Source: Candidatus Bathyarchaeota archaeon (GTDB lineage Archaea > Thermoproteota > Bathyarchaeia > Bathyarchaeales > Bathycorpusculaceae). From it: a DNA stretch of 64,000 nt. The stretch covers positions 288,001 to 352,000 of the forward strand of contig OY970176.1 in NCBI GenBank assembly GCA_963707955.1. Reading direction: 5' to 3'. A model generated the notes under the pieces. It worked only from the letters and a program-made list of their open reading frames with translations. It did no database searches and had not been told where the DNA came from. Positions 1-64,000 of the stretch are shown in pieces (the first letter of the stretch is position 1; every line of letters starts with the position of its first letter). The translations under genes were made by a program, and so were the position numbers.

Positions 1-255
1 AAGAAAGAGGTTTAACGGCTCCTTCGTGTATGCGCTGAGGCCTGTTTTCAAGACCAGGTTGCTCGTCATCCTGTCGTGTTTCACTGTTCGCCCGATGTGC
101 TGCATGAACTTGCTTTCCAGCTCTGGGTCAACGGCTAACACGTCGCCTGCTTTGAGTCCTCCGAGTTCCTTCAGTTTTTCAAGGTTGAAGAGAGAATCCG
201 TCCGGCGCGCTAAGTCTTCCGGAACCGCAAAATCTTTATGCTGTTCGTGACTCAT
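1..255 (-). CDS. N-terminal part of probable viral P-loop helicase/replication ATPase (runs off window)
   Basis: Not in ORF track. ATG at 255 opens MSHEQHKDFAVPEDL...KTGLSAYTKEPLNLFL; PLNLFL resembles the strand preceding a Walker A motif, which would lie outside the window. Confidence 0.5.
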   Translation of the reverse strand, partial: MSHEQHKDFAVPEDLARRTDSLFNLEKLKELGGLKAGDVLAVDPELESKFMQHIGRTVKHDRMTSNLVLKTGLSAYTKEPLNLFL

Positions 256-366
256 GTTTGATTGCTCCTAGAGTTGTTCTGTGGGCGTGGGGGAGGCGAG
301 GCTTCCAACGGAGAAGAAAACAAGTGAACTTCGCGCCTCCCAGGTTTCCACGCATTCCACGATGGT

Positions 367-717
367 TCACTGCGCCTTTTTACGTCCGATTTTCGTTCCG
401 TCAGTGAATTTCCACACGAAATAGGGCCCTACTCGCATTTTCCCCTTGTGCTCGGCGAGAATTCTCGTGAGCTCTTGGAACACGGGGTTTGTCGGGTCGT
501 CAGCCTGCTCGTAGGGGCCCTTGGAGCCGTCGGCCGCCTGCCAGGGGATGCGTGACAGATCTAGTTCGCTCTTTCCTTTGGCTCCGGCAGCAGATCCTGC
601 TGCAGGCTCTTTCTGCAATCCTTGAAGCTGGGCTACTTCATGCTTGACCTTGACAGCTGCTGCCTCGAGCGCGTCAGCCAGGTCGACGAGGATCTCGAGG
701 GCTTTGTCGCTACTCAT
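367..717 (-). CDS. Hypothetical viral protein
   Basis: 116-aa ORF overlapping the stop of the upstream RHH gene (ATGA). Confidence 0.7.
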   Translation of the reverse strand: MSSDKALEILVDLADALEAAAVKVKHEVAQLQGLQKEPAAGSAAGAKGKSELDLSRIPWQAADGSKGPYEQADDPTNPVFQELTRILAEHKGKMRVGPYFVWKFTDGTKIGRKKAQ

Positions 718-902
718 GCCTTGGGGCCCTCCTGGAAGATTCTTTTGTATAAGTCAGGGGCGTCGCGTTGAATTTTCTCGCGGATAGCGTCGCGGATGAG
801 ATCGCTCTCGTTCATGTGAGAGTCGAGCGCTACGAACTGTTCCATGAGCTTTTTCAGAGTGTGGGGAACGCGCGCGTTGATTCTAATTTCGTTTTCTGCC
901 AT
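714..902 (-). CDS. Ribbon-helix-helix (CopG/Arc-like) regulator
   Basis: MAENEIRINARVPHTLKKLMEQFVALDSHMNESDLIRDAIREKI fits the RHH pattern; divergent from 956-1603. Confidence 0.8.
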   Translation of the reverse strand: MAENEIRINARVPHTLKKLMEQFVALDSHMNESDLIRDAIREKIQRDAPDLYKRIFQEGPKA

Positions 903-955
903 ATGTATTTCCTTCGTACGACAAAGGTAAGTCATAAATACTTAAAACCTCTTAA

Positions 956-1603
956 TTGAGGGTTAGGAGATTCTACATGGCAAAGCTCAAACTGTGGAAA
1001 ACGTTAGCAGAAGAAACGTTCAAGTGGATAGAAAATCAGAAAAAGTTGAAGAGGCCAGGAAGACGCGAAGAAGAAAGCGAAACAGAGGAGGGCAGGAGAA
1101 AGCAGCACTGGTACAAGATTCGAGAAACTGCTAAGGCAGAGATCCTCGATCTGAAGAGACTTGCTGACATTCTGCCTGAAGACCAGCTGCAGCAAATCTT
1201 CAATGAAAAAAACCTGTGCAGCCCAGACGAAAAAGGCAGACCAAGCCTCTTCCAGGTACTATTCAGCTTCTCCGAAGAGCATGGAGTACACGTTGGTACG
1301 TGGGTGGAAGACAAAGTAGTGAAAGGAGAGCAGAATAAGATTAGTTTGACGGCTGACGCCTTGAAGAGAAGGGTCCGGATCCTGGAACTATCACGCGCCA
1401 TCATAGAGATGCTCGACGGCGATATTCCTAATCTTTCTGGCCCGTTAGCACCAGCGTTTCACGACGTCACTCTCCGAGAAGGGGGAGCGCTACCACACCT
1501 ACGAGCAATTTACTATGCTTCACTCCGACAGGCTCAGGAAGAAGGCCTCGCTCAAGCAAGAAAGAGTTCCAAAGAGGCTCCGGCCTCCAGAGAACGTATC
1601 TAG
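956..1603 (+). CDS. Hypothetical protein, divergent from RHH gene (possible regulator)
   Basis: 215-aa ORF; likely start ATG 977 with AGGAG upstream. Confidence 0.65.
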   Translation: MRVRRFYMAKLKLWKTLAEETFKWIENQKKLKRPGRREEESETEEGRRKQHWYKIRETAKAEILDLKRLADILPEDQLQQIFNEKNLCSPDEKGRPSLFQVLFSFSEEHGVHVGTWVEDKVVKGEQNKISLTADALKRRVRILELSRAIIEMLDGDIPNLSGPLAPAFHDVTLREGGALPHLRAIYYASLRQAQEEGLAQARKSSKEAPASRERI

Positions 1604-1689
1604 ACGTTCCCAGACCGTCTGCAGAGGCTTCCAGACCCTCTCCAGAGGGGGTTTCAACGCTTTTGGCAACATGAAAAAGGCGAATTTCA

Positions 1690-1891
1690 GAGCCCTCCGA
1701 TTCGAGGGATCCAGCCCTCGGAATAGGACCCAAAATCCTGAAAATTGACCCTTTCTGGTCAATCCGTGCACCTCTGAATCAGAGGTGGAAAGTTCAACAT
1801 TATGTCGCGCGACATAATGTTAGCTGGCTAAGCTGTCGATCGGGGGAGCCCCCTCGAAATCAGAGGTAGAGCATGCCGTAATCAGAGGGGG
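1690..1891. repeat. Left cluster of TC(A/G)GAGG motifs and consecutive inverted repeats
   Basis: ATTGACC/GGTCAAT IR at 1744-1763; CACCTCTGA-A-TCAGAGGTG at 1769-1787; 26-bp palindrome at 1796-1821; AATCAGAGG at ~1778, 1858, 1880. Confidence 0.85.
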
Positions 1892-1922
1892 AACTTCGCG
1901 CTCGCGCTCTTGAAACAGGGCT

Positions 1923-2093
1923 TCAATTCCAAAGCCTCGCGAAACAGTCGACACAGTAGTATCTGGTTCGCTGTGAGCCTTTCCCGTAATGTCCAAGATG
2001 GCGCCAAACCTGCTGTTTCATTTCCAGACTTCGTCCACATGACCGGCAGCTTGCGTCCTTTCGATGAAGAATGACAAGTGAGAAAGCGGGCAA
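1923..2093 (-). CDS. Small zinc-finger protein (56 aa)
   Basis: Not in ORF track. TTG start: MPAFSLVILHRKDASCRSCGRSLEMKQQVWRHLGHYGKGSQRTRYYCVDCFARLWN, two CxxC motifs. Confidence 0.7.
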   Translation of the reverse strand: MPAFSLVILHRKDASCRSCGRSLEMKQQVWRHLGHYGKGSQRTRYYCVDCFARLWN

Positions 2094-2163
2094 GTCTAGG
2101 CCCTCAGACAGAAATAGAAGATAGTTCTATATGTCTTTTTCTGAACCTATAACAATCTTGCTT

Positions 2164-2394
2164 TCACTTCTGCAGCGTTCCGGTTCCTCTGCCGTCACTC
2201 AACACCTCTCCCTTCTCATAATCCGCTGCACAGGGGATGAAGACCTTGAAAACTTGACCTGCGCAAGCGGCGATATCAGAGGGGGAGAGAACGTTAACTG
2301 TCTCACCGCGCTGCCGGTCTGAAAAAGCACTTTCAAGGACCAGGCGTTTGATGAATCTCCTCTGTTGTGCTTCTTTGCTGTGTCGATTGACCAT
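2164..2394 (-). CDS. Hypothetical protein
   Basis: 76-aa ORF co-oriented with the element operon. Confidence 0.4.
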   Translation of the reverse strand: MVNRHSKEAQQRRFIKRLVLESAFSDRQRGETVNVLSPSDIAACAGQVFKVFIPCAADYEKGEVLSDGRGTGTLQK

Positions 2395-2463
2395 TGAAGA
2401 AAAGCTTTCTGAGTTCTAGGAAGATAAGATTTGTCTACGAAGGCGTGTCAAAACGTGCCCATT

Positions 2464-2715
2464 CTAGAGATATCTTCTGCTCTTCAACTGGCTTCTAAGT
2501 TTTCCGTAGTCTTCAACGAACCTGCGCGCGCGGTCATAACGGTTTCGAAGCCTGAAGAGCATATTCCTGGCAGAGACGTATTCCATGTGTGTCTGCGATG
2601 CAGCATAACGGAGGGGACTAGTGTGCTTGTCCTTGATGGCTTGAAGCAGGACGTCGACTAACTGTTTCTCTCGCATGGTCAGTCCGACATGAGAACGCTC
2701 ACTCAAAATGTACAC
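2464..2715 (-). CDS. Small basic HTH-like protein
   Basis: LTMREKQLV...LRYAASQTHMEYVSARNMLFRLR resembles a helix-turn-helix; GGGGGTG RBS-like sequence upstream. Confidence 0.6.
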   Translation of the reverse strand: MYILSERSHVGLTMREKQLVDVLLQAIKDKHTSPLRYAASQTHMEYVSARNMLFRLRNRYDRARRFVEDYGKLRSQLKSRRYL

Positions 2716-2825
2716 CCCCTTTCTGCTCTCTAATTAAGGTGACAAGTACCTCGTTTGACGTTTGCATGTCACTCAAACAGAGAAACGTCCCCTCCTCTGA
2801 GTCGGGGTAGTAGGGGCAAACAGTC

Positions 2826-3599
2826 TCAGTTGATAGTAGCATGCTCTACCTCCATTTTGACTATTGGCTTGAAACGACAGCCGAGGGCGTACTCAGGGAC
2901 CGTCCCGGCGTACTTGCACACGTTGACGATGCTGCAGTCACTGCAAGGTCCAGAACATGCTTTTAATTTGCCCTCTGCTAAGGGCCCGTTCATGACTTCG
3001 TCGTATGCCGATTGAACGTCCTCGAAATAGACGAGCCTAGCCAGGTAGAACTGAGTGTACGCAAGGCTCTTATGGCGAAGGATCCTGCGGAGAACTTCAA
3101 GGCTTTTCCCGCTCTGATGCCACTCTGCAGCGAAGAAATGTCTCAAGATCCGAGGATTGAAATCGTCGACGCCAGCGTCTTTAGCTATCGTTCGCGCTCG
3201 GATCCAGACCGTCGCTGTGCGCAGGGGGTTTTCGCTGCGTATGTACTTCCAGCTTCTTTGCTGCCTGAAAACGTAACCCTCTGACCTTTTCCCAGCGAGG
3301 GCCCTGATGAACTCCAACGTCACCGGGTCCAACGGCAACGGATACAGCTTCTTCCGTTTGCTATCCAGAACCTGGAAGGTTCTGCTTTCAAAGTCAATGT
3401 TCTCTATTCTGAGGGTGCAGATCTCCCCGGTGCGAAGGCCTATCTTCATTGGCAATCGAATGAGCAGGTAATCCCTGGGTTCGCAGTTTGCCCGCGCGTA
3501 ATCGTGCACGCTGATGATGTCACTGCGTTTGATTATGAGAGTTTCCCGCGGCTCGCCTAGGGGCCCCTCTGAGTATTGCGGACTTGCATTCAAGGTCAT
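2826..3599 (-). CDS. Tyrosine recombinase/integrase (Xer-like catalytic domain) with Cys-rich C-terminal tail
   Basis: GLRTGE, SK, NPRILRHFFA, ILRHKS, TQFY motifs; tail CSGPCSDCSIVNVC...C. Confidence 0.9.
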   Translation of the reverse strand: MTLNASPQYSEGPLGEPRETLIIKRSDIISVHDYARANCEPRDYLLIRLPMKIGLRTGEICTLRIENIDFESRTFQVLDSKRKKLYPLPLDPVTLEFIRALAGKRSEGYVFRQQRSWKYIRSENPLRTATVWIRARTIAKDAGVDDFNPRILRHFFAAEWHQSGKSLEVLRRILRHKSLAYTQFYLARLVYFEDVQSAYDEVMNGPLAEGKLKACSGPCSDCSIVNVCKYAGTVPEYALGCRFKPIVKMEVEHATIN

Positions 3600-3850
3600 G
3601 TTTTCGGCGCCTCCGTTCTCGGCAGCTGCTCGAGCTCCGTCCTCGTCTGTCTGATCATCTCCTGGATTTCCTGCTCTAGCCCCTGGAGATGCTTGAGTTT
3701 TGTTTCCAGGGCCCTTCGCTGAGTCCTAAGCGTTCCAGCTCTGCCGAGGTAGACTTCAGACTTGTGGCCGCTGCCGTCGTAGGTCCAGAAGTACTTGTAC
3801 GTGTGGCCTTTAACCGTCTTGTCCAGGAAGCCGAAGGTAAACTGGGTCAC
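3596..3850 (-). CDS. Small DNA-binding protein with KGHTYKY...VYLG beta motif plus coiled coil (integrase accessory/excisionase candidate)
   Basis: Motif resembles the N-terminal domain of SSV-type integrases; coupled to the recombinase by ATGA overlap. Confidence 0.55.
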   Translation of the reverse strand: MTQFTFGFLDKTVKGHTYKYFWTYDGSGHKSEVYLGRAGTLRTQRRALETKLKHLQGLEQEIQEMIRQTRTELEQLPRTEAPKT

Positions 3851-4122
3851 TGCGTCACTTCTCCTCTGAGTGATGCCCGGAAGGCCCTCAGGTCCTCTCG
3901 TAGCTGCGCAGCCTCTGCGTCTTCGATCGTGATTTGACCTTTCAAGGTAAGCTTAGAGTTCATAACGCGCTGGGAACTTTGTCCTTTCACATGACCGCAC
4001 TTCGGGCACTTGAGGCCCTCCTCTGTCAGAGTCCACCTGTCCAGCTCTGAGGTGATTCTGCATGCCTCGCAGACCCTGCCGATGTACTTCGTCATGTTGA
4101 TTCTTCTCGTGTAAGTCCTCAT
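3847..4122 (-). CDS. Zinc-ribbon protein
   Basis: CEAC...CPKC. Confidence 0.7.
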   Translation of the reverse strand: MRTYTRRINMTKYIGRVCEACRITSELDRWTLTEEGLKCPKCGHVKGQSSQRVMNSKLTLKGQITIEDAEAAQLREDLRAFRASLRGEVTQ

Positions 4123-4270
4123 GAGTTATCCCCATTTAGGTATAATAGCTTAGCTGGATATAAAGGTTATCCCTGAATGTCGATAACCCTCTGACCATCA
4201 AACCGAGGAGCCTCCAACCCCCAGAATTCGTGTTTTCAGAGGAAAAGTAAGTACACATGTGCTCAGATCT

Positions 4271-4630
4271 CTAACTTCTGTAGGTTTCAATCGGAGGCGC
4301 CTCGCCAGTGCTGGTAGGGCCCCGGTTTGAATCAGGACCCCCCTCGGAAACTGGACTTTTCTGTCCGATTGTAAGCACTTCTCGTCTTCTGTTCTCCTGG
4401 TACTTTGACTTCTGTAGTGTGACCGTGCCCTTGCTCTTGGCCAGGTGCGCCTCGAGGAAGTCGCCTTCTTTCCAGCCGAGGGTGCAAAGCCATTTCTGGG
4501 GAAGAGTCACGGCCTCAGCGTTTCCGGACCTGCGGATCTTCACTGTCCGCCTCATGTCTATGTCTGCTAACAGTCGGTCCACGTTGGCGCCGTACTCTTT
4601 CTTGAAGAGTTTACTTAGCTCGCCCTTCAA
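4271..4630 (-). CDS. AbrB/MazE/SpoVT-family DNA-binding protein
   Basis: TVKIRRSGNAEAVTLPQKWLCTLGWKEGDFL; TTG start at 4630 overlaps the upstream stop. Confidence 0.8.
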   Translation of the reverse strand: MKGELSKLFKKEYGANVDRLLADIDMRRTVKIRRSGNAEAVTLPQKWLCTLGWKEGDFLEAHLAKSKGTVTLQKSKYQENRRREVLTIGQKSPVSEGGPDSNRGPTSTGEAPPIETYRS

Positions 4631-5028
4631 GTCTCCTGAGCCCCCTGCAGCTTCTTCGCTTCTTCCTCTGAGGTTTTCCTGAGTTTCCTCTGATCGACCT
4701 TGCTCAAAAGTGTCGCATTGATTACGTAGAGTTCTCCTTCGTTCCAGACCACTTGGTTCATCACCATATCTGTGTGCGTGACTTGGCATATCGCACGAGC
4801 CCGGAGGTATTTGCCAGTATCTACCGTACGAATCTGGCTGTACTTGCCTGACTTCTTAATATCAAACCAAAGCTTGTCGCCACGGCTGGCCCACATATTG
4901 AGTTTTTTCATGAGCTTAGAGATTTCCTCGTCTGAGCAGTGCTTCCCTATGGAGAACACGACGAAGCAACTTCTGGGAATCATCCCTTTTCTTGCCTTTA
5001 AGAACACCGGCTCCTGATTTGTTGACAA
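4627..5028 (-). CDS. Hypothetical viral protein
   Basis: 133-aa ORF in operon; IPRSCFVVF resembles IPRSAFILF in the upstream ORF. Confidence 0.65.
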   Translation of the reverse strand: MSTNQEPVFLKARKGMIPRSCFVVFSIGKHCSDEEISKLMKKLNMWASRGDKLWFDIKKSGKYSQIRTVDTGKYLRARAICQVTHTDMVMNQVVWNEGELYVINATLLSKVDQRKLRKTSEEEAKKLQGAQET

Positions 5029-5030
5029 CT

Positions 5031-5492
5031 CTAGTGGGCCCCCTGCAGCTTCTCGACCTGCAGCCTGTCAAGCCTCGTCTCGTTGATCAGGATCACTTCC
5101 CCAGCTGAGCGCTCACCGGATGTCGACACGAAGATATCTTCGTGCTTGTGCGTCCATTCTTTGAGTTTGTCCCATTCGCCCGGAGGTAGAGTGAAGAGGA
5201 TGAAGGCGCTGCGAGGTATGTGGAACTCTCTATGTTCTACGAAGGGGTGCTTGGCCTTGGGGCCCGTCTTCTGGACAGCTGCGCGCATAAGATGGCTAAC
5301 TGCCTCTGATATCCCTCCTGGATAGTGCGGGTAGACAACGCGGTCCTGGAAGTCTTGAAGCAAGTCCTTTGAAACCGTGCAGCAGACCAGTGCCTCTCCT
5401 TTTAAACTGTTCTTCTCTGCTTCTTCAATGAGTCTGCGGGTTCCGGCTGCAACTTCATGTACGAGGTCGCTCTGACTTGTTTGTTTTTCCAA
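5031..5492 (-). CDS. Protein with internal RHH-like segment
   Basis: VCCTVSKDLLQDFQDRV...GISEAVSHLMRAAV. Confidence 0.6.
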   Translation of the reverse strand: MEKQTSQSDLVHEVAAGTRRLIEEAEKNSLKGEALVCCTVSKDLLQDFQDRVVYPHYPGGISEAVSHLMRAAVQKTGPKAKHPFVEHREFHIPRSAFILFTLPPGEWDKLKEWTHKHEDIFVSTSGERSAGEVILINETRLDRLQVEKLQGAH

Positions 5493-5596
5493 CTCTTACA
5501 CGTCCCGCTTCTCATGTATCTGTGCAAATGCTATATAAGGCTTTACGAAGTATTACTAAGTTGCATAAAGTCTTAAAGAGTTATGGAGGTAGCAGA

Positions 5597-5773
5597 ATGG
5601 TGTTGGAAGTTTTGGAAATGGTGAGAGCCCGAGTTTTTGCCACGATCCGCGAGGACCTTCTCAGCTGGGTCGATGACCAGGTCAAGAGCGGGAGGTTCCG
5701 GAACCGGAGCCATGCGCTCGAGTATGGCTTGATCAAACTGCGAGAGTCAGATCAGAAACGCGGGGGGGAATAG
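5597..5773 (+). CDS. Ribbon-helix-helix regulator
   Basis: VFATIREDLLSWVDDQVKSGRFRNRSHALEYGL; GGAGG RBS at ~5585. Confidence 0.85.
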   Translation: MVLEVLEMVRARVFATIREDLLSWVDDQVKSGRFRNRSHALEYGLIKLRESDQKRGGE

Positions 5774-5778
5774 AAAGC

Positions 5779-6159
5779 ATGAGCAAGAACGAATTTACGA
5801 CAGTCTCAAAGTTGTGGGATCCACCTCGGCCGACGACGCTGCAACAGAGGTGGGAACGCTGGCTCAGGGACAACTCGTACGGCAACGGAAGCGAACATGC
5901 CAGAAGGTTCCCGGTTGATGGGACGGTCCGCTTCTTTTATGACCCGAATCCAGTGACTTTGAAGGTCGGCGACAACGTTGTCCTCGGCTTAGATGAGGCC
6001 GTGCAGCCTGTCCGACTCCTGGTTAATGCTACTTTCAACAAGGTCAGCGGCGACGGGGGCGTAAAAGTGACTGTTGAAAAGGCCACTTTGAAAGAGCTTG
6101 GGCTTGATGAAAAATCACTCAACATCCTCGTGCGACGGATTCTTGCAGGAGGTGACTAA
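5779..6159 (+). CDS. Hypothetical viral protein
   Basis: 126-aa ORF in operon with the protease gene. Confidence 0.7.
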   Translation: MSKNEFTTVSKLWDPPRPTTLQQRWERWLRDNSYGNGSEHARRFPVDGTVRFFYDPNPVTLKVGDNVVLGLDEAVQPVRLLVNATFNKVSGDGGVKVTVEKATLKELGLDEKSLNILVRRILAGGD

Positions 6160-6161
6160 GG

Positions 6162-6965
6162 ATGGTCAGTAAAGACTTTTCACTGAAGTTCGTAATCCCT
6201 TTCAACGCTGACAAGGTTGACTCACAGTTAGCCATCAGGGAGCGCCTTCTCAACATAGAAGGCGTCGCGATTGATACAAGCGTCAACGCGAACAAGTGGC
6301 AAATCCCGCCTGAGGACTTGGACTATTTCACGGCGACGTTGAAGGGGGCTCAGCTGCGCGTCGATCACGCTGAAAGCGCGCTTGCAGTCATCGGCATCGT
6401 GCCTGAAGCGAGGCGGGTTGGCAGCCAGGTTGTCTTTCGCGCAGAGATTGGCGACGCTGCATTAATAGAAAAAATCCTACGTGGCTACATCAGCAATGTG
6501 AGCGCACAAGTGGACTCTGATAACGTTGAATGCTCAAAGTGCTTGAAGCAAACGCGGAAAGAAGGCATGCTCATCCACCTCTGCCCGGGCGCTTGGGAAA
6601 TCGTCCATAAACCCAAAGTCAGAGAACTTAGTATCGTCGCCAGCCCGGCATATGAGAAGACGAAGTTCCTGCCAGTTGGCTTCGCGCAAGCTATGGATGC
6701 GTCGCAGTCGCAGAAGTTCAGTGCCGAAGTCGGCAATCCAATGCAGCCGTTGACGAAAGGGATTCTGGTTTTAAAGCTAAAACTGCTGACAAGGGAAGTG
6801 GAACGTCAAGACATAGCTGCAAGAATAGCTGCTATTGACTCTCAACTAGCTGAGTGGGATTTAGAGAGCACTGCTAAGCCACTGCATAAATATGAAGCTA
6901 AGAGACAGCAAAGACCTCAAACCTTCATGGACGAACTACACGCTGCAGTTAACACGCGACCGTAA
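6162..6965 (+). CDS. Prohead (capsid maturation) protease-like protein with C-terminal coiled coil
   Basis: IEGVAIDTSVNAN, LRVDH...VIG, NVSAQ, ELSIVASPAY: HK97/assemblin-fold protease motifs; GGAGGTGA RBS. Confidence 0.8.
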   Translation: MVSKDFSLKFVIPFNADKVDSQLAIRERLLNIEGVAIDTSVNANKWQIPPEDLDYFTATLKGAQLRVDHAESALAVIGIVPEARRVGSQVVFRAEIGDAALIEKILRGYISNVSAQVDSDNVECSKCLKQTRKEGMLIHLCPGAWEIVHKPKVRELSIVASPAYEKTKFLPVGFAQAMDASQSQKFSAEVGNPMQPLTKGILVLKLKLLTREVERQDIAARIAAIDSQLAEWDLESTAKPLHKYEAKRQQRPQTFMDELHAAVNTRP

Positions 6966-6992
6966 CTGACAGCATGCTTGGAGGTGAAAACT

Positions 6993-7118
6993 ATGTCAAA
7001 AAAGACTCATCGGTTTGATTGGGATGGTACGCCGAAAAAAGAGGAGCCGCTACAAGAATCCCTCGGTGGTCCCGGCGGCCCAGGCGTGTTCAACCGAAGC
7101 AAAAAGCGCAGGCAGTAG
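6993..7118 (+). CDS. Small hypothetical protein (41 aa)
   Basis: Not in ORF track; GGAGGTGA RBS, MSKKTHRFDWDG...KKRRQ. Confidence 0.55.
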   Translation: MSKKTHRFDWDGTPKKEEPLQESLGGPGGPGVFNRSKKRRQ

Positions 7119-7128
7119 GTGAAGCTGG

Positions 7129-7437
7129 ATGTCAGAACAAAAGGTGTTCAACCCCAAAGAGTTCGCCAAGGAGAGCCAGGCACTGAAGGAGGTCTACGAT
7201 CCTGACATGGGCCTAATCAGGTATCGCCCTCTGCTCTTCAATGATTTGGCTGCACTTGAGAAGGCCGGAACAAAGGCAGAGAGAAGTCAGCTGGCACTTT
7301 TCACGATGCTGAAAGCTGGCTGTCTGGACTTGACTCTTGAGCAGGTGGGACAGTTTGAATTGAGGAAGGCTGCATTATTGCTCAAGCGCATAGCCGGAGA
7401 CCTGGTGCCCGCGCTGAGAGAATTCGGGTTGGAATAG
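7129..7437 (+). CDS. Hypothetical protein, possibly tail-assembly-chaperone-like
   Basis: 102 aa, IRYRPL..DL pattern, position in a morphogenesis-like operon. Confidence 0.4.
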   Translation: MSEQKVFNPKEFAKESQALKEVYDPDMGLIRYRPLLFNDLAALEKAGTKAERSQLALFTMLKAGCLDLTLEQVGQFELRKAALLLKRIAGDLVPALREFGLE

Positions 7438-7446
7438 GCGAGAAAG

Positions 7447-8490
7447 ATGCTGTTATGTGAACCGGAAAGAAACCTGAGCGCTGAGCAGAGCCTCATTAAT
7501 GATACTAACTTGTACGGAGCTAACTCAACGTCGTTCGGGACGATCCATGACTATGGTAACATTACGGTTCCAGCTGGCGGAAGCTTAGTCGCCTTCAGTC
7601 TTGAAACCCTGCTTGCCCACATCAGCTTCATAAACGGGGCCGTCCTCGCCATCCAAGTTGGCAGTCTCAAATACGTCGCAGGCTACTATTACGACAACAA
7701 CGGCCCAGACGAGAAGCACCTCGGCGCGCTGATTTGGCTTTCAGCAGGAACCTACGATATCTCTGTCGTTGGTCTTGTTCCGGACATAACGGAAACCGTG
7801 GAAATATATAACATGAAGGTTGGCCTTGTCCAGTTCAACGATGTCCAGCCGTCAGCACTAGCATACTACACGGCAGCGACAAACTCGATACAGCTTACAG
7901 TTCCAAATCGGACGTTGCCAGTCGGAAGCTTGAACCAGGCAGTATTCGCCATTAACATCTGCACAAGCGGAACCCTAGGGTCAACATTCGTCTTGACTGT
8001 AGACGGCGTTGCTCACACTGATATGGATGAGTCAAGCTGGCTCGAATATCCAGGGATCCAGCAGGTTAATGGGTATGACATCTACAAGTTTTACATTCCA
8101 CTTTCAGTCGGAGTCCAGCACACGATCGGCATCGCACTTTCAGGCGGCGCCGTCGCTTACGCCTCCGTAATCGCGTGCCCATGGATATGCGCCCTCGCAG
8201 GAAGACGACACAACCCTCTCAAGCTGAGCTTCTCGCAGCTGAGCACTTTCTACGTTGACATTGGCAGTCTCTTCAATAATGGAGCAAAAAACTGCTACAT
8301 AGGCGCGCAAAAAGCCATTTCATACGGAGCAGCCGATTACGGTCCTACTGCATCGCAGACGAGTACTGGCGGGATGCTTTCCTTCAGCTACACCTTCACA
8401 GCCGTAAGCGTGTCAGCCTCTTCCTTCGTCGTAGACTCAAACAGTGTTCTCGGCAGCTGCATCGAAAACATCGCGGTGGACATTCAATAG
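7447..8490 (+). CDS. Beta-rich virion/tail-fibre-like structural protein
   Basis: 347 aa rich in G/S/T/Y/V/I, few charged residues; last gene of the operon. Confidence 0.55.
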   Translation: MLLCEPERNLSAEQSLINDTNLYGANSTSFGTIHDYGNITVPAGGSLVAFSLETLLAHISFINGAVLAIQVGSLKYVAGYYYDNNGPDEKHLGALIWLSAGTYDISVVGLVPDITETVEIYNMKVGLVQFNDVQPSALAYYTAATNSIQLTVPNRTLPVGSLNQAVFAINICTSGTLGSTFVLTVDGVAHTDMDESSWLEYPGIQQVNGYDIYKFYIPLSVGVQHTIGIALSGGAVAYASVIACPWICALAGRRHNPLKLSFSQLSTFYVDIGSLFNNGAKNCYIGAQKAISYGAADYGPTASQTSTGGMLSFSYTFTAVSVSASSFVVDSNSVLGSCIENIAVDIQ

Positions 8491-8499
8491 GAAGCATGA

Positions 8500-8600
8500 A
8501 CAGAGGCGACCTAACGTCTAATCAGAGGGGGTTCTCCCTCGAATCAGAGGCGCGCCCTCGAATGTGAACTCAATCAGAGGACGAGTCCAATCGGAGGGGC
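8500..8600. repeat. Right cluster of AATC(A/G)GAGG motifs
   Basis: Copies at ~8520, 8542, 8572, 8589; TAATCAGAGGGGG at 8519-8531 is identical to 1879-1891. Confidence 0.85.
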
Positions 8601-8897
8601 CAAATGGGAAAATATAGGAAAGTATAGACTTTTGGGGTTAACTTCTGGGACTTCTGGTTCAAATGAACCGAAAGTTGAGCTCCCTCCGGAGGAGCTGTGA
8701 ATATTCCGCGCGGCATAGCTTGGATCTCAGTCAGGTCCTTCTAAGACGTCGACGACGTCGATGAGGGGGCCGGGTGAGCCTGTCAACGTTGAAAAACAGA
8801 AAAAAAGAGGGGTTGCGGTGGAGATGAGTGTTGTTGACTCCACTTGGGGTTGCTTAAGCCTTTTGGTAGTGCAGTTTTGACTGTAAGTACTCCCTGT

Positions 8898-9600
8898 CTA
8901 CGCAAGGCTGACGAATCTCTTTGGTTTTCTGTAGAGGTGGATTCCGTTGAACTCGTCGTATTTTTCGAATCCTGCTTCTCCTAGCTTCTTGACTTCCTCT
9001 ACGGTTGTGGCTGCTGTCACGTCGTAGTCGCTGTCCTTGAACTCGATGAGCTGAGTGTATTTCATGGTGCTGTTGATGTTCTTGTGCCCTAGCAACTTCT
9101 TGACCAGGAGTATTTTGTTTGTGCGGAAATAGACCATTGTGGCTCCCCAATGCCTGAACGTGACTAGGCTGATCTTGAGGATCCTTGGATTGTTGAGTTT
9201 CGCAGCTATCCTCTCTCGCATGGTGAAGTAGCATCGAGCAAGCACCTGATACGTTGTCGGAAAGATCAACTCTGAAGTCTTCGGCAAAGCATTGAGCATC
9301 GAGCACAGATTATTGCTTACCTGTACCTGTCTCGGATAGTGTCCTTTGACAGGCCTGTTGATTGTTACGACGTTGCCGTTCAGGTCTATCCATCGTAGCC
9401 TTAAAGCTTCTGAGGGGTCAGCCATCGTTTCCTTTAAAGTTTGTAGGTAAGCCGTCATCCGTTTGCTGTTAGCCTCCAAGACCAGGGCATCAATTTCCTT
9501 CTCGTCAGGCATGAAGGGAAACGCTTCTTCTTGGCGGAATCTCGGGGAGTCCATGAGAGCTTCAACATCTTCGTCAAAGCGTCATAGGCGTAGGTCACCT
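8898..9600 (-). pseudogene. Truncated archaeal site-specific tyrosine integrase
   Basis: TFRHWGATM...LLGHKNINSTMKY; an upstream frame continues QVTYAYDALTKMLKLSWTP (frameshift at ~9547) and is cut at GCGCGCGC 9601-9608. Confidence 0.8.
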
Positions 9601-10169
9601 GCGCGCGCAATTGTTGGTGGTCACTCTAAAGGGATGATGATGAGAGCGCGCTAAGATTAGGTGATAGAATGAAAAAACCTTTAAGGTCGAAAGAAAGAAG
9701 ATTGAGATTATTGAATGGTAAGAATGTTAAAGCTGTTCTGTCTGATCGAACAAATGCTATCGGGACATTAAATCATGTTGGAAGAGGAATATGGAGTATT
9801 ACTGCAATAAAGAGTCTAAAACCTTACAAAAGGGAAAGTTAAGATGAGGTAGATTTGATGCACAGATTTCTTGTTCAAGGACTTTCAACTATTGCTTACT
9901 ACATTCGCTTCTCTTTTCCTAATGTTTCGTTTGCATTATTCCTTCTTGCGTATTCAATTATAAAGTTGACTTACATTAGCATAGACGGAACACGTTATCT
10001 AAGAACAGGTGTTTATTTCTTTCCTGATGTAATACCATTATCTGAAATGGAAGTGCTAGTTTTTTCTCGTGCTTCTTTCTCACGAAATTAGCGCGCGCTC
10101 GCGCTCCATCCAAAATACATGGTAGAAAAAGGGGAAGATGCAGGAAATATCGCCAGTTAGAATGAAAAT

Positions 10170-10268
10170 GAGCTCGCGCGCAACGGCACCCATCTCAACG
10201 GCAAGCTTGGCAAAATTCTTCAAATCATCTTCAAACACCGTCTCACTATTCACGTTGCTTCTATCCAT
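10170..10268 (-). pseudogene. N-terminal fragment of DUF2284-like metal-binding protein
   Basis: DLKNFAKLAVEMGAV; similarity stops at a (GC)n run. Confidence 0.35.
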
Positions 10269-10283
10269 TTCTAGGCCTCATTT

Positions 10284-11159
10284 CTAAGACTCGGTGGTCA
10301 ACCCAAGCATCTTTGCTGTTGCATCCCACAAAGACTTCTGGGCTTGTTGGTCATAGGTTATGGGAGTCGTGCTTGTTTCCTTCAGTTTTGAGAAGCATTT
10401 TCCAGTCACACCTTCAACCTCATGCGATGATGCTAAATATACTGCGGTTTCGGCACCCTTCTTCGGAGAGATTAGAAAAGGTCGCATCATCATAAACATA
10501 AAAGATTGTATACGACTGCCACTATTCTTTCCGAGGTTAGTTGCAACCAAGCCCGGTTGAACTGCGTTAACAGTGACTCCAGTGCCTTGTAGACGCCTAG
10601 CCAATTCATATGTAAACATTATGAGCATCAGCTTTGCATTGGCGTACGAATTCGCACGCCGATAAGAAAATCCCCTATAATTCTTCTCATTCTGAAGATC
10701 GTCAAGATCAATCCTTCCTAATTTGTACAGTCCAGAAATTATGTTTATAATCCGAGACGGAGCACTGCTCTTCAACGAAGGTAACAGTTTGTGTGTGAGA
10801 AGAAATGGTCCGAGATAATCTACCGCCAATGTCAGCTCAAAACCATCAACTGAGGTTTGACGCTTGCTGAAAACAGCGCCAGCATTATTAATCAGTACAT
10901 CAAGTTTTTCATATTTTTCCGCAAACTCCTTTGCAAATTTTCGGATTGAACCTGCCGAGGACATATCACAAATCATCAAGACTGTCGATTGGGTACCAGT
11001 TTTATCAATTACCTCTTTCAAGGCTTTCTCACCACGTTCTTGGCTTCGCACGGTCATAACAACGGTTGCGTCCATGTTCGCCAAAGCCATAGCTGTTTCT
11101 TTACCCATTCCAGAGTTGCTGCCGGTTACAATACAGACCCTGCCTTTCATTTCGCTCAT
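10284..11159 (-). CDS. Short-chain dehydrogenase/reductase (retinol dehydrogenase-like)
   Basis: TGSNSGMG, NNAG, YANAK motifs. Confidence 0.92.
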   Translation of the reverse strand: MSEMKGRVCIVTGSNSGMGKETAMALANMDATVVMTVRSQERGEKALKEVIDKTGTQSTVLMICDMSSAGSIRKFAKEFAEKYEKLDVLINNAGAVFSKRQTSVDGFELTLAVDYLGPFLLTHKLLPSLKSSAPSRIINIISGLYKLGRIDLDDLQNEKNYRGFSYRRANSYANAKLMLIMFTYELARRLQGTGVTVNAVQPGLVATNLGKNSGSRIQSFMFMMMRPFLISPKKGAETAVYLASSHEVEGVTGKCFSKLKETSTTPITYDQQAQKSLWDATAKMLGLTTES

Positions 11160-11298
11160 TTTCGTTCCTCGCGACTAGCGCACACAGAGGTAGAAGCGCG
11201 CGCTATTAACCTTCAGCAGAGAAAAAAGGGAATTGTGCGGGAGACGTCTCAAATATTATAACATAAGGCTTTTGGTGTGGATGTTCGATCTTTTGGTG

Positions 11299-11400
11299 TC
11301 ATATTTTGATGCTTCCGAACCTTTTGGGTCTCCTGTAGTAGCTGATGTGCGTCGCTCCAACGATGCGTTTATCGTATTTCTGGTATCCCTGCATGCCCAA
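11299..11400 (-). pseudogene. C-terminal relic of another integrase
   Basis: LGMQGYQKYDKRIVGATHISYYRRPKRFGSIKI* aligns by eye with LGEAGFEKYDEFNGIHLYRKPKRFVSLA* of 8898-9600. Confidence 0.65.
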
Positions 11401-11475
11401 ACTAAATTCTATGGGTGCGTTATTCTGCCGAAAGTGATAAATTCTGAAATAGAAAAACACGGTGAGTGATAAAAC

Positions 11476-12214
11476 ATGAACTGCAGAATCGTGTTGCTCA
11501 GTTTGATCTCAGCATTCCTGTTGCTTGCATTTGTCGTAGAAGCGTCAGCTCAAACGAGGACGGTAGGCGTCAGCGTGGGCAACACGTTTACGTACAGTGC
11601 CATCGCTGGTCTGGAGTTCAAACGACCCAAATGCTACGCCTCCGTCCGGCCTAGTGGAACTCAACAAGACACAATGGTTAGAGGTTGCCGTTACAGCAAT
11701 TTCTGGCACAAACATAACTGGACAACTGACAAGCCATTACAAGAACGGGACCGAAATAACCTCGGGCGGTTGGGTAGACGTAGACACTGGAGGCAGCGTG
11801 AACCTGACAACTTGGTTCATTTCAGCCAACCTAGTCCGAGGCGATTTGATGTACACTCTTTCGCCATACAACACTACGACGATAAATGAGACCGTAACCA
11901 GAACGTATGCCAATGGTGTGAGAGACACAAATCATGTAAACCTGACCAGTGTTTCAACATCTTCCTTGGGAAATCTCAGCCTTGCTACTAATCTGTACTG
12001 GGACAAGTCAACAGGGGTGGTTGTTGAATTTTCGACAGGAGAGTCCAACCAGACGGGAACACACACGACAACGTGGTCAGAAGGCTTGCAAATCTCAGAC
12101 TCAAACGTCTGGACGGTGCCTGAGTTTCCCATATGGACCACACCGCTGATCATGCTCAGCGCGGTCGCTGTGATCATTGCCAGAAAAAGGCAGCCCAGAA
12201 GACCGCTCCGCTAA
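11476..12214 (+). CDS. Secreted surface glycoprotein with PEF-CTERM sorting signal (frameshift near 11605)
   Basis: Signal peptide in frame 11476; N-x-S/T-rich body, VPEF + TM helix + basic tail in frame 11597. Confidence 0.75.
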
Positions 12215-12504
12215 CCGCCCCTTCTTTTTCAAGCGCGCGAAGTTTGACCAATTCACCCTAGAATGCCAACTTTGGAAAAGATATGTGGTCGTTTCTTGAC
12301 ACTATTCTATCGCGCGCGCCATCTACTAGAAAATAGTAGTTAAAACTTGTTTTTGTCTGTCTCTGCCTGTTTGTCTGGGTAGCGTGATTTAAATGGCCTT
12401 GAAAACGTGCAGGTTTGATGAAAGTTATTCGTGAACTATGCCTTGAAAAAGAAGAGGATTCTACGTGCCCAACGATAAAAGTGAACTGCCAGGACGAGTG
12501 TTGC

Positions 12505-12801
12505 TTATTTTTGCTGTTCTTTGTTGGTCATTTCGTTTATCTGCTGTTCCATCGTGTGACCGCGGCAGTAGATCAATGCCTTCTTGACCCCGGACACCTT
12601 GAGCGCAGCATTCTTTATGTCACTTGCAAGCTTGAAGGCTATTGGGCAGAACGGGCTTGACGGAACGAACTCGACCTTTACGACGCCAGCTTCCTCTTCT
12701 TTGACGTTGGTTATCATCTGCATCTCTGCAAAGGACATGCCGGTCTCTGGGTCGACAACCTGGCCTACGGCTTCACGGACCTTTTCCTCCAACTCCGTCA
12801 A
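12505..12801 (-). CDS. DUF59/MIP18-family Fe-S cluster assembly protein
   Basis: VVDPETG, PSSPFCP motifs. Confidence 0.88.
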   Translation of the reverse strand: MTELEEKVREAVGQVVDPETGMSFAEMQMITNVKEEEAGVVKVEFVPSSPFCPIAFKLASDIKNAALKVSGVKKALIYCRGHTMEQQINEMTNKEQQK

Positions 12802-12864
12802 ACTCTTGCACTTCCGTTTGCGTTGGTACCGATCAGGACAGAGCCATCCTATATACGTGTTGCA

Positions 12865-14409
12865 TTAACTCGGTATTTTTTTCCTTTGTTTTGTCAAGTG
12901 CATGCGCCAGCTCAAAGTCATGGTCTTAGGATGGGACGCCTTAACTTCATCTAGACGCGAGACAGCCGTGTTGTGCGGCGCCTTCAGGACGACATCAGGG
13001 TGTGCGTATGCCTCTTCGCAGATTTTTTGCATCGTGTCAGCGAACCGGTCTATTTCCTCCTTCTCGAAGGTCTCCGTTGGTTCAATCATTAACGCCTCAT
13101 CAACAATGAGGGGAAAATAGACCGTCGGCGCGTGCAGACCGTAGTCAAGCAAGCGCTTTGCGATGTTTAAAGCTGAAACGCCAGTGTCGTCCTTCAAAGG
13201 CTTGGCGCTGAAGACGCATTCATGCTTTCTCAGCTTTTCGGTGTCGTAAGGGAGAGCCAAGCCTTTGATCCGACTGAGCTTCTTCATCAGGTAATTAGCG
13301 TTCAATGCCGAAACTTCAGCTGCTTCCTTCAGCCCTTCAAAACCCATGCTAAGCACGTAGACATAAGCCCTAAGCAGAACTGCGACGTTTCCGTAGAAGC
13401 CCCTGATCTTTCCAATGCTTCGTGGCCTTTCATAGTCCAAGTGGTACCGCTTTCCGTCGTAAACTATTCGTGGAACTGGCAAGAAATCAGCCAAGTCTTT
13501 CGACACACCGACTGGGCCTGCTCCGGGTCCGCCTCCCCCGTGAGGTGTGCTGAAAGTCTTATGGATGTTGATGTGAACAATATCGAAACCCATGTCACCT
13601 GGTCTGGCCTTGCCGAGCAGCGGGTTGAGGTTTGCCCCGTCATAGTAAAGAAGGCCCCCTGCGTCATGGACAACTTCGGCTATTTCTTCAATGTCCTTTT
13701 CGAATATTCCGAGAGTGTTGGGGTTGGTAAGCATCAAGCCTGCCGTTCTATTCGAGGCGACTGACTTGAGAGCCTCCAAATCCATGCACCCGTCAGCACC
13801 TGACGGGAGAACCACTACGTTGAAGCCAGCCATTGCCGCGCTTGCAGGGTTCGTCCCATGTGCAGAGTCAGGAACGATCAATTCTGTCCTCTTTTCGCAC
13901 TCACCGTTCGATTTTAAGCATGCACGCATCAACAACGTACCCAGAAGCTCACCATGAGCTCCTGCAGCGGGCTGCAAACAGACCTCGTATGTTCCAGTTA
14001 TCTCACTGAGCCAACGTTCAAGCTTGAACAGAATCTCCAGTATGCCCTGCACTGTGCTTTCATCCTGATACGGGTGGATCATTCCCAGCGCGGGCGAGCA
14101 TGCCAGCAGCTCGTTGATTTTCGGATTGTACTTCATGGTGCAGCTTCCGAGCGGATAAAACCCTGAGTCAACACCATAATTCATCTCCGACAAATGCAAA
14201 AAGTGCCTGTTAACCTCGACCTCAGAGAGCTCTGGAAGACCAAGCTCGCTCTTCCTCTGCATGTTTTTTGGTAGAAGCGCGTTGAGATCACCTACTGCTT
14301 CTCTAATTTCGTCCTCGACGGCTGGAAGGACATGTCCTCTCCGTCCCTTCTTTCCGAGGTTGAAAATAACCGGTTCATTCCAGTTTGCCTGTTTGTACAT
14401 GGTTTTCAT
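12865..14409 (-). CDS. gcvPB: Glycine dehydrogenase (decarboxylating) subunit 2
   Basis: PLGSCTMKYNP, SAHGTNPASA, NIHKTFSTPHGGGGPG. Confidence 0.97.
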   Translation of the reverse strand: MKTMYKQANWNEPVIFNLGKKGRRGHVLPAVEDEIREAVGDLNALLPKNMQRKSELGLPELSEVEVNRHFLHLSEMNYGVDSGFYPLGSCTMKYNPKINELLACSPALGMIHPYQDESTVQGILEILFKLERWLSEITGTYEVCLQPAAGAHGELLGTLLMRACLKSNGECEKRTELIVPDSAHGTNPASAAMAGFNVVVLPSGADGCMDLEALKSVASNRTAGLMLTNPNTLGIFEKDIEEIAEVVHDAGGLLYYDGANLNPLLGKARPGDMGFDIVHINIHKTFSTPHGGGGPGAGPVGVSKDLADFLPVPRIVYDGKRYHLDYERPRSIGKIRGFYGNVAVLLRAYVYVLSMGFEGLKEAAEVSALNANYLMKKLSRIKGLALPYDTEKLRKHECVFSAKPLKDDTGVSALNIAKRLLDYGLHAPTVYFPLIVDEALMIEPTETFEKEEIDRFADTMQKICEEAYAHPDVVLKAPHNTAVSRLDEVKASHPKTMTLSWRMHLTKQRKKIPS

Positions 14410-15815
14410 CTCTCGCCCACTATTTCTTCAAGAGCATTCGCGAGGTGTTGAATCTGCTCTTTTGAGTGGATTTCGGTCACGCAGAACAGCGCTGCTTGAC
14501 CCAGCTCGGGGAACTCTTTTGACAGGTCTTTTCCTCCCTGAATCTGATGCTTCAAAAGTCTTCCGTTGACCTCATTGACCGTGAGGTTTGCTTGGTCGAA
14601 GTTCACTGTGAACTCTTTGAAGTGTGCTGTTTTGAAAATGGGGACTCTGACGTTGCCTATTCTTGAAAGCAGACGCATGGCGTAGTTGGCCTTGTACATT
14701 ATTGTTTCTCCGAGCTCGCGCAGGCCTTCTGGTCCGAGCAAAGCCATGTAAACGGCGGAGGCCACTGCGCACAGAACTTCGTTCGTGCAGATGTTGGACG
14801 TTGCTTTCTCCCGTCTTATGTGCTGCTCGCGAGTTTGCATCGTCATGCAAAAGCCCTGTTTGCTGTCGTCTTGAGTTGTGGTCAGCCCGATTATTCTGCC
14901 CGGCATCTGTCTTATCAGAGTCATGTCGTCGCGGCAAGCCATTATCCCTAACAGAGGACCTCCGAAGTTCATCGCGTTCCCTAGGGGTTGAGCCTCTCCG
15001 ACGACGATATCTGCCCCATACTTGCCCGGAGGCTTTAACAGTCCAAGTGACGTTGGGTCGACTCCTGTTATGAAAAGGGCGTTGTGCAGGTGTGCTTCCT
15101 GGCTTATCTCCTCGGCTTGTGTTTCGATGAGTCCTAAATAGTGCGGGTTTTCGATGTAGACGGCTGCCGTTTCGTCTGAGATTTTGCTTTTTAAATCTTC
15201 GAGGCTCAGCTGTCCCGTCTCCTTGTCATAGGCAACTTCTCTGATTTTGATTCCTACTGGGTCAGAGTAGACTTTCAGCGTTGAGACTCTCTCTGGATGA
15301 ATAAGCTTCGGAACCAATACCTCCTTCCGCCTCTTGATCCTTGCAGCCATGCGCGCCGCTTCGCCTAGTGCGGAAACCCAGTCGTACATCGAGCAGTTAG
15401 CAACTGTCATACCTGTCAGTTCACAGATCATACTCTGATACTCAAAAAGTGCTTGAAGCATACCCTGGGAGATTTCAGGCTGGTACGGAGTGTAGGACGT
15501 TAGAAACTCGCTGCGCTGAACAATCTCTTGAACGACGGCTGGCACATAATGGGGCCAGCAGCCTGCACCTAAGAAAAGTGACATACGATTGTTTGCATCA
15601 TTTTTTGACAGCAAGGCTTCAACATGCTTTCTGACTTCGAACTCAGACAAGCCCTTCTCTGGAAGGTTTAGCCTTTTCTTCAGAAGGTACTTCTCTGGAA
15701 CGTCTCTGTACAATTCAGTGATGTTACGTATGCCTATTTCTCGCATCATTTCCTGTTTGGTTTCGGGAACGGAATTGGGAATGTAAGGATGACTGCTTCT
15801 GCTCACGAACTTCAC
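14406..15815 (-). CDS. gcvPA: Glycine dehydrogenase (decarboxylating) subunit 1
   Basis: SYTPYQPEISQG, QTREQHIRREKATSNICTN. Confidence 0.97.
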   Translation of the reverse strand: MKFVSRSSHPYIPNSVPETKQEMMREIGIRNITELYRDVPEKYLLKKRLNLPEKGLSEFEVRKHVEALLSKNDANNRMSLFLGAGCWPHYVPAVVQEIVQRSEFLTSYTPYQPEISQGMLQALFEYQSMICELTGMTVANCSMYDWVSALGEAARMAARIKRRKEVLVPKLIHPERVSTLKVYSDPVGIKIREVAYDKETGQLSLEDLKSKISDETAAVYIENPHYLGLIETQAEEISQEAHLHNALFITGVDPTSLGLLKPPGKYGADIVVGEAQPLGNAMNFGGPLLGIMACRDDMTLIRQMPGRIIGLTTTQDDSKQGFCMTMQTREQHIRREKATSNICTNEVLCAVASAVYMALLGPEGLRELGETIMYKANYAMRLLSRIGNVRVPIFKTAHFKEFTVNFDQANLTVNEVNGRLLKHQIQGGKDLSKEFPELGQAALFCVTEIHSKEQIQHLANALEEIVGER

Positions 15816-16156
15816 CGTTGCGAATTAAAAGGTTAATGTACTAGCTTCTTTAAGCTTTTTCAAGTGCTCTCAAGATGAACTCTTTGAAGAGTGAAGACCG
15901 AGAGAAGTGGGAACCGCTCTACCCAGTCGAGTTTTACGAAGCGAGATGTGGGCTGTCGAAGTGTCATTTCATGCTGATGATCAAGAAGTGCGTGCCGATT
16001 CCAACGCTAACTAGATCGGTGCAGATTTTTAGGTGAGTCTGCCACTAGATTTTCCAATCGTTCGGATACTGCTTCGGAGGTCTGCTCGTCGATTTCGGGT
16101 CCCCGCTTGCAAGTCCCTCTTCCTTCTTTCTTGTCGAGATTCTCTAACCTCTAGAC

Positions 16157-16669
16157 CTAATACTGAATCCCCTTTGTCGTGACCAGATCTTTTGGAGATT
16201 TGATGTCTTTGACCTCGTTGACGAAGTCTGCCCTGTCTAGCAATTCTTTTGGAGCATACCTTCCGGTTAAGACAACGTCAGTATTCTCCGGAATCTTCTC
16301 TAGAAGCTTCAGAACCTCTCTAATATCTAGGAGCTGACAGTACAGGGCGAGGTTGATTTCGTCCAGAACGAGCAGCGCAGGTTTTTTCTCTTTGACCACT
16401 TTTTCCGCGAATTTCAAGGCCTTCTGCGCTAATTCTACGTCCTTGTCGCCCAAGTTGCCAAGACCAATCCATCCTCTACGCCCAAATTGGTAGATTTCGT
16501 AGTAAGGTGCAAGCATTTTCTGAACCTTGTATTCGCCGATGTTTTTCCACCATTTCAGAAACTGAATTATAACGACCCTGTGCTTGTGTCCGATCGAGCG
16601 CAACGCTAAGCCCAAGGCATTTGTGGTTTTCCCCGCCCCTGTCCCAGTGTACAGATACACGTGACCCAT
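16157..16669 (-). CDS. cobO: Cob(I)yrinic acid a,c-diamide adenosyltransferase (CobA/BtuR type)
   Basis: YTGTGAGKTTNALG, IQFLK, LVLDEI, VVLTGR. Confidence 0.92.
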   Translation of the reverse strand: MGHVYLYTGTGAGKTTNALGLALRSIGHKHRVVIIQFLKWWKNIGEYKVQKMLAPYYEIYQFGRRGWIGLGNLGDKDVELAQKALKFAEKVVKEKKPALLVLDEINLALYCQLLDIREVLKLLEKIPENTDVVLTGRYAPKELLDRADFVNEVKDIKSPKDLVTTKGIQY

Positions 16670-16825
16670 CTCTGTCCCCTCTCGTGTGATTTGTTGATGC
16701 CTGTTTTTATGATTTTCCAAATCCATGCAGCAATTGCAGCTCGCAAACACGAGACAGAAGTCTGACTTTTTAGAATAAAGTCTTTAATAGTGTATCGCGT
16801 CTTGTTTCTGTTGGAGAGTTCACCC

Positions 16826-17236
16826 ATGAAATATGACTACGACGAACTGCTTAAGCGAGCACGGGGCCAGTTTCCAGAGGTGGCCTCAAAGCGTGAACGC
16901 TTGGAACTCCCTAGGCTGAGCTACGCAAGGATAGGCATGCGCACGGTGATTTACAATTTCAAGGAAATCGCTGACGCCTTGAACCGTGACCCGCAACACC
17001 TGCTCAAGTTCTTGACAGGCGAAATGGCCACGGCTGCAACGATGCAGGCGTCAAGGGTGATTTTCCAGGGCAAGTTTTCAGAGGACACTTTTCAGAGACT
17101 CATGCAGAGATACTTAGGAACCTTCGTTGTCTGCCCGGTGTGTAAGCGTCCGGACACGAAAATCGTTAAAGAAAAACGCTTGTCTTTCCTAGTGTGCGAG
17201 GCGTGCGGGGCACGATCCTCCATCAAGCAGCTGTAA
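16826..17236 (+). CDS. eif2b: Translation initiation factor 2 beta subunit
   Basis: NRDPQHLLKFL, CPVCKRPDT...CEACGA. Confidence 0.95.
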   Translation: MKYDYDELLKRARGQFPEVASKRERLELPRLSYARIGMRTVIYNFKEIADALNRDPQHLLKFLTGEMATAATMQASRVIFQGKFSEDTFQRLMQRYLGTFVVCPVCKRPDTKIVKEKRLSFLVCEACGARSSIKQL

Positions 17237-17249
17237 GAGTGTTCAAACG

Positions 17250-17546
17250 TTGGAAGTCTACATGAACCTGAAGAAAATCGGCAGAAACGTGCTTCTCTGC
17301 ATGTGTGACATTGAGGTTCTTGGAAGAACTTTGCGCGAAGGAAAGATAGTTTTCTGCGTTAAGGAAGACTTCTACAAGGGCGCCCGAGTACCTGTTGAAG
17401 AGGCAGTCTGTTTGATTGAAACGTCTACAATAGTTAACATGGTGGGCAAGAACATCGTGAAGAAAGCAATAGAAAGAGGCTTCGTTCACCCAGAGGCAGT
17501 ATTGAACATAGAAGGCGTGCCACACGCTCAAATCGTAAAACTCTAA
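17250..17546 (+). CDS. DUF424 family protein
   Basis: CDIEVLG, FYKG, NMVG, GVPHAQ; usual neighbour of aIF2-beta. Confidence 0.9.
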   Translation: MEVYMNLKKIGRNVLLCMCDIEVLGRTLREGKIVFCVKEDFYKGARVPVEEAVCLIETSTIVNMVGKNIVKKAIERGFVHPEAVLNIEGVPHAQIVKL

Positions 17547-17695
17547 GGACAAAAAGAGACTCTTGCTTGCTCCTTCTCTCGACCATTTTGGAGGTGCCGA
17601 AAGTCGGAGACAAACTTTCAAAGGAAGGGGCTAATAGCGCGCGCTTTTCTTCCAGCCAAACGTCTGCTATTCTTTTCCTGGTGTTTTTATGACCG

Positions 17696-18262
17696 TCACT
17701 TTGTCGCTAAGGCGCGCGTGCTCACCGAGTCTCCAAGAGTCTCGTATAGTCTTCTTATGTCTGCATATTTGAATGGCGGTAACTCGTCATGATCAGTCAG
17801 ATATTCCCGGAGCAAATCGTGTTCAAGGTTCGTGGGTTCGCTGCATGGACACCAAGCAACTTCCATGGCGTATTTCTTCAAGAAGCTATTAAGTCGCTGA
17901 TTTGTCCATTGTGTAGGACCAGGATGAAAATACTGCATAAGCCTCTGTCTTAACCCACCTTTCGAAGTCGTGCTTCCTATGTAAAGTATGTCTGACTTAC
18001 CCTGCAAGCGACCAATGAGCTGGCCCTTAGCTTGGCGTATCACGTAAACACCTGTGGTCGAAGGCGCCTCTTGCACGCTTCGATTAGTAAAGAAATGCCA
18101 GCGCTCAAACTCCTTCCTGATCCGGCCCAACCCAATCGAATCCATGATTTCCTCCATGACTGATTTCATTTTTAAATACCTTAAGTCTTTGCCTGAAAAA
18201 GCGCGGCCTATGACTACCCTATTCCAATATGCATTATTCAGAGTAGTATAGCGCACGTTCAA
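17696..18262 (-). CDS. GIY-YIG nuclease-family protein (3' end probably chimeric)
   Basis: GVYVI...LYIGST...LRQRL...LE; true start probably near 18169; (GC)n run at ~17712. Confidence 0.75.
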   Translation of the reverse strand: MNVRYTTLNNAYWNRVVIGRAFSGKDLRYLKMKSVMEEIMDSIGLGRIRKEFERWHFFTNRSVQEAPSTTGVYVIRQAKGQLIGRLQGKSDILYIGSTTSKGGLRQRLMQYFHPGPTQWTNQRLNSFLKKYAMEVAWCPCSEPTNLEHDLLREYLTDHDELPPFKYADIRRLYETLGDSVSTRALATK

Positions 18263-18486
18263 GCTCTCTTTTCAATGTTCGTAGAGAATCCCTTTCGTTT
18301 ACTCAAGGTTAACCTCGACTACAAAAGCATCAACAAAACACTCCAAAAATGGGGATGGACGGGAGACATCCCCATCCGAACGCAAGTACCTCACCCCGCC
18401 CACTATTTAGTGACCGCATAGGCTTTTCTCATCAATATTGATATAAACCAAGAGCGGTAATATCAAACAGAAAAAAGGGGAATTGG

Positions 18487-19284
18487 ATGAGCAGGCAGAG
18501 AGCTGAAGACAAGCTGACGAGGAAAGAGCAGGACTACGAGCGCGGTCAGAAGATGCTGACCAAAGACTTTTCATCTGATCGAGCGGTTATGGAAGAGGTT
18601 TTCGACAGGTCCACGCTCATGGTAATCTACGAATTCATGAACAAGGGGATCATAGATGAGATTCACGGCGTTGTCAAGGCCGGAAAGGAGTCGAGGGTCT
18701 ACTGGGGAAAGGACAAAGAAGGAAAGGAGCTGGCGATAAAGATCTACCTGGTCGTATCCTCAGAGTTCCGGAAAGGCTTATTGAAGTACATTGAGGGAGA
18801 TCCTCGTTTTCAAGGAGTGAGACATGACACCCGCTCTTTGATTTTTGCTTGGGCCCAGAAAGAGTTCAAAAACCTGGAGCTGGCCACACGAGCCAAGGTA
18901 AGGGTGCCGAAACCGATCGCCGTGAAGAACAATGTGCTCATCATGGAGTTCATAGGCGAAAACGGCGAAGGCGCGCCATCATTCAAAGAGAAGACACCTA
19001 AAAACCCCGCGAAAGTCTACGAGACGCTCATGACTTATCTGGAGAGGCTGTACCGCAAGGCTGAACTAGTCCATGGAGACCTGAGCGAGTACAACATAAT
19101 GACTTGGAGAGGACGAACAGTGTTGTTCGACGTGTCCCAGGCTGTTCCCCTTGTGCACCCCATGGCAAGCTATCTTCTTCGCAGAGACCTCACTAATATC
19201 AACAAGTATTTCAGCCGCTTAGGCGTTAAGGTTCCGTCCGTCGAAGAATCCTACAAGAGGGTGACTGGTCGTGGCGAGGGCTAA
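18487..19284 (+). CDS. rio1: RIO1 serine/threonine kinase
   Basis: GKESRVY, AIKIY, WAQKEFKNL, LVHGDLSEYN, FDVSQ. Confidence 0.95.
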   Translation: MSRQRAEDKLTRKEQDYERGQKMLTKDFSSDRAVMEEVFDRSTLMVIYEFMNKGIIDEIHGVVKAGKESRVYWGKDKEGKELAIKIYLVVSSEFRKGLLKYIEGDPRFQGVRHDTRSLIFAWAQKEFKNLELATRAKVRVPKPIAVKNNVLIMEFIGENGEGAPSFKEKTPKNPAKVYETLMTYLERLYRKAELVHGDLSEYNIMTWRGRTVLFDVSQAVPLVHPMASYLLRRDLTNINKYFSRLGVKVPSVEESYKRVTGRGEG

Positions 19285-19852
19285 CACGTTCATAAAAATC
19301 CCCAAAGAACGCGTAGGTGCATTGATCGGCCCCCAGGGAACCATAAAAAAGAGCATTGAGGAAAAGCTCTCAGTGGAACTTCAAATTGACAGCGAAACCG
19401 GCGACGTCACCGTGGTGATGGGTGAAAACGTCACCGACCCCTCCATGCTTTTCAGGGCAAAAGACGTTATCACGGCCGTTGGAAGAGGATTTTCACCCGA
19501 GCATGCCTTTCGGCTTATTCGCGACGAAGAAGCCGTTCTGGACATTTTGGACCTGAGGACCGTTTTCGGAAAGTCTGAGGCAGACATCATCCGTGTCAAA
19601 GGAAGAATAATCGGAATGAACGGCAAGACCCGCATGATAATCGAAGAACTAACAGACACTAATATTGCTGTCTACGGGCACACAGTAGGCATAATCGGCA
19701 CGTTAGAACAGGCTCAAGTGGCAAGAGAAGCGATTGAAATGCTCATAAGGGGCGGCATGCATGCCACAGTCTACAGGTTTCTGCAGAGAAAGCGAAGACA
19801 ACTGAAGAAGAAGATGCTTGAGATCTGGAAAAAGCCGCCTGAAGAAAAATAG
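19271..19852 (+). CDS. KH-domain RNA-processing protein (Dim2/Pno1)
   Basis: GALIG, GRGFSPE, GRIIG..GKTR; coupled to rio1. Confidence 0.93.
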   Translation: MARANTFIKIPKERVGALIGPQGTIKKSIEEKLSVELQIDSETGDVTVVMGENVTDPSMLFRAKDVITAVGRGFSPEHAFRLIRDEEAVLDILDLRTVFGKSEADIIRVKGRIIGMNGKTRMIIEELTDTNIAVYGHTVGIIGTLEQAQVAREAIEMLIRGGMHATVYRFLQRKRRQLKKKMLEIWKKPPEEK

Positions 19853-20120
19853 GAAACGCGCTGTGCCCTGAGACAAAAAGCCCAATTTCTAAATTGTTCT
19901 TGCCACAGAAACGTTGTTTCGTATACAAAAGCATCAACGCAGTTCGTTCCTTCAGACTGCTTCACCCGTGCGCGGTTCCTTCGTCCAGAAGCGGGCTCCG
20001 CACTCAAGATCACAATCATTTTGAGTTCATGGGGCCAGAGTCTTCATTGCCCGCCACGCAAAACTAAAAGTATCCCACATAAAAAGCTTATACGCATCGC
20101 ACAAGTTGCTGTGAGACCTG

Positions 20121-21104
20121 ATGCTAAGAAGGATTCGCGTCGTTCCGTTGGCTGCTGAGAGTCTCGGAGTGAGGTCTATGTGCACATACGTTGAGACGCC
20201 TGACACGCGAATTCTCTTGGATGCTGGCGTTTCACTGTGTCCAAACCGTTTCGGCCTCCCTCCTCATCCCAAAGAGTTCAAGGCAATAGTTGAGAGTCGC
20301 AGAAAAATCGCGCGGGCCGCAGAGAAGGTTCAGGTTGTCACCATAAGCCACTACCATTACGACCATCACACGCCTTCCTTCGAGGATTGGCTGGTCAACT
20401 GGACAGATGCAGGTGAGACTGCTGGGCAGATCTACGAGAACAAGACCGTTCTAGCGAAGAATCCTCGAGAACAAATCAATTACAGCCAACGGGAGAGAGC
20501 TTGGATGTTCAGCAAGACAGGCGGCAAGTATGCAGAGAAGATCGAAAATGCAGATGGCAAAACCTTCATGTTTGGCGCCACGACAGTCAAGTTCTCCGAA
20601 CCGGTTTTCCACGGACCAGAAAACTCGCAGCTAGGATGGGTGCTGATGACAACGATTACGTCTCAGGATGAGAAGTTCCTTTTTGCTCCAGACGTCCAAG
20701 GGCCAATGTCCGCCTACACGCTCCAAACTATCATCAATGAAAACCCTCAGCTGCTGATGATCGGAGGGCCACCCATCTACCTTTCTCCGTTGAAGGTTGG
20801 CGAAAATGAACTTCAAACTGGGCTCAAAAACTTGGGGGATATCGCCAGAAAAATCCCAAACGTGATCCTTGACCATCACGTTCTGCGAGACGAAAACTGG
20901 CAAGAAAACACGATTAACATACTCTACGATAGTTACAAGTCAGGGTCCACGCTCCTAACGGCAGCCGAATTCTTGGGCAAACAGAGTGTTTTGCTGGAAG
21001 CTTCAAGGAAGCGACTCTTCAACGAAAACCCGCCGTCCAAAGAGTTTGAAACCTGGATGAAAGCCAACGATGAGACCAAGAGGCACGTGAAGCCGCCCAT
21101 CTGA
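20121..21104 (+). CDS. UPF0282 metallo-beta-lactamase-fold protein
   Basis: ESLGVRSM, SHYHYDH, DVQGP, DHHVLRD. Confidence 0.9.
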   Translation: MLRRIRVVPLAAESLGVRSMCTYVETPDTRILLDAGVSLCPNRFGLPPHPKEFKAIVESRRKIARAAEKVQVVTISHYHYDHHTPSFEDWLVNWTDAGETAGQIYENKTVLAKNPREQINYSQRERAWMFSKTGGKYAEKIENADGKTFMFGATTVKFSEPVFHGPENSQLGWVLMTTITSQDEKFLFAPDVQGPMSAYTLQTIINENPQLLMIGGPPIYLSPLKVGENELQTGLKNLGDIARKIPNVILDHHVLRDENWQENTINILYDSYKSGSTLLTAAEFLGKQSVLLEASRKRLFNENPPSKEFETWMKANDETKRHVKPPI

Positions 21105-21181
21105 AGAGTTCGACGTTGCTGGACTTCCGTTTTCAAATGCTTTCTGAGCGTCAGCAGTGGCCATGCTGATGCCTTTGCGGG

Positions 21182-21451
21182 TCAGCACGCATGCTTGTTT
21201 CGAGAATGGTCAAAAATGGTCAAAATTCCGCTCACGCATTCTAGGAAAAGACTGCTTGATACAAGCTGACATAGAAACGCGTGAAATTCAAGAGTGCCCT
21301 CAAAGCCCAAAAGAAGAATAAAAACCATTTTTAGCCAATTAAGGAACAACCATGCGCGCCACCTTAGGCCCCTTTTTAATGGCGGAACCACTGTCACCTG
21401 TCGTCTAGCTTGTCTCTTCAAATATTTCGAGTACCTTCTATGGTAAGGCAA
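21182..21451 (-). CDS. Small basic membrane protein
   Basis: TTG start after AGGTGA-like RBS (TGGTGA); basic N-terminus then hydrophobic segment. Confidence 0.4.
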   Translation of the reverse strand: MPYHRRYSKYLKRQARRQVTVVPPLKRGLRWRAWLFLNWLKMVFILLLGFEGTLEFHAFLCQLVSSSLFLECVSGILTIFDHSRNKHAC

Positions 21452-21826
21452 GTCTGAATCACCAAAAGAAAAATCAGTTATGGATGCGCCTTAGAAATCT
21501 TGGGATGCGCCATGCATGCAAAAAGAACATTTTCACTCAGATCGAGGAGGGGAAAGGATTACGCATGACGCACCTTAAGGTTATTGTATGATACGACGCG
21601 ATATAAAAGTTACATTCATCAAAGTTTTTTTCCGTTATCTAGTGAACATACGTGTGTTCTTGGATTTTTCACATTTGAATCAAAATTGCATGGGCTTGTT
21701 TTACGAGTCGCATCCGACGATTTTTCATATGAACCCCAAATCCGATGACAACTTCACAGAACCGTTTTGCGACACCTTGATTTACTGGTTCTGAGAAACG
21801 AAGTCTCCATCCATGTGGTGAAGTCC

Positions 21827-22060
21827 ATGGGATACAGCGAGGATGGCACGAACAGGTTCTCATTCTTGTCTTTCGTGTTCAGCGTTTTGGGATTCTTCCT
21901 CATCGGCTTTTACTCAATCGGGTTGTATATTGGAGTTGGTGCGATAATCCTTTCGTTCGCGGCAGAAGACCTATTCAAAGAAAGGTCGATGTGGCAATAC
22001 CTAACGATCATCATGGCAGTGGTTGCATTCTCGGCGCGTTGGCCGGATGGAACATATTGA
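21827..22060 (+). CDS. Small membrane protein
   Basis: Three hydrophobic segments; GGTGA RBS before ATG. Confidence 0.5.
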   Translation: MGYSEDGTNRFSFLSFVFSVLGFFLIGFYSIGLYIGVGAIILSFAAEDLFKERSMWQYLTIIMAVVAFSARWPDGTY

Positions 22061-22196
22061 AAAGAGCAACATAGCGAGAAGATGAAAAATCGAGCCTACT
22101 TCCTTAGAAGACACACAAGCAACTGTCGATTTATCCACCGCCAAAAACGATCCTGAAAGTTCCATTTCTGACTTATGTGTCTCTCAAAAAAACGTG

Positions 22197-22273
22197 TGGG
22201 GCCGGGGCCGGGATTTGAACCCGGGCGCTAGGCTCCACAGGCCTATAGGCTACCAAGCTACCTCACCCCGGCC
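22197..22273 (-). tRNA. trnH: tRNA-His (GUG) with encoded G-1 and CCA
   Basis: Acceptor GCCGGGG/CCCCGGC, anticodon arm TAGGC-CTGTGGA-GCCTA, T-arm CCGGG-TTCAAAT-CCCGG. Confidence 0.95.
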
Positions 22274-22994
22274 ACTCTTCTGCTGATTTAGGTGTCTTTT
22301 TTCGCTGCTCTTACTCATTTGCGTTTCCTCAGGAATATCAGGTTATCCTTCTAATAGACATGCTCGAGCTCAACTTAGCGCGCTAGCGTGTTCCCGAAGT
22401 CTTTTAGGTGGCTTGTGCTGCTCATTCTGCTCTTCAATCATATTTGGATCATATAGGATACCCGGGGGGGAGGGCGTGAGAGCGAGAGCGCCCAACCCGA
22501 ACCGTGAAAGTAACCATTCACCATCGGAGAACGCCATGCCTGCCTCTTCAACGGGATTAGGGAACAGGCAAGCGCGCGATCTGCCCAATGGGCGTTCATA
22601 GCAACAAGGATCATGTGTGGAAGGCTTCTATATGGGATCAGGTGTTACGAAAATCATCGAAGTTTATAAGCAAAGCGTGAATTGTCGCGCGTGCTTCTTC
22701 TATCATGGAACTACTAACGTCAATCAACAGGCCTGACACGCTGTGTGAGCAAAAAGGGCGACGAAAAAACATTGATTGCGCAGGTCTTGCTACGCAACAT
22801 AAATTGTTTTTCGAATCGTTTGTTCGAAGGTCGGTTGATTATAAAAAGTTGACAAGAAGGTCTCAACTATTTCTATCTTCTCTAACCGTAGAATATGGAA
22901 AGGTGTAAAACCATGCGGGTTTTGTGGCGCTTTTGGCATCAGTTGAGATCCGAAGCGAAAGTGCGGGACGGATTACTATGGCAGGTTCGGTGCG

Positions 22995-23849
22995 TCATGC
23001 GTTGCCGCCAATTAGCAATGAGACTATTACTGCTATGGCGACGATGACGATCGTCTCAAGTAACGTTGTTTTCCAGTGAACTTGCGACCTTTCTGAGCGG
23101 TAGCGGACTAGAAAGACCCCAACAACAGTGGCGACCATTACCAGAGAAAGAGCAATATTGAAGGGTCTTGGCAATGTCAAGTAAGTCACGATCGGGAGAA
23201 TGCCTGCCAGAAAGGTCGTTGCGCTGCATGTTAGAGCTGCGATCAGATTGGACCTGCTTATCTCCTTGTGCAGCACGGTGAACAAGTGCTTTACGAGCAT
23301 CAATGACTTGTCTCGCTCGGCCATGTCGGCGATGTCGCTGAGGCTGTAATTCATCAAGGTCTGAAGCGTAATCATATCCGCCAGGTCTTCGGTTATTCCG
23401 CCGAGCAGGAAGCTGGAAAAGTTCGTCACGGCAACGGCCGACAAAGTTAAGGATGCAGCGAAAGCTGCTGCTCGTGTAGCCAGACCGGCAAAAAGGGCTG
23501 AAAGAATAACGACCAGCGCCGTGATTGAACCGTCGACCAATCCTGCCACGACTTCAAGAATCGGCTCCTTTCTCAAGAGCAACCTTGCCCATTCTCTGCC
23601 CAGTTTTGCGCCTTGCTCAGTGAGTTGCACCGTCTGGCCGCCGTCGCTGATGAGTCCCTCGGAAACCATTTGCCCGAGAGCATTGTCGAGGTCGCGCATT
23701 TCGATACAGGCATAGCCAGCGCAAACCCTGTCAATCTCCAGTTTCAATCTGGACTTCTCAACTGCAGCTCCATTGCGAAGATTCACGAGAACGACCACTC
23801 TTATTATGTCGAGCAATTCCTGTATCTCAAACGACAAACCAGGTGACAC
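22995..23849 (-). CDS. VIT1/CCC1-like membrane protein with N-terminal winged-helix domain
   Basis: N-terminal LGQMVSEGLI...VQLTEQG wHTH wing; AGLVDGSIT VIT1-like motif and ~5 TM helices. Confidence 0.65.
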   Translation of the reverse strand: MSPGLSFEIQELLDIIRVVVLVNLRNGAAVEKSRLKLEIDRVCAGYACIEMRDLDNALGQMVSEGLISDGGQTVQLTEQGAKLGREWARLLLRKEPILEVVAGLVDGSITALVVILSALFAGLATRAAAFAASLTLSAVAVTNFSSFLLGGITEDLADMITLQTLMNYSLSDIADMAERDKSLMLVKHLFTVLHKEISRSNLIAALTCSATTFLAGILPIVTYLTLPRPFNIALSLVMVATVVGVFLVRYRSERSQVHWKTTLLETIVIVAIAVIVSLLIGGNA

Positions 23850-24524
23850 CGCTCGAACGGAGAAATGACGATTGATAGCTAATAACTCTTGCGCGGGAAC
23901 TCGTCAAAAAGCAAAATGGGCAACGAACATTCTCGAACCTTAAAAGGACGAACAAAAAGGGAAGACTGCTGTCCAATACCAATGCTCTGTTAGGAAACCC
24001 ACCCTACGCTTTCATGGAAGAACACCATGATCCTAAGGCTTCTTATGACCCCTCGAACGCAGTCTAGAAAGGTTCCAGAGAGTCTCTAAGACAGAGAACA
24101 TACGAAAAAACACGAAGGCCAATATTTTTAAACAGAGGCTTCAAATTCAACATGGAAAGAGTGAAGAAATGCGCTAAAACTCTAAAATCAACCGTGGCAG
24201 ATACTGTCTGGCCGACAAGTCAGACCCGAACCAGAGACTTGAAGACTCACAAGAAAGTATTCGACATCGACTCAAATTCTCTCCTCGAAACAGAAGCTCA
24301 CCCATCTTTGGAAGGTAACACAAGAGACCAAAGTAAAGACTGGCGTGCTGGGAATACTGAGGGGCGTACAGAAAAACTCCAAGGAGACCAGAATAGACCG
24401 GAAGACGGGGCGAAGTAAGACGCGTTGCGTGCTTGATGTAGCGCACCGGTCTAGTGCAAAAAAAATGAGGAAACATGATAGAGTTTGAGTAGCTCCACGA
24501 TGCAAAATGGCTGAGCCGTGGTTG

Positions 24525-25316
24525 CTACGACCGTTCAAAAAGGTAAGTCACTACACCCTCCAAGATTCTTCGATGGACTTCTTTCTTGAGCTCCATCTTG
24601 TACGATCGAGACTTCCACGTAGGAAGTCCTCTGAGGGGGAGGTCCCCTATCCTAATTATGCCCGCCGCCTTCTTACCGTAATAGCCCGCTAAAGCGTACA
24701 GCACCGAAAGTTCCATATCAACTGAAACAACTCCTTGGCTCTGCAGCCTCGTGAGGAGCTGCTTCGTTTCTGAAAGGAAGAACGGCACTGTTGCATGAAC
24801 TCCTCCGTGGACCTCTATTCCGAGGCTTCTCACGGCCTTTTCAACCATCAGCTTCAACGTTTTCCACAGGTCTTCGTCAGCATCTGCTGGAGCTTCAGGC
24901 GGCAAGATTATCTCCAGCACCTTATCGAGTCGCATGCAAGAAGGTGGCATGTTAACGTCCCCCGTCTCCACACGTTTGCCTATTCCTCCGCCTGTCCCGA
25001 CGAACAGTATCTCCTCTACGTTTCTGCAGTGGCAGAGAACAATGGTTGAGTCCGCGAAATTTGACGCTCCTGTACCACCCTCACAGAACAAAGCCGATTT
25101 CTGATCATTCCAAACCAAGAAACCGCTCCGAACTCTCCTAAAGTCAAAGGCTTTCGAGGTCATGGTTGTTTGAAAATCTTCAAAACACTCATCAACCCTC
25201 ACAGGGCTTATCACGACGCTCGCGGGCATCGCTGCTGGGCTGAGACCAAAGCCGAACTCCGTGGCCCACTTGAGCGCGCTGCCCTTCAGCTCACCATAGG
25301 TCAAATCATTGTTCAC
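24525..25316 (-). CDS. Nucleoside phosphorylase (PNP/UDP family)
   Basis: FVGTGGG, GDV, SVDMELS. Confidence 0.8.
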   Translation of the reverse strand: MNNDLTYGELKGSALKWATEFGFGLSPAAMPASVVISPVRVDECFEDFQTTMTSKAFDFRRVRSGFLVWNDQKSALFCEGGTGASNFADSTIVLCHCRNVEEILFVGTGGGIGKRVETGDVNMPPSCMRLDKVLEIILPPEAPADADEDLWKTLKLMVEKAVRSLGIEVHGGVHATVPFFLSETKQLLTRLQSQGVVSVDMELSVLYALAGYYGKKAAGIIRIGDLPLRGLPTWKSRSYKMELKKEVHRRILEGVVTYLFERS

Positions 25317-25722
25317 CTATAACCTGTATGATCACTGTTCTCCTTCTCGGATGAGTGTCCGTCTCCACGAAGAGCAAGGACTGCCATGTCCCGAACTCGA
25401 CGCGACCATCAATTACTGGCATCGTCCTGTCAGGCGGAAACAAAACTGACCTCAGATGTGAGTGCGCGTTGGAAGGGTGCCCATACTTCCCCTGCTTTGG
25501 AACCAGCTTCTCCAGAAGCATCTTAATGTCCTCTAACAGGCCGTACTCGTTCTCGGTCAAGACCAGCACACCCGTCGCATGCGGCGCGAACACGTGTACC
25601 AAACCTTCCTTGACGCCAGACTTGGCAACGGTTTCCCCGACCTCGTCTGTCAAGTCGATAAACTCTATCTCGCCCTTCGTAGAAAAGCTGTAAGTTGTGC
25701 TAAACACTTTGCATCCCGGCAC
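25306..25722 (-). CDS. yjbQ: YjbQ/UPF0047 family protein
   Basis: PHATG, ENE, NAHSHLRS, GTWQS. Confidence 0.92.
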   Translation of the reverse strand: MPGCKVFSTTYSFSTKGEIEFIDLTDEVGETVAKSGVKEGLVHVFAPHATGVLVLTENEYGLLEDIKMLLEKLVPKQGKYGHPSNAHSHLRSVLFPPDRTMPVIDGRVEFGTWQSLLFVETDTHPRRRTVIIQVIGEQ

Positions 25723-25729
25723 GAGCCTC

Positions 25730-26278
25730 TCACTCCAACAGCTTTGCCATCGCTATCTCGTCTATGTACTTCCTTTCCTTGAAATGCTTTTTTGGAACCC
25801 GGCCAGTCTGCACAAACCCAACCTTCTCATAAACGTGAATTGCACGCTTATTGGTCGCAAAGACAGAGAGTACCAGAACCTTCAAACCGATCCTTTGGGC
25901 TTCCTTCACAATAGCCCGCATGACCCGCGTTCCAATGCCCAAATCCCTGAAACCGCTCTTGACAGCTATGCCAACCGCACTGGCACGCTTCTCGGAGCCT
26001 CTACCCACGTGGAGGTCAGAAGACGCAACAACCTTTCCATCCACCTCTGCAACCAAGAAAAAGATCTGACCCTTTTCCAGACGAAGAAGCACGCCGGAAA
26101 GCCACTCAGCCTCTTGCTCTCTTGACAGCTTCTCGTCCACAATTACCTCAGCCTTCTCCTCCACAAGCGAGTTAATGAGTTCCAACAAGTCGTCCAGGTC
26201 TTCCCACTTTGGAGTTCTCAAGACAACCCTGCGCCCGTCTTTAGCAGAGAAAGTCTCGAGGATTTTGCCCGACTTCAT
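25730..26278 (-). CDS. GNAT-family N-acetyltransferase
   Basis: FRDLGIGT, NKRAIHVYEKVGF. Confidence 0.92.
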   Translation of the reverse strand: MKSGKILETFSAKDGRRVVLRTPKWEDLDDLLELINSLVEEKAEVIVDEKLSREQEAEWLSGVLLRLEKGQIFFLVAEVDGKVVASSDLHVGRGSEKRASAVGIAVKSGFRDLGIGTRVMRAIVKEAQRIGLKVLVLSVFATNKRAIHVYEKVGFVQTGRVPKKHFKERKYIDEIAMAKLLE

Positions 26279-26334
26279 AAGCCAAGCTAAGGCAGCACAA
26301 CTTTAATACCTTTTCAAACCGCTCGCTCTAAATA

Positions 26335-26970
26335 GCCCCGAGACGAAGTGACCGGGGTGATGCTTTCGTATACACGGCCTTGCGCGTCGCGGAAAGCTGG
26401 GGGCTTTGGTGACATGTTAAAAACCCCTGCAATACTGTGGTCACTGAGGCCACCAGCAAGTAATCTAGATATGTTAAGCAAGCCAGAATTTCGCACTCTT
26501 GGCCTACAGTCGACAGTACAAACATGTGCACTCATGGGGGAGACGCCAGAATTTGGCTTCATTAGTTCTCAAATCCGCCCCGCAGAAGTTGGTGAAAACC
26601 CCTGAATCTGCCTCGGTGTAGGGATGCTGGCGTAGACAATAGCATCGCCAAGAGTCAGTTCGGAGCATCGGCTAACACACTGCCGGGTGCCTGGTCAAAA
26701 GAGCTGGTTCTGCCCTAGAAGGCGGTAGCCGATGGGCCAGGTTTGTGCGCAGGACACATGTGAGAACGATTTGGGTTCACAAGGCACTATCTCACAGTAC
26801 ACATTAGGCAAACAGCACGTGCAGTATTTGGAGTTGTATGAGTATTGGTCAGGTCTCCTAACGGTTTAGCTCTAAGTCATTGGAAAGGGTCGAAGTAGTT
26901 ACGAAGGTCTAGGCTGCTGGGTTCGCATGGAGATTTTCGTCGGTTCTTCTATGAGGCCCCGACCATCCAC
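26335..26970 (+). ncRNA. Putative large structured non-coding RNA (unknown family)
   Basis: No credible ORF; many complementary segments (26362-70/26900-08, 26375-81/26886-92, 26431-37/26822-28, 26495-503/26647-55, 26623-28/26641-46, 26666-74/26726-34). G-U pairs favour the + strand. Confidence 0.6.
26932..26960 (+). repeat. attL direct repeat of element 2
   Basis: GATTTTCgtCGGTTCTTCTATGAGGCCCC; 27/29 identical to 32871-32899, 20-bp exact core. Confidence 0.92.
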
Positions 26971-27155
26971 GTTATGAACCTATCCCTCAGATTTAAGGTT
27001 CTTTCGCCAAAACAAGCCTATTTCATAAAGTCGGTTTTGAGTGGTTTTTGACCATTCACTTCGAGAAAAAGCATGGTATGTTTCGAAGAAAGTCCATGAA
27101 AGCGAAGGTTTTTCGAAGTTTGATGGTCTTTTTCCATGAAAACTACTTCGAAACG

Positions 27156-27908
27156 CTAGGCTACCGGGTACTTCTCATATCTACGTCTCAAGTATGGCTG
27201 AAGACTGCGCGGATCCGCTTTAGTCTTATCTGTGACTGCCATAATGTCATGGTCCATCATGTCATAGTCATAGTTGTAGCCGAAGGCTCTCAAAAAGTGC
27301 TGAGTGATGTTTGGCAGTAAGGCTTTCACGATTTGCCATTCTCTCTTAACCCCGGCGATTTGAACGCTGTATCTATGCCTAACCGTTCCATCATGCAGCG
27401 TGTAGTCATGGCCCTTAATCAGATACCTTCTTTTCGTTAAGCTAAATGCGAACAGTCTAGGCTGATTCTTTGACCTTTTTCCTTCCTTGTCATATTCAGT
27501 TATGTCCTCTAGGTATTCCAGAATCAGCTTTGTAAAGCGCGCGCGCTCACCTTTCAGTGGCAGCCTCGCGGTTCGAAACAGAATCTTGTTAGCTTTCCTC
27601 TTGCCAACCAGAACGCCGAAGACGTTGATGTATGTCTGAGAGTCTTCTTTGTCGGCTGTGTGTTTCTCAAAGTTATCCGGCGTCAGTGGCAGGACTTCGC
27701 TGGCTCTGAAGTCACCTAGATAGAGTAGGGCAACGAGAGCGCGGTCCCTTCGCTGATAGAAGGCCATGTTAGACTTGTAGTCGATGCCAGGACTTTTCAT
27801 CAAGTTTTCATAGAGCTCTTTCGGTGTTGGATACTTCTCTATCTGCAGCAACGTGAGCCTAGAGGGTTTCTTATCTGAATCTTTTGAGGCCAAAGTCCTT
27901 CGCTTCAC
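27156..27908 (-). CDS. Divergent tyrosine recombinase/integrase
   Basis: RDRALVALLYLGDFRASEVL, TQHFLRAFG, C-terminal Tyr (LQPY); adjacent to att. Confidence 0.85.
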   Translation of the reverse strand: MKRRTLASKDSDKKPSRLTLLQIEKYPTPKELYENLMKSPGIDYKSNMAFYQRRDRALVALLYLGDFRASEVLPLTPDNFEKHTADKEDSQTYINVFGVLVGKRKANKILFRTARLPLKGERARFTKLILEYLEDITEYDKEGKRSKNQPRLFAFSLTKRRYLIKGHDYTLHDGTVRHRYSVQIAGVKREWQIVKALLPNITQHFLRAFGYNYDYDMMDHDIMAVTDKTKADPRSLQPYLRRRYEKYPVA

Positions 27909-27946
27909 TTCTTATTAGGTTTATAATAAGACCTTTTATGGATGCT

Positions 27947-28768
27947 TCAATTCTGAGAATCGGTTTCATGGTTTGCATTACCACTTCGCTCTGCGTTACG
28001 TGTTACGCTCGCATACTCGCTGCAAATCTTGATAATACTTCTTTTTATTTGCTCACGACTCAACTTAGTGATAGTTTCTATTTCAGCGATAGACTTCCCC
28101 TCTGCACGTAACTGTGCAACCTGGCCGTCTCTATCTAGGTTGCCTAATGGTAACTTCTTTTTTAACGTGAAGATTGCAACATCCTTAGAGTTAAACCTAA
28201 TAGAAGTTCTAGGTATGTTACATAAAGTCCATGATTTTCCAGATACACGATCATTGATGATTGCGGTCTGTCTGCTAACCTTGTGAATGTATAAGTCAAG
28301 GATGTCCGTGTCTAGGATTTTGCGGTCTATGAAAACGTGGCTCGGGCTGATGGCAATAAAGCCACAGTCATAATGCCTGCACATTTGGATAACGTCAAAG
28401 ATTTCCACGTTCTTTTGACTCATAAAGCGCATCCTTCCCAAGTGGATCCCCGCTTCGTCGAGGATGTAGAGTTTCTTGCCGGGCCTCTGCAGCCATAGTT
28501 TAAGGCTCTCGAGATCTGTGATCTGTGCTTCTATCATGTAGCTTTCAGTCTTGATGTTCGTGGCTATGTGAGTATGATATTTTTGAACGTAGCATATTTC
28601 AGCTAGAAGCAACGAGAAATCTGTCTTGCCCTTATCCTTCCGGCCTTTGATGACAATTACGAACCCATCTTGTTCTAGGATAGGCTCAATGTCAGGGATG
28701 ATAGGAACAAGGACTTCAGCCTTACTTGTTGGCGGCCTGGCTAATTCTGTCCCGGACATTCTTAGCAC
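27947..28768 (-). CDS. Zot-like/FtsK-HerA-type P-loop ATPase with C-terminal HTH
   Basis: IKGRKDKGKT, IATNI, YILDEAG, CRHY; C-terminal LRAEGKSIAEIETITKLSREQIKR. Confidence 0.7.
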   Translation of the reverse strand: MLRMSGTELARPPTSKAEVLVPIIPDIEPILEQDGFVIVIKGRKDKGKTDFSLLLAEICYVQKYHTHIATNIKTESYMIEAQITDLESLKLWLQRPGKKLYILDEAGIHLGRMRFMSQKNVEIFDVIQMCRHYDCGFIAISPSHVFIDRKILDTDILDLYIHKVSRQTAIINDRVSGKSWTLCNIPRTSIRFNSKDVAIFTLKKKLPLGNLDRDGQVAQLRAEGKSIAEIETITKLSREQIKRSIIKICSEYASVTRNAERSGNANHETDSQN

Positions 28769-29066
28769 TCACGGTTTTTGATTGATCGCCCACGATCATG
28801 GACAGCCTGGTCAATTCGCCAAACCTTTCCATGCCTTCGACAATTCCGTTATAGTGAATGAGCTCTTTAATAAATTCCATAGTGTCCATACCGCTTCTCA
28901 AATCTTCTAAATGGTCCAGAACCCATAAAGCAATGGCAGTGTCAGGGTCAAGCCTTGCGATTTCGACATACTCAGGGAACTTTTTGCTAATGGCCATACC
29001 TAGCGTTAAATATTGCTGAAATCTGATGTAGGCGTCTTCCTCGTTTCTTCTATTTCGTTCAGTCAT
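28722..29066 (-). CDS. Hypothetical protein
   Basis: 114-aa ORF overlapping the ATPase start. Confidence 0.6.
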   Translation of the reverse strand: MTERNRRNEEDAYIRFQQYLTLGMAISKKFPEYVEIARLDPDTAIALWVLDHLEDLRSGMDTMEFIKELIHYNGIVEGMERFGELTRLSMIVGDQSKTVSAKNVRDRISQAANK

Positions 29067-29356
29067 ATCTTATCACGTGCTGCAGGGCATATTCTTCGCG
29101 TAGACTCTCGGCGAGCGCCTTCATTGCTTCCACATCGTCTAGCGCAATGATGGTTATCAGGTTTGATATCATTCTGAGGTCTTGCGGTGTGAAGGTTGGT
29201 TTCTTTTGTTTGGGTTTCATAGTTTTCACCATGACTTTGACAGGAACATATCAAAAGTGTATGGTGAAAGCTCGAGTGTGCGGGTTTGGTTAGCGCACTG
29301 CCTCGAGCCTTCAGCTTCGCGTCGACGCGCAATAGTGCCATAGCCAACGAACACCT

Positions 29357-29575
29357 TTAAGATTTTCTCTGATTCATAGCGTTAAAGCACTTCGCATGAT
29401 AAATCGTTCTGAAAGCATCATACTCGCCATAGGCCACATGATGCTTACTGACTGTGAGGTCACCATGCCGTAAGGCTTCACTACACAGGCAACATTCAAC
29501 ATGCTTGAACCCATCAGGATCCACAAACTTGTACACGTGAAGGGGCTTCATTGGCCTAGCCTCTGAATTTCCCAT
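29357..29575 (-). CDS. Small zinc-finger protein
   Basis: CCLC...YHAKC; architecture similar to 1923-2093. Confidence 0.65.
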   Translation of the reverse strand: MGNSEARPMKPLHVYKFVDPDGFKHVECCLCSEALRHGDLTVSKHHVAYGEYDAFRTIYHAKCFNAMNQRKS

Positions 29576-29639
29576 GTAACAGAGTTACAGAGTTTATCGA
29601 GTTCCGAGAGTGTGTGACCATCCTTTTTACCATGCTTTT

Positions 29640-31037
29640 TCATGGTAGCGCACCCTCGGAACTTAGTAAACTCTGTAACTTCGTTACAAGTTCATAACCA
29701 TACTTTTTGGCAACCTTCCTAAGCTTGATGAGATCAAACTCGTAGCCTCTGACAACTACATCCTTCCCTTCGGAATCCTTCTCTCGCATAGCCTTAGACT
29801 TTCCGCTTATAACTTCTCTTAGGCGATAACCAACTTTATTCTTCGTGACCTTGAAGAAGTCACCAGTATCCATTTCGTTTGGCTTGTTCTCATTCAGTTT
29901 TCCGTCTAATTCAAGGCCTAATTCTTCCCATATCTTCTTTAAAGGCAGAGAATAAATTTGAGCCTTAGAATCAATTTGAGCCTCGTTGCATAGGTCCACA
30001 ACTACCTTAACGATTTTGCCCTCTAAAGTGTCCTGGCGGCCGCTTAACCTGGCTTTCCTCTGGTCTTCGACAAACCGGTACAAATCGCTGTAGATTGGAA
30101 GGTCACTCGTTATCTGCAGGATAGGCTTCCACAGTTCCTTGAGTCGTCCTTTCACGGTTAACTCAACATTTGGCAAGTCCTCTTGTCTACTGGTCATTCG
30201 CCACTTCAGAAGCATGTTTCTAAGGGTCCGTATGCGTTCTTTGTCAGTTCTTGACAAGTCACACCATTCTTTTTGCGGTGAGCCTTCAACCATAGACAAA
30301 AACATGAATCTCTCGTTAAACCCCTTCACTTGCGGTATCTGTTCACTAGCGCAAGCCTTGAAACAGAATGTTCGGTAATACTTGATTATGCGAGTGAAAT
30401 TCGTCATCAGAGTCCTCGGCACTACGGCGCCTTCTTTGTATCCGGCCTTGTAAATTTTGATTTTATCCGTGTCCTTTTGGATTCCTTGAACTTCATCCTC
30501 GAGTATGCAGCCTTGACCGTCAGAATCTTCCAAGTAGCCGTAGAGGTCAGCCGAAGGAATAGTGACGCCGTACATAGGCCGGTAGCATAGGCTCTTCAAG
30601 ACTTGCAGAACAGTTGATTTGCCACTTTCGTTATCGCCATAACAGAACAGGTACGGAACGGTCTGCAGTTTCTCTTGTTGATAGGTTAACAGTGTGCAGG
30701 CTGTCAAGACGTCTTTCCAAATAGGTTCAACGTCTATCCACGTTTCAAACTCGTTTCTAACCTGTCGGGCTAATTCCTCTCTTCCCGGCGTTTCTTGTTT
30801 GCAGTAGCCGTAAGGCTCGTATGGAATGTTCTGCCTCTCTTTTGGACTGATCGTTTCCTCTGCAAACTCTATCGTTTCGACCAGGCTGAAGCTGCCACCA
30901 TTCAACCGTAGAAAATAGGGTTTATCACTGTCATAGACAGCTTCAAAGCAACCATTCGAAAGAATGCCGGAGTCTTTGAGTTTCTTCCGTTGCTTCTTGT
31001 CTTTTTCTGTTTCTTCAAGTTCTTCAGTGAAGGCCAT
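29640..31037 (-). CDS. P-loop helicase-like replication protein (DUF3631-like)
   Basis: YGDNESGKSTVL, ILEDE, KAGYKEGAVVPR; follows the primase. Confidence 0.8.
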   Translation of the reverse strand: MAFTEELEETEKDKKQRKKLKDSGILSNGCFEAVYDSDKPYFLRLNGGSFSLVETIEFAEETISPKERQNIPYEPYGYCKQETPGREELARQVRNEFETWIDVEPIWKDVLTACTLLTYQQEKLQTVPYLFCYGDNESGKSTVLQVLKSLCYRPMYGVTIPSADLYGYLEDSDGQGCILEDEVQGIQKDTDKIKIYKAGYKEGAVVPRTLMTNFTRIIKYYRTFCFKACASEQIPQVKGFNERFMFLSMVEGSPQKEWCDLSRTDKERIRTLRNMLLKWRMTSRQEDLPNVELTVKGRLKELWKPILQITSDLPIYSDLYRFVEDQRKARLSGRQDTLEGKIVKVVVDLCNEAQIDSKAQIYSLPLKKIWEELGLELDGKLNENKPNEMDTGDFFKVTKNKVGYRLREVISGKSKAMREKDSEGKDVVVRGYEFDLIKLRKVAKKYGYELVTKLQSLLSSEGALP

Positions 31038-32019
31038 GTTTCTTTATCTCCTGCACGACTTCGCGGATCCCTGATATTCCTTTGAGGCATCTTTTGAGGC
31101 GGTTCTGATAGTGATAGTCAACTGAAGCAAGTCTAATGGCTCTTTGATCGTCACCGGTTCTCAGAACGACCTCTTCAATTATGCGTCTTGCCGATTCAAT
31201 GGAAACGCCTTTCCTCAGGCAGAAACCGAGAAAGTACATTTCAAGGTCGTTACGATAACCATGTATCCAATACTTGCACAGAAACGCTACGGATTTTTCC
31301 TCTTCCCTATTGCTTAATGGCTTGAAAGTCTTAGGCAGATTAAACATGGCTTGAACGTTGCTTTTCTGTTTTAAACTCAATATTCTCGCTATATCTGCTT
31401 CGCTGAAGCTGATGCCTTGAAAATCTGATAAGTACGTGTTCGGTAGAGGCGTCCAGGCTTCATGATCAAGTATTCTGGACCACTTCTGTTCTTTTTGGTG
31501 AAGGCCTAGAGGCAGCTTAACGAAGTTGCCGTAAGGCCGGTCTTCTGTCAACTCTGTTTGCTTCGGGAAAACCTCAACTTCCTTAGGATTCAAGTTTGAG
31601 AGCTCAAGTATGCGGTAGCCTAGCCACTGCGCCACTTTCGCGTCGACTGCAGGCGCGAAGAATATCCACACGTGAAAACTCGGATCAGAATATCGGCTTG
31701 CTTCCAACATGACGGCAGAAGGCCATATTCTAGGCTTCGGGGTTCCTTCCTCTTCCTTCACTTCGAAAATAACCGGCAGCAACTTGAGGACTGTTGTTTT
31801 CGGTTCTTTCAGTTTTTCCGGGTCAAAGTCAAAGCATAGGTACTTGACCGTGTTATCTGTGCCTAATTGATAGCTGCCAACAGTCTTACGACCCTGCAAG
31901 TGGTCGTTAAGCTGTTGAAAGGTCAACGGTTCCGCTATTCGACTGTAGCTTCCATCCTTATTCTGTTGACAATAACAGTCTTCCCGGTTCACGAAGAGGT
32001 CATGCAAATCAACGGCCAT
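31024..32019 (-). CDS. Archaeo-eukaryotic primase (Prim-Pol) with primase C-terminal helical domain
   Basis: CFDFD, FHVWIFF, EVFPKQ, GNFVKLPLG, GYRND. Confidence 0.88.
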   Translation of the reverse strand: MAVDLHDLFVNREDCYCQQNKDGSYSRIAEPLTFQQLNDHLQGRKTVGSYQLGTDNTVKYLCFDFDPEKLKEPKTTVLKLLPVIFEVKEEEGTPKPRIWPSAVMLEASRYSDPSFHVWIFFAPAVDAKVAQWLGYRILELSNLNPKEVEVFPKQTELTEDRPYGNFVKLPLGLHQKEQKWSRILDHEAWTPLPNTYLSDFQGISFSEADIARILSLKQKSNVQAMFNLPKTFKPLSNREEEKSVAFLCKYWIHGYRNDLEMYFLGFCLRKGVSIESARRIIEEVVLRTGDDQRAIRLASVDYHYQNRLKRCLKGISGIREVVQEIKKHGLH

Positions 32020-32030
32020 GCAGAGAACAC

Positions 32031-32168
32031 CTAAGCGCGCGCTAGCTCCTCTTGAATCAATGAATCTACAACGCCGGAAGCGGTTTTCTGTTCCAGGTCC
32101 CGGCGCTTTCTCTTGACCGCTAAAATCTTGTCCAGGTCAATCGCAACAATGGCCGTTTTGCTTGACAT
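32031..32168 (-). CDS. Small RHH-like protein (45 aa)
   Basis: Not in track: MSSKTAIVAIDLDKILAVKRKRRDLEQKTASGVVDSLIQEELARA. Confidence 0.6.
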   Translation of the reverse strand: MSSKTAIVAIDLDKILAVKRKRRDLEQKTASGVVDSLIQEELARA

Positions 32169-32169
32169 G

Positions 32170-32307
32170 TTAGACCTCTTTCAAGAATTGCTGAATTGCT
32201 GTTCGAATGGCCTCTGAAAGTGACTTGAACTTTCCTTCTTTGATTAGCTGTTCAATCCTTGTGCGTTGGTCCGGCTCTAGCCTAGTCGTTATGCGTAGGT
32301 TCTTCAT
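32170..32307 (-). CDS. CopG-like RHH protein (45 aa)
   Basis: Not in track: MKNLRITTRLEPDQRTRIEQLIKEGKFKSLSEAIRTAIQQFLKEV. Confidence 0.85.
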   Translation of the reverse strand: MKNLRITTRLEPDQRTRIEQLIKEGKFKSLSEAIRTAIQQFLKEV

Positions 32308-32321
32308 TTTTAACATCAACT

Positions 32322-32349
32322 TGTCCGAAGGCATTAAATGTCCGAAGGC
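32322..32349. promoter_or_regulatory. Operator-like direct repeat around an AT-rich TATA-like spacer
   Basis: TGTCCGAAGGC at 32322-32332 and 32339-32349 flanking ATTAAA, between divergent RHH genes. Confidence 0.6.
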
Positions 32350-32387
32350 TCAAAAAGATTTCATACACACGAAACTAAGGCGATAAC

Positions 32388-32744
32388 TTGAGCTGGATGA
32401 GTAATAGGACCGGAAGGCCAAAAAAAGAGCATGGACATAAAAGACGCAACCTCAGCCTCAACGAATTTACGAATTATGCGCTAGACATCATAAAACCATA
32501 CAGCAACATGTCAAAGTTTGTGGAAGAAGAACTGAGGCCAGGCTTAATTAGTGCCATCCACAAGGTCAAGGCCGATATTATGAAGGACCTCTCGAAAGAT
32601 AAGAGCCTAGTCGGGCGAATGTTATACAGAATCTTTGAGGCTGTCTTTGACGTCTTTCCTCTCGAACCATGCACTTCGAACTTTTCTAGCCTAAATCTAA
32701 CGCCTTTTGTCGAAATAGGCATTTCTTCAACATACACGCTTTAA
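32388..32744 (+). CDS. Divergent RHH-like regulator
   Basis: GRPKK...RRNLSLN...NMSKFVEEEL. Confidence 0.65.
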   Translation: MSWMSNRTGRPKKEHGHKRRNLSLNEFTNYALDIIKPYSNMSKFVEEELRPGLISAIHKVKADIMKDLSKDKSLVGRMLYRIFEAVFDVFPLEPCTSNFSSLNLTPFVEIGISSTYTL

Positions 32745-32870
32745 AAAAGCGAAGACGCTGCGTTCGAGGCGCAAATAACCAAAGAAGCCTATTCCTTACG
32801 TTAAGCATGTTGGAACTCTAAGCAAAAGCCTCAGTTTAAGGCGGTTTGAAGAAAAGCGGCTAAGTCCATC

Positions 32871-32899
32871 GATTTTCAACGGTTCTTCTATGAGGCCCC
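32871..32899 (+). repeat. attR direct repeat of element 2
   Basis: GATTTTCaaCGGTTCTTCTATGAGGCCCC. Confidence 0.92.
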
Positions 32900-33246
32900 A
32901 GCGAAGTCCATGCCTTGCCCTCAAGAGTGAAGGAAACTGGCCAAAATCTCTTTGCTTTCGCTCAAGGGAGCTTGCTTTGGGGTTTTCTGTTTCGTGTCCG
33001 TTGTGAAAAACTGTCAGCTGTTGCTGAAGGGTAGTTTTACGGCTGAACTTCGTACTCTAATCTGGCCTATTTTGCAGGGTTTATGTTGGGAATTCGCCGT
33101 TTTCATGAAAATGGGCCTGTCGGTTTTCGAAACGCTTTCAAAACGTAGCACTGTTCGAAACGCGCATTCTGCATGGTTAGAAGCTCATGTTATCAGTTTC
33201 TTCATATTGCTGATTTTGAAATACCACTTTAATTGCTCATCGCACT

Positions 33247-35555
33247 GTGTTTTTTGTCAGAGAAAAGATAGCAAAGGTGCCAGTCTTGCCGCCAAGCTGT
33301 TTTGGAGATGACGTTGAAACCCTTGAGAGGAACGTCAACGGAAGGAGAGTCAGTGTGAAGTGGGACTGGGGGAGCTTTGGGAGCACTGAAGGCTTTCCTG
33401 TTGATGACAACCTGATAAACTGGGCCATTGGACAAGACCAGGCCCTGAAAGAATGTTTCTTATGCCTAGATGAGTGGGTGCACAAGCTCAAGTGGCTAGA
33501 GAAGAACGAGTGGTACACGAACTGGAGTAGTCCTGACAAGTCTAAAGCCTCTGTCAAGACGCTGATCAGTCCTGGACCCTATCTCATGCTGCTGGGAGAT
33601 CCTGGAACAGGGAAATCGCTGATCGGTAGGGCCCTGTCGGAAAAGTTGACGCAAGTGTACAGCGAAAACGGCATACGATTGGCCGACGCGCTTTGTTGGA
33701 AAAACTCGGTGTTGCCCAGTCAACCCAAGATTTCGATCCACAAGGCTGGTGAAGGAAAGAAGATTGTTCAAAAAGAACAGCTCAAGGACCTTAAGAGGAA
33801 ATTCCTCACGAGGGTGGGGTTCAAGGCTCTGCAGATTTTGATGGTGGCTATGGGCTTGTTCTTGATTTGCCTCGGGTTTTACTTCATCTACCAGGGCTGG
33901 GTTACTTGGCAGTCGAACCCGCCCTATTCGGGCGAGACTCTTCAGCAATTCTACGGCAACAGTTTCCTATCTTATCTCATCGCACAGTTCGTCGGCCTAG
34001 TTCCTCTGACTTTCATCCCAGGTGGAAGCCTTGTGTTCTTCGGAGTTTTCTTGTGGTGGCTTTCCAAGATGGGTGGAATGGCAAACCTCAAGGGTATCGG
34101 AGGCGCCCAACAGTCTGACGCTCCGAAGCTGATCGTCGACAACAGTTCCGGCTATGCGCCTTTTATTGACGCGACGGGACATAGGACTGCCCAGCTTTTC
34201 GGTTCAATAGCTTGGGATCCGTATCAAACTGGCGGCTTGGGCACTCCTGAGCATCAGAGGGTTAGTGCTGGAGACGTGCACGTGGCGTCTTTGGGCATCC
34301 TTTACATAGACGAGATAAAGAACCTTGACGCTGAGGAAACCGTAACGCTGCTGACAGTGCTGGAAGACGGACAGCTGCCGATAACTTTGCGAGGCAGATT
34401 CAACGGCGGAGACACGGCGGCAATGGCAGTTTCAACGGAACCCGTTCCTTCGATAACGTTTCTTGTCGGCGCTGGGAACTTTGACAGCATAGGACAGATT
34501 CATCCTGCTCTCATGGACAGAATATACGGATACGGCAAAGTCGTGCGCATGAACAACGACATGCCGAACACCATCGAAAACAGGCGCAAGTACGTTCAGT
34601 TTATAACACAGGAGGTCAAACGCTTCAACCTCATCCCGTTCACCAGAGACGCATGCGAAGAAATAGTTGAGGAAGGCAGACGAAGAAGCGACAAAAAGTA
34701 TGCGTTAACAACAAAGTTCAGACCGCTGATCTCGATCATTAAGACCGCTTCGACGCTGGCGATGAATGAGAATGCCGCGATCGTGGAAAGAAGACACGTG
34801 ATTGAAGCCGTTGAACAGCATTGTAAGACCATCCAGAGGCAGATACTCGAGCACAGCATTCAAGAGAGGGGAAACTCCTGGAGATCGAACCAAAGGGAGC
34901 CAAGCTGGGACAAATACACGGCCTAGCCGTTGTCCAAGACTCCTACAGCGGTGAAATGACGGGCAGCGTGTTGAACGTGAAGGCTCAAATGGTCAAGAGA
35001 AGCGCGCTTGCAAGAGACTACTCCTTCAAAGGATACTACAAAGTGACGGGGGCCGCCAAAGGTCAGAGCTTCATTTCAGACAGCATAGCCAAAGTTAGAA
35101 GCGTGATTCTGCAGAAGTACGGCGTGGACATCGCGCAGGACTATCTCACCCACATCGACTTTGCGCAGTCTTACGGCATAGATGGACCATCAGCGGGCGT
35201 TACGATGGCGATTCTGCTGTGCTCACTTATCGAGGGAAAACCGATAAGACAGGACGTCGCAGTCACAGGAGAAATCAACCTTGGCGTTGGAGAATCCATT
35301 CAGGTAACGGCCGTCGGAGGCGTCTACGAGAAGATCAAGTCCGCAGAAGCATGGGGGTTCAAGAAAGTTGTCATTCCGCAAAAAAACTATGAGAATTCCA
35401 TAGACATCAGGGACTACAAGATTGAAGTCGCTCCTGCGGCAACCTTGGACGATTATTTGAAGGCGTGTCTCGTTGAGACGCCTGTGCTCAAGGTTCCAGT
35501 CCAGGCTTGGAGGCGCAACGTGCGGGCTAACGCTACGAGAAGCGCCAGAATGTAG
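33247..35555 (+). CDS. lonB: Archaeal membrane-bound Lon protease (LonB); frameshift at ~34873
   Basis: GDPGTGKS, TM insert, GILYIDEI, IDGPSAG and catalytic K; adding one A at GGAAAC restores GKLLEIEPKGAKLGQIHGLAVV. Confidence 0.9.
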
Positions 35556-35738
35556 CACCCGGACTGATTCTTCAGCCACCTCTTACCACTCCTCGGGAAT
35601 TCTTTTAGTTTTCTTGGCTAGACTCTTCCGATTCCTCAAATCGCCACGTTCACGGCACGCGTAGCCACAGGCTCAATACTTTTTTATCTCTAGCTTTACC
35701 AACATTACTCTGTAGTCGCTTGCTAGAAGAGCCTTCTG

Positions 35739-36170
35739 ATGATCAGGGAAGTCGACAAAGACGCGATTCGCAGATGGCGTAAAAGAGGTTTTTACAGCGA
35801 AAACGCTCTGGTGAAGCTTCTTCAGAAGAACGGCTACTATTCTGTGCGGGTTCCAGTGAGCAACCCGAGCCTCAACCCCTTGCCAGACGTTATGGCCAGA
35901 AGAGGCTTGGACATGTACGCTTTTGAGGTCAAGAACGCAGGATACTATGCCTACTTCCCTAAACAGCAGGTCGAAAAACTCTTTAGGTTTCTCAACGAGC
36001 TCATCCCCGCGGATAATGAGCATAAACATGCCGTGCTCGCTGCTCATCTCGGCAAGAAATGGATCTTTAAGGAAATATGCTGGAGAGACTACGAGAAGGG
36101 AAAACTTCAAGAGAAGGTAAGGATTCTGAAGCGCGACAGAGGAAACATCAACCTGACAAGAGGAGGATGA
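35739..36170 (+). CDS. hjc: Hjc-type Holliday junction resolvase
   Basis: RG...E..L, VRVPVS, PDVMA, FEVK. Confidence 0.8.
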   Translation: MIREVDKDAIRRWRKRGFYSENALVKLLQKNGYYSVRVPVSNPSLNPLPDVMARRGLDMYAFEVKNAGYYAYFPKQQVEKLFRFLNELIPADNEHKHAVLAAHLGKKWIFKEICWRDYEKGKLQEKVRILKRDRGNINLTRGG

Positions 36171-36865
36171 TTAAAATGAAGACTTCCGAAGCAGCGGTCC
36201 AAGCATCTGTCCTTTGCAAAACATACGAGACGACTGATTCAAAAGTCGAAGTCTTAAAAGACGTAGAGTTGAGGGTCGGAGAGGGCGAATTCACGGTTGT
36301 TGGTGGTCCTTCAGGCTCGGGGAAGACAACACTTCTTAACATGATCGGCGGCATCGACAGGCCGACAAGCGGGAAAATCGTCGTCTTTTCGGAGGATCTG
36401 GCGGCAAGAGACGAAGATTTCTTGGCCAATTTCAGATGTACGAAGGTCGGTTTCGTTTTTCAGTCCTACAACCTAGTTTCAACTCTTACCGTAGCCGAAA
36501 ATGTCGCGTTTCCGATGGAGTGGCTGAGGAAACCTGAAGGTCAGATAAAGAAGCTCGTCGACGAGCTCTTAGAAGTTGTGGGCCTCCGGCAGAGGTCAGA
36601 GCACTTTCCATTTCAGCTCAGCGGCGGTGAGCAGCAACGCGTCGCCTTTGCCCGTGCATTAGCTAACAACCCACCGTTGCTTCTGGTTGACGAACCCACT
36701 GGTAACCTGGACAAGAAAACAAGTGCCAAGATCGTGCAAATGTTAGAGACTTTGAAAAATGAGGGAAAAACAATCATCGTTGCCACTCACGACGAAGGGA
36801 TCTCTAAGCTGGCAGATCAAAAGCTTTGGTTAGAAGACGGGAAACTGATGACTCAGAATGAGTGA
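36167..36865 (+). CDS. ABC transporter ATP-binding protein (LolD/MacB-like)
   Basis: [25 protein letters not shown]. Confidence 0.95.
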
Positions 36866-38723
36866 AACATCCTTTCCGGTCAATGACCTGCTTCGAAGGA
36901 AGCTTCAGACAGCCCTCGTCGTTGCCAGCCTGGCGTTGTCTGTCGCTTCAACCCTTTTCCTGCTTCTTTTTGCAGAAAAGATCGGGTTTAGCGTTTCGTT
37001 GATGGTTGAGGGCAAACTGACGGCGGGCTTTTCCGCTGCCTTCTCCCCTTTCATCCTGTTGTTGGTCGTTTTGATTCTCATTGCGGGCGCGGTCATGGTG
37101 TCTTTCATGACTTCTTTGATGATTTCTCGGAGGATAAAGGACATTGGACTCATGAAGGCGGCGGGGTGTCCGAACGACTTGGTCTTCGGCTATTTTCTCA
37201 CAGAGCTCTTAGTCGTCATCTTTTCTGGCTGTTTTTTAGGGACCCTGCTGGGATTATTGGCTGATTTTGCTTCAACAAGTGTTTTCGGTAGCCTCGGTCT
37301 TCAGGCGCCGCAGGTTCCCTTAGACTTGTGGCTAGTTCTTGGCGTATTCGCCTTGTACTTTGTCATCGCATTGGTTGTCGGTGCCAAGCCCGTTTACAGC
37401 GCTTCGAGGGTTGAACCGGCTAAGGCAGTTTCACCAACGTACTACCTTGGACTGGGGAAGGGGTCGAGTTTTAAGGTGCTCTCAAAGTCAAGTCTAGCCT
37501 TCAGAGTTGCACTGAGAAGCCTCATACGTCACAAGTCTGCGACTGTCAAGATCGTGGTCTGCCTGAGCATTGTCTTCACGCTCCTCACCGTCGGCGTTGC
37601 AGGAGGATTGATAGCCGATCAGACCACAGAAAGATGGGTTGAAAAAGCCATAGGTCGAAACACAGTTTTGATCGCGCAGCAAGACATGGGCGAGCAGTAC
37701 GAACTGCTGCTGAAGGAATTTTATGAAGGAAGCACCGCTACACAGTTCAATTACACTGATGAGAGATACGTCATACCTGAGAATCTCCTCGAGAATCTTT
37801 CCTCTTTGTACGGGGATAGCCGTATAGATGCTCGCATCGTTCTTGAAGCGCCCGTGACAGAAGTTGAAGGATATGCCTATAATGGGGAGACCTCGGCGAA
37901 TATCACAACCGTCGGAGATTCTCGGACGGGGCAGTCCCTCGTGGAGGGCGTCGAACCCGGAAGACCGTTGAATGACTGGGTTCTGGATGGCAGTTTCCTG
38001 AACGCGACCTGGGAGGTCGTCGTGGGCGATACTCTCTCCAAGAATTTGTTCTCTGACCCATTGGCCCAGGGGTTGAGAGTGCTTGGCAGGAGTCTAAGCG
38101 TCGTCGGTGTTTGCCTTGATCCCATCAACAACGGAAAGGTTGCTTACGTCTCCTTCCAAGCGCTGCAGAACGCATCAGGCGTGCTCGGACCAAACGTTGT
38201 ACTGCTGAAACCCCCCCCATCGGCTGACCGAACAGCTTTCTTGAATCAATTAAATGCCACTGTCAAGGCAGTGAACCCAGAATTTGCAGTCTTTGACCTT
38301 AACGACGTATTGGACAAGTGCCTCAGCTTCGTGGGCTACATGTGGTCGACGGTGATGATTCTGCCCTTGTTCTCCCTGGTCGCGGCTTCACTCTGTTTAG
38401 TGGGCTACGTGATGCTGGCCGTGGATGAGCAGCGCCAGGAATTCGGTGTTCTAAGGGCTGTAGGAGCAAAGCCTAGCATGGTTCTCAACGTCGTTTCTGG
38501 ACAGAGCCTGTTCGTCCTGCTGTCGAGCTACGGCGTCGGGATAGCCTTCGGCATAATCGCCACTTTGCTGATTTTGGTTCAACAACCGCTCGTCACGGTG
38601 TACACTGTCTTCGAGATCTCGGGGTTGCTGACGGTTGCCTTGGTAGCAACGTTCGTTTCAAGCCTTTACCCTGCCTTAAGATTTGCGAGGAAGCCTTTGC
38701 TGGAGATGATGAGGCAAACATGA
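36858..38723 (+). CDS. ABC transporter permease (FtsX/MacB-like)
   Basis: Two FtsX-like TM blocks (DIGLMKAAG, EFGVLRAVGA). Confidence 0.9.
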   Translation: MSETSFPVNDLLRRKLQTALVVASLALSVASTLFLLLFAEKIGFSVSLMVEGKLTAGFSAAFSPFILLLVVLILIAGAVMVSFMTSLMISRRIKDIGLMKAAGCPNDLVFGYFLTELLVVIFSGCFLGTLLGLLADFASTSVFGSLGLQAPQVPLDLWLVLGVFALYFVIALVVGAKPVYSASRVEPAKAVSPTYYLGLGKGSSFKVLSKSSLAFRVALRSLIRHKSATVKIVVCLSIVFTLLTVGVAGGLIADQTTERWVEKAIGRNTVLIAQQDMGEQYELLLKEFYEGSTATQFNYTDERYVIPENLLENLSSLYGDSRIDARIVLEAPVTEVEGYAYNGETSANITTVGDSRTGQSLVEGVEPGRPLNDWVLDGSFLNATWEVVVGDTLSKNLFSDPLAQGLRVLGRSLSVVGVCLDPINNGKVAYVSFQALQNASGVLGPNVVLLKPPPSADRTAFLNQLNATVKAVNPEFAVFDLNDVLDKCLSFVGYMWSTVMILPLFSLVAASLCLVGYVMLAVDEQRQEFGVLRAVGAKPSMVLNVVSGQSLFVLLSSYGVGIAFGIIATLLILVQQPLVTVYTVFEISGLLTVALVATFVSSLYPALRFARKPLLEMMRQT

Positions 38724-38745
38724 CCGATTCTTGTGAAAAGCCGTC

Positions 38746-39463
38746 TCACTGAAGACTGTTTCTTGAATAATCTTTTAGGCCATTTGCGCTGAGACAAAGT
38801 AACGAGTCCACATACGCTGGCAGTTGATTCAAAAAATCCTGCAGTTGAAGGACTGGGACGACAGGAACTCCTTTGTAGAATTTGAACTTGTCGAAGGTGA
38901 GAGACAAGACAGCAGGCACAAACTTTGCGGTGCCCGAAGAAAGGAACTCGATCTTTACAGCGGGATTTGGCAACGACATAACCAGCGCGCGCGTTCGTTC
39001 TGTCTGCTGCTCAGCAATCCTCTCTGCTGCTGACCTTTGCAGCCCATGGTGCCAGTGTTTGCAGTCCAAACACACGACTGTTGGACTCTTCCAGCCCGAC
39101 GATGTCCATTTCCCATCTGCGACCACCATGTTTAAAGTGCAGATTCCTCACCACAGTGTAACCATTGCTCTCCAACGCAACCGCGGCGATACCTTCAAAC
39201 TCTTTCCACTGAAGAAAACCGCTCACTCTTTCAAGGTCGCCACCTGATTTTAACGCGCGAACAGCCAACCGAAGGCGCTGCACGCTGCTAACCTCCACCA
39301 CACTCTCATGGAGATAAACGAGTCCATCACTTTGCAGTCTTCGAAGCAATTTCCCTACGAGACTTGCTGGGAGCCTGGCCTCCTTATTGATTACTTTTTG
39401 TGAGACAGGCCCGTCTTTTGTCAACTTCAGTATTGAAATTAGCAAGTCGCTTTCAATGTTCAA
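38746..39463 (-). CDS. wHTH + PD-(D/E)xK restriction-endonuclease-like protein; frameshift near 39095
   Basis: WKEFE...WEMDIVG in one frame continuing VVCLDCKHW in another. Confidence 0.7.
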
Positions 39464-39640
39464 GTTTGGCCCCCCAATATTTCACATGAGGATGTCTAGG
39501 AATCGGCCAGACAAGCATCAGTTTAAAAGCTTTGCGGCACACAACTACACCGTTGAGCAGATGATGTTCACGTTTGTTCCTGCTTATCCCGTGGATTCTG
39601 CATAATCTTAATACTCGCTTGGTGTTCCACGCCAATTGGT

Positions 39641-40258
39641 TTATGAACGTTTGAGCATGACTTCCGCTTTCTCCAGGTCTAGAGCAGTGTTGACGTTAAA
39701 GAACGTTCTCAGCCGCGGGTCTAACTGCTCGAGCACCAAGGTTGAGACATAACGTACTCTTTGCAGCTTATCTACCATCGCCTGCAGGTTCAACTTGCCC
39801 GAAAGCAATGCGTTTCTGGCGGCTTCCAACGCGGGTCTCGTACAGTACGCTGCCTGGAGGGGTTCTATGTAGCAGTTAGGCCATCGAGGGACAGCTGCGT
39901 TTCTGTTTATGCACAGTTCTAACAGAAGGTGGAGAATGTCCCTTGAAACGAATGGCGTGTCGCATGGGAGGAGGAGCGAATACTTCCCTTTTGCGCGTTC
40001 AAAGCCGGTTGTCGCACCTGCCAGCGGGCCTTGTACTCCAGCGTCGTCAATGAGAACATTGGCATCTTCGCCTAGGACATTTGAATACCTCTCAGCCTGA
40101 ACCTTTGAGCTTACAACCACCAGTCTTTCGTCAACAAGGTCTTTGGTCTTGTCCATAACGTGTTTTACAAGAGGCCTGTTCGACAATTGAACAAGTCCTT
40201 TGTCTCGGCCTAGCCTGCTGGAAAACCCGCCTGCCAGTATGATTGCTGATCTTTCCAA
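39641..40258 (-). CDS. mobA: Molybdenum cofactor guanylyltransferase
   Basis: ILAGGFSSRLGRDKG, GPLAG, CDTPF, FFNVNT. Confidence 0.93.
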   Translation of the reverse strand: MERSAIILAGGFSSRLGRDKGLVQLSNRPLVKHVMDKTKDLVDERLVVVSSKVQAERYSNVLGEDANVLIDDAGVQGPLAGATTGFERAKGKYSLLLPCDTPFVSRDILHLLLELCINRNAAVPRWPNCYIEPLQAAYCTRPALEAARNALLSGKLNLQAMVDKLQRVRYVSTLVLEQLDPRLRTFFNVNTALDLEKAEVMLKRS

Positions 40259-40402
40259 TAATGAGTGGTCTCCGTCACCGGTGTGAGGTTCTTAACGTAT
40301 CCGTTCGGTTGTATAAGTTTTTTGCGTGGAATATTTCTTAACTGGAATACAGCATATAAGCGCACACTTTATTGCTTGTGGGATTATGCAACGGGATGTC
40401 AG

Positions 40403-40522
40403 ATGACCTCAGAAGTGAAGGAACTCAGTCGCATCATCTGCAACAAGTGCGGAGAGAAGGAATATGAAAAGTGCAGGGATTGTAGAATTCACTATTTGTT
40501 GAACAGAATAGCAGCATGCTAG
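40403..40522 (+). CDS. Small Cys-rich protein (39 aa)
   Basis: ICNKCG...CRDC. Confidence 0.5.
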   Translation: MTSEVKELSRIICNKCGEKEYEKCRDCRIHYLLNRIAAC

Positions 40523-40531
40523 ATACGAAAA

Positions 40532-41305
40532 TTACTTCATGTCCTCTATTCTGTTCGCCATCTCGCCTAGGATTCTGGTGAAGGGATGGTCTGGTTTATC
40601 TTGGGCGAAGATGACCCCTCCCTCAGCCTTCAGGACATCGCAGAAGCACGGAACTATCCCTAGAAGTGGAACCTGATATACTTCCTTAAGCTTGGTCTTC
40701 ACGTCGTCTCTCCCATTTCTCATGGAACCGTCTAGCACTTTGTTCAGGACGATTTCGGTTTTCTTCTCAAACAGGTCGTACAGCTCTCTCAGCATGCGTC
40801 TAGTTCCATCCACGTCTGATCGGTCGAATGTTGTTGCGACGAGGACAAGGTCCGCGCTGACAACCGCGTTTATGGATGAGTATTGCAATCCAGGGCTTGT
40901 GTCGAGTATCAAGTAATCGAAACCTTTGTCGTTTAAGAGTGAAGTTTTTAGAGCAAGGAGTCTTCCTAGTGCCCGCATCTCCCACTTTCTATCTTTTGCA
41001 GACATATCCCTGATCGCTTCAGTGGACGGATTGGCGAAGCCCACGAAGAGTTTGCCGCTGTTGCCAATCCTGTCGCTTAAGTCCATCACTACTTTGTTGA
41101 TCTCGCACACTGCGTTAAGATAATCGTTTAACCAGCACTCTGCTTTGTCAATCTTGAGCAGTGTAGAAAGGCTCGGTGCACGGAAGTCAAGGTCAAGCAA
41201 GCAAACACTCTTTCCGTGCTTGGCAAAAGTTGCAGCCAAGTTGACTGAGAGAAGCGTCTTCCCCGTTCCGCCCTTATAAGAGTGCACAGCTAATATCTTA
41301 CCCAT
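40532..41305 (-). CDS. MinD/ParA-family ATPase
   Basis: HSYKGGTGKT, DLDFRAP, LDTSPG. Confidence 0.92.
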   Translation of the reverse strand: MGKILAVHSYKGGTGKTLLSVNLAATFAKHGKSVCLLDLDFRAPSLSTLLKIDKAECWLNDYLNAVCEINKVVMDLSDRIGNSGKLFVGFANPSTEAIRDMSAKDRKWEMRALGRLLALKTSLLNDKGFDYLILDTSPGLQYSSINAVVSADLVLVATTFDRSDVDGTRRMLRELYDLFEKKTEIVLNKVLDGSMRNGRDDVKTKLKEVYQVPLLGIVPCFCDVLKAEGGVIFAQDKPDHPFTRILGEMANRIEDMK

Positions 41306-41310
41306 TCAGA

Positions 41311-41706
41311 TCACTCCTTGTTTTCCCTGTCTACGAAGAAGTAGGCCTTTCTTCCATTCCTCTCCTTCTTAAGGTGGCCCATTATCACGAGCTGGTTCAA
41401 ATACGCGCTTTCCACAGCCCTTGCTCTCTTTGTTTGCTCAGCGACCTCGTCTGCTGTAGCCCTGCCCAACCTGCAGATAGTCATAGCAGTTTTTCTCAGG
41501 TGGTCAGGCATCGAAAGCAAAGTCATAACGTCCAAAGGGGCGTCTGACAGTGGCTGTTGAATGTCTTTTCTCTCATGCTTCTGCAGTTCAATCATGACTT
41601 CCACTTTCTCGTTCAGCTTCTCAAGGTTGTCTCTGATCTTTTCCAGAACCTGCAGAGGCTTTTTCGTAAGAACTTCTTCCCTGGACAAAGTGTCTTTCCT
41701 CAACAT
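41311..41706 (-). CDS. Coiled-coil + winged-helix protein
   Basis: ATADEVAEQTKRARAVESAYLNQLVIMG...GRKAYF. Confidence 0.8.
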   Translation of the reverse strand: MLRKDTLSREEVLTKKPLQVLEKIRDNLEKLNEKVEVMIELQKHERKDIQQPLSDAPLDVMTLLSMPDHLRKTAMTICRLGRATADEVAEQTKRARAVESAYLNQLVIMGHLKKERNGRKAYFFVDRENKE

Positions 41707-41963
41707 GTCTTAAGCGCGTACAGCATGCGCATACAGCATGATTAAAGACAAGGCAGTTTATTAAGTCTTACGAAACAATGATAATGATTCACAAGACAAT
41801 CCGCGACACATGTCAACGATCCTAACAAGTCTTCCAAAGGTGTGGTTAAAACGACGTTCTCTCCGAGTGGATCGAGATTCCCTGCAGCATCTGACGTCAA
41901 TCAATGGTATCGAGCATTAAGAAAACGAAGACCAAAACTCTGTCAAAAAAGTTGGGAGGTAGC

Positions 41964-42260
41964 CTAGTAGGGCATTGGGACGCGGTTTCTCAGCTCTTCT
42001 TCAAGTATCGGCAGGATCTGCTTCAACTCTCTGAAGTATTTGAGCACTGTTATGCCTCTCTGGGTCACGGCGTAGACGATGCGTCGCTTCCCCACCATGC
42101 GTTCTTCAACGAGGTTCTGCTTGATGAGGAAGTCCAAATATTCTTTCAGAACGCTGCAATTAACGTTAGCCTTGTACATGATGTGAGTCAGCTTCAACGG
42201 GCCTCGATGAGCCAGTACCTTGAGTATGTCTATGTACATCTCAAGTTTGGAACGTCTCAT
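41964..42260 (-). CDS. Archaeal winged-helix transcription regulator
   Basis: RRSKLEMYIDIL, THIMYKANVN, YAVTQRG. Confidence 0.88.
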   Translation of the reverse strand: MRRSKLEMYIDILKVLAHRGPLKLTHIMYKANVNCSVLKEYLDFLIKQNLVEERMVGKRRIVYAVTQRGITVLKYFRELKQILPILEEELRNRVPMPY

Positions 42261-42347
42261 TGTTCACGCCTCTTTTTTGCCATATTGCAACTCTCCATAT
42301 AAAGCTTTTATGGATTCAAGCTAAGTCTTTTCTGTAAACAGTCTCCG

Positions 42348-42530
42348 TTAGTAGCTCCTTTTCGCCTGTGCTCGAATTAACACGTTCATTCTATTTTGGA
42401 ACGCCGTCACCAAGTCGTCTAGCAATATTCGTTGCAATTCTGCTGGCAGTCCTTTGATGTTTCTCTTGAAAACCTTGGCCATTTTGTTCTGCAGTTCCTT
42501 TCTTTCTTTAAGAGTCAATGTTTTTTTCAA
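42348..42530 (-). CDS. Small helical hypothetical protein
   Basis: TTG start after GGAGG; ELQRILLDDLVTAFQNR. Confidence 0.6.
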   Translation of the reverse strand: MKKTLTLKERKELQNKMAKVFKRNIKGLPAELQRILLDDLVTAFQNRMNVLIRAQAKRSY

Positions 42531-42855
42531 GGGCTTTCCTCCATTGTTTACGCACACGATAAGCCTTTGGTACTTAACTGTCTTATGAATCGAAAATGTG
42601 AAATTACAATTCATATTCAGAGACGGTCTAACGAACTTGTCGCGTCCTATTTCGGAGGGTTTCAATGTAGTCTTTCAGCCCTCTACAAGGTGTTTGAAGG
42701 GAACGGTAGTCGGTCAGTCAAGCATTCTCGGCATACGTAGCCTATGTACTTTTTATAGAAAGAGAAGATTATGAACGCGCAATCTGCAGTTCATTACGCC
42801 AGAAATCGCTTCCTTGGTGTCAAACTTTTTATTTCCAGTTTCACTACTGTTCTTC

Positions 42856-42920
42856 TGCCGGATGATGAGAAGGCATTAGATTGACATTCAGGATGAAAGC
42901 TCAGAGTTACTCGGACGGCA
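42856..42920 (+). ncRNA. Box C/D methylation guide sRNA
   Basis: Terminal stem TGCCG/CGGCA, box C ATGATGA, D' TTGA, C' AGGATGA, variant D CGGA; TATA-like TTTTTATT ~25 nt upstream. Confidence 0.7.
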
Positions 42921-42996
42921 ATGCATGAGAGTCTTCCAGAATGACATGGCAAACTTCACATCGTGGAACTCACAATGTTCAACAGTTTTTATTGTG

Positions 42997-43572
42997 TCAC
43001 ATTGAAGGGCCACTGCTGTTAGTCTCATTGATGTGGATACGGTAATTCTCTGTAACATCCAGAATCTGTTTTTCTGCGATCGCGTAGACCAGGTTCACGT
43101 CCTTGCTCCATTCCAGAGCGTACATGGATGGGCAGTTGATCCTCTTCTCGGCGGGATCTACGTGCGTCCAAACGCTTTCGGAGAGAATTTCGTTCCAAAC
43201 ATGGTCTCCAGCCACCTTCTTCGATTTGTCTTGAAGTACAGAGCAGTCTATCACCATTCGAGTTTGATAGCTGTTCGCTAGCAACAATCCGTTGTAGAGC
43301 AACGCAAACTCTCCGCACCTGCCCTTGCATTGAACGATTATGTCAATCGGCATTTCTGCTCTTGGTTTAGGCAATTCTTCCTTGGTGTATTTTAGGTGTC
43401 GATGCTCCCAATTCAACAGTTGCTTCCAGTCTAAATCATCAATAGGGTCACGTAAGACAGCTTCTGTGTAGATGCGCAGTTCTTGTTTATACTCTGCTGT
43501 TGCCATCCTGTCGAAGCGTTGCCTGTAGACCTTGACTATTCCTGGATACTCAGGCTCGGGAATCCTTTGCAT
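42997..43572 (-). CDS. Transglutaminase-like protein resembling the peptide:N-glycanase catalytic core
   Basis: GRCGEFA, DHVWNE, WTHVDPAE, PSMY..WSK. Confidence 0.8.
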   Translation of the reverse strand: MQRIPEPEYPGIVKVYRQRFDRMATAEYKQELRIYTEAVLRDPIDDLDWKQLLNWEHRHLKYTKEELPKPRAEMPIDIIVQCKGRCGEFALLYNGLLLANSYQTRMVIDCSVLQDKSKKVAGDHVWNEILSESVWTHVDPAEKRINCPSMYALEWSKDVNLVYAIAEKQILDVTENYRIHINETNSSGPSM

Positions 43573-44146
43573 GGGAGATCACGTAGGCAACGTTAAGAAA
43601 CAACGTTTTTCAACATTGTTTACCCCAAATTCAGATTTAGCGCGGCGACCTTGAAGCCCTCTTGAGAAGGCTTGACGCTTATTTGAAGTTGATTGGGACC
43701 ACGCACTCCTTGGTGGAGTGCGCAATCCTTCTTCTCCCTTCTCCTTTCGGTTGTGCAATATCAGCTTGAACGAGAACTATACCAAAAGCTGAACGATTTA
43801 TTGCTTATGAAAGAGCATTCTAGAAGAATCTTCTAGTGCATAGTATGCTTGCCATCAATGGGCTGAGAAGTTCTCTTACAGCGGTTTGGTTGATGGGTCA
43901 CTCTTCTTTTCCTTTTGGTGCCAGATTTCATCGTATACAATCCTATCGCGCACCCGATGGGTCACGGACCCAACGTTAAAGGAACAGACGTTACAAACCC
44001 ATCCAAATTGCGTTTATTAGCTTTAATAATTCTTGAAGCATCAATCGAGTTTTACAGACTCTTTTCGCTGGATGGAAAAGAATGCGACGTGCGGGCGCGC
44101 CAACTTGAGACTCAACGTCCAGATGGAATATTTGCAATTGCGGGGG

Positions 44147-44956
44147 CTATGAATGGCTGATAGAAGCGGCGTTCTTCGTGGCTTTGCGAGCAGTTGTGAT
44201 GTAGCCAGAATGGGCTGTCATCAGAGTCTGCGGTCGAGTCTTTCCCCTTTCTATCTGCATGCCCCTCATCAGACACTCGACCGTTTCAATGTCAGTGAAG
44301 CCATTTTCATTCAGTGCTTCAACAGTCTTGACAACCTGGTCTATCGTCGGGCTGAACGTCACTATTGTCCCGCTGGACCTCAAGGCCGTAAATGAGTGAG
44401 GGACAACTAGCCAAGGAATCGCTAGGTCCAGGATTACCGTATCAATGTCTTTTTCGTCTATTCCAGCGACAACGTCTTTGTTTTTCAGTTCCACGAAATC
44501 TTCCAGACCCGCTCTTTCTAGATTTTTCTTGGCTGTCTTTTGAAATTCTTCCCTTATCTCGTAGCTGTACACTCTTCCGTTGGGCCTCACATAATGTGCT
44601 AAGGCCGTTGTCATTGCACCGGTTCCTGTCCCGGCCTCAACGACCCTGCTTCCTGGGCCTATCCCACTGAACATAACTATCAAGGCTATGTCCTTTGGAT
44701 ACATTATTTGCGTTTGCCTCGCTGACTTCATGATGAAATCGCGCAGAAGAGGCTTCAAAGCTGCGAATTCAAACCCCAGGCTGCTCAGGATTGTGGAGCC
44801 GAAATCTTTTCCTACCAGGTCATCGAGTCTAACAAAACCCTTGTGCGTGTGAAAGCTCTTGCCTTGCTCAACTCTGACTAGGTAGGTTTTCCTCTGGCTG
44901 AGGCTGAGAAGTACGAGGTCACCTTCGGTTATTACCTGACTTGCCAATTCCTTCAC
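44147..44956 (-). CDS. trmI: tRNA (adenine-N1)-methyltransferase
   Basis: HTHKG, TQIMYPKD, VEAGTGTG, LDLAIPW, AHSGY. Confidence 0.93.
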   Translation of the reverse strand: MKELASQVITEGDLVLLSLSQRKTYLVRVEQGKSFHTHKGFVRLDDLVGKDFGSTILSSLGFEFAALKPLLRDFIMKSARQTQIMYPKDIALIVMFSGIGPGSRVVEAGTGTGAMTTALAHYVRPNGRVYSYEIREEFQKTAKKNLERAGLEDFVELKNKDVVAGIDEKDIDTVILDLAIPWLVVPHSFTALRSSGTIVTFSPTIDQVVKTVEALNENGFTDIETVECLMRGMQIERGKTRPQTLMTAHSGYITTARKATKNAASISHS

Positions 44957-46435
44957 TATGGTGTGTACTTAAACGGGTGCTTCGACCGATCTTTGTTCTC
45001 TACGAGTTCGTCTACGCTTGGCCTGCCTTCCATCGTCTTGCGGATAGCATGTCGCATCGCCTTGTAATTGTTTATGTAGACTCGTTGCCTGTCGACCGCT
45101 GTCGGGTGGACGAACACGTTCGCGACTATTATGAGCTCATCGGTGGCTTCTCTGGAAATCGTCCCGTCCGCAACACTGTCAACCACTGCTTTGGCCACAG
45201 CTGCTTGGGCTGGTCCGTAAACCATGCTTGCCTGGCGCATGCTGGTTATCGTGACCGTTGGAACGATCAGGGTTACCGGTTTAACTGACAGGTTGGGCTC
45301 CAAGATGGCCAGTAACGGCTCGTGGCCAGAAGACTGGCGTTGCCTTGGCCTTCGCGAACGCGTCGGCAACCGGTCCATCTTTCTCCCCGATTAGAAGGTC
45401 GATGTGCGCCACGTCTGAGCCCTGTCCAGCCAAGGCTTCACCTACACGCAGTTTGAATTTCTTGATTATTTCTGGTGTCAGGTCGATTGTTGTGAAACGT
45501 TCTTCGATGGGTTTCTCTGCTATTTCGAAGGCGATGGCCTTGGGCTTTATCTTTCCTATCTTTTCCAAGTCGAGACGCAGTTCTTCTCTTGCCTCATAGG
45601 TTAGTTCTCCGCCTACGCTAAGGGGTTTTCTAACTGGGCCGACCTTGATCTTCATCATGTTGAGAGCCTCTTTCGTACCTACGGCTCCGCTGCTGGCGAT
45701 AATTCTCGCTATTTTCTGAACCTTGTACTGCAGCTCGCGTGCCTGTTGAAGCTCGCCTTTTTTGACGTGATTATAGATTTGAATCCATATGTCTGGAATC
45801 ACGTTGGCGCTTGCCAGTATCGCGCCGGAACAGCCTGCAGCCAACCCTGCTACGACGACTTCGTCGTGCCCGCAAAGAACGTTAATCTTGTCCCTCACCT
45901 TCTCAAGAACAGCCAGTATGAACTTGAGTTGCCCGCTACTGTCCTTTACGCCGACGATGTTTGGTATTTGAGCCAAGTCTTCAACCATTTGCCAAGGCAA
46001 ATCCAGCCCCGTGCACTGGGGAATGTTGTACAGAATTATCGGTATGTCCACTTCGTTCGCGATCGTGTAATAGTGCTCGTAGATTCCTCGGTCGGCTGGC
46101 TTCAGGTAGAAAGGAGTGACGATCAAGGCGGCGGTAGCGCCAGCGTCCTTCGCGTACCTTGTCATCTCCACAGTCTGGTCGGTTCCACTGGCTCCTGTTC
46201 CCGCTATCACTGGAACTCGCCCGTTAACTTCATCGATCACAATTTTGATCACGCGCCTTTTCTCCTCAGTCGTCATGTTCACGAATTCGCCGGTCGTCCC
46301 GCATGGAACGACGCCATGAACTCCCAGTTCGAGGCAGTGGCTAACCAGAGTTCGAAGCCTCTCTTCGTCAACGGCTTTTCCATCATCTGTAAAGGGCGTG
46401 ACCAAAGCTGGAAAAATCCCTTCAGGCTTGAACAT
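44956..46435 (-). CDS. DapA-family class I aldolase fused to formaldehyde-activating enzyme (Fae); +1 frameshift at ~45335
   Basis: GTTGE, YNIP, GVKDSSG then VGEALAGQGSDVAHIDLLIG / GHEPLLA..PNL.VKP, GPAQAAVAKAV. Confidence 0.85.
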
Positions 46436-46640
46436 TCGTCGTCCCTAGCTTTTAGTCAGATATCGCTCTTATATCGTTTAAGCTTCGAATTCGGGAACAA
46501 TCTCTTGAGATCGTTTAAGACTCAATGTTCACATAATCGAAAAAGCTCCAAGAGGAGGTCTGCTGACGATCCTTTCGTTTTGGCCGAAAATACTTAAATT
46601 CCATTAATCAACACTTACTAAAATCTGGAGGGCGACTGTC

Positions 46641-47924
46641 TTGGCTGGCCTAAGGGACAGGTTGAAAATTCACGAAGAAAACCTGAAGGAAATCAACGAT
46701 TTTCTGCTGAGAAAGGACAATCAGCTTGTGAATGACCTGCTGGAAATCGTCGACAAGTACGGCGGGGTTGACGAAATCAACCACAAAGCCGAAGAGGCGC
46801 GCAAGATCGACAAGCTCATGGACAGGCTTAGAAAGAGCGAATCTCCGTTTGTTAAAGACCTTGAATGGTTGACTAAGCAACGTGACAAAGAAGCTTTCAT
46901 CAGCGTTTCAGAATACAGGAAGAAGGTTCTGGGGAAGAAGGCGGATTCAATGAAGTTTGACGAGTCCCTCGCAGTCACTCTGGAGATTAGCGCGTTCAAC
47001 TTCTTCCCATGGCTGGTTGAGGAAGCGCAGAAGGCGATTGCAAAACAGGAGCTCATGCCAGCGCGGTACATCCGTGTACGTTCAATGAAGGAACAAATTA
47101 AGGACGATGACATACTGGCTTTCGCAGCAGCGATGCAGATCATCGGCGCATCATATGTTCAAACGCTTGACACGAAAGGTACGCTGCCTGGGCCAGATGG
47201 AAAACCGATCAACGTTCACTTGGCTGGCCCAGAGACAATTACTGGCTATTTCGGGGGAGTGGGTGTCCCGAATGAGTATTCGCTGAAATGGGTTGATGAG
47301 TTTCTCCATTACTACACCGAGTACGGTCTTCCACAAGTGTTGAACACGAATTCAGGCACCGTCCTTCTGGGGTACTGGCTGCACAAGCTGGGAATCAACA
47401 TCGAATTCAAGATTTCAGTCTTCCTAGGAATTGATAACCCCTACTCGATCCTTTGGACGCTGATGACCGCCAAACTCTTCAGCCGCGATGATGGCTCAAC
47501 TCCGCTTATCGGTTTCAACCTCTCAAACTCTGTTGATAACAAAACCATCGAACTAGCGGCTTACGTCCGAAATGCTTTCGACTTTGAAGACGTTGTTCGC
47601 CTTGAGCATCACATCACAGAAGCCTACAAGAGCATCGTAAGACAACCGTACGACCGAACTGCTGAGCTTGTGAGGCTTGCTGACCACGTGAAGAACATCA
47701 GCGCCAAACATGAGGGCGGAATTCCTGAGACAGAAAGAAAAAGGGATCACGCTTCAGACATACTCGACTACTTCATGCCAAAGAAGGACATAATCGACAA
47801 GGGTCTGATGCCAGAGTTTCTCATAAATTACCTTGACAAACACGATGCACTGAACAGAACAGCTGAGACCCTGACCAAGCACGGATTGGCGTTTATCGCG
47901 GCGCAGAACTTGCATAAGAAATAG
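46641..47924 (+). CDS. Conserved-looking hypothetical enzyme (427 aa)
   Basis: Long ORF with host-like codon usage, divergent from the aldolase-Fae gene. Confidence 0.8.
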   Translation: MAGLRDRLKIHEENLKEINDFLLRKDNQLVNDLLEIVDKYGGVDEINHKAEEARKIDKLMDRLRKSESPFVKDLEWLTKQRDKEAFISVSEYRKKVLGKKADSMKFDESLAVTLEISAFNFFPWLVEEAQKAIAKQELMPARYIRVRSMKEQIKDDDILAFAAAMQIIGASYVQTLDTKGTLPGPDGKPINVHLAGPETITGYFGGVGVPNEYSLKWVDEFLHYYTEYGLPQVLNTNSGTVLLGYWLHKLGINIEFKISVFLGIDNPYSILWTLMTAKLFSRDDGSTPLIGFNLSNSVDNKTIELAAYVRNAFDFEDVVRLEHHITEAYKSIVRQPYDRTAELVRLADHVKNISAKHEGGIPETERKRDHASDILDYFMPKKDIIDKGLMPEFLINYLDKHDALNRTAETLTKHGLAFIAAQNLHKK

Positions 47925-47999
47925 CTTGCAGGCTGGGCCGCCTACCCTTCGAGGGCGCTTTCAACGGTTTCCCTGAAGATTCAGTAGCAGCCTTTTGCT

Positions 48000-48779
48000 T
48001 TACCATGACTCTTTTGGTCTGCGAATCACCAGATAGATCGTTGTCACGAAGAAGATTATTGTTGTTACGGCAAGAACCGTTGTCACCCGGCGGGTGTTAT
48101 CAAGATCTCCGAGACTTCCTTTGACAGAAGTGTAGTTTTGGTAAAGCTGTACATAGGTCTGGTTAAGCTGCTCAAAAGTGCCGTTGAGGTTCTGATATAG
48201 GTTAGTTAGCTGTTGGAAACTGTCATTCAAGCTATTAATTTGGTCTTGTAGATTGGTGTTTTGTGTCTCAAGCCCTTCCAGATAAGTGTTCTCTACTTGC
48301 GTCATTGGAAAACCACTTACGAAGTCAGGAAATGTCAAAACCACGCCTCCAACACTCGCGCTGTAACTCAGGCTGATTTCTCCGTAAGTCGTACCCCAAA
48401 CCCAGTTAGGTACGTAGGTACTGTTCACGCACTGCTTTGGTGATGTGCTGTTTATAAAGAAGTTGGTGTCGGTGATGTTCAGCATCGAAAGTTTAATGGT
48501 TCCGTTCAAGAAACCATATACTTCCAAGTTGAAATGTTCGACGCTGACGTTAGTTTGCGTTTCTAGACTAACTACGACAGTGAGGTTCTCCATTGGCTGA
48601 GTCTGCGTCGTTGCGTTGACCTGCGTCGTTGCGTTGACTTGAATCATGATTCCGGGGATTTGTGAGTCAAAAAAAGTCGTCATCTCGTCTGCCGAGGCCT
48701 GCACCTTCACCGTGCTTAACAAGGCATACACCAAGGCGAGGATGCATATCATTAAAGCCAGTTTCCTTAAACCTCTCAT
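48000..48779 (-). CDS. Secreted, C-terminally membrane-anchored glycoprotein with coiled coil
   Basis: Signal peptide, many NxS/T sites, C-terminal TM helix; 18-bp tandem duplication at 48603-48638. Confidence 0.8.
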   Translation of the reverse strand: MRGLRKLALMICILALVYALLSTVKVQASADEMTTFFDSQIPGIMIQVNATTQVNATTQTQPMENLTVVVSLETQTNVSVEHFNLEVYGFLNGTIKLSMLNITDTNFFINSTSPKQCVNSTYVPNWVWGTTYGEISLSYSASVGGVVLTFPDFVSGFPMTQVENTYLEGLETQNTNLQDQINSLNDSFQQLTNLYQNLNGTFEQLNQTYVQLYQNYTSVKGSLGDLDNTRRVTTVLAVTTIIFFVTTIYLVIRRPKESW

Positions 48780-48897
48780 TGTCTCACACCTGAAGAACAG
48801 CTAGTGAGCGAGTTCTGCAAGAAGTTTATTTAACATTTTCTATCATCGTCGGGACGTTTCCGTAACGTGCAGAGAAATAGCACTTGCCGAGGAGGGA

Positions 48898-49137
48898 CTA
48901 TCTCATTGAGCGGATGAAGCGTTGGTAAATGTACACGAAGTATATGGAAGAAAAAGCAGTCAACAGTATTTCAAAAGCCAAAATAGCCTGGTTGCTTTCC
49001 ACAGCCATGAAGTATCCCTGGGTCAGTATGTCTGCAAAGACTAATATCTGCAGGAATATCGCTCCGCCTAAGCAACTTAGACCCAATGTGTGAAAAAGGG
49101 CTTGCTTTCGTCGGTCCTGCTTTGCCGTGTTGGACAT
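48898..49137 (-). CDS. Small two-TM membrane protein
   Basis: Two hydrophobic helices. Confidence 0.7.
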   Translation of the reverse strand: MSNTAKQDRRKQALFHTLGLSCLGGAIFLQILVFADILTQGYFMAVESNQAILAFEILLTAFSSIYFVYIYQRFIRSMR

Positions 49138-49378
49138 CGTTATCGTAAATAGCAAGAGTTGATACTTTAATTAATACGTTGTGAATCCTTACACACTACA
49201 AACCCTAATAATCCACTCTCAATATCGACACTAAGAGTTTGGAACCATCTCATGAATGCCCCCCTCCCCCCTTAGAATGTAACTTTCAATCTGTTCATGT
49301 TAGAGCGGGCGCGCCCTCTGCGCCAATAGGAATAATAAGCTCCGTGCAAGAGAGTGAGTTTTAGTGCAGGAAATCAAG

Positions 49379-49882
49379 ATGGATGTTCTTGAAGCCACAA
49401 GGATTCGAAGGAGCATTAGAAAATATAGGCCAGAACCAATTCCTGACGAAAAGCTGAGGACTATTCTCGAGGCCGCCCGTCTGGCACCCTCTGCAGCCAA
49501 TCGCCAACCTTGGCGCTTCGTAGTAGTTGAAGACAGGGAACGCAGGAAGGCTCTAGCAAAAGCGGCGAATGATCAGACGTTCCTAGGCGACGCCGGGGCG
49601 ATTGTCGTGGCAATCAGTGATCCTGAAAAGTCTGCGAGATGGCACGAAAAGGACACAATGATAGCGTTGGAACACGTGGTTTTGGCGGCCACAGCTCTGG
49701 GTTACGGCACCTGCTGGATAGGTGCATTTGACGAGGACGCGGTGAAGAGTCTGCTCAAGATTCCTGCAAAGATGAAAGTCGTTGCACTGTTGCCTATAGG
49801 AATTCCAGACGAAAAGCCTCCTCCTAGACGGAGAAGAGAGCTTTCAGAGATTTTCTTCAAAGAGGAGTGGCAGCCCTCTTGA
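49379..49882 (+). CDS. Nitroreductase family protein
   Basis: RRSIRKY, APSAANRQPW, LGYGTCWIG. Confidence 0.94.
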   Translation: MDVLEATRIRRSIRKYRPEPIPDEKLRTILEAARLAPSAANRQPWRFVVVEDRERRKALAKAANDQTFLGDAGAIVVAISDPEKSARWHEKDTMIALEHVVLAATALGYGTCWIGAFDEDAVKSLLKIPAKMKVVALLPIGIPDEKPPPRRRRELSEIFFKEEWQPS

Positions 49883-49903
49883 CGCGCGAGTAAGTCCATG
49901 ACG

Positions 49904-51334
49904 TCAAGTAACGCTGCGCATGCCTTCTCTAATACTGCCCATGTGTTCAAGATTGTTTATCAGAGTTCTGACGCGGTAAGGACTCCTGATCAGTCTCGCG
50001 ATCTGTTTTGATATGAAACTCGGCCTTTTGACAAAGCGGTAGAAACCTTCATGTATCATTTGCCTTATTTCCTCGTAAGGGACTGCAGTCGGGCATATTT
50101 CTGAGACTGCGACGCCTGTCTCCCAATGATCTCCTTTCCTTAGAAACCCCCTAGTTTCGAGTTCATTCCACATGTCTGTTCCAGGAAAAACGCCCAATAT
50201 GTTGAACTGTGGCAGGTCTATCGGAATCCTGTTAGCAAACTCGATCGTGTTCTGAATTTCCTCTCTGGTCTCGTCAGGCGCGCCCACTATAAAAGACCCG
50301 ACTATCGCGTCTGCTCCCGCCTTTCTGGCCGTTCTCACCGCGGTCTTAGATTGTTCAGGCGTTATCCGCTTGTTGTAGTAATCCAGAATTCTTTGATTAG
50401 CGCTCTCGATGCCAAAGTACAAGATTTTACACCCCGCTCTCGCAATCTCCCAGAACATCTGGTAGGAAGCGTTACCCACTCTTCCCTCACAGATCCATTC
50501 GACATCCAGCTTTTCTTTTCTAATTCCTCTGCAAAGCTTGATCACATTCTTTGGGTTAGTGGTGAAATTGTCGTCAACAAAGATGAGCTGCCTATATCCT
50601 TCGGACGCAAGAAAACAAAGTTCTTCCAAAGTATTCTTCACGGATCTAGATCTCCATCTGTTGCGAGCAAACTGCGAACAAGAACAAAACCGGCATCGGT
50701 AAAAGCAGCCGCGGGAAGAAACGATGCTTGTGAACTTTCTTGGAGCAACATTTGCTCCAGCAATCACAGAGTGATAGTCCTCACTGATTAAGGCCCGGTC
50801 AGGAAAAGGAAGACAATCCAAGTCCTCTATTAAAGGCCTATCGGCCGTCGAAACGGCTGCACTTCCGTTCCTGAAACTGATTCCAAGAACTTCTTTAAGC
50901 CTGCGTCTGTTCTCGAACCAATCTACCAAATCGATGACTGTACGTTCTGCTTCTCCTCGTACAATGATGTCAACTGAAGGATATTTTCTCAGAATTCTTT
51001 CGGGATTAAACGTAGCGTAATAATTTCCGAACGTTATAATAACGTTCGGATTTTCCTTCTTAACCTCGCCGCTTATCACCGCGGCCGTGCGACCTGAGCT
51101 CGCAAAAGTTGAAAAACCAAGAATGTCAGGATCCTGAGCCTTTACCCAGCTAATCGTTTCCTTCAGCGTAAAACCTTCTGCTGCTTGATCAAGAACAGAA
51201 ACCTCAATGCCTCGCTCTTCCAAGACAGCAGCCAAATACAAGATGCCCAGAGGGGGCCACGCGCCGACAGACTTCTTCCCCTCACGTTCATCCAAATCTG
51301 CGTTCGGGCCAGCAGCAACGAAAGAAAACTTCAT
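49904..51334 (-). CDS. B12-binding radical SAM protein
   Basis: PPLGILYLAA, SSRGCFYRCRFC, FVDDNF, FGIES. Confidence 0.93.
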   Translation of the reverse strand: MKFSFVAAGPNADLDEREGKKSVGAWPPLGILYLAAVLEERGIEVSVLDQAAEGFTLKETISWVKAQDPDILGFSTFASSGRTAAVISGEVKKENPNVIITFGNYYATFNPERILRKYPSVDIIVRGEAERTVIDLVDWFENRRRLKEVLGISFRNGSAAVSTADRPLIEDLDCLPFPDRALISEDYHSVIAGANVAPRKFTSIVSSRGCFYRCRFCSCSQFARNRWRSRSVKNTLEELCFLASEGYRQLIFVDDNFTTNPKNVIKLCRGIRKEKLDVEWICEGRVGNASYQMFWEIARAGCKILYFGIESANQRILDYYNKRITPEQSKTAVRTARKAGADAIVGSFIVGAPDETREEIQNTIEFANRIPIDLPQFNILGVFPGTDMWNELETRGFLRKGDHWETGVAVSEICPTAVPYEEIRQMIHEGFYRFVKRPSFISKQIARLIRSPYRVRTLINNLEHMGSIREGMRSVT

Positions 51335-51459
51335 ACCCCGACCTACCCTCCCCCTCAAACTTGCGTGAAAAATACTATTATTCCTTTCTATAACCACCAG
51401 ACGCGAAAGTTCCCCGTTAATGGTTCTTCGCCCAGCGCGCGCGAATTCTCTCTTGGTCT

Positions 51460-51505
51460 TCAGACTCCGATGTTGTTAATCACGGCGCCTGAGCTGCCAT
51501 CTATT
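51460..51505 (-). pseudogene. 3'-end relic paralogous to 51733-52806
   Basis: IDGSSGAVINNIGV* vs IDANSGRVINSFGL*; bounded by (GC)n runs. Confidence 0.65.
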
Positions 51506-51598
51506 AGCGCGCGCTATACATATGCCTATCCCGATCTTGTGGTCGCCGTTTCTCTGAGCATCAAAAAAATGATGTGCACGAACAACAAAAAACCTCGA

Positions 51599-51617
51599 AT
51601 ATATATATATATATATA
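51599..51617. repeat. (AT)n microsatellite
   Basis: About 9 AT units. Confidence 0.9.
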
Positions 51618-51732
51618 CAAACGAAGGGGCTTTGTCATATCTTCCAATATTCTCTGCTGTCTCTCGCGCCCTATACTTGACCACAGTGATATAGTCGCGC
51701 GAGCGCGTAAGCGTAGAAGCGCGTTGCCGCTC

Positions 51733-52806
51733 TTAGAGGCCGAAGCTGTTGATCACTCTGCCAGAGTTGGCGTCAATGACCAACACGATTTTGTTCCCCT
51801 TGTGGTCGTACTTTGCGAACCATACTGGAGCGTGCAGTAGCTCCACGTCCCCAACGTCCGACTCGGTGTTTATCGACTGGATCATGTGATATTTCGCGTG
51901 CGCCTTTTGTGATTGGAGCTGATCGACCAGGGTCTTTGCCTGGGATTTGGCAACGTCTTCGCCGATGTCTCCGTTGAGGATCTTAACGTCTTTGGGTAAC
52001 TTGGAAATGTCAAACAGTGCTCTGCCTTCGAGATTGAATTGGTAGTCCCGCGGCTGATAGTCCGTGAGAGCCTTTAGCGCAATTACGGGGAAGTTGTAGT
52101 TCGTGTCCATTTGCTCGGTCTTTTTCATTCCGCCTCTGCCCATCCCCATTCCAAAAGCCATTATCCGTATCCGCTTCAACCCAAGAACACCGGTCAACAG
52201 GCCGCCTGTTCCAAATCCACCTTCAAAAGCGCGCCTGCCTCCTCCTCCGAAACCACCTCGCCTTCCTCCGCCGAAACCACCGCCCATCCCGCCGAATATC
52301 ACGCCCATCAACGCGGCAGTTGTAGCAGTCTGGGCAATTTGCGCGGTTTCATCAGTAGCGGTGATGCTCGTGCGGGCCGAGACGCTCACGATCCAGTAAG
52401 GCACGTATGTGAGGCTCATTTCCTCCTGCTTGGAGTCTTCGTGAAGGTGTCTGTGCAGAAGACCCTTATCCATCATCGGCGTAATTATTTTATTCACTTC
52501 GTCAACGCTGGCGACCTTCAAAAGAAGCATTGTCTGCTTCTGTATGTCAGTCCAACCTTGGGTTCCCAGAGTAACTGCGCTGCCACAATACTCGCAGGTT
52601 ATGACCATCTCTCCAAACTTGGGCGCGATAGGAGCACCGCAACTCGGACATTTCAACGATGCTACCCCAGAAGGCGCAACAACAGGCGAAACCGAAGCTA
52701 CAGCTGCTTTAGGCGTAGTTAATGTTGTGCTTGTTCCACATTTTTCACAGAACGCTGCATCATCTGGAATCTGAGCACCACAATTGTGACAAATCAAATT
52801 TTTCAC
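51733..52806 (-). CDS. Multi-zinc-ribbon protein with Gly/Arg-rich insert
   Basis: CHNC, CEKC, CPSC, CEYC; YVPYW; GGGFGGGRRGG repeats. Confidence 0.85.
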   Translation of the reverse strand: MKNLICHNCGAQIPDDAAFCEKCGTSTTLTTPKAAVASVSPVVAPSGVASLKCPSCGAPIAPKFGEMVITCEYCGSAVTLGTQGWTDIQKQTMLLLKVASVDEVNKIITPMMDKGLLHRHLHEDSKQEEMSLTYVPYWIVSVSARTSITATDETAQIAQTATTAALMGVIFGGMGGGFGGGRRGGFGGGGRRAFEGGFGTGGLLTGVLGLKRIRIMAFGMGMGRGGMKKTEQMDTNYNFPVIALKALTDYQPRDYQFNLEGRALFDISKLPKDVKILNGDIGEDVAKSQAKTLVDQLQSQKAHAKYHMIQSINTESDVGDVELLHAPVWFAKYDHKGNKIVLVIDANSGRVINSFGL

Positions 52807-53257
52807 CGAATTCTTATAGAAACAGTTATTTTGCTTTCTCTTAAATTTTCCTAATAACTAAGCTAAATTCTTTCATGATAAATAAACAATAGACCTTAGT
52901 TCTAATTAGGTTTTTGGCTGTGAAACGAAGTTTTTATTAGGTTATAGGTTAAATATTTTGTTTTTGAGCTGTTTGCGTGATGAACTATGACGGATTATCT
53001 AAAAAACCTTCGATTTTCAGGTATTTTTCAGGATCAGAATTGACCGAATTTGACGCCTTAAACTTGAAGATAACAGAGCGCGCGCTATTGTTGGAATCTA
53101 GAGGACCAAACGACATCCAGCGATCCTTGTTTTCCGGACGCAGAAGTGTATAAGTCAAGTATCTTGCCTTTGACATGTTTGAGAGGAAAACTCTGGGTTT
53201 AAATAGCCAAAAACCGAAACCCTTCTTAAGGCTCGAATCACGTCGTAGCCGAAGTGT

Positions 53258-54211
53258 TTGACGAAGAGGCCTGAAGTCTTGAAGGAATACCTAATCGGAG
53301 CCGGCGGATGGGCTTATTTTCAAGTTCCAGGAGTCAACTCCTTAGGAGCGTATTCTAAGGTTTTCAACTTTGTGGAAGTAAACTCGACGTTCTACCAGAT
53401 ACCTCCCTTGAATGAAGTGGAAAAGTGGAGAAGGCTGGTGCCGCCAGATTTTCAATTCAGCGTCAGAGCGCATCGCTCAATCACCCACACCTACAAGTTC
53501 CAACCCGTACAACAGGCCATTGAAACTCTTGAAAAAATGAGAAAGATATGTCAGGTTCTAAAAGCGAATATCCTACACTTTCAAGTTCCGCGATCATTCA
53601 GGCTGAATCGAGCATCAGTTAAAGACCTTCGTCTCCTCTTGTACTCACTGGACCTTGGGAACGTGCGAGTGGCCCTCGAAGCAAGACAAGCAGCTGGTCA
53701 AGTGCTGCCACCGGAACTCTTGAAGATCATGCAAGACAAGAACATCGTACACTGTGTGGATTTGTCGAAAGGCGAGGAACCCGCTTACGAGTCAGACCTA
53801 CTGTACACCAGACTCTTCGGAAAGGGGCAACACAACATTTACCAGCCAACGGATGGAGAACTGGTCGAAATAGATCGGAGGGCCTCCGCGTCAAAGTCCC
53901 AGAAAGTGGCCATGAGCTTTCATTTTGTAAGAATGTACAAAGACGCTGTAAGGTTGAAGAAGTACAAGCAGACGGGCAAGTTTCCGATGATCACAAGGTC
54001 AACGGGCATCTCTTCCCTTGAAGAGGTTCTTAGAGAAGACGCAGAATTTCCTGCCACGAAACAACAGCTTATCCGCAAGCAAGGATGGAAACTCTTCGAC
54101 ATGACAGAAACGGTAAGAGCCCACGCAGAGGAAGCCCTCCAAGAACTTCCTGAAGGGACCTACAACAACATCGCTGAAGTGATGGACAAATTAGAACATA
54201 TCACCCGGTGA
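53258..54211 (+). CDS. DUF72 protein with C-terminal DUF2795-like helical domain
   Basis: IGAGGW, VEVNSTFY; FPATKQQLI...LPEGTY. Confidence 0.8.
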   Translation: MTKRPEVLKEYLIGAGGWAYFQVPGVNSLGAYSKVFNFVEVNSTFYQIPPLNEVEKWRRLVPPDFQFSVRAHRSITHTYKFQPVQQAIETLEKMRKICQVLKANILHFQVPRSFRLNRASVKDLRLLLYSLDLGNVRVALEARQAAGQVLPPELLKIMQDKNIVHCVDLSKGEEPAYESDLLYTRLFGKGQHNIYQPTDGELVEIDRRASASKSQKVAMSFHFVRMYKDAVRLKKYKQTGKFPMITRSTGISSLEEVLREDAEFPATKQQLIRKQGWKLFDMTETVRAHAEEALQELPEGTYNNIAEVMDKLEHITR

Positions 54212-55399
54212 TCAGCTTGGCTGAAATCTCCAAAAAAGTTTTCTTGGGCACATCCGGATGGAGCTACAAGGAATGGATAGGCCCTTTCTACACCAAAATG
54301 GACAAGAGCATGCTCCGCGCCTACACAAGAGTCTTCAAGACCGTTGAGATCGACTCCACATTCTACCGCTATCCTTCAAAAGGCACCGGCATGGGTTGGA
54401 CCAGATACTCACCCGAAGGCTTCGTCTACACAGCCAAACTGCCGGGTCTAATCACACATGAGAAGAAACTCGAGCTTGCACGAGACATTGAGGAAGATCT
54501 GCAGAGATTCCTAGAACTAATGGAACCGCTCTCCCTAAGCGGCAAACTAGGCTGCATACTTATCCAACTCCCTCCAAGGTTTGACTACAGGCCAAAGCAG
54601 CTGGAAGACTTCTTCAAATTGCTACCTACCCACGTGAAATTCGCAGTCGAGTTCCGAGACCTCTCATGGATGCGAAGCGAAACATGGGCCCTCCTCGAGA
54701 AATACAAGGTAGCATACACAATCGTCGATGAACCACTTTTACCTCCAGAGACGCACTTGACATCTCAGATCGCCTATTTCCGGTGGCACGGACAAGGAAC
54801 GAGACCATGGTACAACTACTGCTATCGCGCCGAAGAGCTTCGGCCTTGGGCTCCCAGAGTTCAACAAGTTGCTGACAAGGTCGAAAAAGTCTACGGTTAC
54901 TTCAACAACCATTATCATGGTTACGCAGTTGAGAACTGTCTGCAAATAATGGAAATGGTTGGAGCTCTAGAGCCAAAGCAAATCGAAATCAAAAACAGGA
55001 TAGAAAGCTACCGCAAAGCTGCAACTCAGACGACTTATTCCACTCTTGAAGCCTTTGCTGCACCCAAGAGCATGAATTTTGAGAGTCTTATAAGCTACTT
55101 CGTTCCTCCAGAAAGGTTGAAGAGAGCTGAACAGATCCCGGACAGCGACCTGACTTACCAAGCAGGTAAGTGAAAGGCTTGAAGCGAGATTGAGAGAATA
55201 TCACATAGTGATAGACGCAAGACAAAAGATCATCCTTCATGACTGGGCAGACTGGGAACGAGTCTCTTCAACAAAAAAACTCTGCAAGCACCTCGCAAAA
55301 CTGCTATTGTCAATTGACAGAGAACAAGCTAATGGGATACTCAGAGATCTTTACCAACAGGAAGAAGCATGGCAGTTCAAACCTTACCAATTTAGATGA
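54208..55399 (+). CDS. DUF72 protein with C-terminal SWIM-like domain; frameshift near 55155
   Basis: GTSGWSY, VEIDSTFY, YFRWHG, YFNNH; second frame HDWADW...LCKH. Confidence 0.78.
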
Positions 55400-55686
55400 C
55401 AAAACATCCTTTTCACCGATCCTGTCTTTCTGTAAACCCTAAATGTTGGTTTTGCGCGCGTAATGCCACTCCTCAGCTCAATGCCCGATCACCATATCCA
55501 ACCTGCTCAAGTGTCAGTCCAAACTCCTAGACGAAGCACGTTAGAAAATCTTGCGATGGAAAAAACCTAGTTAAGAGGCGTCCATGTGCTAGTGGGCCCG
55601 CGGCGCATGGCTCAGCTCCCACGCCGAGAACCGCATTTTGCTAACCTTCATCCTTCAAAGAGACTATAAAAAAAGGGGTTTGACTG

Positions 55687-55926
55687 CTACTTCGCGTCCT
55701 CCGAAGACATCAATGTGAGCGTGGCCCTGACGTTGTTCACTTTTCTGATGCGAACGGTCACAATCTCCTTGAGCCTGTCCATAGTTTCCGCCTTCACCTT
55801 CGCAACTATGTCATAAGTCCCGTAGACAGCAAAGACCTCATCTACACCCTCGACCTTCTTCAAATCCTTCAAAACATCCGTTTCAGACCCTAGCTCCGTG
55901 TTGATCAAGACGAAAGCCGTTGGCAT
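55687..55926 (-). CDS. Stand-alone Lrp/AsnC ligand-binding domain protein
   Basis: AFVLIN, VYGTYDIV. Confidence 0.9.
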   Translation of the reverse strand: MPTAFVLINTELGSETDVLKDLKKVEGVDEVFAVYGTYDIVAKVKAETMDRLKEIVTVRIRKVNNVRATLTLMSSEDAK

Positions 55927-56037
55927 CCAAACTTCCCCTTGTCTACTGTCTGCGTGTCAGAATAAAATATTTGCTCCTTATATAAATGGTGACCACAAGC
56001 CTTCAAGAGTCATGGCATGGTGATAGATTTCCACGGA

Positions 56038-57375
56038 CTAAACCTTGTACTCCTTTCCTTTCTCAGGCAGCACCACTTTACCCGTAAGGTCTCGCGTGAA
56101 CTTGCCGAACAGCTCAGCGTTCTCCGTATGAATTGGGAAAACCTTCACTGCATCAATCTCCTTAAGAATCGATTTCAGCTGCAACGGCATGATGTGACCC
56201 GAAACGTAAACCTGATACTGTGGCAGACCATAATGTCCAAGCCAGTTGACAAGCCTCTCAAAATCGATCTCCATCTCCTCATTAAACGGTTCCGATGCAG
56301 ACAAAACATAACAGTCTCCCGGCCTCTGGTCGCAGCTCAACCAACTCCTCCAAATCATAGGATGACAATGCCAACACAACCCTACACTGCTGCTTCGAAA
56401 GATCGAAGGCACTCTTCGCCTTGCCACCGTACCGTTCTAGGATCTGCTTTTCCCACGCGTAGCTTGTGACCTTTGATTTTCGAAAAATCAACAGTTCTCA
56501 TCGTTCAAGTCTGGAAGGCTCAGGCCCCTGTCAGCGCGGAGAGCGTTCAACAAGGATGCTTGCCTAAGTGAGATCGCAAGACAACGCCCGTTGTTCTTGG
56601 CAACTCGGAAGAAACTGTTAAAACGGTCCACATCTCCATAAGCAAACTCTGCAAGCGCAATCCCATTTGCCTCTTCGACGATGGCGTTCAGCTTGTTTTC
56701 AACTTCATCTTCCGAAGACACGTGTGCACTGGTCATGTTCGTGGCTTCTGTGACAACTGCCACAGGGTCCGCTTCACTTGCTTTCCGAGCAAAATCATCT
56801 GTCATCTCACGTTTCGCGCCATGATGCCTGAAATCTCCCGTGTAAACTATCGCACCACTTGACGTGTGAACAACGAAACCATAAGCGCCTGGAACAGAAT
56901 GATCGACGTGAACCGGCTCGACCTCTACATTTCCAACATGGATCTTGTCGCCTGTCCTGAAGGGTCTGAAGTTCAACCCCTCGATGTTAAACTCCAAATC
57001 CGCTCGGCGCATCTTGCTCAGCGCTTGCAGGATGATCCTTGTTGTCTCGCCGCAGTAAACTGGGATCTCACGTTTGATAAAGGAGAGGTAAGCGGAGTGA
57101 TCTAAGTGTGCGTGAGACACGAAGACGGCGTCCACTTCCGGAGCCTTCTCATCGAACCTATAGACTCCATCAAGTTTGGGCAGGATTCCAAATTCCTGCA
57201 AGCTTCTTTCGCTCTTGGGAGACAAGAAAGGTGGTGAATAGAACAGTTTTTTCATGCTGAACGACATGCCGAAGTCGAAGAAAATCCTGGTTTCTCCATC
57301 CTTGACTAGAATCTTGTTCCCGCCGATCTCGTTCACTCCACCGTAAAAGGCCAAAGTCGTTTCACGCTTGACCAT
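56038..57375 (-). CDS. MBL/beta-CASP hydrolase (RNase J-like); frameshifts near 56493 and 56317
   Basis: GGVNEIGGN, SHAHLDH, VDHS, YTGDFR, VSGH, PIHTE spread over three frames. Confidence 0.82.
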
Positions 57376-57377
57376 GC

Positions 57378-59084
57378 CTACGCCTTCATCTTGTCTGCTT
57401 TCCTGCAGACGCTTGAGAGAATAAACATTATGTGCGGAAAAGTGAACACGCTGAAAACCTTCGTGTACTTTGGGCTGCCAGCTTTCCTGACAGTGACAAC
57501 GTTTCCTCCGCCATCCAAATATCCCCTGATAAAAGTCTCAGCGAACTTCTCCAGCCTTCTAGCTTCAACGAACGGAGAAATGTTATGTCCTGAATAGTAG
57601 AGGAATTCGGCAAGGTCCCAAACCGCGTCTCCGTTTCGACTTGCCTGCTCAAAATCCATCAGGCATATTTGACCTTCCTTTCCAATGAGGACATTCTCAG
57701 GTTTCGTGTCACCCAGCGCAATACCCAGAGCATGCACACCTGCAAGCGTTTTCCCAATTCTTGCGACCACATCTAGATCTTTCGCAACCTCATCAGAATT
57801 CGTCGAACTCGCAACCTCCTTCACGACCCTTCCAACATCCTCTCCTTCGAAATACTCCATGACTATCAACCGGTCGCCAGGACTCACGTGCAGAACTTTA
57901 GGGACGACGAAACCGTTTGAATCCAACAATCGACTGATAGCGCATTCCCTTTCGAGTCTTGAGCTGCCTGAAACCGCGAAGGTTCGCGTCCCAACAGACC
58001 ACAACGTGAGAGGAAACCATTTGAAATTCGACCAGTCCCTGAATCGCTTGACGACTGCTTTCCTAAGCTTGCCTCCAGCAAGCGTCTTTACCAGATAAAC
58101 ATCGTTCAGGATGCCACCCATATTCTCAACCATGACCTCGGCATTCGCATCAGCTGAAAACACTTTTCTGGCGACTGCTTCTATGTCTAATCTGCTCGCG
58201 AGCGGCACTAAACCGGTTGCCGTCGGAACATAAACGTAGTTCTCAGGATCCTCGAACCTCTGCCAAATCCTTGAATCCTCACCGAAAGCCCTCTGAATGC
58301 CAGAGAAAAGCTCCCTGTTCTGTGAAAGCGCGTTCATAATCTGCGGGAAGAGACCGAGCAAGGACGTAAATAAAGCTCTTTGGCCTGTCTTGAAAAGGTC
58401 GGTAAAACGTACCCTGCGACTTCGCGAATCGTCGACAAACTTCTTTGAAATTCTCACGTAGCCTTTCGAGTGGTAAACTATGCCGTCTTCTTCAAGCTGC
58501 TTCAATGCTTCGACAAAACCGTGAAGAGAGCACTCCACACCCATTTCACCATCCTTTTTTCCTAGGAGACTCGTCAGGGCATACATTGTCGGTGGAAAAA
58601 GTCGGCCTCTCATCAACAGGGTTTCATACATGAAATACTCTGGTTTAATGTGCAATTCGTACGAGAGTTCTGGGAAATCGATAACCAGACTCTGCAAAAG
58701 TTCGGCAACCAAGCGTTTCTTCAACTTTACCTCCTGCGAGTGCAAGTACGGCTCATTCACTAAGGTTGCATATGGGAAGGTAAGTGCACCGGCCAAAGCT
58801 TCGCCCAGCAATCCCTTGTCTACGTCTCTTTCAAAAACCCACTTGTCAACTGCTGAAACGGTAACGTAGCTTGCACCCAGAACCTTGACGTAATTCATCA
58901 GCCTCGGCTGAAAACCGCGTAGAATGACTAGCACCTGAAGAACCGTTTTCGTCGTGGGCAATGGTGAGGCGTAATCGCTTCTTGCACAAGCGGCAATAAC
59001 GTGTGAAGAGCCTGCGACATGTCTGCAAAAGTCGAGAACTTCTTCAGTCAGTTTCGGATCTGGGTGCAATGTGCCCTGAACCAA
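57378..59084 (-). CDS. Degenerate nucleotidyltransferase-like N-terminus fused to a Bud32/Kdo-type kinase domain
   Basis: VVKRF, LGDTKPENVL, MDFEQA. Confidence 0.7.
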   Translation of the reverse strand: MVQGTLHPDPKLTEEVLDFCRHVAGSSHVIAACARSDYASPLPTTKTVLQVLVILRGFQPRLMNYVKVLGASYVTVSAVDKWVFERDVDKGLLGEALAGALTFPYATLVNEPYLHSQEVKLKKRLVAELLQSLVIDFPELSYELHIKPEYFMYETLLMRGRLFPPTMYALTSLLGKKDGEMGVECSLHGFVEALKQLEEDGIVYHSKGYVRISKKFVDDSRSRRVRFTDLFKTGQRALFTSLLGLFPQIMNALSQNRELFSGIQRAFGEDSRIWQRFEDPENYVYVPTATGLVPLASRLDIEAVARKVFSADANAEVMVENMGGILNDVYLVKTLAGGKLRKAVVKRFRDWSNFKWFPLTLWSVGTRTFAVSGSSRLERECAISRLLDSNGFVVPKVLHVSPGDRLIVMEYFEGEDVGRVVKEVASSTNSDEVAKDLDVVARIGKTLAGVHALGIALGDTKPENVLIGKEGQICLMDFEQASRNGDAVWDLAEFLYYSGHNISPFVEARRLEKFAETFIRGYLDGGGNVVTVRKAGSPKYTKVFSVFTFPHIMFILSSVCRKADKMKA

Positions 59085-59190
59085 CTTTTCACCCTGAACG
59101 AGGACTATGATCTCAAGTACAATCTAAGTCTCTACGAGATATATTTGATGCATCCAACTTCACCCAAAGAAACCGCGTCAACAATGAGAC

Positions 59191-60552
59191 CTAATCCTTT
59201 CTTTCACGAATCATTGCGTAAGCTCTCAACACTCGCATTGCCCTCGCCGCTTTCTCGGGCAGATTATACAGCGGAACACTTGACCGACCCAGCACCTCAA
59301 ACACTTTTGCGAAATCCTCTCCGCCAGCTGGAACATCCACAACTGGTTTGCGAGGAAACCTTGAGGCTATTCTTGGAATTACCCTAGAGTCCTTCGGTTC
59401 AAAGAACGTAGATTTGAGCATATTGATCACTAGCACGCCGTCCACGTTCTTGTCCGCAAGTATAAGCTCGAGCACCTTCTTGTATCTTTCAGCCTTTGCA
59501 TCAGCAATCAAGTCTATAGGATTGCGGGCGTCCACCCCTGGATATAGACGCTCGATTTCCTTCTTTGTCCCAGAAGACAAGTCTGCAAGCTTCAGACCGT
59601 TCCTTTCAACTGCGTCCGCCGCCAGTATGGCCGGCCCTCCAACGTTACTCACGATTGCCACGTTGTCTCCGAGCATCGGTGGCTGTTTAGACAGCGCAAT
59701 GGCCATGTCCATAAGTTCCTCGATGTTTTCCACCCTGATTACACCTGCTTTCTTGAAAGCGGCATCAAAAACCTCGTTTGACCCGGCTATTGAAGCCGTG
59801 TGCGATTTTGCCCTCTGCGCCGACTCACGGGTGACTCCCCCTTTGAGAACCAAAATGGGCTTTCGCTTTACGATCCTTCTCGCCTCGTCAATGAATTCTC
59901 TGCCGTTCTTGACCCCTTCCATGTAGAGACATATCACTTTCGTTTTCCTGTCCTTTTTGAGATACCGCAGCAAATCAACGTCATTCACGTCAACCTTGTC
60001 GCCTACAAAAGCAAATTTGCTGATTCCGACGTTGAAGAAGCATGCCCAGTCGAGCAGGCAGGCGCCGACCCCGCCGCTCTGGGATATGACTGCGATGCTA
60101 CCCTTTTCGGGCATGAGGTCTATTTCAAAGGTCGTGTTCAATCCGTTGGCAGTGTTCAGTGCACCCATAATCGTGTTTGGGCCGAGGATTCTGGTGCCAT
60201 ACTTCTCCTTAAGTCTTAGAAGACTGGCGCGCTGATTTTCTTTGTAGCCACCAGTGATCATGACAAGGGCTTTGACACCTACCTTGGCGCACTCAACTGC
60301 TTGGGCGACCGAAAGTTCGGGTGGAAGCATTATAACTGCAAGGTCAGGTACTTCTGGCAGCTTGATGAGGTTCTTGTAGCCAGCTCGGCCATCGATGTCT
60401 ACGACATAGGCTTTATTGCGGTAGAACCTCTTCATGTTGTACGTAACATTGCCGAAGAGCTGAGGTGAGGTCATCCCGACCTTTTCTCGAATCTTGCTGG
60501 AGCCTATCAGTACGGCCGATTTCGGCTCAAAGATGGCGTCGACTTTGTCCAT
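59191..60552 (-). CDS. acdA: Acyl-CoA synthetase (NDP-forming) alpha subunit
   Basis: ILGPN, SQSGG, SHTASIAG, NVGGP, NPIDL. Confidence 0.88.
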   Translation of the reverse strand: MDKVDAIFEPKSAVLIGSSKIREKVGMTSPQLFGNVTYNMKRFYRNKAYVVDIDGRAGYKNLIKLPEVPDLAVIMLPPELSVAQAVECAKVGVKALVMITGGYKENQRASLLRLKEKYGTRILGPNTIMGALNTANGLNTTFEIDLMPEKGSIAVISQSGGVGACLLDWACFFNVGISKFAFVGDKVDVNDVDLLRYLKKDRKTKVICLYMEGVKNGREFIDEARRIVKRKPILVLKGGVTRESAQRAKSHTASIAGSNEVFDAAFKKAGVIRVENIEELMDMAIALSKQPPMLGDNVAIVSNVGGPAILAADAVERNGLKLADLSSGTKKEIERLYPGVDARNPIDLIADAKAERYKKVLELILADKNVDGVLVINMLKSTFFEPKDSRVIPRIASRFPRKPVVDVPAGGEDFAKVFEVLGRSSVPLYNLPEKAARAMRVLRAYAMIRERKD

Positions 60553-60677
60553 GGGTGTACCCTTCAGACCGAAGGTTCAAGGGTAGAAGGAAACAAGATA
60601 TGTTGTCCGTATTCATAAACCTAACCATGGAAAGCATGCTTGAATGTTACTATGCGCGCTCTATTATTCCTTAATAA

Positions 60678-61448
60678 TCAAGCGTTTCGTGTGAGAATTC
60701 TCGTATAAGCGAAAGCTGCGGTGAAGGTAAAAATAGCGGAGAAGGCTGCAATGTACAAAATAGAAAGATAGGAGAAGGAGAAAAACTTCGGCAACAACAT
60801 AGATCGTATCATGTCAGAAGCTCCGCTTAAGGGATTAATCTCAGCCAACGTGGCCAATGCTGGTCCCGCACTTTGAATTACCGTAAGTGGATAGAAAACT
60901 GTGCTACAGAAGAAAAGTACGTAGTAAACCGCCCCTCTTGCAGTTATAAATTTTTCAAGGCTCGACGTAGAAACGGCGATAGAAATGCTTAAGCCAGAAA
61001 TTCCGACCGCCAGCAGAAAAAGCACAGCCAAGATCAAAAACAACTGCCCTACTGTGGGAAAGCCCACGAAAATGAAACACGTCAGCAGGAGTGGCGACAT
61101 ATACATCATTCCCCTGAGCCCGCCTGAAAGAACCCGTCCGATAGCCAGTTCCAACCGTGTCATCGGCAAGCTCAGCATGTAGTGGTGCACTTCTCTTCGA
61201 CGTTCCATGTTGACTTCGCGTCCAATCATGAAGGCTGAGGCGAAGAGCCCGGTCACGGCCAAACCTGGCGCGAAGAAATTGAAGTAACTGCCAATTGCTA
61301 AGTGAACGCTTTGCTTCAAAATGGTGTTATAGACTAGTGCCGATACGAATAGGTCAGCAAGGTTCATACTGATTAAGCCCACAAGCCACCATTTGTAACG
61401 GAAGAAGTTCCTGAAGTCGTGCTCAACCATCCGAATAATGCCTTTCAT
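60678..61448 (-). CDS. ABC-2 type permease
   Basis: Six TM helices, INPLS. Confidence 0.88.
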   Translation of the reverse strand: MKGIIRMVEHDFRNFFRYKWWLVGLISMNLADLFVSALVYNTILKQSVHLAIGSYFNFFAPGLAVTGLFASAFMIGREVNMERRREVHHYMLSLPMTRLELAIGRVLSGGLRGMMYMSPLLLTCFIFVGFPTVGQLFLILAVLFLLAVGISGLSISIAVSTSSLEKFITARGAVYYVLFFCSTVFYPLTVIQSAGPALATLAEINPLSGASDMIRSMLLPKFFSFSYLSILYIAAFSAIFTFTAAFAYTRILTRNA

Positions 61449-62198
61449 CTATCGCCAGCCTCCCCCTTCAATCATCCTTTCGTAGATCGCAATGCCTAGA
61501 AAACTAAAAAGTCCGAAAAAAGCGACGATTCCCAAGAGAGGAAGCAAAGGGTTCTGGACGTATATTATTTTTTCTAGGCCAGTGCCCCATCTGAAAAGAT
61601 CTGCGGCATACGTGAGAGGGTTGAGGTTCGCGGTCCAACCATAGATTGGGTTAGTCTGCTGTATGACATACGCTGGGTACATGGTCGTGCTCAAGCGGAC
61701 GATAAACGCATCTAGGACTCCCATGAGAATATCGAACCGATCGCTCGATTTAATCAATACGGCTATTGCAATTGACATACCTGAAATCCCAAATGAGAAG
61801 AGGAAAAGTGCAAACAAGGCAATTGCAAAACTCAATGGGTTGACAGCGCCAATCACAAACAGCGATACTGCTACGAGCGGTCCAACGTATATGAATGCTC
61901 TGAGTCCTCCACCTATTGATCTTCCTATGACGAGTTGCCTTCTAGAGACGGGGAGGCTTAGAAGATATTCAAAAACGCCGTGCTCGGCTTCCTCATAAAT
62001 GTCGAAGCCGATGAATATAGCGGTTGAATAGAGGGTCATTACAGACAGCCCTCCTACATAATATTGGAAGTAATCTGGAACGTTCACCATATTTGCGGCG
62101 ATCAGCCCAAACAGAAGGACTTGTGAAACGAACCAGATAGCGCGCATTATGATTAAGAACTTGTACTGGAAGAAGAGGCGAACATCTCTCTCGATCAC
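61449..62198 (-). CDS. ABC-2 type permease
   Basis: Six TM helices, LNPLTYA. Confidence 0.88.
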   Translation of the reverse strand: MIERDVRLFFQYKFLIIMRAIWFVSQVLLFGLIAANMVNVPDYFQYYVGGLSVMTLYSTAIFIGFDIYEEAEHGVFEYLLSLPVSRRQLVIGRSIGGGLRAFIYVGPLVAVSLFVIGAVNPLSFAIALFALFLFSFGISGMSIAIAVLIKSSDRFDILMGVLDAFIVRLSTTMYPAYVIQQTNPIYGWTANLNPLTYAADLFRWGTGLEKIIYVQNPLLPLLGIVAFFGLFSFLGIAIYERMIEGGGWR

Positions 62199-62223
62199 GT
62201 AGAGAGTTTTATTCGTCTACGAT

Positions 62224-63186
62224 TCACCTGTCATCCTTTTGGGCTTCCTCTATTGTCAAACCCGTGTAGTGAGCAAAAACGTCGTCAAGGCTCGGTTCGC
62301 TCATGCGTATTGAAACAATGGGCACGTTTTTCCGGGAGAACAAGTCCATTATCCGCGGTACAACTTCTTCCACCTTGTTCAAGTAGAGACGCAGGCTGCT
62401 CGACTTGACCTGCATGATGTCTACGACTTCTTTCAGGCTCTTGAGATCTGCTATGATTTCCGCTGAGGCGTCCTGTCCGAGTTCTACGTCGACTATGTCC
62501 CCGCCCAGAATGCTGTCCTTCAACTTTTTAGGCGTGCCGCAGACTAGGAGCTTGCCCTTGTGGAGTATTCCCACGCGGTCTGAGAGTCTGTCCGCCTCGT
62601 AGAGCTCGTTTGTGGCTAGAATTATGGTGCTTCCCTCGTCGCGAAGCTCAAGGAGCATGTTCCATATTTTATGCTTGCCGACTATGTCGATCTGAGCTGT
62701 CGGTTCGTCGACTATCGCTATCTTGGGTCTCTGGACTAGGACTTTGGCCATCTCGACCCGTTTGCGCATTCCACCTGAAAGCGCATGAACATTCTTGTTT
62801 CTAGCGTCCCACATCTGAACGGCGTCCAACACTTCTTTGACCCGGAGTTTTCGCTCCGAGGTGGAGAGGCCACACACTTTGGCGTGCCAGTTGATCACGT
62901 CCCATGGGGTGCTGACCCACAGCATCTTGGGTTCTTGAAAAGCAACGCCTAGAACGCCTCGGACTTTTTCAGGTTGCTTCCGGATGTCGAATCCGCCCAC
63001 TAGTGCAGTGCCATCTGTGGGTTTGATAACCGTTGCGAGCATAAGGATCGTGGTCGTCTTGCCCGCGCCGTTAGGCCCTAGAAGCCCGAGGATCTCGCGC
63101 TCCTCAATGTCCAGGTCCAGATGGTCGACGGCGGCGAGGTCTCCATATTTTTTTGTGAGGTTTTGGATCTGAATTACGGGTGCCAT
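62224..63186 (-). CDS. ABC transporter ATP-binding protein (DrrA-like)
   Basis: GPNGAGKTT, LSGGMRKR, DEPT, EPSLDDVF. Confidence 0.95.
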   Translation of the reverse strand: MAPVIQIQNLTKKYGDLAAVDHLDLDIEEREILGLLGPNGAGKTTTILMLATVIKPTDGTALVGGFDIRKQPEKVRGVLGVAFQEPKMLWVSTPWDVINWHAKVCGLSTSERKLRVKEVLDAVQMWDARNKNVHALSGGMRKRVEMAKVLVQRPKIAIVDEPTAQIDIVGKHKIWNMLLELRDEGSTIILATNELYEADRLSDRVGILHKGKLLVCGTPKKLKDSILGGDIVDVELGQDASAEIIADLKSLKEVVDIMQVKSSSLRLYLNKVEEVVPRIMDLFSRKNVPIVSIRMSEPSLDDVFAHYTGLTIEEAQKDDR

Positions 63187-63445
63187 CGCTACACCATTTG
63201 TGTTAAAGCAGATAGAATGACCGCACAGAGAAATAAGATTAACTCCCTGCTTCAGAAGATCATAGTTTTATTTTTATGGTGTCCTACTCGGACTCAGATT
63301 TTGTCTCGACTGCACACAAAACTGTTGACAGCGTTTCGTCCGAGTCCAAATAACTGTTTCAGATATTCTTTTAGGTCGTGATCCTGAGGGAAGCATTCTT
63401 AAGAATACTCTGGGCAATACATCTTCGTGGCTTGACGTGAAGAGC

Positions 63446-64000
63446 ATGGGGTTCGACTTCGTTGATAAGAACAACATGGGTCTCATGACCGATTTTTATG
63501 AATTGACAATGTGCACCAGCTATTTTGAAAACAAGAGCAACGAAGCCGCAACTTTCGACCTATTCATAAGAAAACTACCCCCAAATAGGTCATACTTCGT
63601 CTTCGCCGGGCTGGAACAAGCTTTGCTTTTTCTTGAAAACATCAAGTTCAGTCAAGACCAAATTAGCTACTTGAGGACAAAAGGATTAAAGGAAGATTTC
63701 CTCGAATACCTGAAAAGCTTCAAATTCACCGGAGACGTATGGTCTGTTTCCGAAGGAACCATAGTTTTTCCTGACGAACCCCTAATCAGGGTGACTGCTC
63801 CCATAATTGAGGCCCAATTGGTTGAGACATTTATCCTCAACACAATAAACCTGCAGACGATGATAACCACTAAAGCCTCAAGAGTTGTTCTCGCGGCACA
63901 AGGCAAGCCCATAATAGAATTCGGCTTGCGAAGAACGCAGGGAACCGACGCTGGAATGAAGGCAGCAAGGTGCAGCTACATCGCAGGAGCCAGCGGAACC
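63446..64000 (+). CDS. pncB: Nicotinate phosphoribosyltransferase (partial, runs off window)
   Basis: Not in track: LMTDFYELTM, AGLEQ, EAQLVET, TKASRV, EFGLRR. Confidence 0.92.
   Translation, partial: MGFDFVDKNNMGLMTDFYELTMCTSYFENKSNEAATFDLFIRKLPPNRSYFVFAGLEQALLFLENIKFSQDQISYLRTKGLKEDFLEYLKSFKFTGDVWSVSEGTIVFPDEPLIRVTAPIIEAQLVETFILNTINLQTMITTKASRVVLAAQGKPIIEFGLRRTQGTDAGMKAARCSYIAGASGT

What the first reader, a model, noticed from the sequence alone, without database searches (positions are those of the whole stretch)
26335..26970. Unannotated ~640-nt highly structured RNA candidate in an archaeon
Seen: an intergenic stretch with no credible ORF but many complementary segments. The 5' and 3' ends close on each other (GCTTTCGTA 26362/TACGAAGGT 26900; CGGCCTT 26375/AGGGTCG 26886). 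Inner helices: AATACTG 26431/CAGTATT 26822, ACTCTTGGC 26495/GCCAAGAGT 26647, GATGCT 26623/AGCATC 26641, CATCGGCTA 26666/TAGCCGATG 26726. GTTCTCA 26565/TGAGAAC 26761 would cross these as a pseudoknot. Internal direct repeats include AAAACCCCTG x2, GCCAGAATTT x2 and ACAGTACA x2. I could not find the hallmark motifs of RNase P, SRP, tmRNA or group I/II introns. Inference: a new large ncRNA of the size class of bacterial OLE/ROOL/GOLLD RNAs. Being an integrase target suggests it is conserved.
Basis: partly seen in the sequence, partly recalled or inferred. Interest (0 to 1): 0.85.

Follow-up and report, generated by a model that had tools for sequence, protein, structure and literature searches.

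The report
Conserved non-coding element upstream of LonB
A gene-free stretch kept next to the LonB protease gene across one family of uncultured archaea, and used as a landing site by a mobile element, is real and conserved, but it does not behave like the large folded RNA it was taken for.

Summary
The "many helices" are no more than chance gives: 15 complementary 7-mers against 11.7±4.1 in shuffles. The fold is no better than shuffles (z +1.39). None of the seven proposed helices shows a compensatory change. No Rfam family matches. RNase P and SRP RNAs lie elsewhere in the genome.

What is real is a family-wide syntenic non-coding locus between GNAT(-) and LonB(+), in three parts:
- **Core.** About 300 bp, bounded by inverted copies of a 31-nt motif. 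The motif is found in 186 of 201 family genomes and also occurs as solo copies.
- **Spacer.** Fast-evolving and variable in length.
- **3' block.** About 70 nt and nearly invariant, with a dyad (CATGGAGA/TCCATG) around a T-rich loop.

The 3' block is the attachment site of a 5.9-kb integrated element, flanked by 29-nt direct repeats, that carries a primase-polymerase and a weakly XerC-like gene.

The arms of the inverted motif pair do not covary, so it is a repeated recognition sequence rather than a maintained helix. My best reading (0.45) is a + strand, sequence-constrained, weakly structured regulatory RNA or lonB leader. A purely DNA-level regulatory region is the main rival (0.3). Transcription could not be tested.

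The parts
25730..26278 (-). GNAT acetyltransferase gene, left neighbour, first gene of a - strand run (GNAT, UPF0047/YjbQ, PNP_UDP_1)
   Evidence: Pfam PF00583 E 1.3e-17, PF01894, PF01048. GNAT or UPF0047 was found left of the element in 14 of 19 related loci.
26344..26373 (+). Copy 1 of the 31-nt family motif (core GATGCTTTCGTATAC at 26359-26373), 5' boundary of the conserved core
   Evidence: The motif is present in 186 of 201 family genomes.
26374..26631 (+). Inner core: conserved sequence blocks (TGGTGA, GTAATAC, two TCACCA-like blocks, GCCTACAG..ACAAA, GGTGAAA) at nearly fixed spacing. The + strand is A-rich and poor in T runs.
   Evidence: Alignments A3 and A4. The distance between the motif copies is 258-275 nt in 21 homologues. 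Mean folding z is -0.68 (+) and -1.02 (-).
26632..26661 (-). Copy 2 of the motif in inverted orientation (GTAGACAATAGCATC on the + strand, 2 mismatches in G000; perfect in many other genera)
   Evidence: The two arms do not covary: 66.7% paired against 66.9% in shuffles.
26662..26889 (.). Fast-evolving spacer, variable in length between genera
   Evidence: Identity of G000 to G001/G007/G010 is 0.87/0.70/0.61, against 0.91/0.81/0.79 for the core. It cannot be aligned between genera.
26890..26960 (+). 3' block: TCGAAG-N7-CGAAG-N13-GGTTCG, then dyad arm CATGGAGA (26926-26933) and the T-rich loop GATTTTCGTCGGTTCTTCTATGAGGCCCC. Nearly invariant across the family.
   Evidence: An 18-nt pattern from it was found in 36 of 48 further family genomes, mostly as a single copy.
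26932..26960 (+). attL: left copy of the 29-nt direct repeat
   Evidence: the repeat finder family D1, spacing 5939; BLAST.
26961..32870 (.). Integrated element of about 5.9 kb, absent from this site in G001, G007 and G010
   Evidence: Relatives run straight from GAGGCCCC into AGCGAAGTCCATG, which in G000 follows at 32900.
27156..27908 (-). Candidate tyrosine recombinase of the element (P0001), next to attL
   Evidence: Only weak hits to XerC/XerD models (E 0.0039, 16.6 bits against a cut-off of 335). No Pfam, PHROG, PDB or phage hit. The structure model was unusable (pLDDT 35.5). R..ASE / HxLR / Y motifs were seen by eye and named from recall.
31024..32019 (-). Archaeo-eukaryotic primase-polymerase of the element
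   Evidence: PF22548 E 3.8e-26; phrog_5362 E 6.2e-23; NF040561 E 8.5e-27.
32871..32899 (+). attR: right copy of the direct repeat (27 of 29 identical)
32900..32912 (+). Displaced native 3' flank with the second dyad arm (TCCATG at 32907-32912)
   Evidence: TCCATG or TCTCCATG is kept in this place in 11 of 12 aligned genera.
33247..34926 (+). LonB (AAA+ part), right neighbour
   Evidence: PF20436 E 1.4e-10. LonB was found right of the element in 17 of 19 related loci.
19921..19935 (-). Solo copy of the motif (perfect) in the gap between the KH-domain gene and a metallo-beta-lactamase-fold gene
18317..18331 (-). Solo copy of the motif (2 mismatches) between a 188-aa ORF and the RIO1 kinase gene

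Best explanation
The 640-nt stretch is not one large folded RNA. It is a composite non-coding locus, specific to one archaeal family, in the roughly 1-kb gap between the divergent GNAT operon and lonB. It has a ~300-bp core bounded by inverted copies of a 31-nt motif, a free-evolving spacer, and a ~70-nt nearly invariant block with a dyad around a T-rich loop. I think it is most likely transcribed on the + strand, as a stand-alone small RNA or as the leader of the lonB message. The RNA would be constrained in sequence but only weakly structured. Its conserved blocks, and the motif with its complement, would act as recognition sequences for a protein or for other copies of the motif, not as a self-contained tertiary fold. 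The 3' block would be the 3' stem-loop of that unit, and a tyrosine-recombinase-type element uses it as attB, much as such elements use the ends of tRNA genes. Shown here: conservation, synteny, absence of coding, the motif's distribution, absence of covariation, and the insertion. Inferred: transcription, the strand, and any regulatory role.
For: - Homology and synteny. The full length is found in 3 same-genus genomes at 90, 80 and 75% identity. The 3' block is found in 25 of 36 family genomes by BLAST. A profile then finds the 5' half at the matching place in 14 further loci of other genera. LonB lies to the right in 17 of 19 loci, and GNAT or UPF0047 to the left in 14 of 19.
- Constraint. 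The core aligns across genera whose GNAT is only 58-72% identical in protein. The two motif copies stay 258-275 nt apart in 21 homologues.
- Not coding.
- Strand asymmetry kept in 21 homologues. The + strand is A 33.6, C 23.3, G 19.8, T 23.4%, with 41 runs of A>=5 against 4 runs of T>=5, three of the four at alignment columns 227-230. Oligo-T tracts are archaeal termination signals (established knowledge), so a - strand transcript would be cut short repeatedly and a + strand one would not.
- The first ~150 nt (motif plus downstream blocks) occurs as extra partial copies in one genus, as a unit read in the + direction.
- The insertion. 29-nt direct repeats, an empty site in relatives, and the crossover region in the loop of the dyad. 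The element's own arms are diverged copies of the whole block, and the arm joined to the core side supplies TCCACG in place of TCCATG, so 5 of 6 dyad pairs are restored at attL but not at attR (read by eye). This is what elements that target the 3' ends of RNA genes do (established for tRNA genes).
- A test without alignment (native against chimeric duplex energy) gives a few segment pairs better than chance. The best is columns 45-66 with 243-264: -1.6 kcal/mol, 0 of 300 permutations, among about 380 pairs tested.
Against: - No transcript evidence of any kind is at hand.
- No helix tested is supported by covariation. The motif pair is 66.7% paired against 66.9% in shuffles. The two TGGTGA hairpins are 67.9 against 68.6% and 71.4 against 72.5%. 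RNAalifold finds nothing in the core or its parts and only a weak G-U-rich hairpin in the 3' block, without covariation.
- Folding energies are close to shuffles on both strands.
- Short conserved words in both orientations (TGGTGA/TCACCA, CGAAG/CTTCG, CATGGAGA/TCCATG) and a motif that occurs in either orientation relative to genes are what arrays of protein-binding sites in DNA look like.
- The A-run excess is largely explained by base composition: (0.336/0.234)^5 is about 6, against 10 observed.
- No consistent TATA-like box lies about 30 nt upstream of motif copy 1 (read by eye).
- Within the genus the core is less conserved than GNAT third codon positions: 0.81 and 0.79 against 0.87 for G007 and G010.
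- The duplex-test signal is about what three times the chance rate would give, and it was not verified.
Confidence: 0.45

Rival explanations
1. A purely DNA-level regulatory region. The core and the 3' block would be arrays of binding sites for one or more sequence-specific proteins that control the divergent lonB and GNAT-operon promoters. The 3' block would be the lonB promoter with a palindromic operator over a TATA-like T-rich box. The 31-nt motif would be the site of a family-specific DNA-binding protein that also binds the solo copies.
For: There is no covariation and no excess folding energy. Short words repeat in both orientations. The motif is self-contained: information runs only from -15 to +16 in 44 non-redundant solo copies. 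It stands in intergenic DNA in either orientation relative to genes. Its copies cluster within 6-13 kb around the LonB locus in several genomes (listing; G000). Where the inner inverted copy has decayed (G008, G006), another good inverted copy lies 250-300 nt beyond the 3' block. That fits a need for two sites rather than for a fixed helix. TTTTTATA followed about 22 nt later by conserved CCATG has the spacing of an archaeal TATA box and start site (spacing read by eye; the rule is from established knowledge).
Against: About 300 bp of contiguous conservation with fixed length across dozens of genera is far more than usual for operators. The strand asymmetry of composition kept in 21 homologues is not expected of symmetric protein sites. 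The genes next to solo copies have no common theme: MoxR-like AAA, aminotransferase, LysE, GalT-like, YjeF, a nuclease. G000 and G010 have TTCTTCTA in place of the TATA-like box. After the insertion, lonB in G000 has lost the left half of the supposed operator. No candidate regulator gene was found nearby.
Confidence: 0.3
2. One reading: one large (~640 nt), highly structured non-coding RNA of the OLE/ROOL/GOLLD size class.
For: It is long, conserved, non-coding and syntenic, with no Rfam match. Integration at its 3' end is as for RNA genes. There are weak hints of pairing between some variable segments. MAFFT alignments of variable parts are poor, so hairpins that move by a few bases could be missed.
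Against: The folding z is +1.39. Helix d is 52.5% paired across the family. The complementary words are at chance level. The middle third is an unconserved spacer of variable length. In one genus the second half of the core is missing between motif copy 1 and the 3' block.
Confidence: 0.07
3. A domesticated or decayed mobile element. The core would be a MITE-like unit with 31-nt terminal inverted repeats, fixed long ago between GNAT and LonB. The solo motif copies would be scattered ends.
For: There are inverted terminal copies of one motif 258-275 nt apart. Copy number varies from 1 to 16, with solo copies and sub-families sharing flanks. One genus has partial extra copies.
Against: The profile search found one full-length core in each LonB-linked locus, always in the same place and orientation, and none in the other loci held. 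BLAST found none elsewhere in G000. The inner blocks are conserved across the family, which decaying transposon relics are not. No transposase was found nearby. About 40 of 201 genomes hold only the one pair (my count from the table).
Confidence: 0.08
4. A chromosome-level site: a replication origin (inverted recognition boxes around an unwinding element) or a centromere-like cluster of binding sites.
For: There is an inverted pair of a conserved box, and further boxes cluster within some kilobases.
Against: The two Orc1/Cdc6 genes lie at 692 kb and 1457 kb, and the locus at 314 kb. The cumulative GC skew has no turning point there. The core is not A+T-rich (GC 0.50-0.52 against 0.479 for the genome). 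It holds conserved sequence blocks where an unwinding element would be free to vary. No partition genes were found in the parts annotated, about 12.9-21.1 kb, 23.0-26.3 kb and 33.2-38.7 kb of the window.
Confidence: 0.04

Closest known systems
Large bacterial non-coding RNAs OLE, ROOL, GOLLD
   Same: It is long, conserved, intergenic and non-coding, was found by comparative reading, and has no known function.
   Different: Those families are defined by extensive covariation-supported secondary structure. Here no helix covaries, folding equals shuffles, and the middle is an unconserved spacer. No Rfam model matches at E up to 10.
tRNA/tmRNA gene 3' ends as attB sites of tyrosine-recombinase elements (established knowledge)
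   Same: There is a short direct repeat at both junctions, and the crossover lies in the loop of a dyad in a highly conserved sequence. The element carries a diverged copy of the target that partly restores it on the side joined to the body.
   Different: The target is not a tRNA or tmRNA and is not shown to be an RNA gene at all. The recombinase is only weakly recognisable.
Dispersed short repeats that serve as binding sites (bacterial REP elements, parS sites) or as ends of MITEs
   Same: It is a 31-nt self-contained motif at 1-16 copies per genome, intergenic, in both orientations, partly clustered, and conserved over many genera.
   Different: The motif has no internal palindrome of the REP type. 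No partner protein is known. One inverted pair sits at a fixed syntenic place in nearly every genome of the family.
Archaeal promoter-operator regions, where a palindromic operator spans the TATA box and start site of a stress gene (general knowledge, recalled)
   Same: The 3' block has a dyad around a T-rich TATA-like box, about 300-400 nt upstream of lonB.
   Different: About 40 nt are nearly invariant, including positions outside the dyad. The distance to the lonB start is long. Neither a regulator nor a start site has been shown.

Membership tests
Archaeal RNase P RNA (RF00373) | Match to the covariance model at the locus | tested here: not met
   There is no RNase P hit in 26200-27200 at E up to 10. 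The genome's RNase P RNA is at G000:C1:846859-847165, 187.4 bits.
Archaeal SRP RNA (RF01857) | Match to the covariance model at the locus | tested here: not met
   No hit at the locus. The SRP RNA is at G000:C1:685422-685736, 152.2 bits.
Any Rfam 15 family (including OLE, ROOL, GOLLD, group I/II introns, tmRNA) | Match at or near the gathering score | tested here: not met
   In the whole window the only match is a tRNA at 22206-22267. At the locus there are two chance-level matches, 20.9 bits against 70 and 16.1 against 47. Eight homologous loci give one match, at 26.3 bits against 88.
Structured non-coding RNA (generic) | Helices supported by compensatory changes among homologues | tested here: not met
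   in every test the observed pairing equals the shuffled pairing. 0 of 54 reader pairs has a change on both sides.
Structured non-coding RNA (generic) | Folding energy below that of dinucleotide shuffles | tested here: not met
   z is +1.39 (+) and -0.16 (-) for the whole stretch. Mean z is -0.68 and -1.02 for the inner core of 21 homologues.
Structured non-coding RNA (generic) | A transcript of defined strand and ends | not testable with these tools
   None of the 20 listed holder runs is on record as RNA.
attB of an integrative element | Direct repeats at both junctions, and an uninterrupted site in relatives | tested here: met
   The 29-nt repeat is 27/29 identical with spacing 5939. G001, G007 and G010 are continuous across the site.
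attB of an integrative element | A site-specific recombinase gene next to a junction | tested here: inconclusive
   P0001 matches XerC at E 0.0039, far below the cut-off. There are no Pfam, PHROG, PDB or phage hits. The model has pLDDT 35.5.
Protein-coding gene / small ORF | An ORF kept in homologues, and three-base periodicity of conservation | tested here: not met
   One- and two-base indels occur between close relatives.
Archaeal replication origin | Next to orc1/cdc6, a turn in the skew, an A+T-rich unwinding element between inverted boxes | tested here: not met
MITE / transposon relic | Terminal inverted repeats | tested here: met
MITE / transposon relic | Several full-length copies at different sites | tested here: not met
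   There is one full-length core per locus set, always beside LonB, and a single full match in G000.
tRNA gene | Cloverleaf found by ARAGORN or Rfam | tested here: not met
   The only one is tRNA-His at 22197-22272.

The most novel reading that the evidence does not exclude
The locus encodes a family-wide + strand RNA that begins with the 31-nt motif and carries the motif's perfect complement about 270 nt downstream. Through that anti-motif it would pair with its own 5' end and with the motif copies that stand in up to 16 other intergenic regions or transcripts. That would make it a master antisense regulator or sponge, tied to the lonB locus, of a kind not described in archaea. The invariance of both arms without covariation would then come from the need to match many partners at once.
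Probability: 0.12. Interest if true: 0.7.

Novelty: new member of a known kind. Interest (0 to 1): 0.4.

Why it matters
If the element is transcribed, it would give a first lineage-specific regulatory RNA, with an unusual motif/anti-motif layout, for a large family of uncultured sediment and soil archaea. It would also tie that RNA to the main membrane protease gene, lonB. If it works as DNA, it marks an unusually large, deeply conserved control region and a 31-nt site for an unknown family-specific binding protein. Either way the 3' block is a defined attB for a small primase-bearing integrative element, which helps in finding such elements in related genomes. For the scan itself, the case shows that lists of complementary words in a 600-nt stretch carry no weight without shuffles and homologues.

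Tried and rejected
- **Known RNA families.** Rfam at the gathering score on the window. Rfam at E up to 10 on the locus, on 16 loci with solo motifs (none) and on 8 homologous loci (one chance-level hit).
- **Coding.** Rejected. A 31-codon - strand ORF starting at the conserved CCATG was read by eye and rejected: it is out of frame in L005, and the wobble positions are invariant.
- **The motif as a promoter or transcript start with a fixed TATA.** Rejected. There is no information or A+T peak at any fixed distance on either side in 44 solo copies.
- **The motif as a regulon marker.** The downstream genes are unrelated.
- **Guide-RNA idea.** The core has no complementarity to the rest of the genome beyond chance; the best match is 14 nt at E 2.1.
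- **Origin or centromere.**
- **Invertible segment.** All 21 homologues have the core in one orientation relative to LonB.
- **Reads laid on the stretch.** Read laying on four DNA runs gave no joints, no inverted form and no empty site. These are contigs, so this says nothing either way.
- **Expression.** No RNA holder was listed among 20 runs. The holders with large shares are labelled freshwater sediment metagenomes and may be the source of this DNA.
- **The integrase.** The structure model was unusable, so no fold search was run. Searches of PDB, phages, Pfam and PHROGs were empty.
- **Small hairpins** (after motif copy 1, the TGGTGA hairpins, the A-run/T-run hairpin at columns 207-232). 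They looked promising by eye, but RNAalifold and pair counts gave nothing. One sub-family of solo copies in G172 likewise gave nothing.
- **Papers.**
  - No paper holds the 15-nt motif or its complement, in DNA or RNA letters.
  - A search for 'Bathyarchaeia' with 'noncoding RNA' listed 4 papers. I saw only the listing and the starts of the abstracts; none is relevant. The lineage name was my guess. No tool named the organism, and I did not try to trace the record.
  - Supplements were not consulted.
- **Spread outside the family.**
  - By BLAST, 0 of 24 genomes of other families of the order match.
  - The 18-nt 3'-block pattern at up to 2 mismatches hit 24 of 252 genomes of other families of the class. 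A reversed-pattern control hit 9 of them (my count from the table). One variant recurs three times in one family.
  - Diverged relatives outside the family are therefore possible but not shown.
Full report
The stretch 26279-27155 lies between the GNAT gene (25730-26278, - strand) and the first ORF of what turns out to be an inserted element. It holds only ORFs of 40-85 aa.

The number of complementary words is what chance gives:
- 7-mers: 15 pairs, against 11.65 +/- 4.12 in 500 dinucleotide shuffles (124 of 500 reach 15).
- 9-mers: 2 pairs, against 0.75 (87 of 500).

The whole stretch folds no better than its shuffles. The + strand gives -202.5 against -210.9 +/- 6.0 kcal/mol (z +1.39), and 18 of 20 shuffles fold at least as well. 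The - strand gives z -0.16.

**Known families.** Rfam 15 gives nothing at the locus:
- At the gathering score over the window, only a tRNA at 22206-22267.
- At E up to 10 over 26200-27200, two chance-level hits.
- In 8 homologous loci, one hit at 26 bits against a threshold of 88.

The genome's RNase P RNA (187 bits) and SRP RNA (152 bits) lie elsewhere. ARAGORN finds only tRNA-His at 22197-22272.

**Homologues and synteny.**
- BLAST over 61 genomes found the full length only in three same-genus genomes (90, 80 and 75% identity).
- The last ~90 nt were found in 25 of 36 genomes of the family, and in 0 of 24 genomes of other families of the order.
- A profile of the four full sequences then found the 5' half in 14 further loci of other genera, each 500-600 nt upstream of the conserved end.
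- LonB lies to the right in 17 of 19 loci, starting some 300-400 nt after the conserved end. GNAT or UPF0047 lies to the left in 14 of 19. The rest are limited by the flank held or by contig ends.

The thing is therefore a family-wide, single-copy, syntenic non-coding locus in a roughly 1-kb divergent gap. It is not coding:
- Close relatives differ by one- and two-base indels.
- No 25-codon window is open in more than 14 of 21 homologues.
- Conservation has no period of three.

**Anatomy.** The 18- and 21-sequence alignments show three parts.
- **Core.** About 300 bp, bounded by GATGCTTYYGTATAC (window 26359-26373) and its reverse complement (26632-26646, two mismatches in G000). The two copies lie 258-275 nt apart in 21 homologues. 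Between them are short invariant blocks at nearly fixed spacing.
- **Spacer.** It cannot be aligned between genera and evolves fast within the genus. Identity of G000 to G001/G007/G010 is 0.87/0.70/0.61, against 0.91/0.81/0.79 for the core.
- **3' block.** It reads TCGAAG-N7-CGAAG-N13-GCTTCGCATGGAGATTTTCGTCGGTTTTTATATGAGGCC, then 6-9 variable bases and (TC)TCCATG. It is nearly invariant across the family. An 18-nt pattern from it hits 36 of 48 further family genomes, mostly once per genome.

**The bounding motif is a genome-wide element.**
- The 15-nt pattern, at up to one mismatch, is in 186 of 201 family genomes (95 of 98 high-quality genomes; 61 of 70 genera). A reversed-pattern control gives 0-3 hits per strand per genome.
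- About 40 genomes have exactly one forward and one reverse copy, which is the pair of this locus (my count from that table).
- Other genomes have up to 16 copies. In several genomes these are bunched within 6-13 kb around the LonB locus (listing). In G000 the copies are at window 18317, 19921, 26359 and 26632.
- In 44 non-redundant solo copies, information runs from -15 to +16 (AAACTGTGTTTTGGT(T)GATGCTTTTGTATAC). There is no fixed-distance signal on either side.
- The copies are intergenic, in either orientation to the neighbouring genes, and the genes next to them are unrelated.
- Where the inner reverse copy has decayed (G008) or was not found (G006), a good reverse copy lies 250-300 nt beyond the 3' block. 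The truncated G005 locus has one there too.

**Structure tests.**
- RNAalifold on 21 cores gives 4 pairs and -1.2 kcal/mol, and nothing on two sub-segments.
- The 31-pair "closing helix" formed by the motif pair is 66.7% paired against 66.9 +/- 1.1 in column shuffles (310 of 500 at least as high). Its covariation score is 0.121 against 0.119. The arms are complementary only because both keep one consensus.
- The two possible TGGTGA/TCACCA hairpins are 67.9 against 68.6% and 71.4 against 72.5% paired.
  - 0 of 54 pairs has a change on both sides.
  - 16 pairs vary only by breaking.
  - Helices c and f are 67.9 and 77.8% paired.
Helix d alone is 52.5% paired.
- The inner core folds with mean z -0.68 (+) and -1.02 (-) over 21 homologues.
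- Hairpins seen by eye did not survive the counts.
- A test without alignment (native against chimeric duplex energies) gave a few segment pairs at or below 1 in 300 among about 380 tested. The best was columns 45-66 with 243-264 (examples). This is a weak hint and was not verified.
- The 3' block gives a weak, G-U-rich consensus hairpin without covariation. The dyad CATGGAGA/TCCATG has an invariant 5' arm, so it cannot be tested by covariation.

**The strand.** In 21 homologues the + strand of the core is A 33.6, C 23.3, G 19.8, T 23.4%. It has 41 runs of five or more A against 4 of five or more T, and three of those four are at columns 227-230. Archaeal RNA polymerase terminates at oligo-T (established knowledge). 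A - strand transcript would therefore be cut repeatedly, and a + strand one would pass. Composition alone predicts about a six-fold excess, so this is a lean and not proof.

**The insertion.**
- A 29-nt direct repeat (26932-26960 and 32871-32899, 27/29 identical) flanks 5.9 kb.
- G001, G007 and G010 run straight from GAGGCCCC into AGCGAAGTCCATG, which in G000 follows at 32900.
- The element encodes:
  - a primase-polymerase;
  - a 273-aa P-loop/HTH protein;
  - next to attL, a 250-aa protein whose only matches are XerC/XerD models at E 0.004-0.09. Its structure model was unusable.
- The crossover region is the loop of the dyad.
- The element's arms are diverged copies of the whole block.
  - The arm joined to the core side supplies TCCACG for TCCATG.
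  - The right-hand flank it brings resembles that of another sub-clade of the genus.

**Reading.** What remains is a deeply conserved non-coding locus whose constraint is on sequence words and spacing, not on pairing. I favour a + strand, weakly structured regulatory RNA or lonB leader (0.45). My reasons are the length and continuity of the conservation, the strand asymmetry, the unit-like extra copies of the 5' part in one genus, and the RNA-gene-like way the integrative element treats the 3' block.

The main rival (0.3) is that all of this is read as DNA by sequence-specific proteins that control the two divergent promoters. No tool could show transcription: none of the 20 listed runs is on record as RNA. 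That remains the decisive gap.

Noticed in passing
window 33247-34926 and 34956-35555: LonB is read as two ORFs in different frames. The AAA+/LonB-LID part and the Lon_C protease domain are separated by about 30 nt. This could be a frameshift, a sequencing error or a real split.
   Followed up: no
window 18317-18331 and 19921-19935 (- strand): Two solo copies of the 31-nt family motif lie in intergenic gaps of a housekeeping cluster (aIF2-beta, RIO1 kinase, KH/PNO1-like, metallo-beta-lactamase fold) 6-8 kb from the LonB element. After the copy at 19921, read in the motif's direction, about 50 nt follow and then a run of five T.
   Followed up: partly
L055, L060, L066, L067 and L054, L061, L063, L064 (genome G172): Sub-families of solo motif copies share more than the motif. 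One set shares a stretch of ~75-110 nt after the motif that ends in a T run. The other shares a stretch of ~150 nt before it. These may be small RNA genes. There was no Rfam hit and no consensus fold from four copies.
   Followed up: partly
L005 (G008), L006 (G005), L016 (G006), between the 3' block and LonB: G008 and G006, whose inner reverse motif copy is degenerate or was not found, carry a good reverse copy 250-300 nt beyond the 3' block, just upstream of LonB. The truncated G005 locus has one there too.
   Followed up: partly
L038, L039 (genus g17): Partial extra copies or a rearranged version of the element. Only the first ~150 nt of the core follow motif copy 1. In L039 the 3' block lies about 420 nt from motif copy 1, and the reverse motif copy lies beyond it.
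   Followed up: partly
window 32082-32100 and 32981-32999: A second short direct repeat (19 nt, 84% identical) links the inner right end of the integrated element and the chromosomal flank beyond attR. It may be further attP/attB homology or chance.
   Followed up: no
window 26961-32870: A small integrated element with a primase-polymerase, a P-loop/HTH protein, a 465-aa protein with only weak Walker-A-like hits, and several ORFs without any family. No capsid or other virus hallmark gene was recognised.
   Followed up: partly
window 22197-22272 (- strand): tRNA-His. Rfam matched only model positions 6-65, while ARAGORN gives the full gene.
   Followed up: no

Follow-up and report, generated by a model that had tools for sequence, protein, structure and literature searches.

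Archaeal integrated plasmids and proviruses that carry tyrosine integrases are described in a review (PMC8371274) as targeting tRNA genes, and the same review cites prophage PsiM100 and thaumarchaeal elements as cases with att sites between genes or within protein genes. For 'suicidal' integrases of the SSV type, attP is described as lying inside the int open reading frame and int as being split on integration (PMC8371274, PMC7253208). Archaeal dif sites are reported to have been found through an architecture of 11-bp inverted arms and a 6-bp spacer (PMC2958812).

Element 2, the integrated element described here, is like the tRNA-targeting elements a small replicon that encodes a tyrosine recombinase, ends in short direct repeats and has an intact int gene beside one att site, and relatives of its integrase do use tRNA genes (L028 and L090, below). 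It differs from them in that its target is not a tRNA gene and its integrase, at only 250 aa, is Pfam-negative. Like PsiM100 and the thaumarchaeal elements, Element 2 occupies a non-coding region rather than a tRNA gene, but its target is an ultra-conserved, family-wide module that contains a conserved inverted repeat and is used by several elements. It resembles the SSV type in being a small element with an archaeal tyrosine recombinase, whereas its int gene is intact and unsplit, with att located 195 nt past the int stop codon.

All coordinates are positions within the window, the 64,000-nt stretch of DNA that was analysed (contig OY970176.1, 288,001-352,000, forward strand; assembly GCA_963707955.1). 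The element is delimited by two 29-nt direct repeats with two mismatches (27/29 identical), spaced 5,939 bp apart (Table 1). These coordinates agree with the original prediction of an excisable unit between att repeats, and the unit is indeed of the excisable type. The 20-mer CGGTTCTTCTATGAGGCCCC has two exact copies in the 2.35-Mb genome, compared with none for a reversed control. Empty-site genomes, a search for which had been proposed as a check, were found: three genomes of the same genus (G001, G007 and G010) contain natural, exact empty sites, in which a single core copy directly adjoins the right-flank sequence known from the window (AGCGAAGTCCATGC...), with lonB further on. Their left flanks (671 nt) are 90%, 80% and 75% identical, respectively, to that of the window. 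Because these natural sites consist of left flank, one repeat and right flank, insertion is proven. The insert has a G+C content of 41-49%, against 50-56% in the flanks. Contigs from three runs, all belonging to one study, span the occupied form (attL in X1-X3, attR in X1 and X3), and the assembled contigs of four runs of a single study contain no joints corresponding to a circle junction or a restored attB.

We consider it highly likely that Element 2 is a real integrative element located at the core of a non-tRNA module. Site-specific recombination of its own attP with a chromosomal attB would have brought it into the Bathyarchaeia chromosome, attB being the 37-nt core of a family-wide non-coding module that mostly lies upstream of lonB. 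Strand exchange probably took place inside the 20-bp CGGTTCTTCTATGAGGCCCC, because the two repeat mismatches sort as host-type at attL (GT) and element-type at attR (AA). After integration attL would keep the invariant left part of the module together with one full core, and the core would be duplicated at attR.

Table 1 Features of Element 2 and of its integration site (window coordinates).
Feature	Position	Strand	Basis or details
Host left part of module: GGTTCGCATGGA preceded by two CGAAG repeats; inverted-repeat left arm at 26925-26931	26884-26931	+	Conserved blocks, alignments A2 and A5
attL core copy, 29 nt; first 9 nt host-type (GT at 26939-40)	26932-26960	+	Empty-site relatives have GATTTTCGTCGG
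20-bp attL/attR identity block, putative strand-exchange region	26941-26960	+	Sorting of the two mismatches
Element arm adjoining int	26961-27155		TCCACG at +6 to +11 from core; clustered TTCGAA(G/A) and CCATG/CATGG at 27059-27150
Integrase, divergent tyrosine recombinase, 250 aa	27156-27908	-	Homologues, catalytic residues, AF2 fold
P-loop protein, 273 aa, C-terminal HTH	27947-28768	-	phrog_1979 (1.2e-11); DnaA-like phrog_5484 (9.7e-6); weak HTH_7
Small ORFs, 114, 94 and 72 aa	28722-29575	-	No family matches except weak phrog_19515 (72-aa ORF)
Putative replicative NTPase, 465 aa, Walker-A-like GDNESGKS	29640-31037	-	Faint PHROG matches, P-loop only
AEP primase-polymerase, 331 aa	31024-32019	-	PF22548 AEP-TOTE (3.8e-26); phrog_5362 DNA primase (6.2e-23)
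Basic ORF, 118 aa	32388-32744	+	No family matches (Pfam, PHROG)
Element arm left of attR, ends ...GCTAAGTCCATC	32745-32870		Similar flank, GCTAA...ATGGACA, beside the attP-like copy in G109
attR core copy, element-type AA at 32878-79	32871-32899	+	Sequence comparison
Right host flank AGCGAAGTCCATGC; inverted-repeat right arm at 32907-32913	32900-32913	+	Identical in empty sites L003 and L004; TCCAT kept in alignment A5

The attP sequence considered here is computed from attL and attR. Lambda-type attP sites possess arm-type sites, and the Element 2 arm between core and int is similar in containing clustered TTCGAA and CCATG motifs that are kept in a related element; it differs in that motifs of these types are present in the attB host flanks too and in that the N-terminal part of the integrase is short. 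The 500-nt bin of this arm has the window's top counts of TTCGAA and of CTTCGA/TCGAAG, and the arm is homologous to that of a decayed relative of Element 2 in G009 (local alignment z = 16.9).

On the basis of its genes (Table 1), Element 2 is very probably a plasmid-like integrative element that encodes an AEP primase-polymerase, two P-loop NTPases and a tyrosine recombinase. We infer a replicative role for the 465-aa protein because its gene is adjacent to that of the primase. With Element 2, the few mobile elements known from the uncultivated Bathyarchaeia gain a small integrative replicon and a family of short tyrosine recombinases that has been poorly recognised.

The integrase had been described as divergent, and it is: a Pfam search of the protein itself returns no family, PF00589 included, and searches of the PDB with its profile give weak matches (XerD, E = 0.066; XerA, E = 0.13). 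Five catalytic residues and the catalytic-domain fold of a tyrosine recombinase are nevertheless present. R68, K103, H204, R207 and Y239 (R...K...HxxR...Y) are invariant in 32 aligned homologues, and all eight Foldseek matches to the AF2 model (pLDDT 86.1, pTM 0.82) at E <= 0.001 are XerH or Cre, with Flp, XerA and phage integrases next in the ranking. The integrase has 105 homologues, nine of which carry a precomputed PF00589 assignment. The module core is absent at all loci with homologous integrases that were examined (0 of 90), and the relatives use tRNA-Ala (L028, 40-nt repeat), tRNA-Lys (L090, 45-nt repeat, 5.8-kb unit) and other sites. Att targets thus diversify within the integrase family. 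Unrelated targets among homologous integrases, which the original prediction took to count against it, are therefore found in part, but this does not demonstrate a lack of specificity in Element 2 itself.

The claim that the core is not a tRNA gene holds. ARAGORN detects no tRNA or tmRNA at the core, the only tRNA of the window being tRNA-His at 22197-22272, and none in 11 related loci; Rfam families have no match at the core. The attB is a new non-tRNA att site that is ultra-conserved in the host family. In the surrounding non-coding module, of about 100 nt, CGAAG/CTTCG half-sites are repeated, and a T-rich core of 37 near-invariant nucleotides (consensus TGGAGATTTTCG-NN-GGTTTTTATATGAGGCC) is enclosed by the inverted repeat CATGGA...TCCATG. 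The module is present in 271 of 332 genomes of the family (151 of the 169 high-quality ones; 56 of 70 genera), with a single match per genome in about 250 of the 271, and every one of the 27 loci that contain the exact pattern is titled Bathyarchaeia or Bathyarchaeota. RNase P RNA and SRP RNA were considered as targets and rejected, both being located elsewhere in the genome.

The gene lonB is found downstream of the core in 34 of 38 loci, at a distance of 334-551 nt in 32 of these 34. This linkage is not universal, because in a sample of genera only 7 of about 25 module copies have lonB within 1.5 kb. The core has a reversed orientation at locus L146 with respect to lonB as well as to a GNAT gene, and the module is thus a stand-alone unit. 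The usual position near lonB would suit a promoter, with the TATA-like run TTTTTATAT of the core directing a rightward transcript or lonB itself and duplication of the core preserving expression at attR; the location of the run within the core, its retention in both att copies and the CGAAG repeats upstream, spaced about 12 nt apart, fit such an arrangement. We nonetheless regard a promoter as improbable: no purine-rich BRE adjoins the run, which is interrupted to TTCTTCT in G000 and G010, a separate conserved promoter-like block occurs directly upstream of lonB, conservation downstream of the core is poor, and the L146 core faces away from lonB.

The module is an integration hot spot used by several different mobile elements. 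Besides Element 2 and the G009 remnant, these comprise a 3.1-kb insert between two core copies (G072), an attP-like junction (G109b) and two attL-like junctions (G343b and G334b) with arms resembling those of Element 2, and a complete 51-kb tailed virus that carries the module core. The extreme conservation of the module makes it a dependable landing site. This non-tRNA att site can be searched for directly, which provides a simple finder for integrated elements and viruses of the host family in metagenomes.

Neither PF00589 nor the integrase profile has a match in the 51-kb virus, and none of 10 ORFs near its core is recognisable as an integrase. This recalls dif and the IMEX that borrow a host enzyme there, with which the module has in common a conserved, intergenic and mostly single-copy site common to unrelated elements, one without a recognisable integrase; moreover, as L146 indicates, the site works in either orientation. 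If the core were likewise the site of a host recombinase, the elements would parallel, in archaea, those that hijack dif. We judge this very unlikely. The core lacks the dyad-symmetric 11-6-11 architecture of dif: in the computed attB and 25 natural sites, no 11-bp inverted arms (4-10-bp spacer, <=3 mismatches) overlap it. In addition, Element 2 brings its own integrase, which adjoins the core, and the missing viral integrase is weak evidence because that of Element 2 escapes PF00589 too. It also seems improbable, to a lesser degree, that the module is a landing pad kept by the family as a small plus-strand RNA gene or host recombination site on which unrelated elements converge, the seemingly integrase-less virus among them.

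The original prediction placed the insertion in the terminal hairpin of a non-coding RNA. In this reading the module forms the 3'-terminal hairpin of a plus-strand RNA that is targeted in the manner of tRNA 3' ends, and the hairpin is maintained at attL by a substitute 3' strand from the element. The motifs cited for the empty site (GCATGGA at 26925 with TCCATGC at 32907, TTCG at 26936 with CGAA at 32902) and for attL (GTCGG at 26939 with CCGAC at 26959, TGGA at 26928 with TCCA at 26966) are all correctly positioned. The inverted repeat is conserved, and minimum-energy prediction yields the empty-site hairpin for both L003 (-22.1 kcal/mol, z = -2.9) and L004 (-21.6 kcal/mol, z = -2.7), with 3-4 of 200 shuffles equalling it. 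The arms can pair in 80.4% of cells across 25 genomes and 77.4% across 54, compared with 29-52% when the partner is slid. Wobble cells compatible with the plus strand (G-U) outnumber those compatible with the minus strand (A-C) by 41 to 10. T-runs can end archaeal transcripts, and those of the core could mark a transcript end.

Other properties of the stem argue against RNA pairing. Its covariation is at chance, the observed value being reached by 150-272 of 500 shuffles with 25 sequences and by 78-328 of 500 with 54. The left arm is invariant whether paired or not, positions 28/63 being unpaired in 33 of 54 sequences and positions 29/62 in 36 of 54. The RNAalifold consensus amounts to only -4.3 kcal/mol and does not include the stem, and of 24 genomes only 12 have host arms that outperform 95% of shuffles. 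The inner G-U-rich helix is invariant across sequences. In favour of RNA, a second helix, CGAAGY/RCUUCG, shows modest covariation, weakly above chance (reached by 9-26 of 500 shuffles). The 286-nt region upstream, which at first resembled the body of an RNA, has a weak consensus structure (-6.2 kcal/mol) and is inverted in two genomes in which the core is unchanged.

The proposed restoration of structure by the element is not supported by the outer stem, although the stability of the fold as a whole speaks in its favour. The TGGA/TCCA stem at attL is a -5.4 kcal/mol duplex that 62% of shuffled flanks match, and the replacement stem is equally at chance in the G009 remnant (64%) and the virus flank (61%). 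By comparison, the entire 66-nt attL fold reaches -19.3 kcal/mol against a mean of -12.1 kcal/mol when the 25 nt contributed by the element are shuffled, and 1.5% of shuffles are as good. Arms of the Element 2 type (G000, G109b, G343b and G334b) also keep TCCAYG about 10 nt past the core.

The proposed ncRNA target is thus not supported, given the lack of an Rfam match, the chance-level covariation of the stem and a left arm that is invariant regardless of pairing. From the alignments, the conserved 'hairpin' appears to be an inverted repeat kept by sequence conservation rather than a demonstrated base-paired RNA. An ncRNA hairpin is a possible reading, but in the full form with tRNA-like targeting and a replacement strand we think it rather unlikely. 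Were the module an RNA, it would represent a new RNA class and a non-tRNA att target whose distal strand is rebuilt by the elements.

The module is an unexplained, very strongly conserved non-coding element near lonB, and identifying its binder or transcription would explain the preference of the elements for it. We give somewhat less than an even chance to a DNA element recognised by a protein, for instance an array that is regulatory or binds a recombinase; a plus-strand product, either a small RNA or an RNA end, is a plausible but lesser prospect, and other functions make up the rest. Three observations run counter to a DNA element and favour RNA: the wobble bias (41:10), the covariation of the second helix and the stability of the attL fold (above that of 98.5% of folds with shuffled element flanks).

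The repeats that bound Element 2, a plasmid-like insert, agree at 27 of 29 positions and are spaced 5,939 bp apart, and both they and the short complementary words of the original prediction are all present where it placed them. Two copies of a 20-mer, CGGTTCTTCTATGAGGCCCC, are present in the 2.35-Mb genome, which is a single contig (reversed control, 0 copies). On comparing the 671-nt left flank with 41 related genomes, full-length matches were found in G001 (90%), G007 (80%) and G010 (75%), all from the same genus. Each has a single copy of the core (the nearly invariant short att sequence), followed directly by AGCGAAGTCCATG... and then lonB, exactly the right flank of the window. These natural empty sites show that the 5.9-kb segment is an insertion with ends defined to the base. 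The two mismatches between the repeats sort by origin (GT at attL, as in the empty sites; AA at attR), suggesting that crossover occurs in the right-hand 20 bp. G+C content is 41–49% within Element 2 versus 50–56% in the flanks. The occupied form is also present in three further sequencing runs of the same study, with attL bridged by contigs from X1, X2 and X3 and attR by contigs from X1 and X3. No excision joint or circle junction was found in contigs of four runs from this one study, although contigs lose rare forms.

The larger ORFs of Element 2 are all on the minus strand. The integrase, by its own sequence, has no match in Pfam, PHROG or PDB. It has 105 metagenome homologues of ~220 aa, nine of them with PF00589 and several labelled integrase at source, and residues R68, K103, H204, R207 and Y239 are invariant in 32 homologues. 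The top matches to its predicted structure (AlphaFold; pLDDT 86.1) are XerH, Cre, Flp, XerA and phage integrases. Across the species genomes a single-protein scan detected no homologues, and a profile scan detected one C-terminal fragment. The int gene is whole, with 195 nt between its end and the core, and this excludes an SSV-type integrase, for which int is split.

Features of Element 2, its insertion site and related loci (coordinates refer to the window unless another locus is named)
Feature	Location	Strand	Details
attL	26932-26960		
attR	32871-32899		
250-aa integrase	adjoins attL	-	
AEP primase-polymerase	Element 2	-	PF22548 3.8e-26; PHROG DNA primase 6.2e-23
465-aa protein	Element 2	-	Walker-A-like motif
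273-aa P-loop/HTH protein	Element 2	-	phrog_1979 1.2e-11
Small ORFs	Element 2		
lonB	33247-35555		559-aa and 199-aa ORFs
Upstream segment	26355-26650		~286 nt
Solitary 18-nt repeat copy	19920-19937		exact copy
ORF downstream of the solitary copy	20121-21104		
Insert in G009	core +31 to +1400 (L009/L120)		
Insert in G072	contig 29, 6498-9668 (L179, L182, L186)		
Module copies in G309	contig 26, 7888-7942 and 39569-39623		inverted
Virus core	L142, 3679-3703		25 nt
Integrase relative	L028		integrase 62% identity; tRNA-Ala; 40-nt repeat; 7.6-kb unit
Integrase relative	L090		integrase 37% identity; tRNA-Lys 3' end; 45-nt repeat; 5.8-kb unit
Integrase relative	L065		integrase 44% identity; non-tRNA site; 32-nt repeats 3.2 kb apart
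Hairpin in L065	L065, 7655-7760		16-bp perfect hairpin
Motif resembling the 18-nt repeat	L065, 7423, 9077 and 11543		upstream of genes

The att site is a non-coding module that is ultra-conserved throughout the family and common to several elements. As originally predicted, the target is not a tRNA gene: no tRNA or tmRNA lies at the core, either in the window or at the empty sites of relatives, and Rfam returned nothing there at gathering or E-value thresholds for the window, truncated stretches or 8 related loci. RNase P RNA and SRP RNA can be rejected as the target because both are located elsewhere in the genome. A dif-like site is also rejected: dif has a dyad architecture and, by the criteria taken from PMC2958812, the core has no such dyad. 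The exact pattern TGGAGWTTTTCGNNGGTNTNTNTATGAGGCC is found in 27 contigs of the species-genome collection, one copy each, all titled Bathyarchaeia or Bathyarchaeota. The surrounding module, searched with BLAST as a 113-nt block, is present in 271 of 332 family genomes, 151 of 169 high-quality genomes and 56 of 70 genera. From left to right it comprises an A-rich stretch, TCGAAG, N7, CGAAG, about 14 nt and GCTTCG-CATGGAGATTTTCG, followed by NN, GGTTTTTATATGAGGCC, 8–11 nt and TCCATGC. Conservation is at the nucleotide level. An 11-codon ORF in the core (MEIFVGFYMRP) was rejected: its third positions are equally invariant, its C terminus is unconserved and one locus (L012) has an in-frame TAG.

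Downstream of the core, lonB is found on the same strand in 34 of 38 loci, at a distance of 334–551 nt in 32 of these 34 (the exceptions, at 1,401 nt, are two copies of the G009 locus), and a GNAT acetyltransferase gene lies on the opposite side. In other genera, lonB is within 1.5 kb of only 7 of about 25 module copies, and L146 has its core in the opposite orientation to both lonB and GNAT. This inversion and the frequent distance of lonB indicate that the module is its own unit rather than just the promoter of lonB, which has a separate conserved promoter-like block. The idea that the host spacer between core and lonB is an old Element-2-like arm was discarded, with identity over only 11 nt (z = 2.1).

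The module is an integration hot spot for several mobile elements. In G009, of the same genus, the ~1 kb between core and lonB is an Element-2-like remnant: its first 260 nt, clustered TTCGAA and CCATG motifs included, are homologous to the int-proximal arm of Element 2 (z = 16.9), and the arm is followed by a degenerate attR, int being gone. G072 contains two same-strand core copies 3.1 kb apart, with a repeat that reaches further left than that of Element 2 and only ORFs of ≤143 aa between the copies; the insert, at the same site as Element 2, is small or decayed. L184 (G109), L192 (G343), L193 (G334) and L196 (G150) contain additional copies of the module whose flanks are element-type. Judged by sequence, L184, in which both flanks are element-type, looks like the attP of an Element-2-like element, and L192 and L193, which have the arm motif AATCCATGTATC, look like attL junctions. 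No integrase matching A1, the profile of the Element 2 integrase, was found within 1.5 kb of the other junctions in 16 loci. Two module matches occur in 19 of the 271 module-bearing genomes, of which 15 were examined, at junctions only. Some genomes have two near-identical copies of the host-type module: in G309 they are inverted and 31.7 kb apart, in G248 they are at contig ends, and in G102 each is followed by lonB. Duplication, a mixture of strains or inversion between att copies may explain such pairs.

The core is also carried by a complete tailed virus (L142, a 51,251-bp IMG/VR contig with terminal repeats), in which 25 nt of it (TTTTCGAGGGTTTTTATATGAGGCC) are intergenic between the structural module and a DNA methyltransferase gene. 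The right-flank motif of the virus, TATGGAGTGA, is also present in L110 and L146. Searches of the virus for an integrase gave no match to PF00589 or to profile A1, only the methyltransferase and a tail-completion or Neck1 protein were recognised among ten ORFs near the core, and two virus ORFs were unrelated to A1 by hhalign. The absence of an integrase match is weak evidence because the integrase of Element 2 itself escapes PF00589.

The insertion was originally read as targeting the terminal hairpin of a non-coding RNA, with the element supplying a replacement pairing strand; the observation is confirmed and this interpretation is partly supported. For natural empty sites from the window's genus, the predicted fold of lowest free energy is this hairpin (-22.1 and -21.6 kcal/mol; z = -2.9 and -2.7). 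Of the cells in the proposed stems, 80.4% are pairable across 25 natural sites, versus 31–42% with the partner slid, and in 54 sequences from more genera 77.4% of cells are paired. By contrast, covariation is at chance by every measure in the 25 sites (150–272 of 500 shuffles) and again in the 54 sequences (78–328 of 500), and RNAalifold (-4.3 kcal/mol) does not recover the stem. The left arm is invariant although, at two positions of the stem, 33 and 36 of the 54 sequences do not pair. A second helix, CGAAGY/RCUUCG, covaries weakly above chance (9–26 of 500 shuffles reach the observed value), and a G-U-rich helix within the core is invariant, and hence uninformative for covariation. G-U cells exceed A-C cells 41:10, which fits a plus-strand RNA but may also be explained by composition and shared ancestry. 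In 12 of 24 genomes, the host arms pair better than 95% of shuffled flanks do. What these comparisons demonstrate around the core is a conserved inverted repeat, which might possibly form an RNA stem.

For the proposed replacement strand, the outer pairing at attL, TGGA/TCCA (-5.4 kcal/mol), is no better than chance, being equalled by 62% of shuffled flanks; the G009 remnant (64% of shuffles as good) and the virus flank (61%) behave alike. The 66-nt attL fold as a whole, however, reaches -19.3 kcal/mol, whereas shuffling the 25 nt of the element alone gives a mean of -12.1 (1.5% as good). This stability is about that of the computed empty site (-17.7 kcal/mol; 3.2% as good). In addition, Element-2-type arms in four genomes keep TCCAYG ~10 nt past the core, as TCCACG in the genome of the window and G109b and as TCCATG in G343b and G334b. 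This motif could restore a host function, or could equally be an integrase binding site common to attP and attB, the empty chromosomal site. The attP-like copy in G109 has both arms in inverted orientation, as in attB.

Relatives of the integrase use other targets. None of 90 loci with integrase homologues (586 kb) contains the core at ≤2 mismatches in 17, and a tRNA gene is nearby in only 2 of 24 long homologue loci (L028 and L090), with repeats overlapping the tRNA in both. A motif at the non-tRNA site of L065, TTATATGAGGCACCCAG, resembles the Element 2 core in the opposite orientation relative to int. That relatives occupy tRNA-Ala, tRNA-Lys and non-tRNA sites indicates that the integrase family switches targets, a diversification that does not in itself refute the specificity of Element 2; the target that Element 2 and its close kin have adopted is this module. 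The left repeat copy in L065 is the 5' strand of a hairpin (GACACTAACAATTATA ... TATAATTGTTAGTGTC) with its 3' strand within the element, and related elements appear to be arrayed in tandem in this region.

Section 19 of PMC8371274 already documents archaeal elements that integrate into protein genes and intergenic regions, so targets other than tRNA are a known kind. The part of PMC11705971 that describes a provirus search in Bathyarchaeia, through tRNA, integrase and repeats only, does not mention this att site. Within a limited literature search on att sites, what is new here is Element 2, its short integrase family and the att site.

Next to the insertion, lonB in the window is split into two ORFs near 34874, where one nucleotide is deleted compared with G001, which is either a real frameshift or a homopolymer assembly error; in eight related genomes lonB is a single ORF of about 660–820 aa. 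On the other side, 22 aligned genomes (alignments A3 and A4) have, between the att module and GNAT, a segment of ~286 nt with 18-bp inverted repeats at its ends (GTTGATGCTTTTGTATAC / GTATACAAAAGCATCAAC). As a structured RNA it was rejected, the consensus fold being weak. In L108 and L146 its inner part runs opposite to the genes on either side (blastn 69.6% over 158 nt, reverse), and the L146 segment is 74.9% identical to reversed L108 across 303 nt. The segment may be invertible DNA, or the inversion may have come about by recombination between its repeats. In L011/L122 the segment is 751 nt long, interrupted by a ~465-nt insertion, and a 155-aa minus-strand ORF lies between GNAT and the att core. 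The 18-nt repeat also occurs alone in the window, about 200 nt upstream of an ORF, and a similar motif, ATGCTTTTGTATCC, recurs on the unrelated Bathyarchaeia contig L065; these archaea may commonly use it as a cis-regulatory motif.
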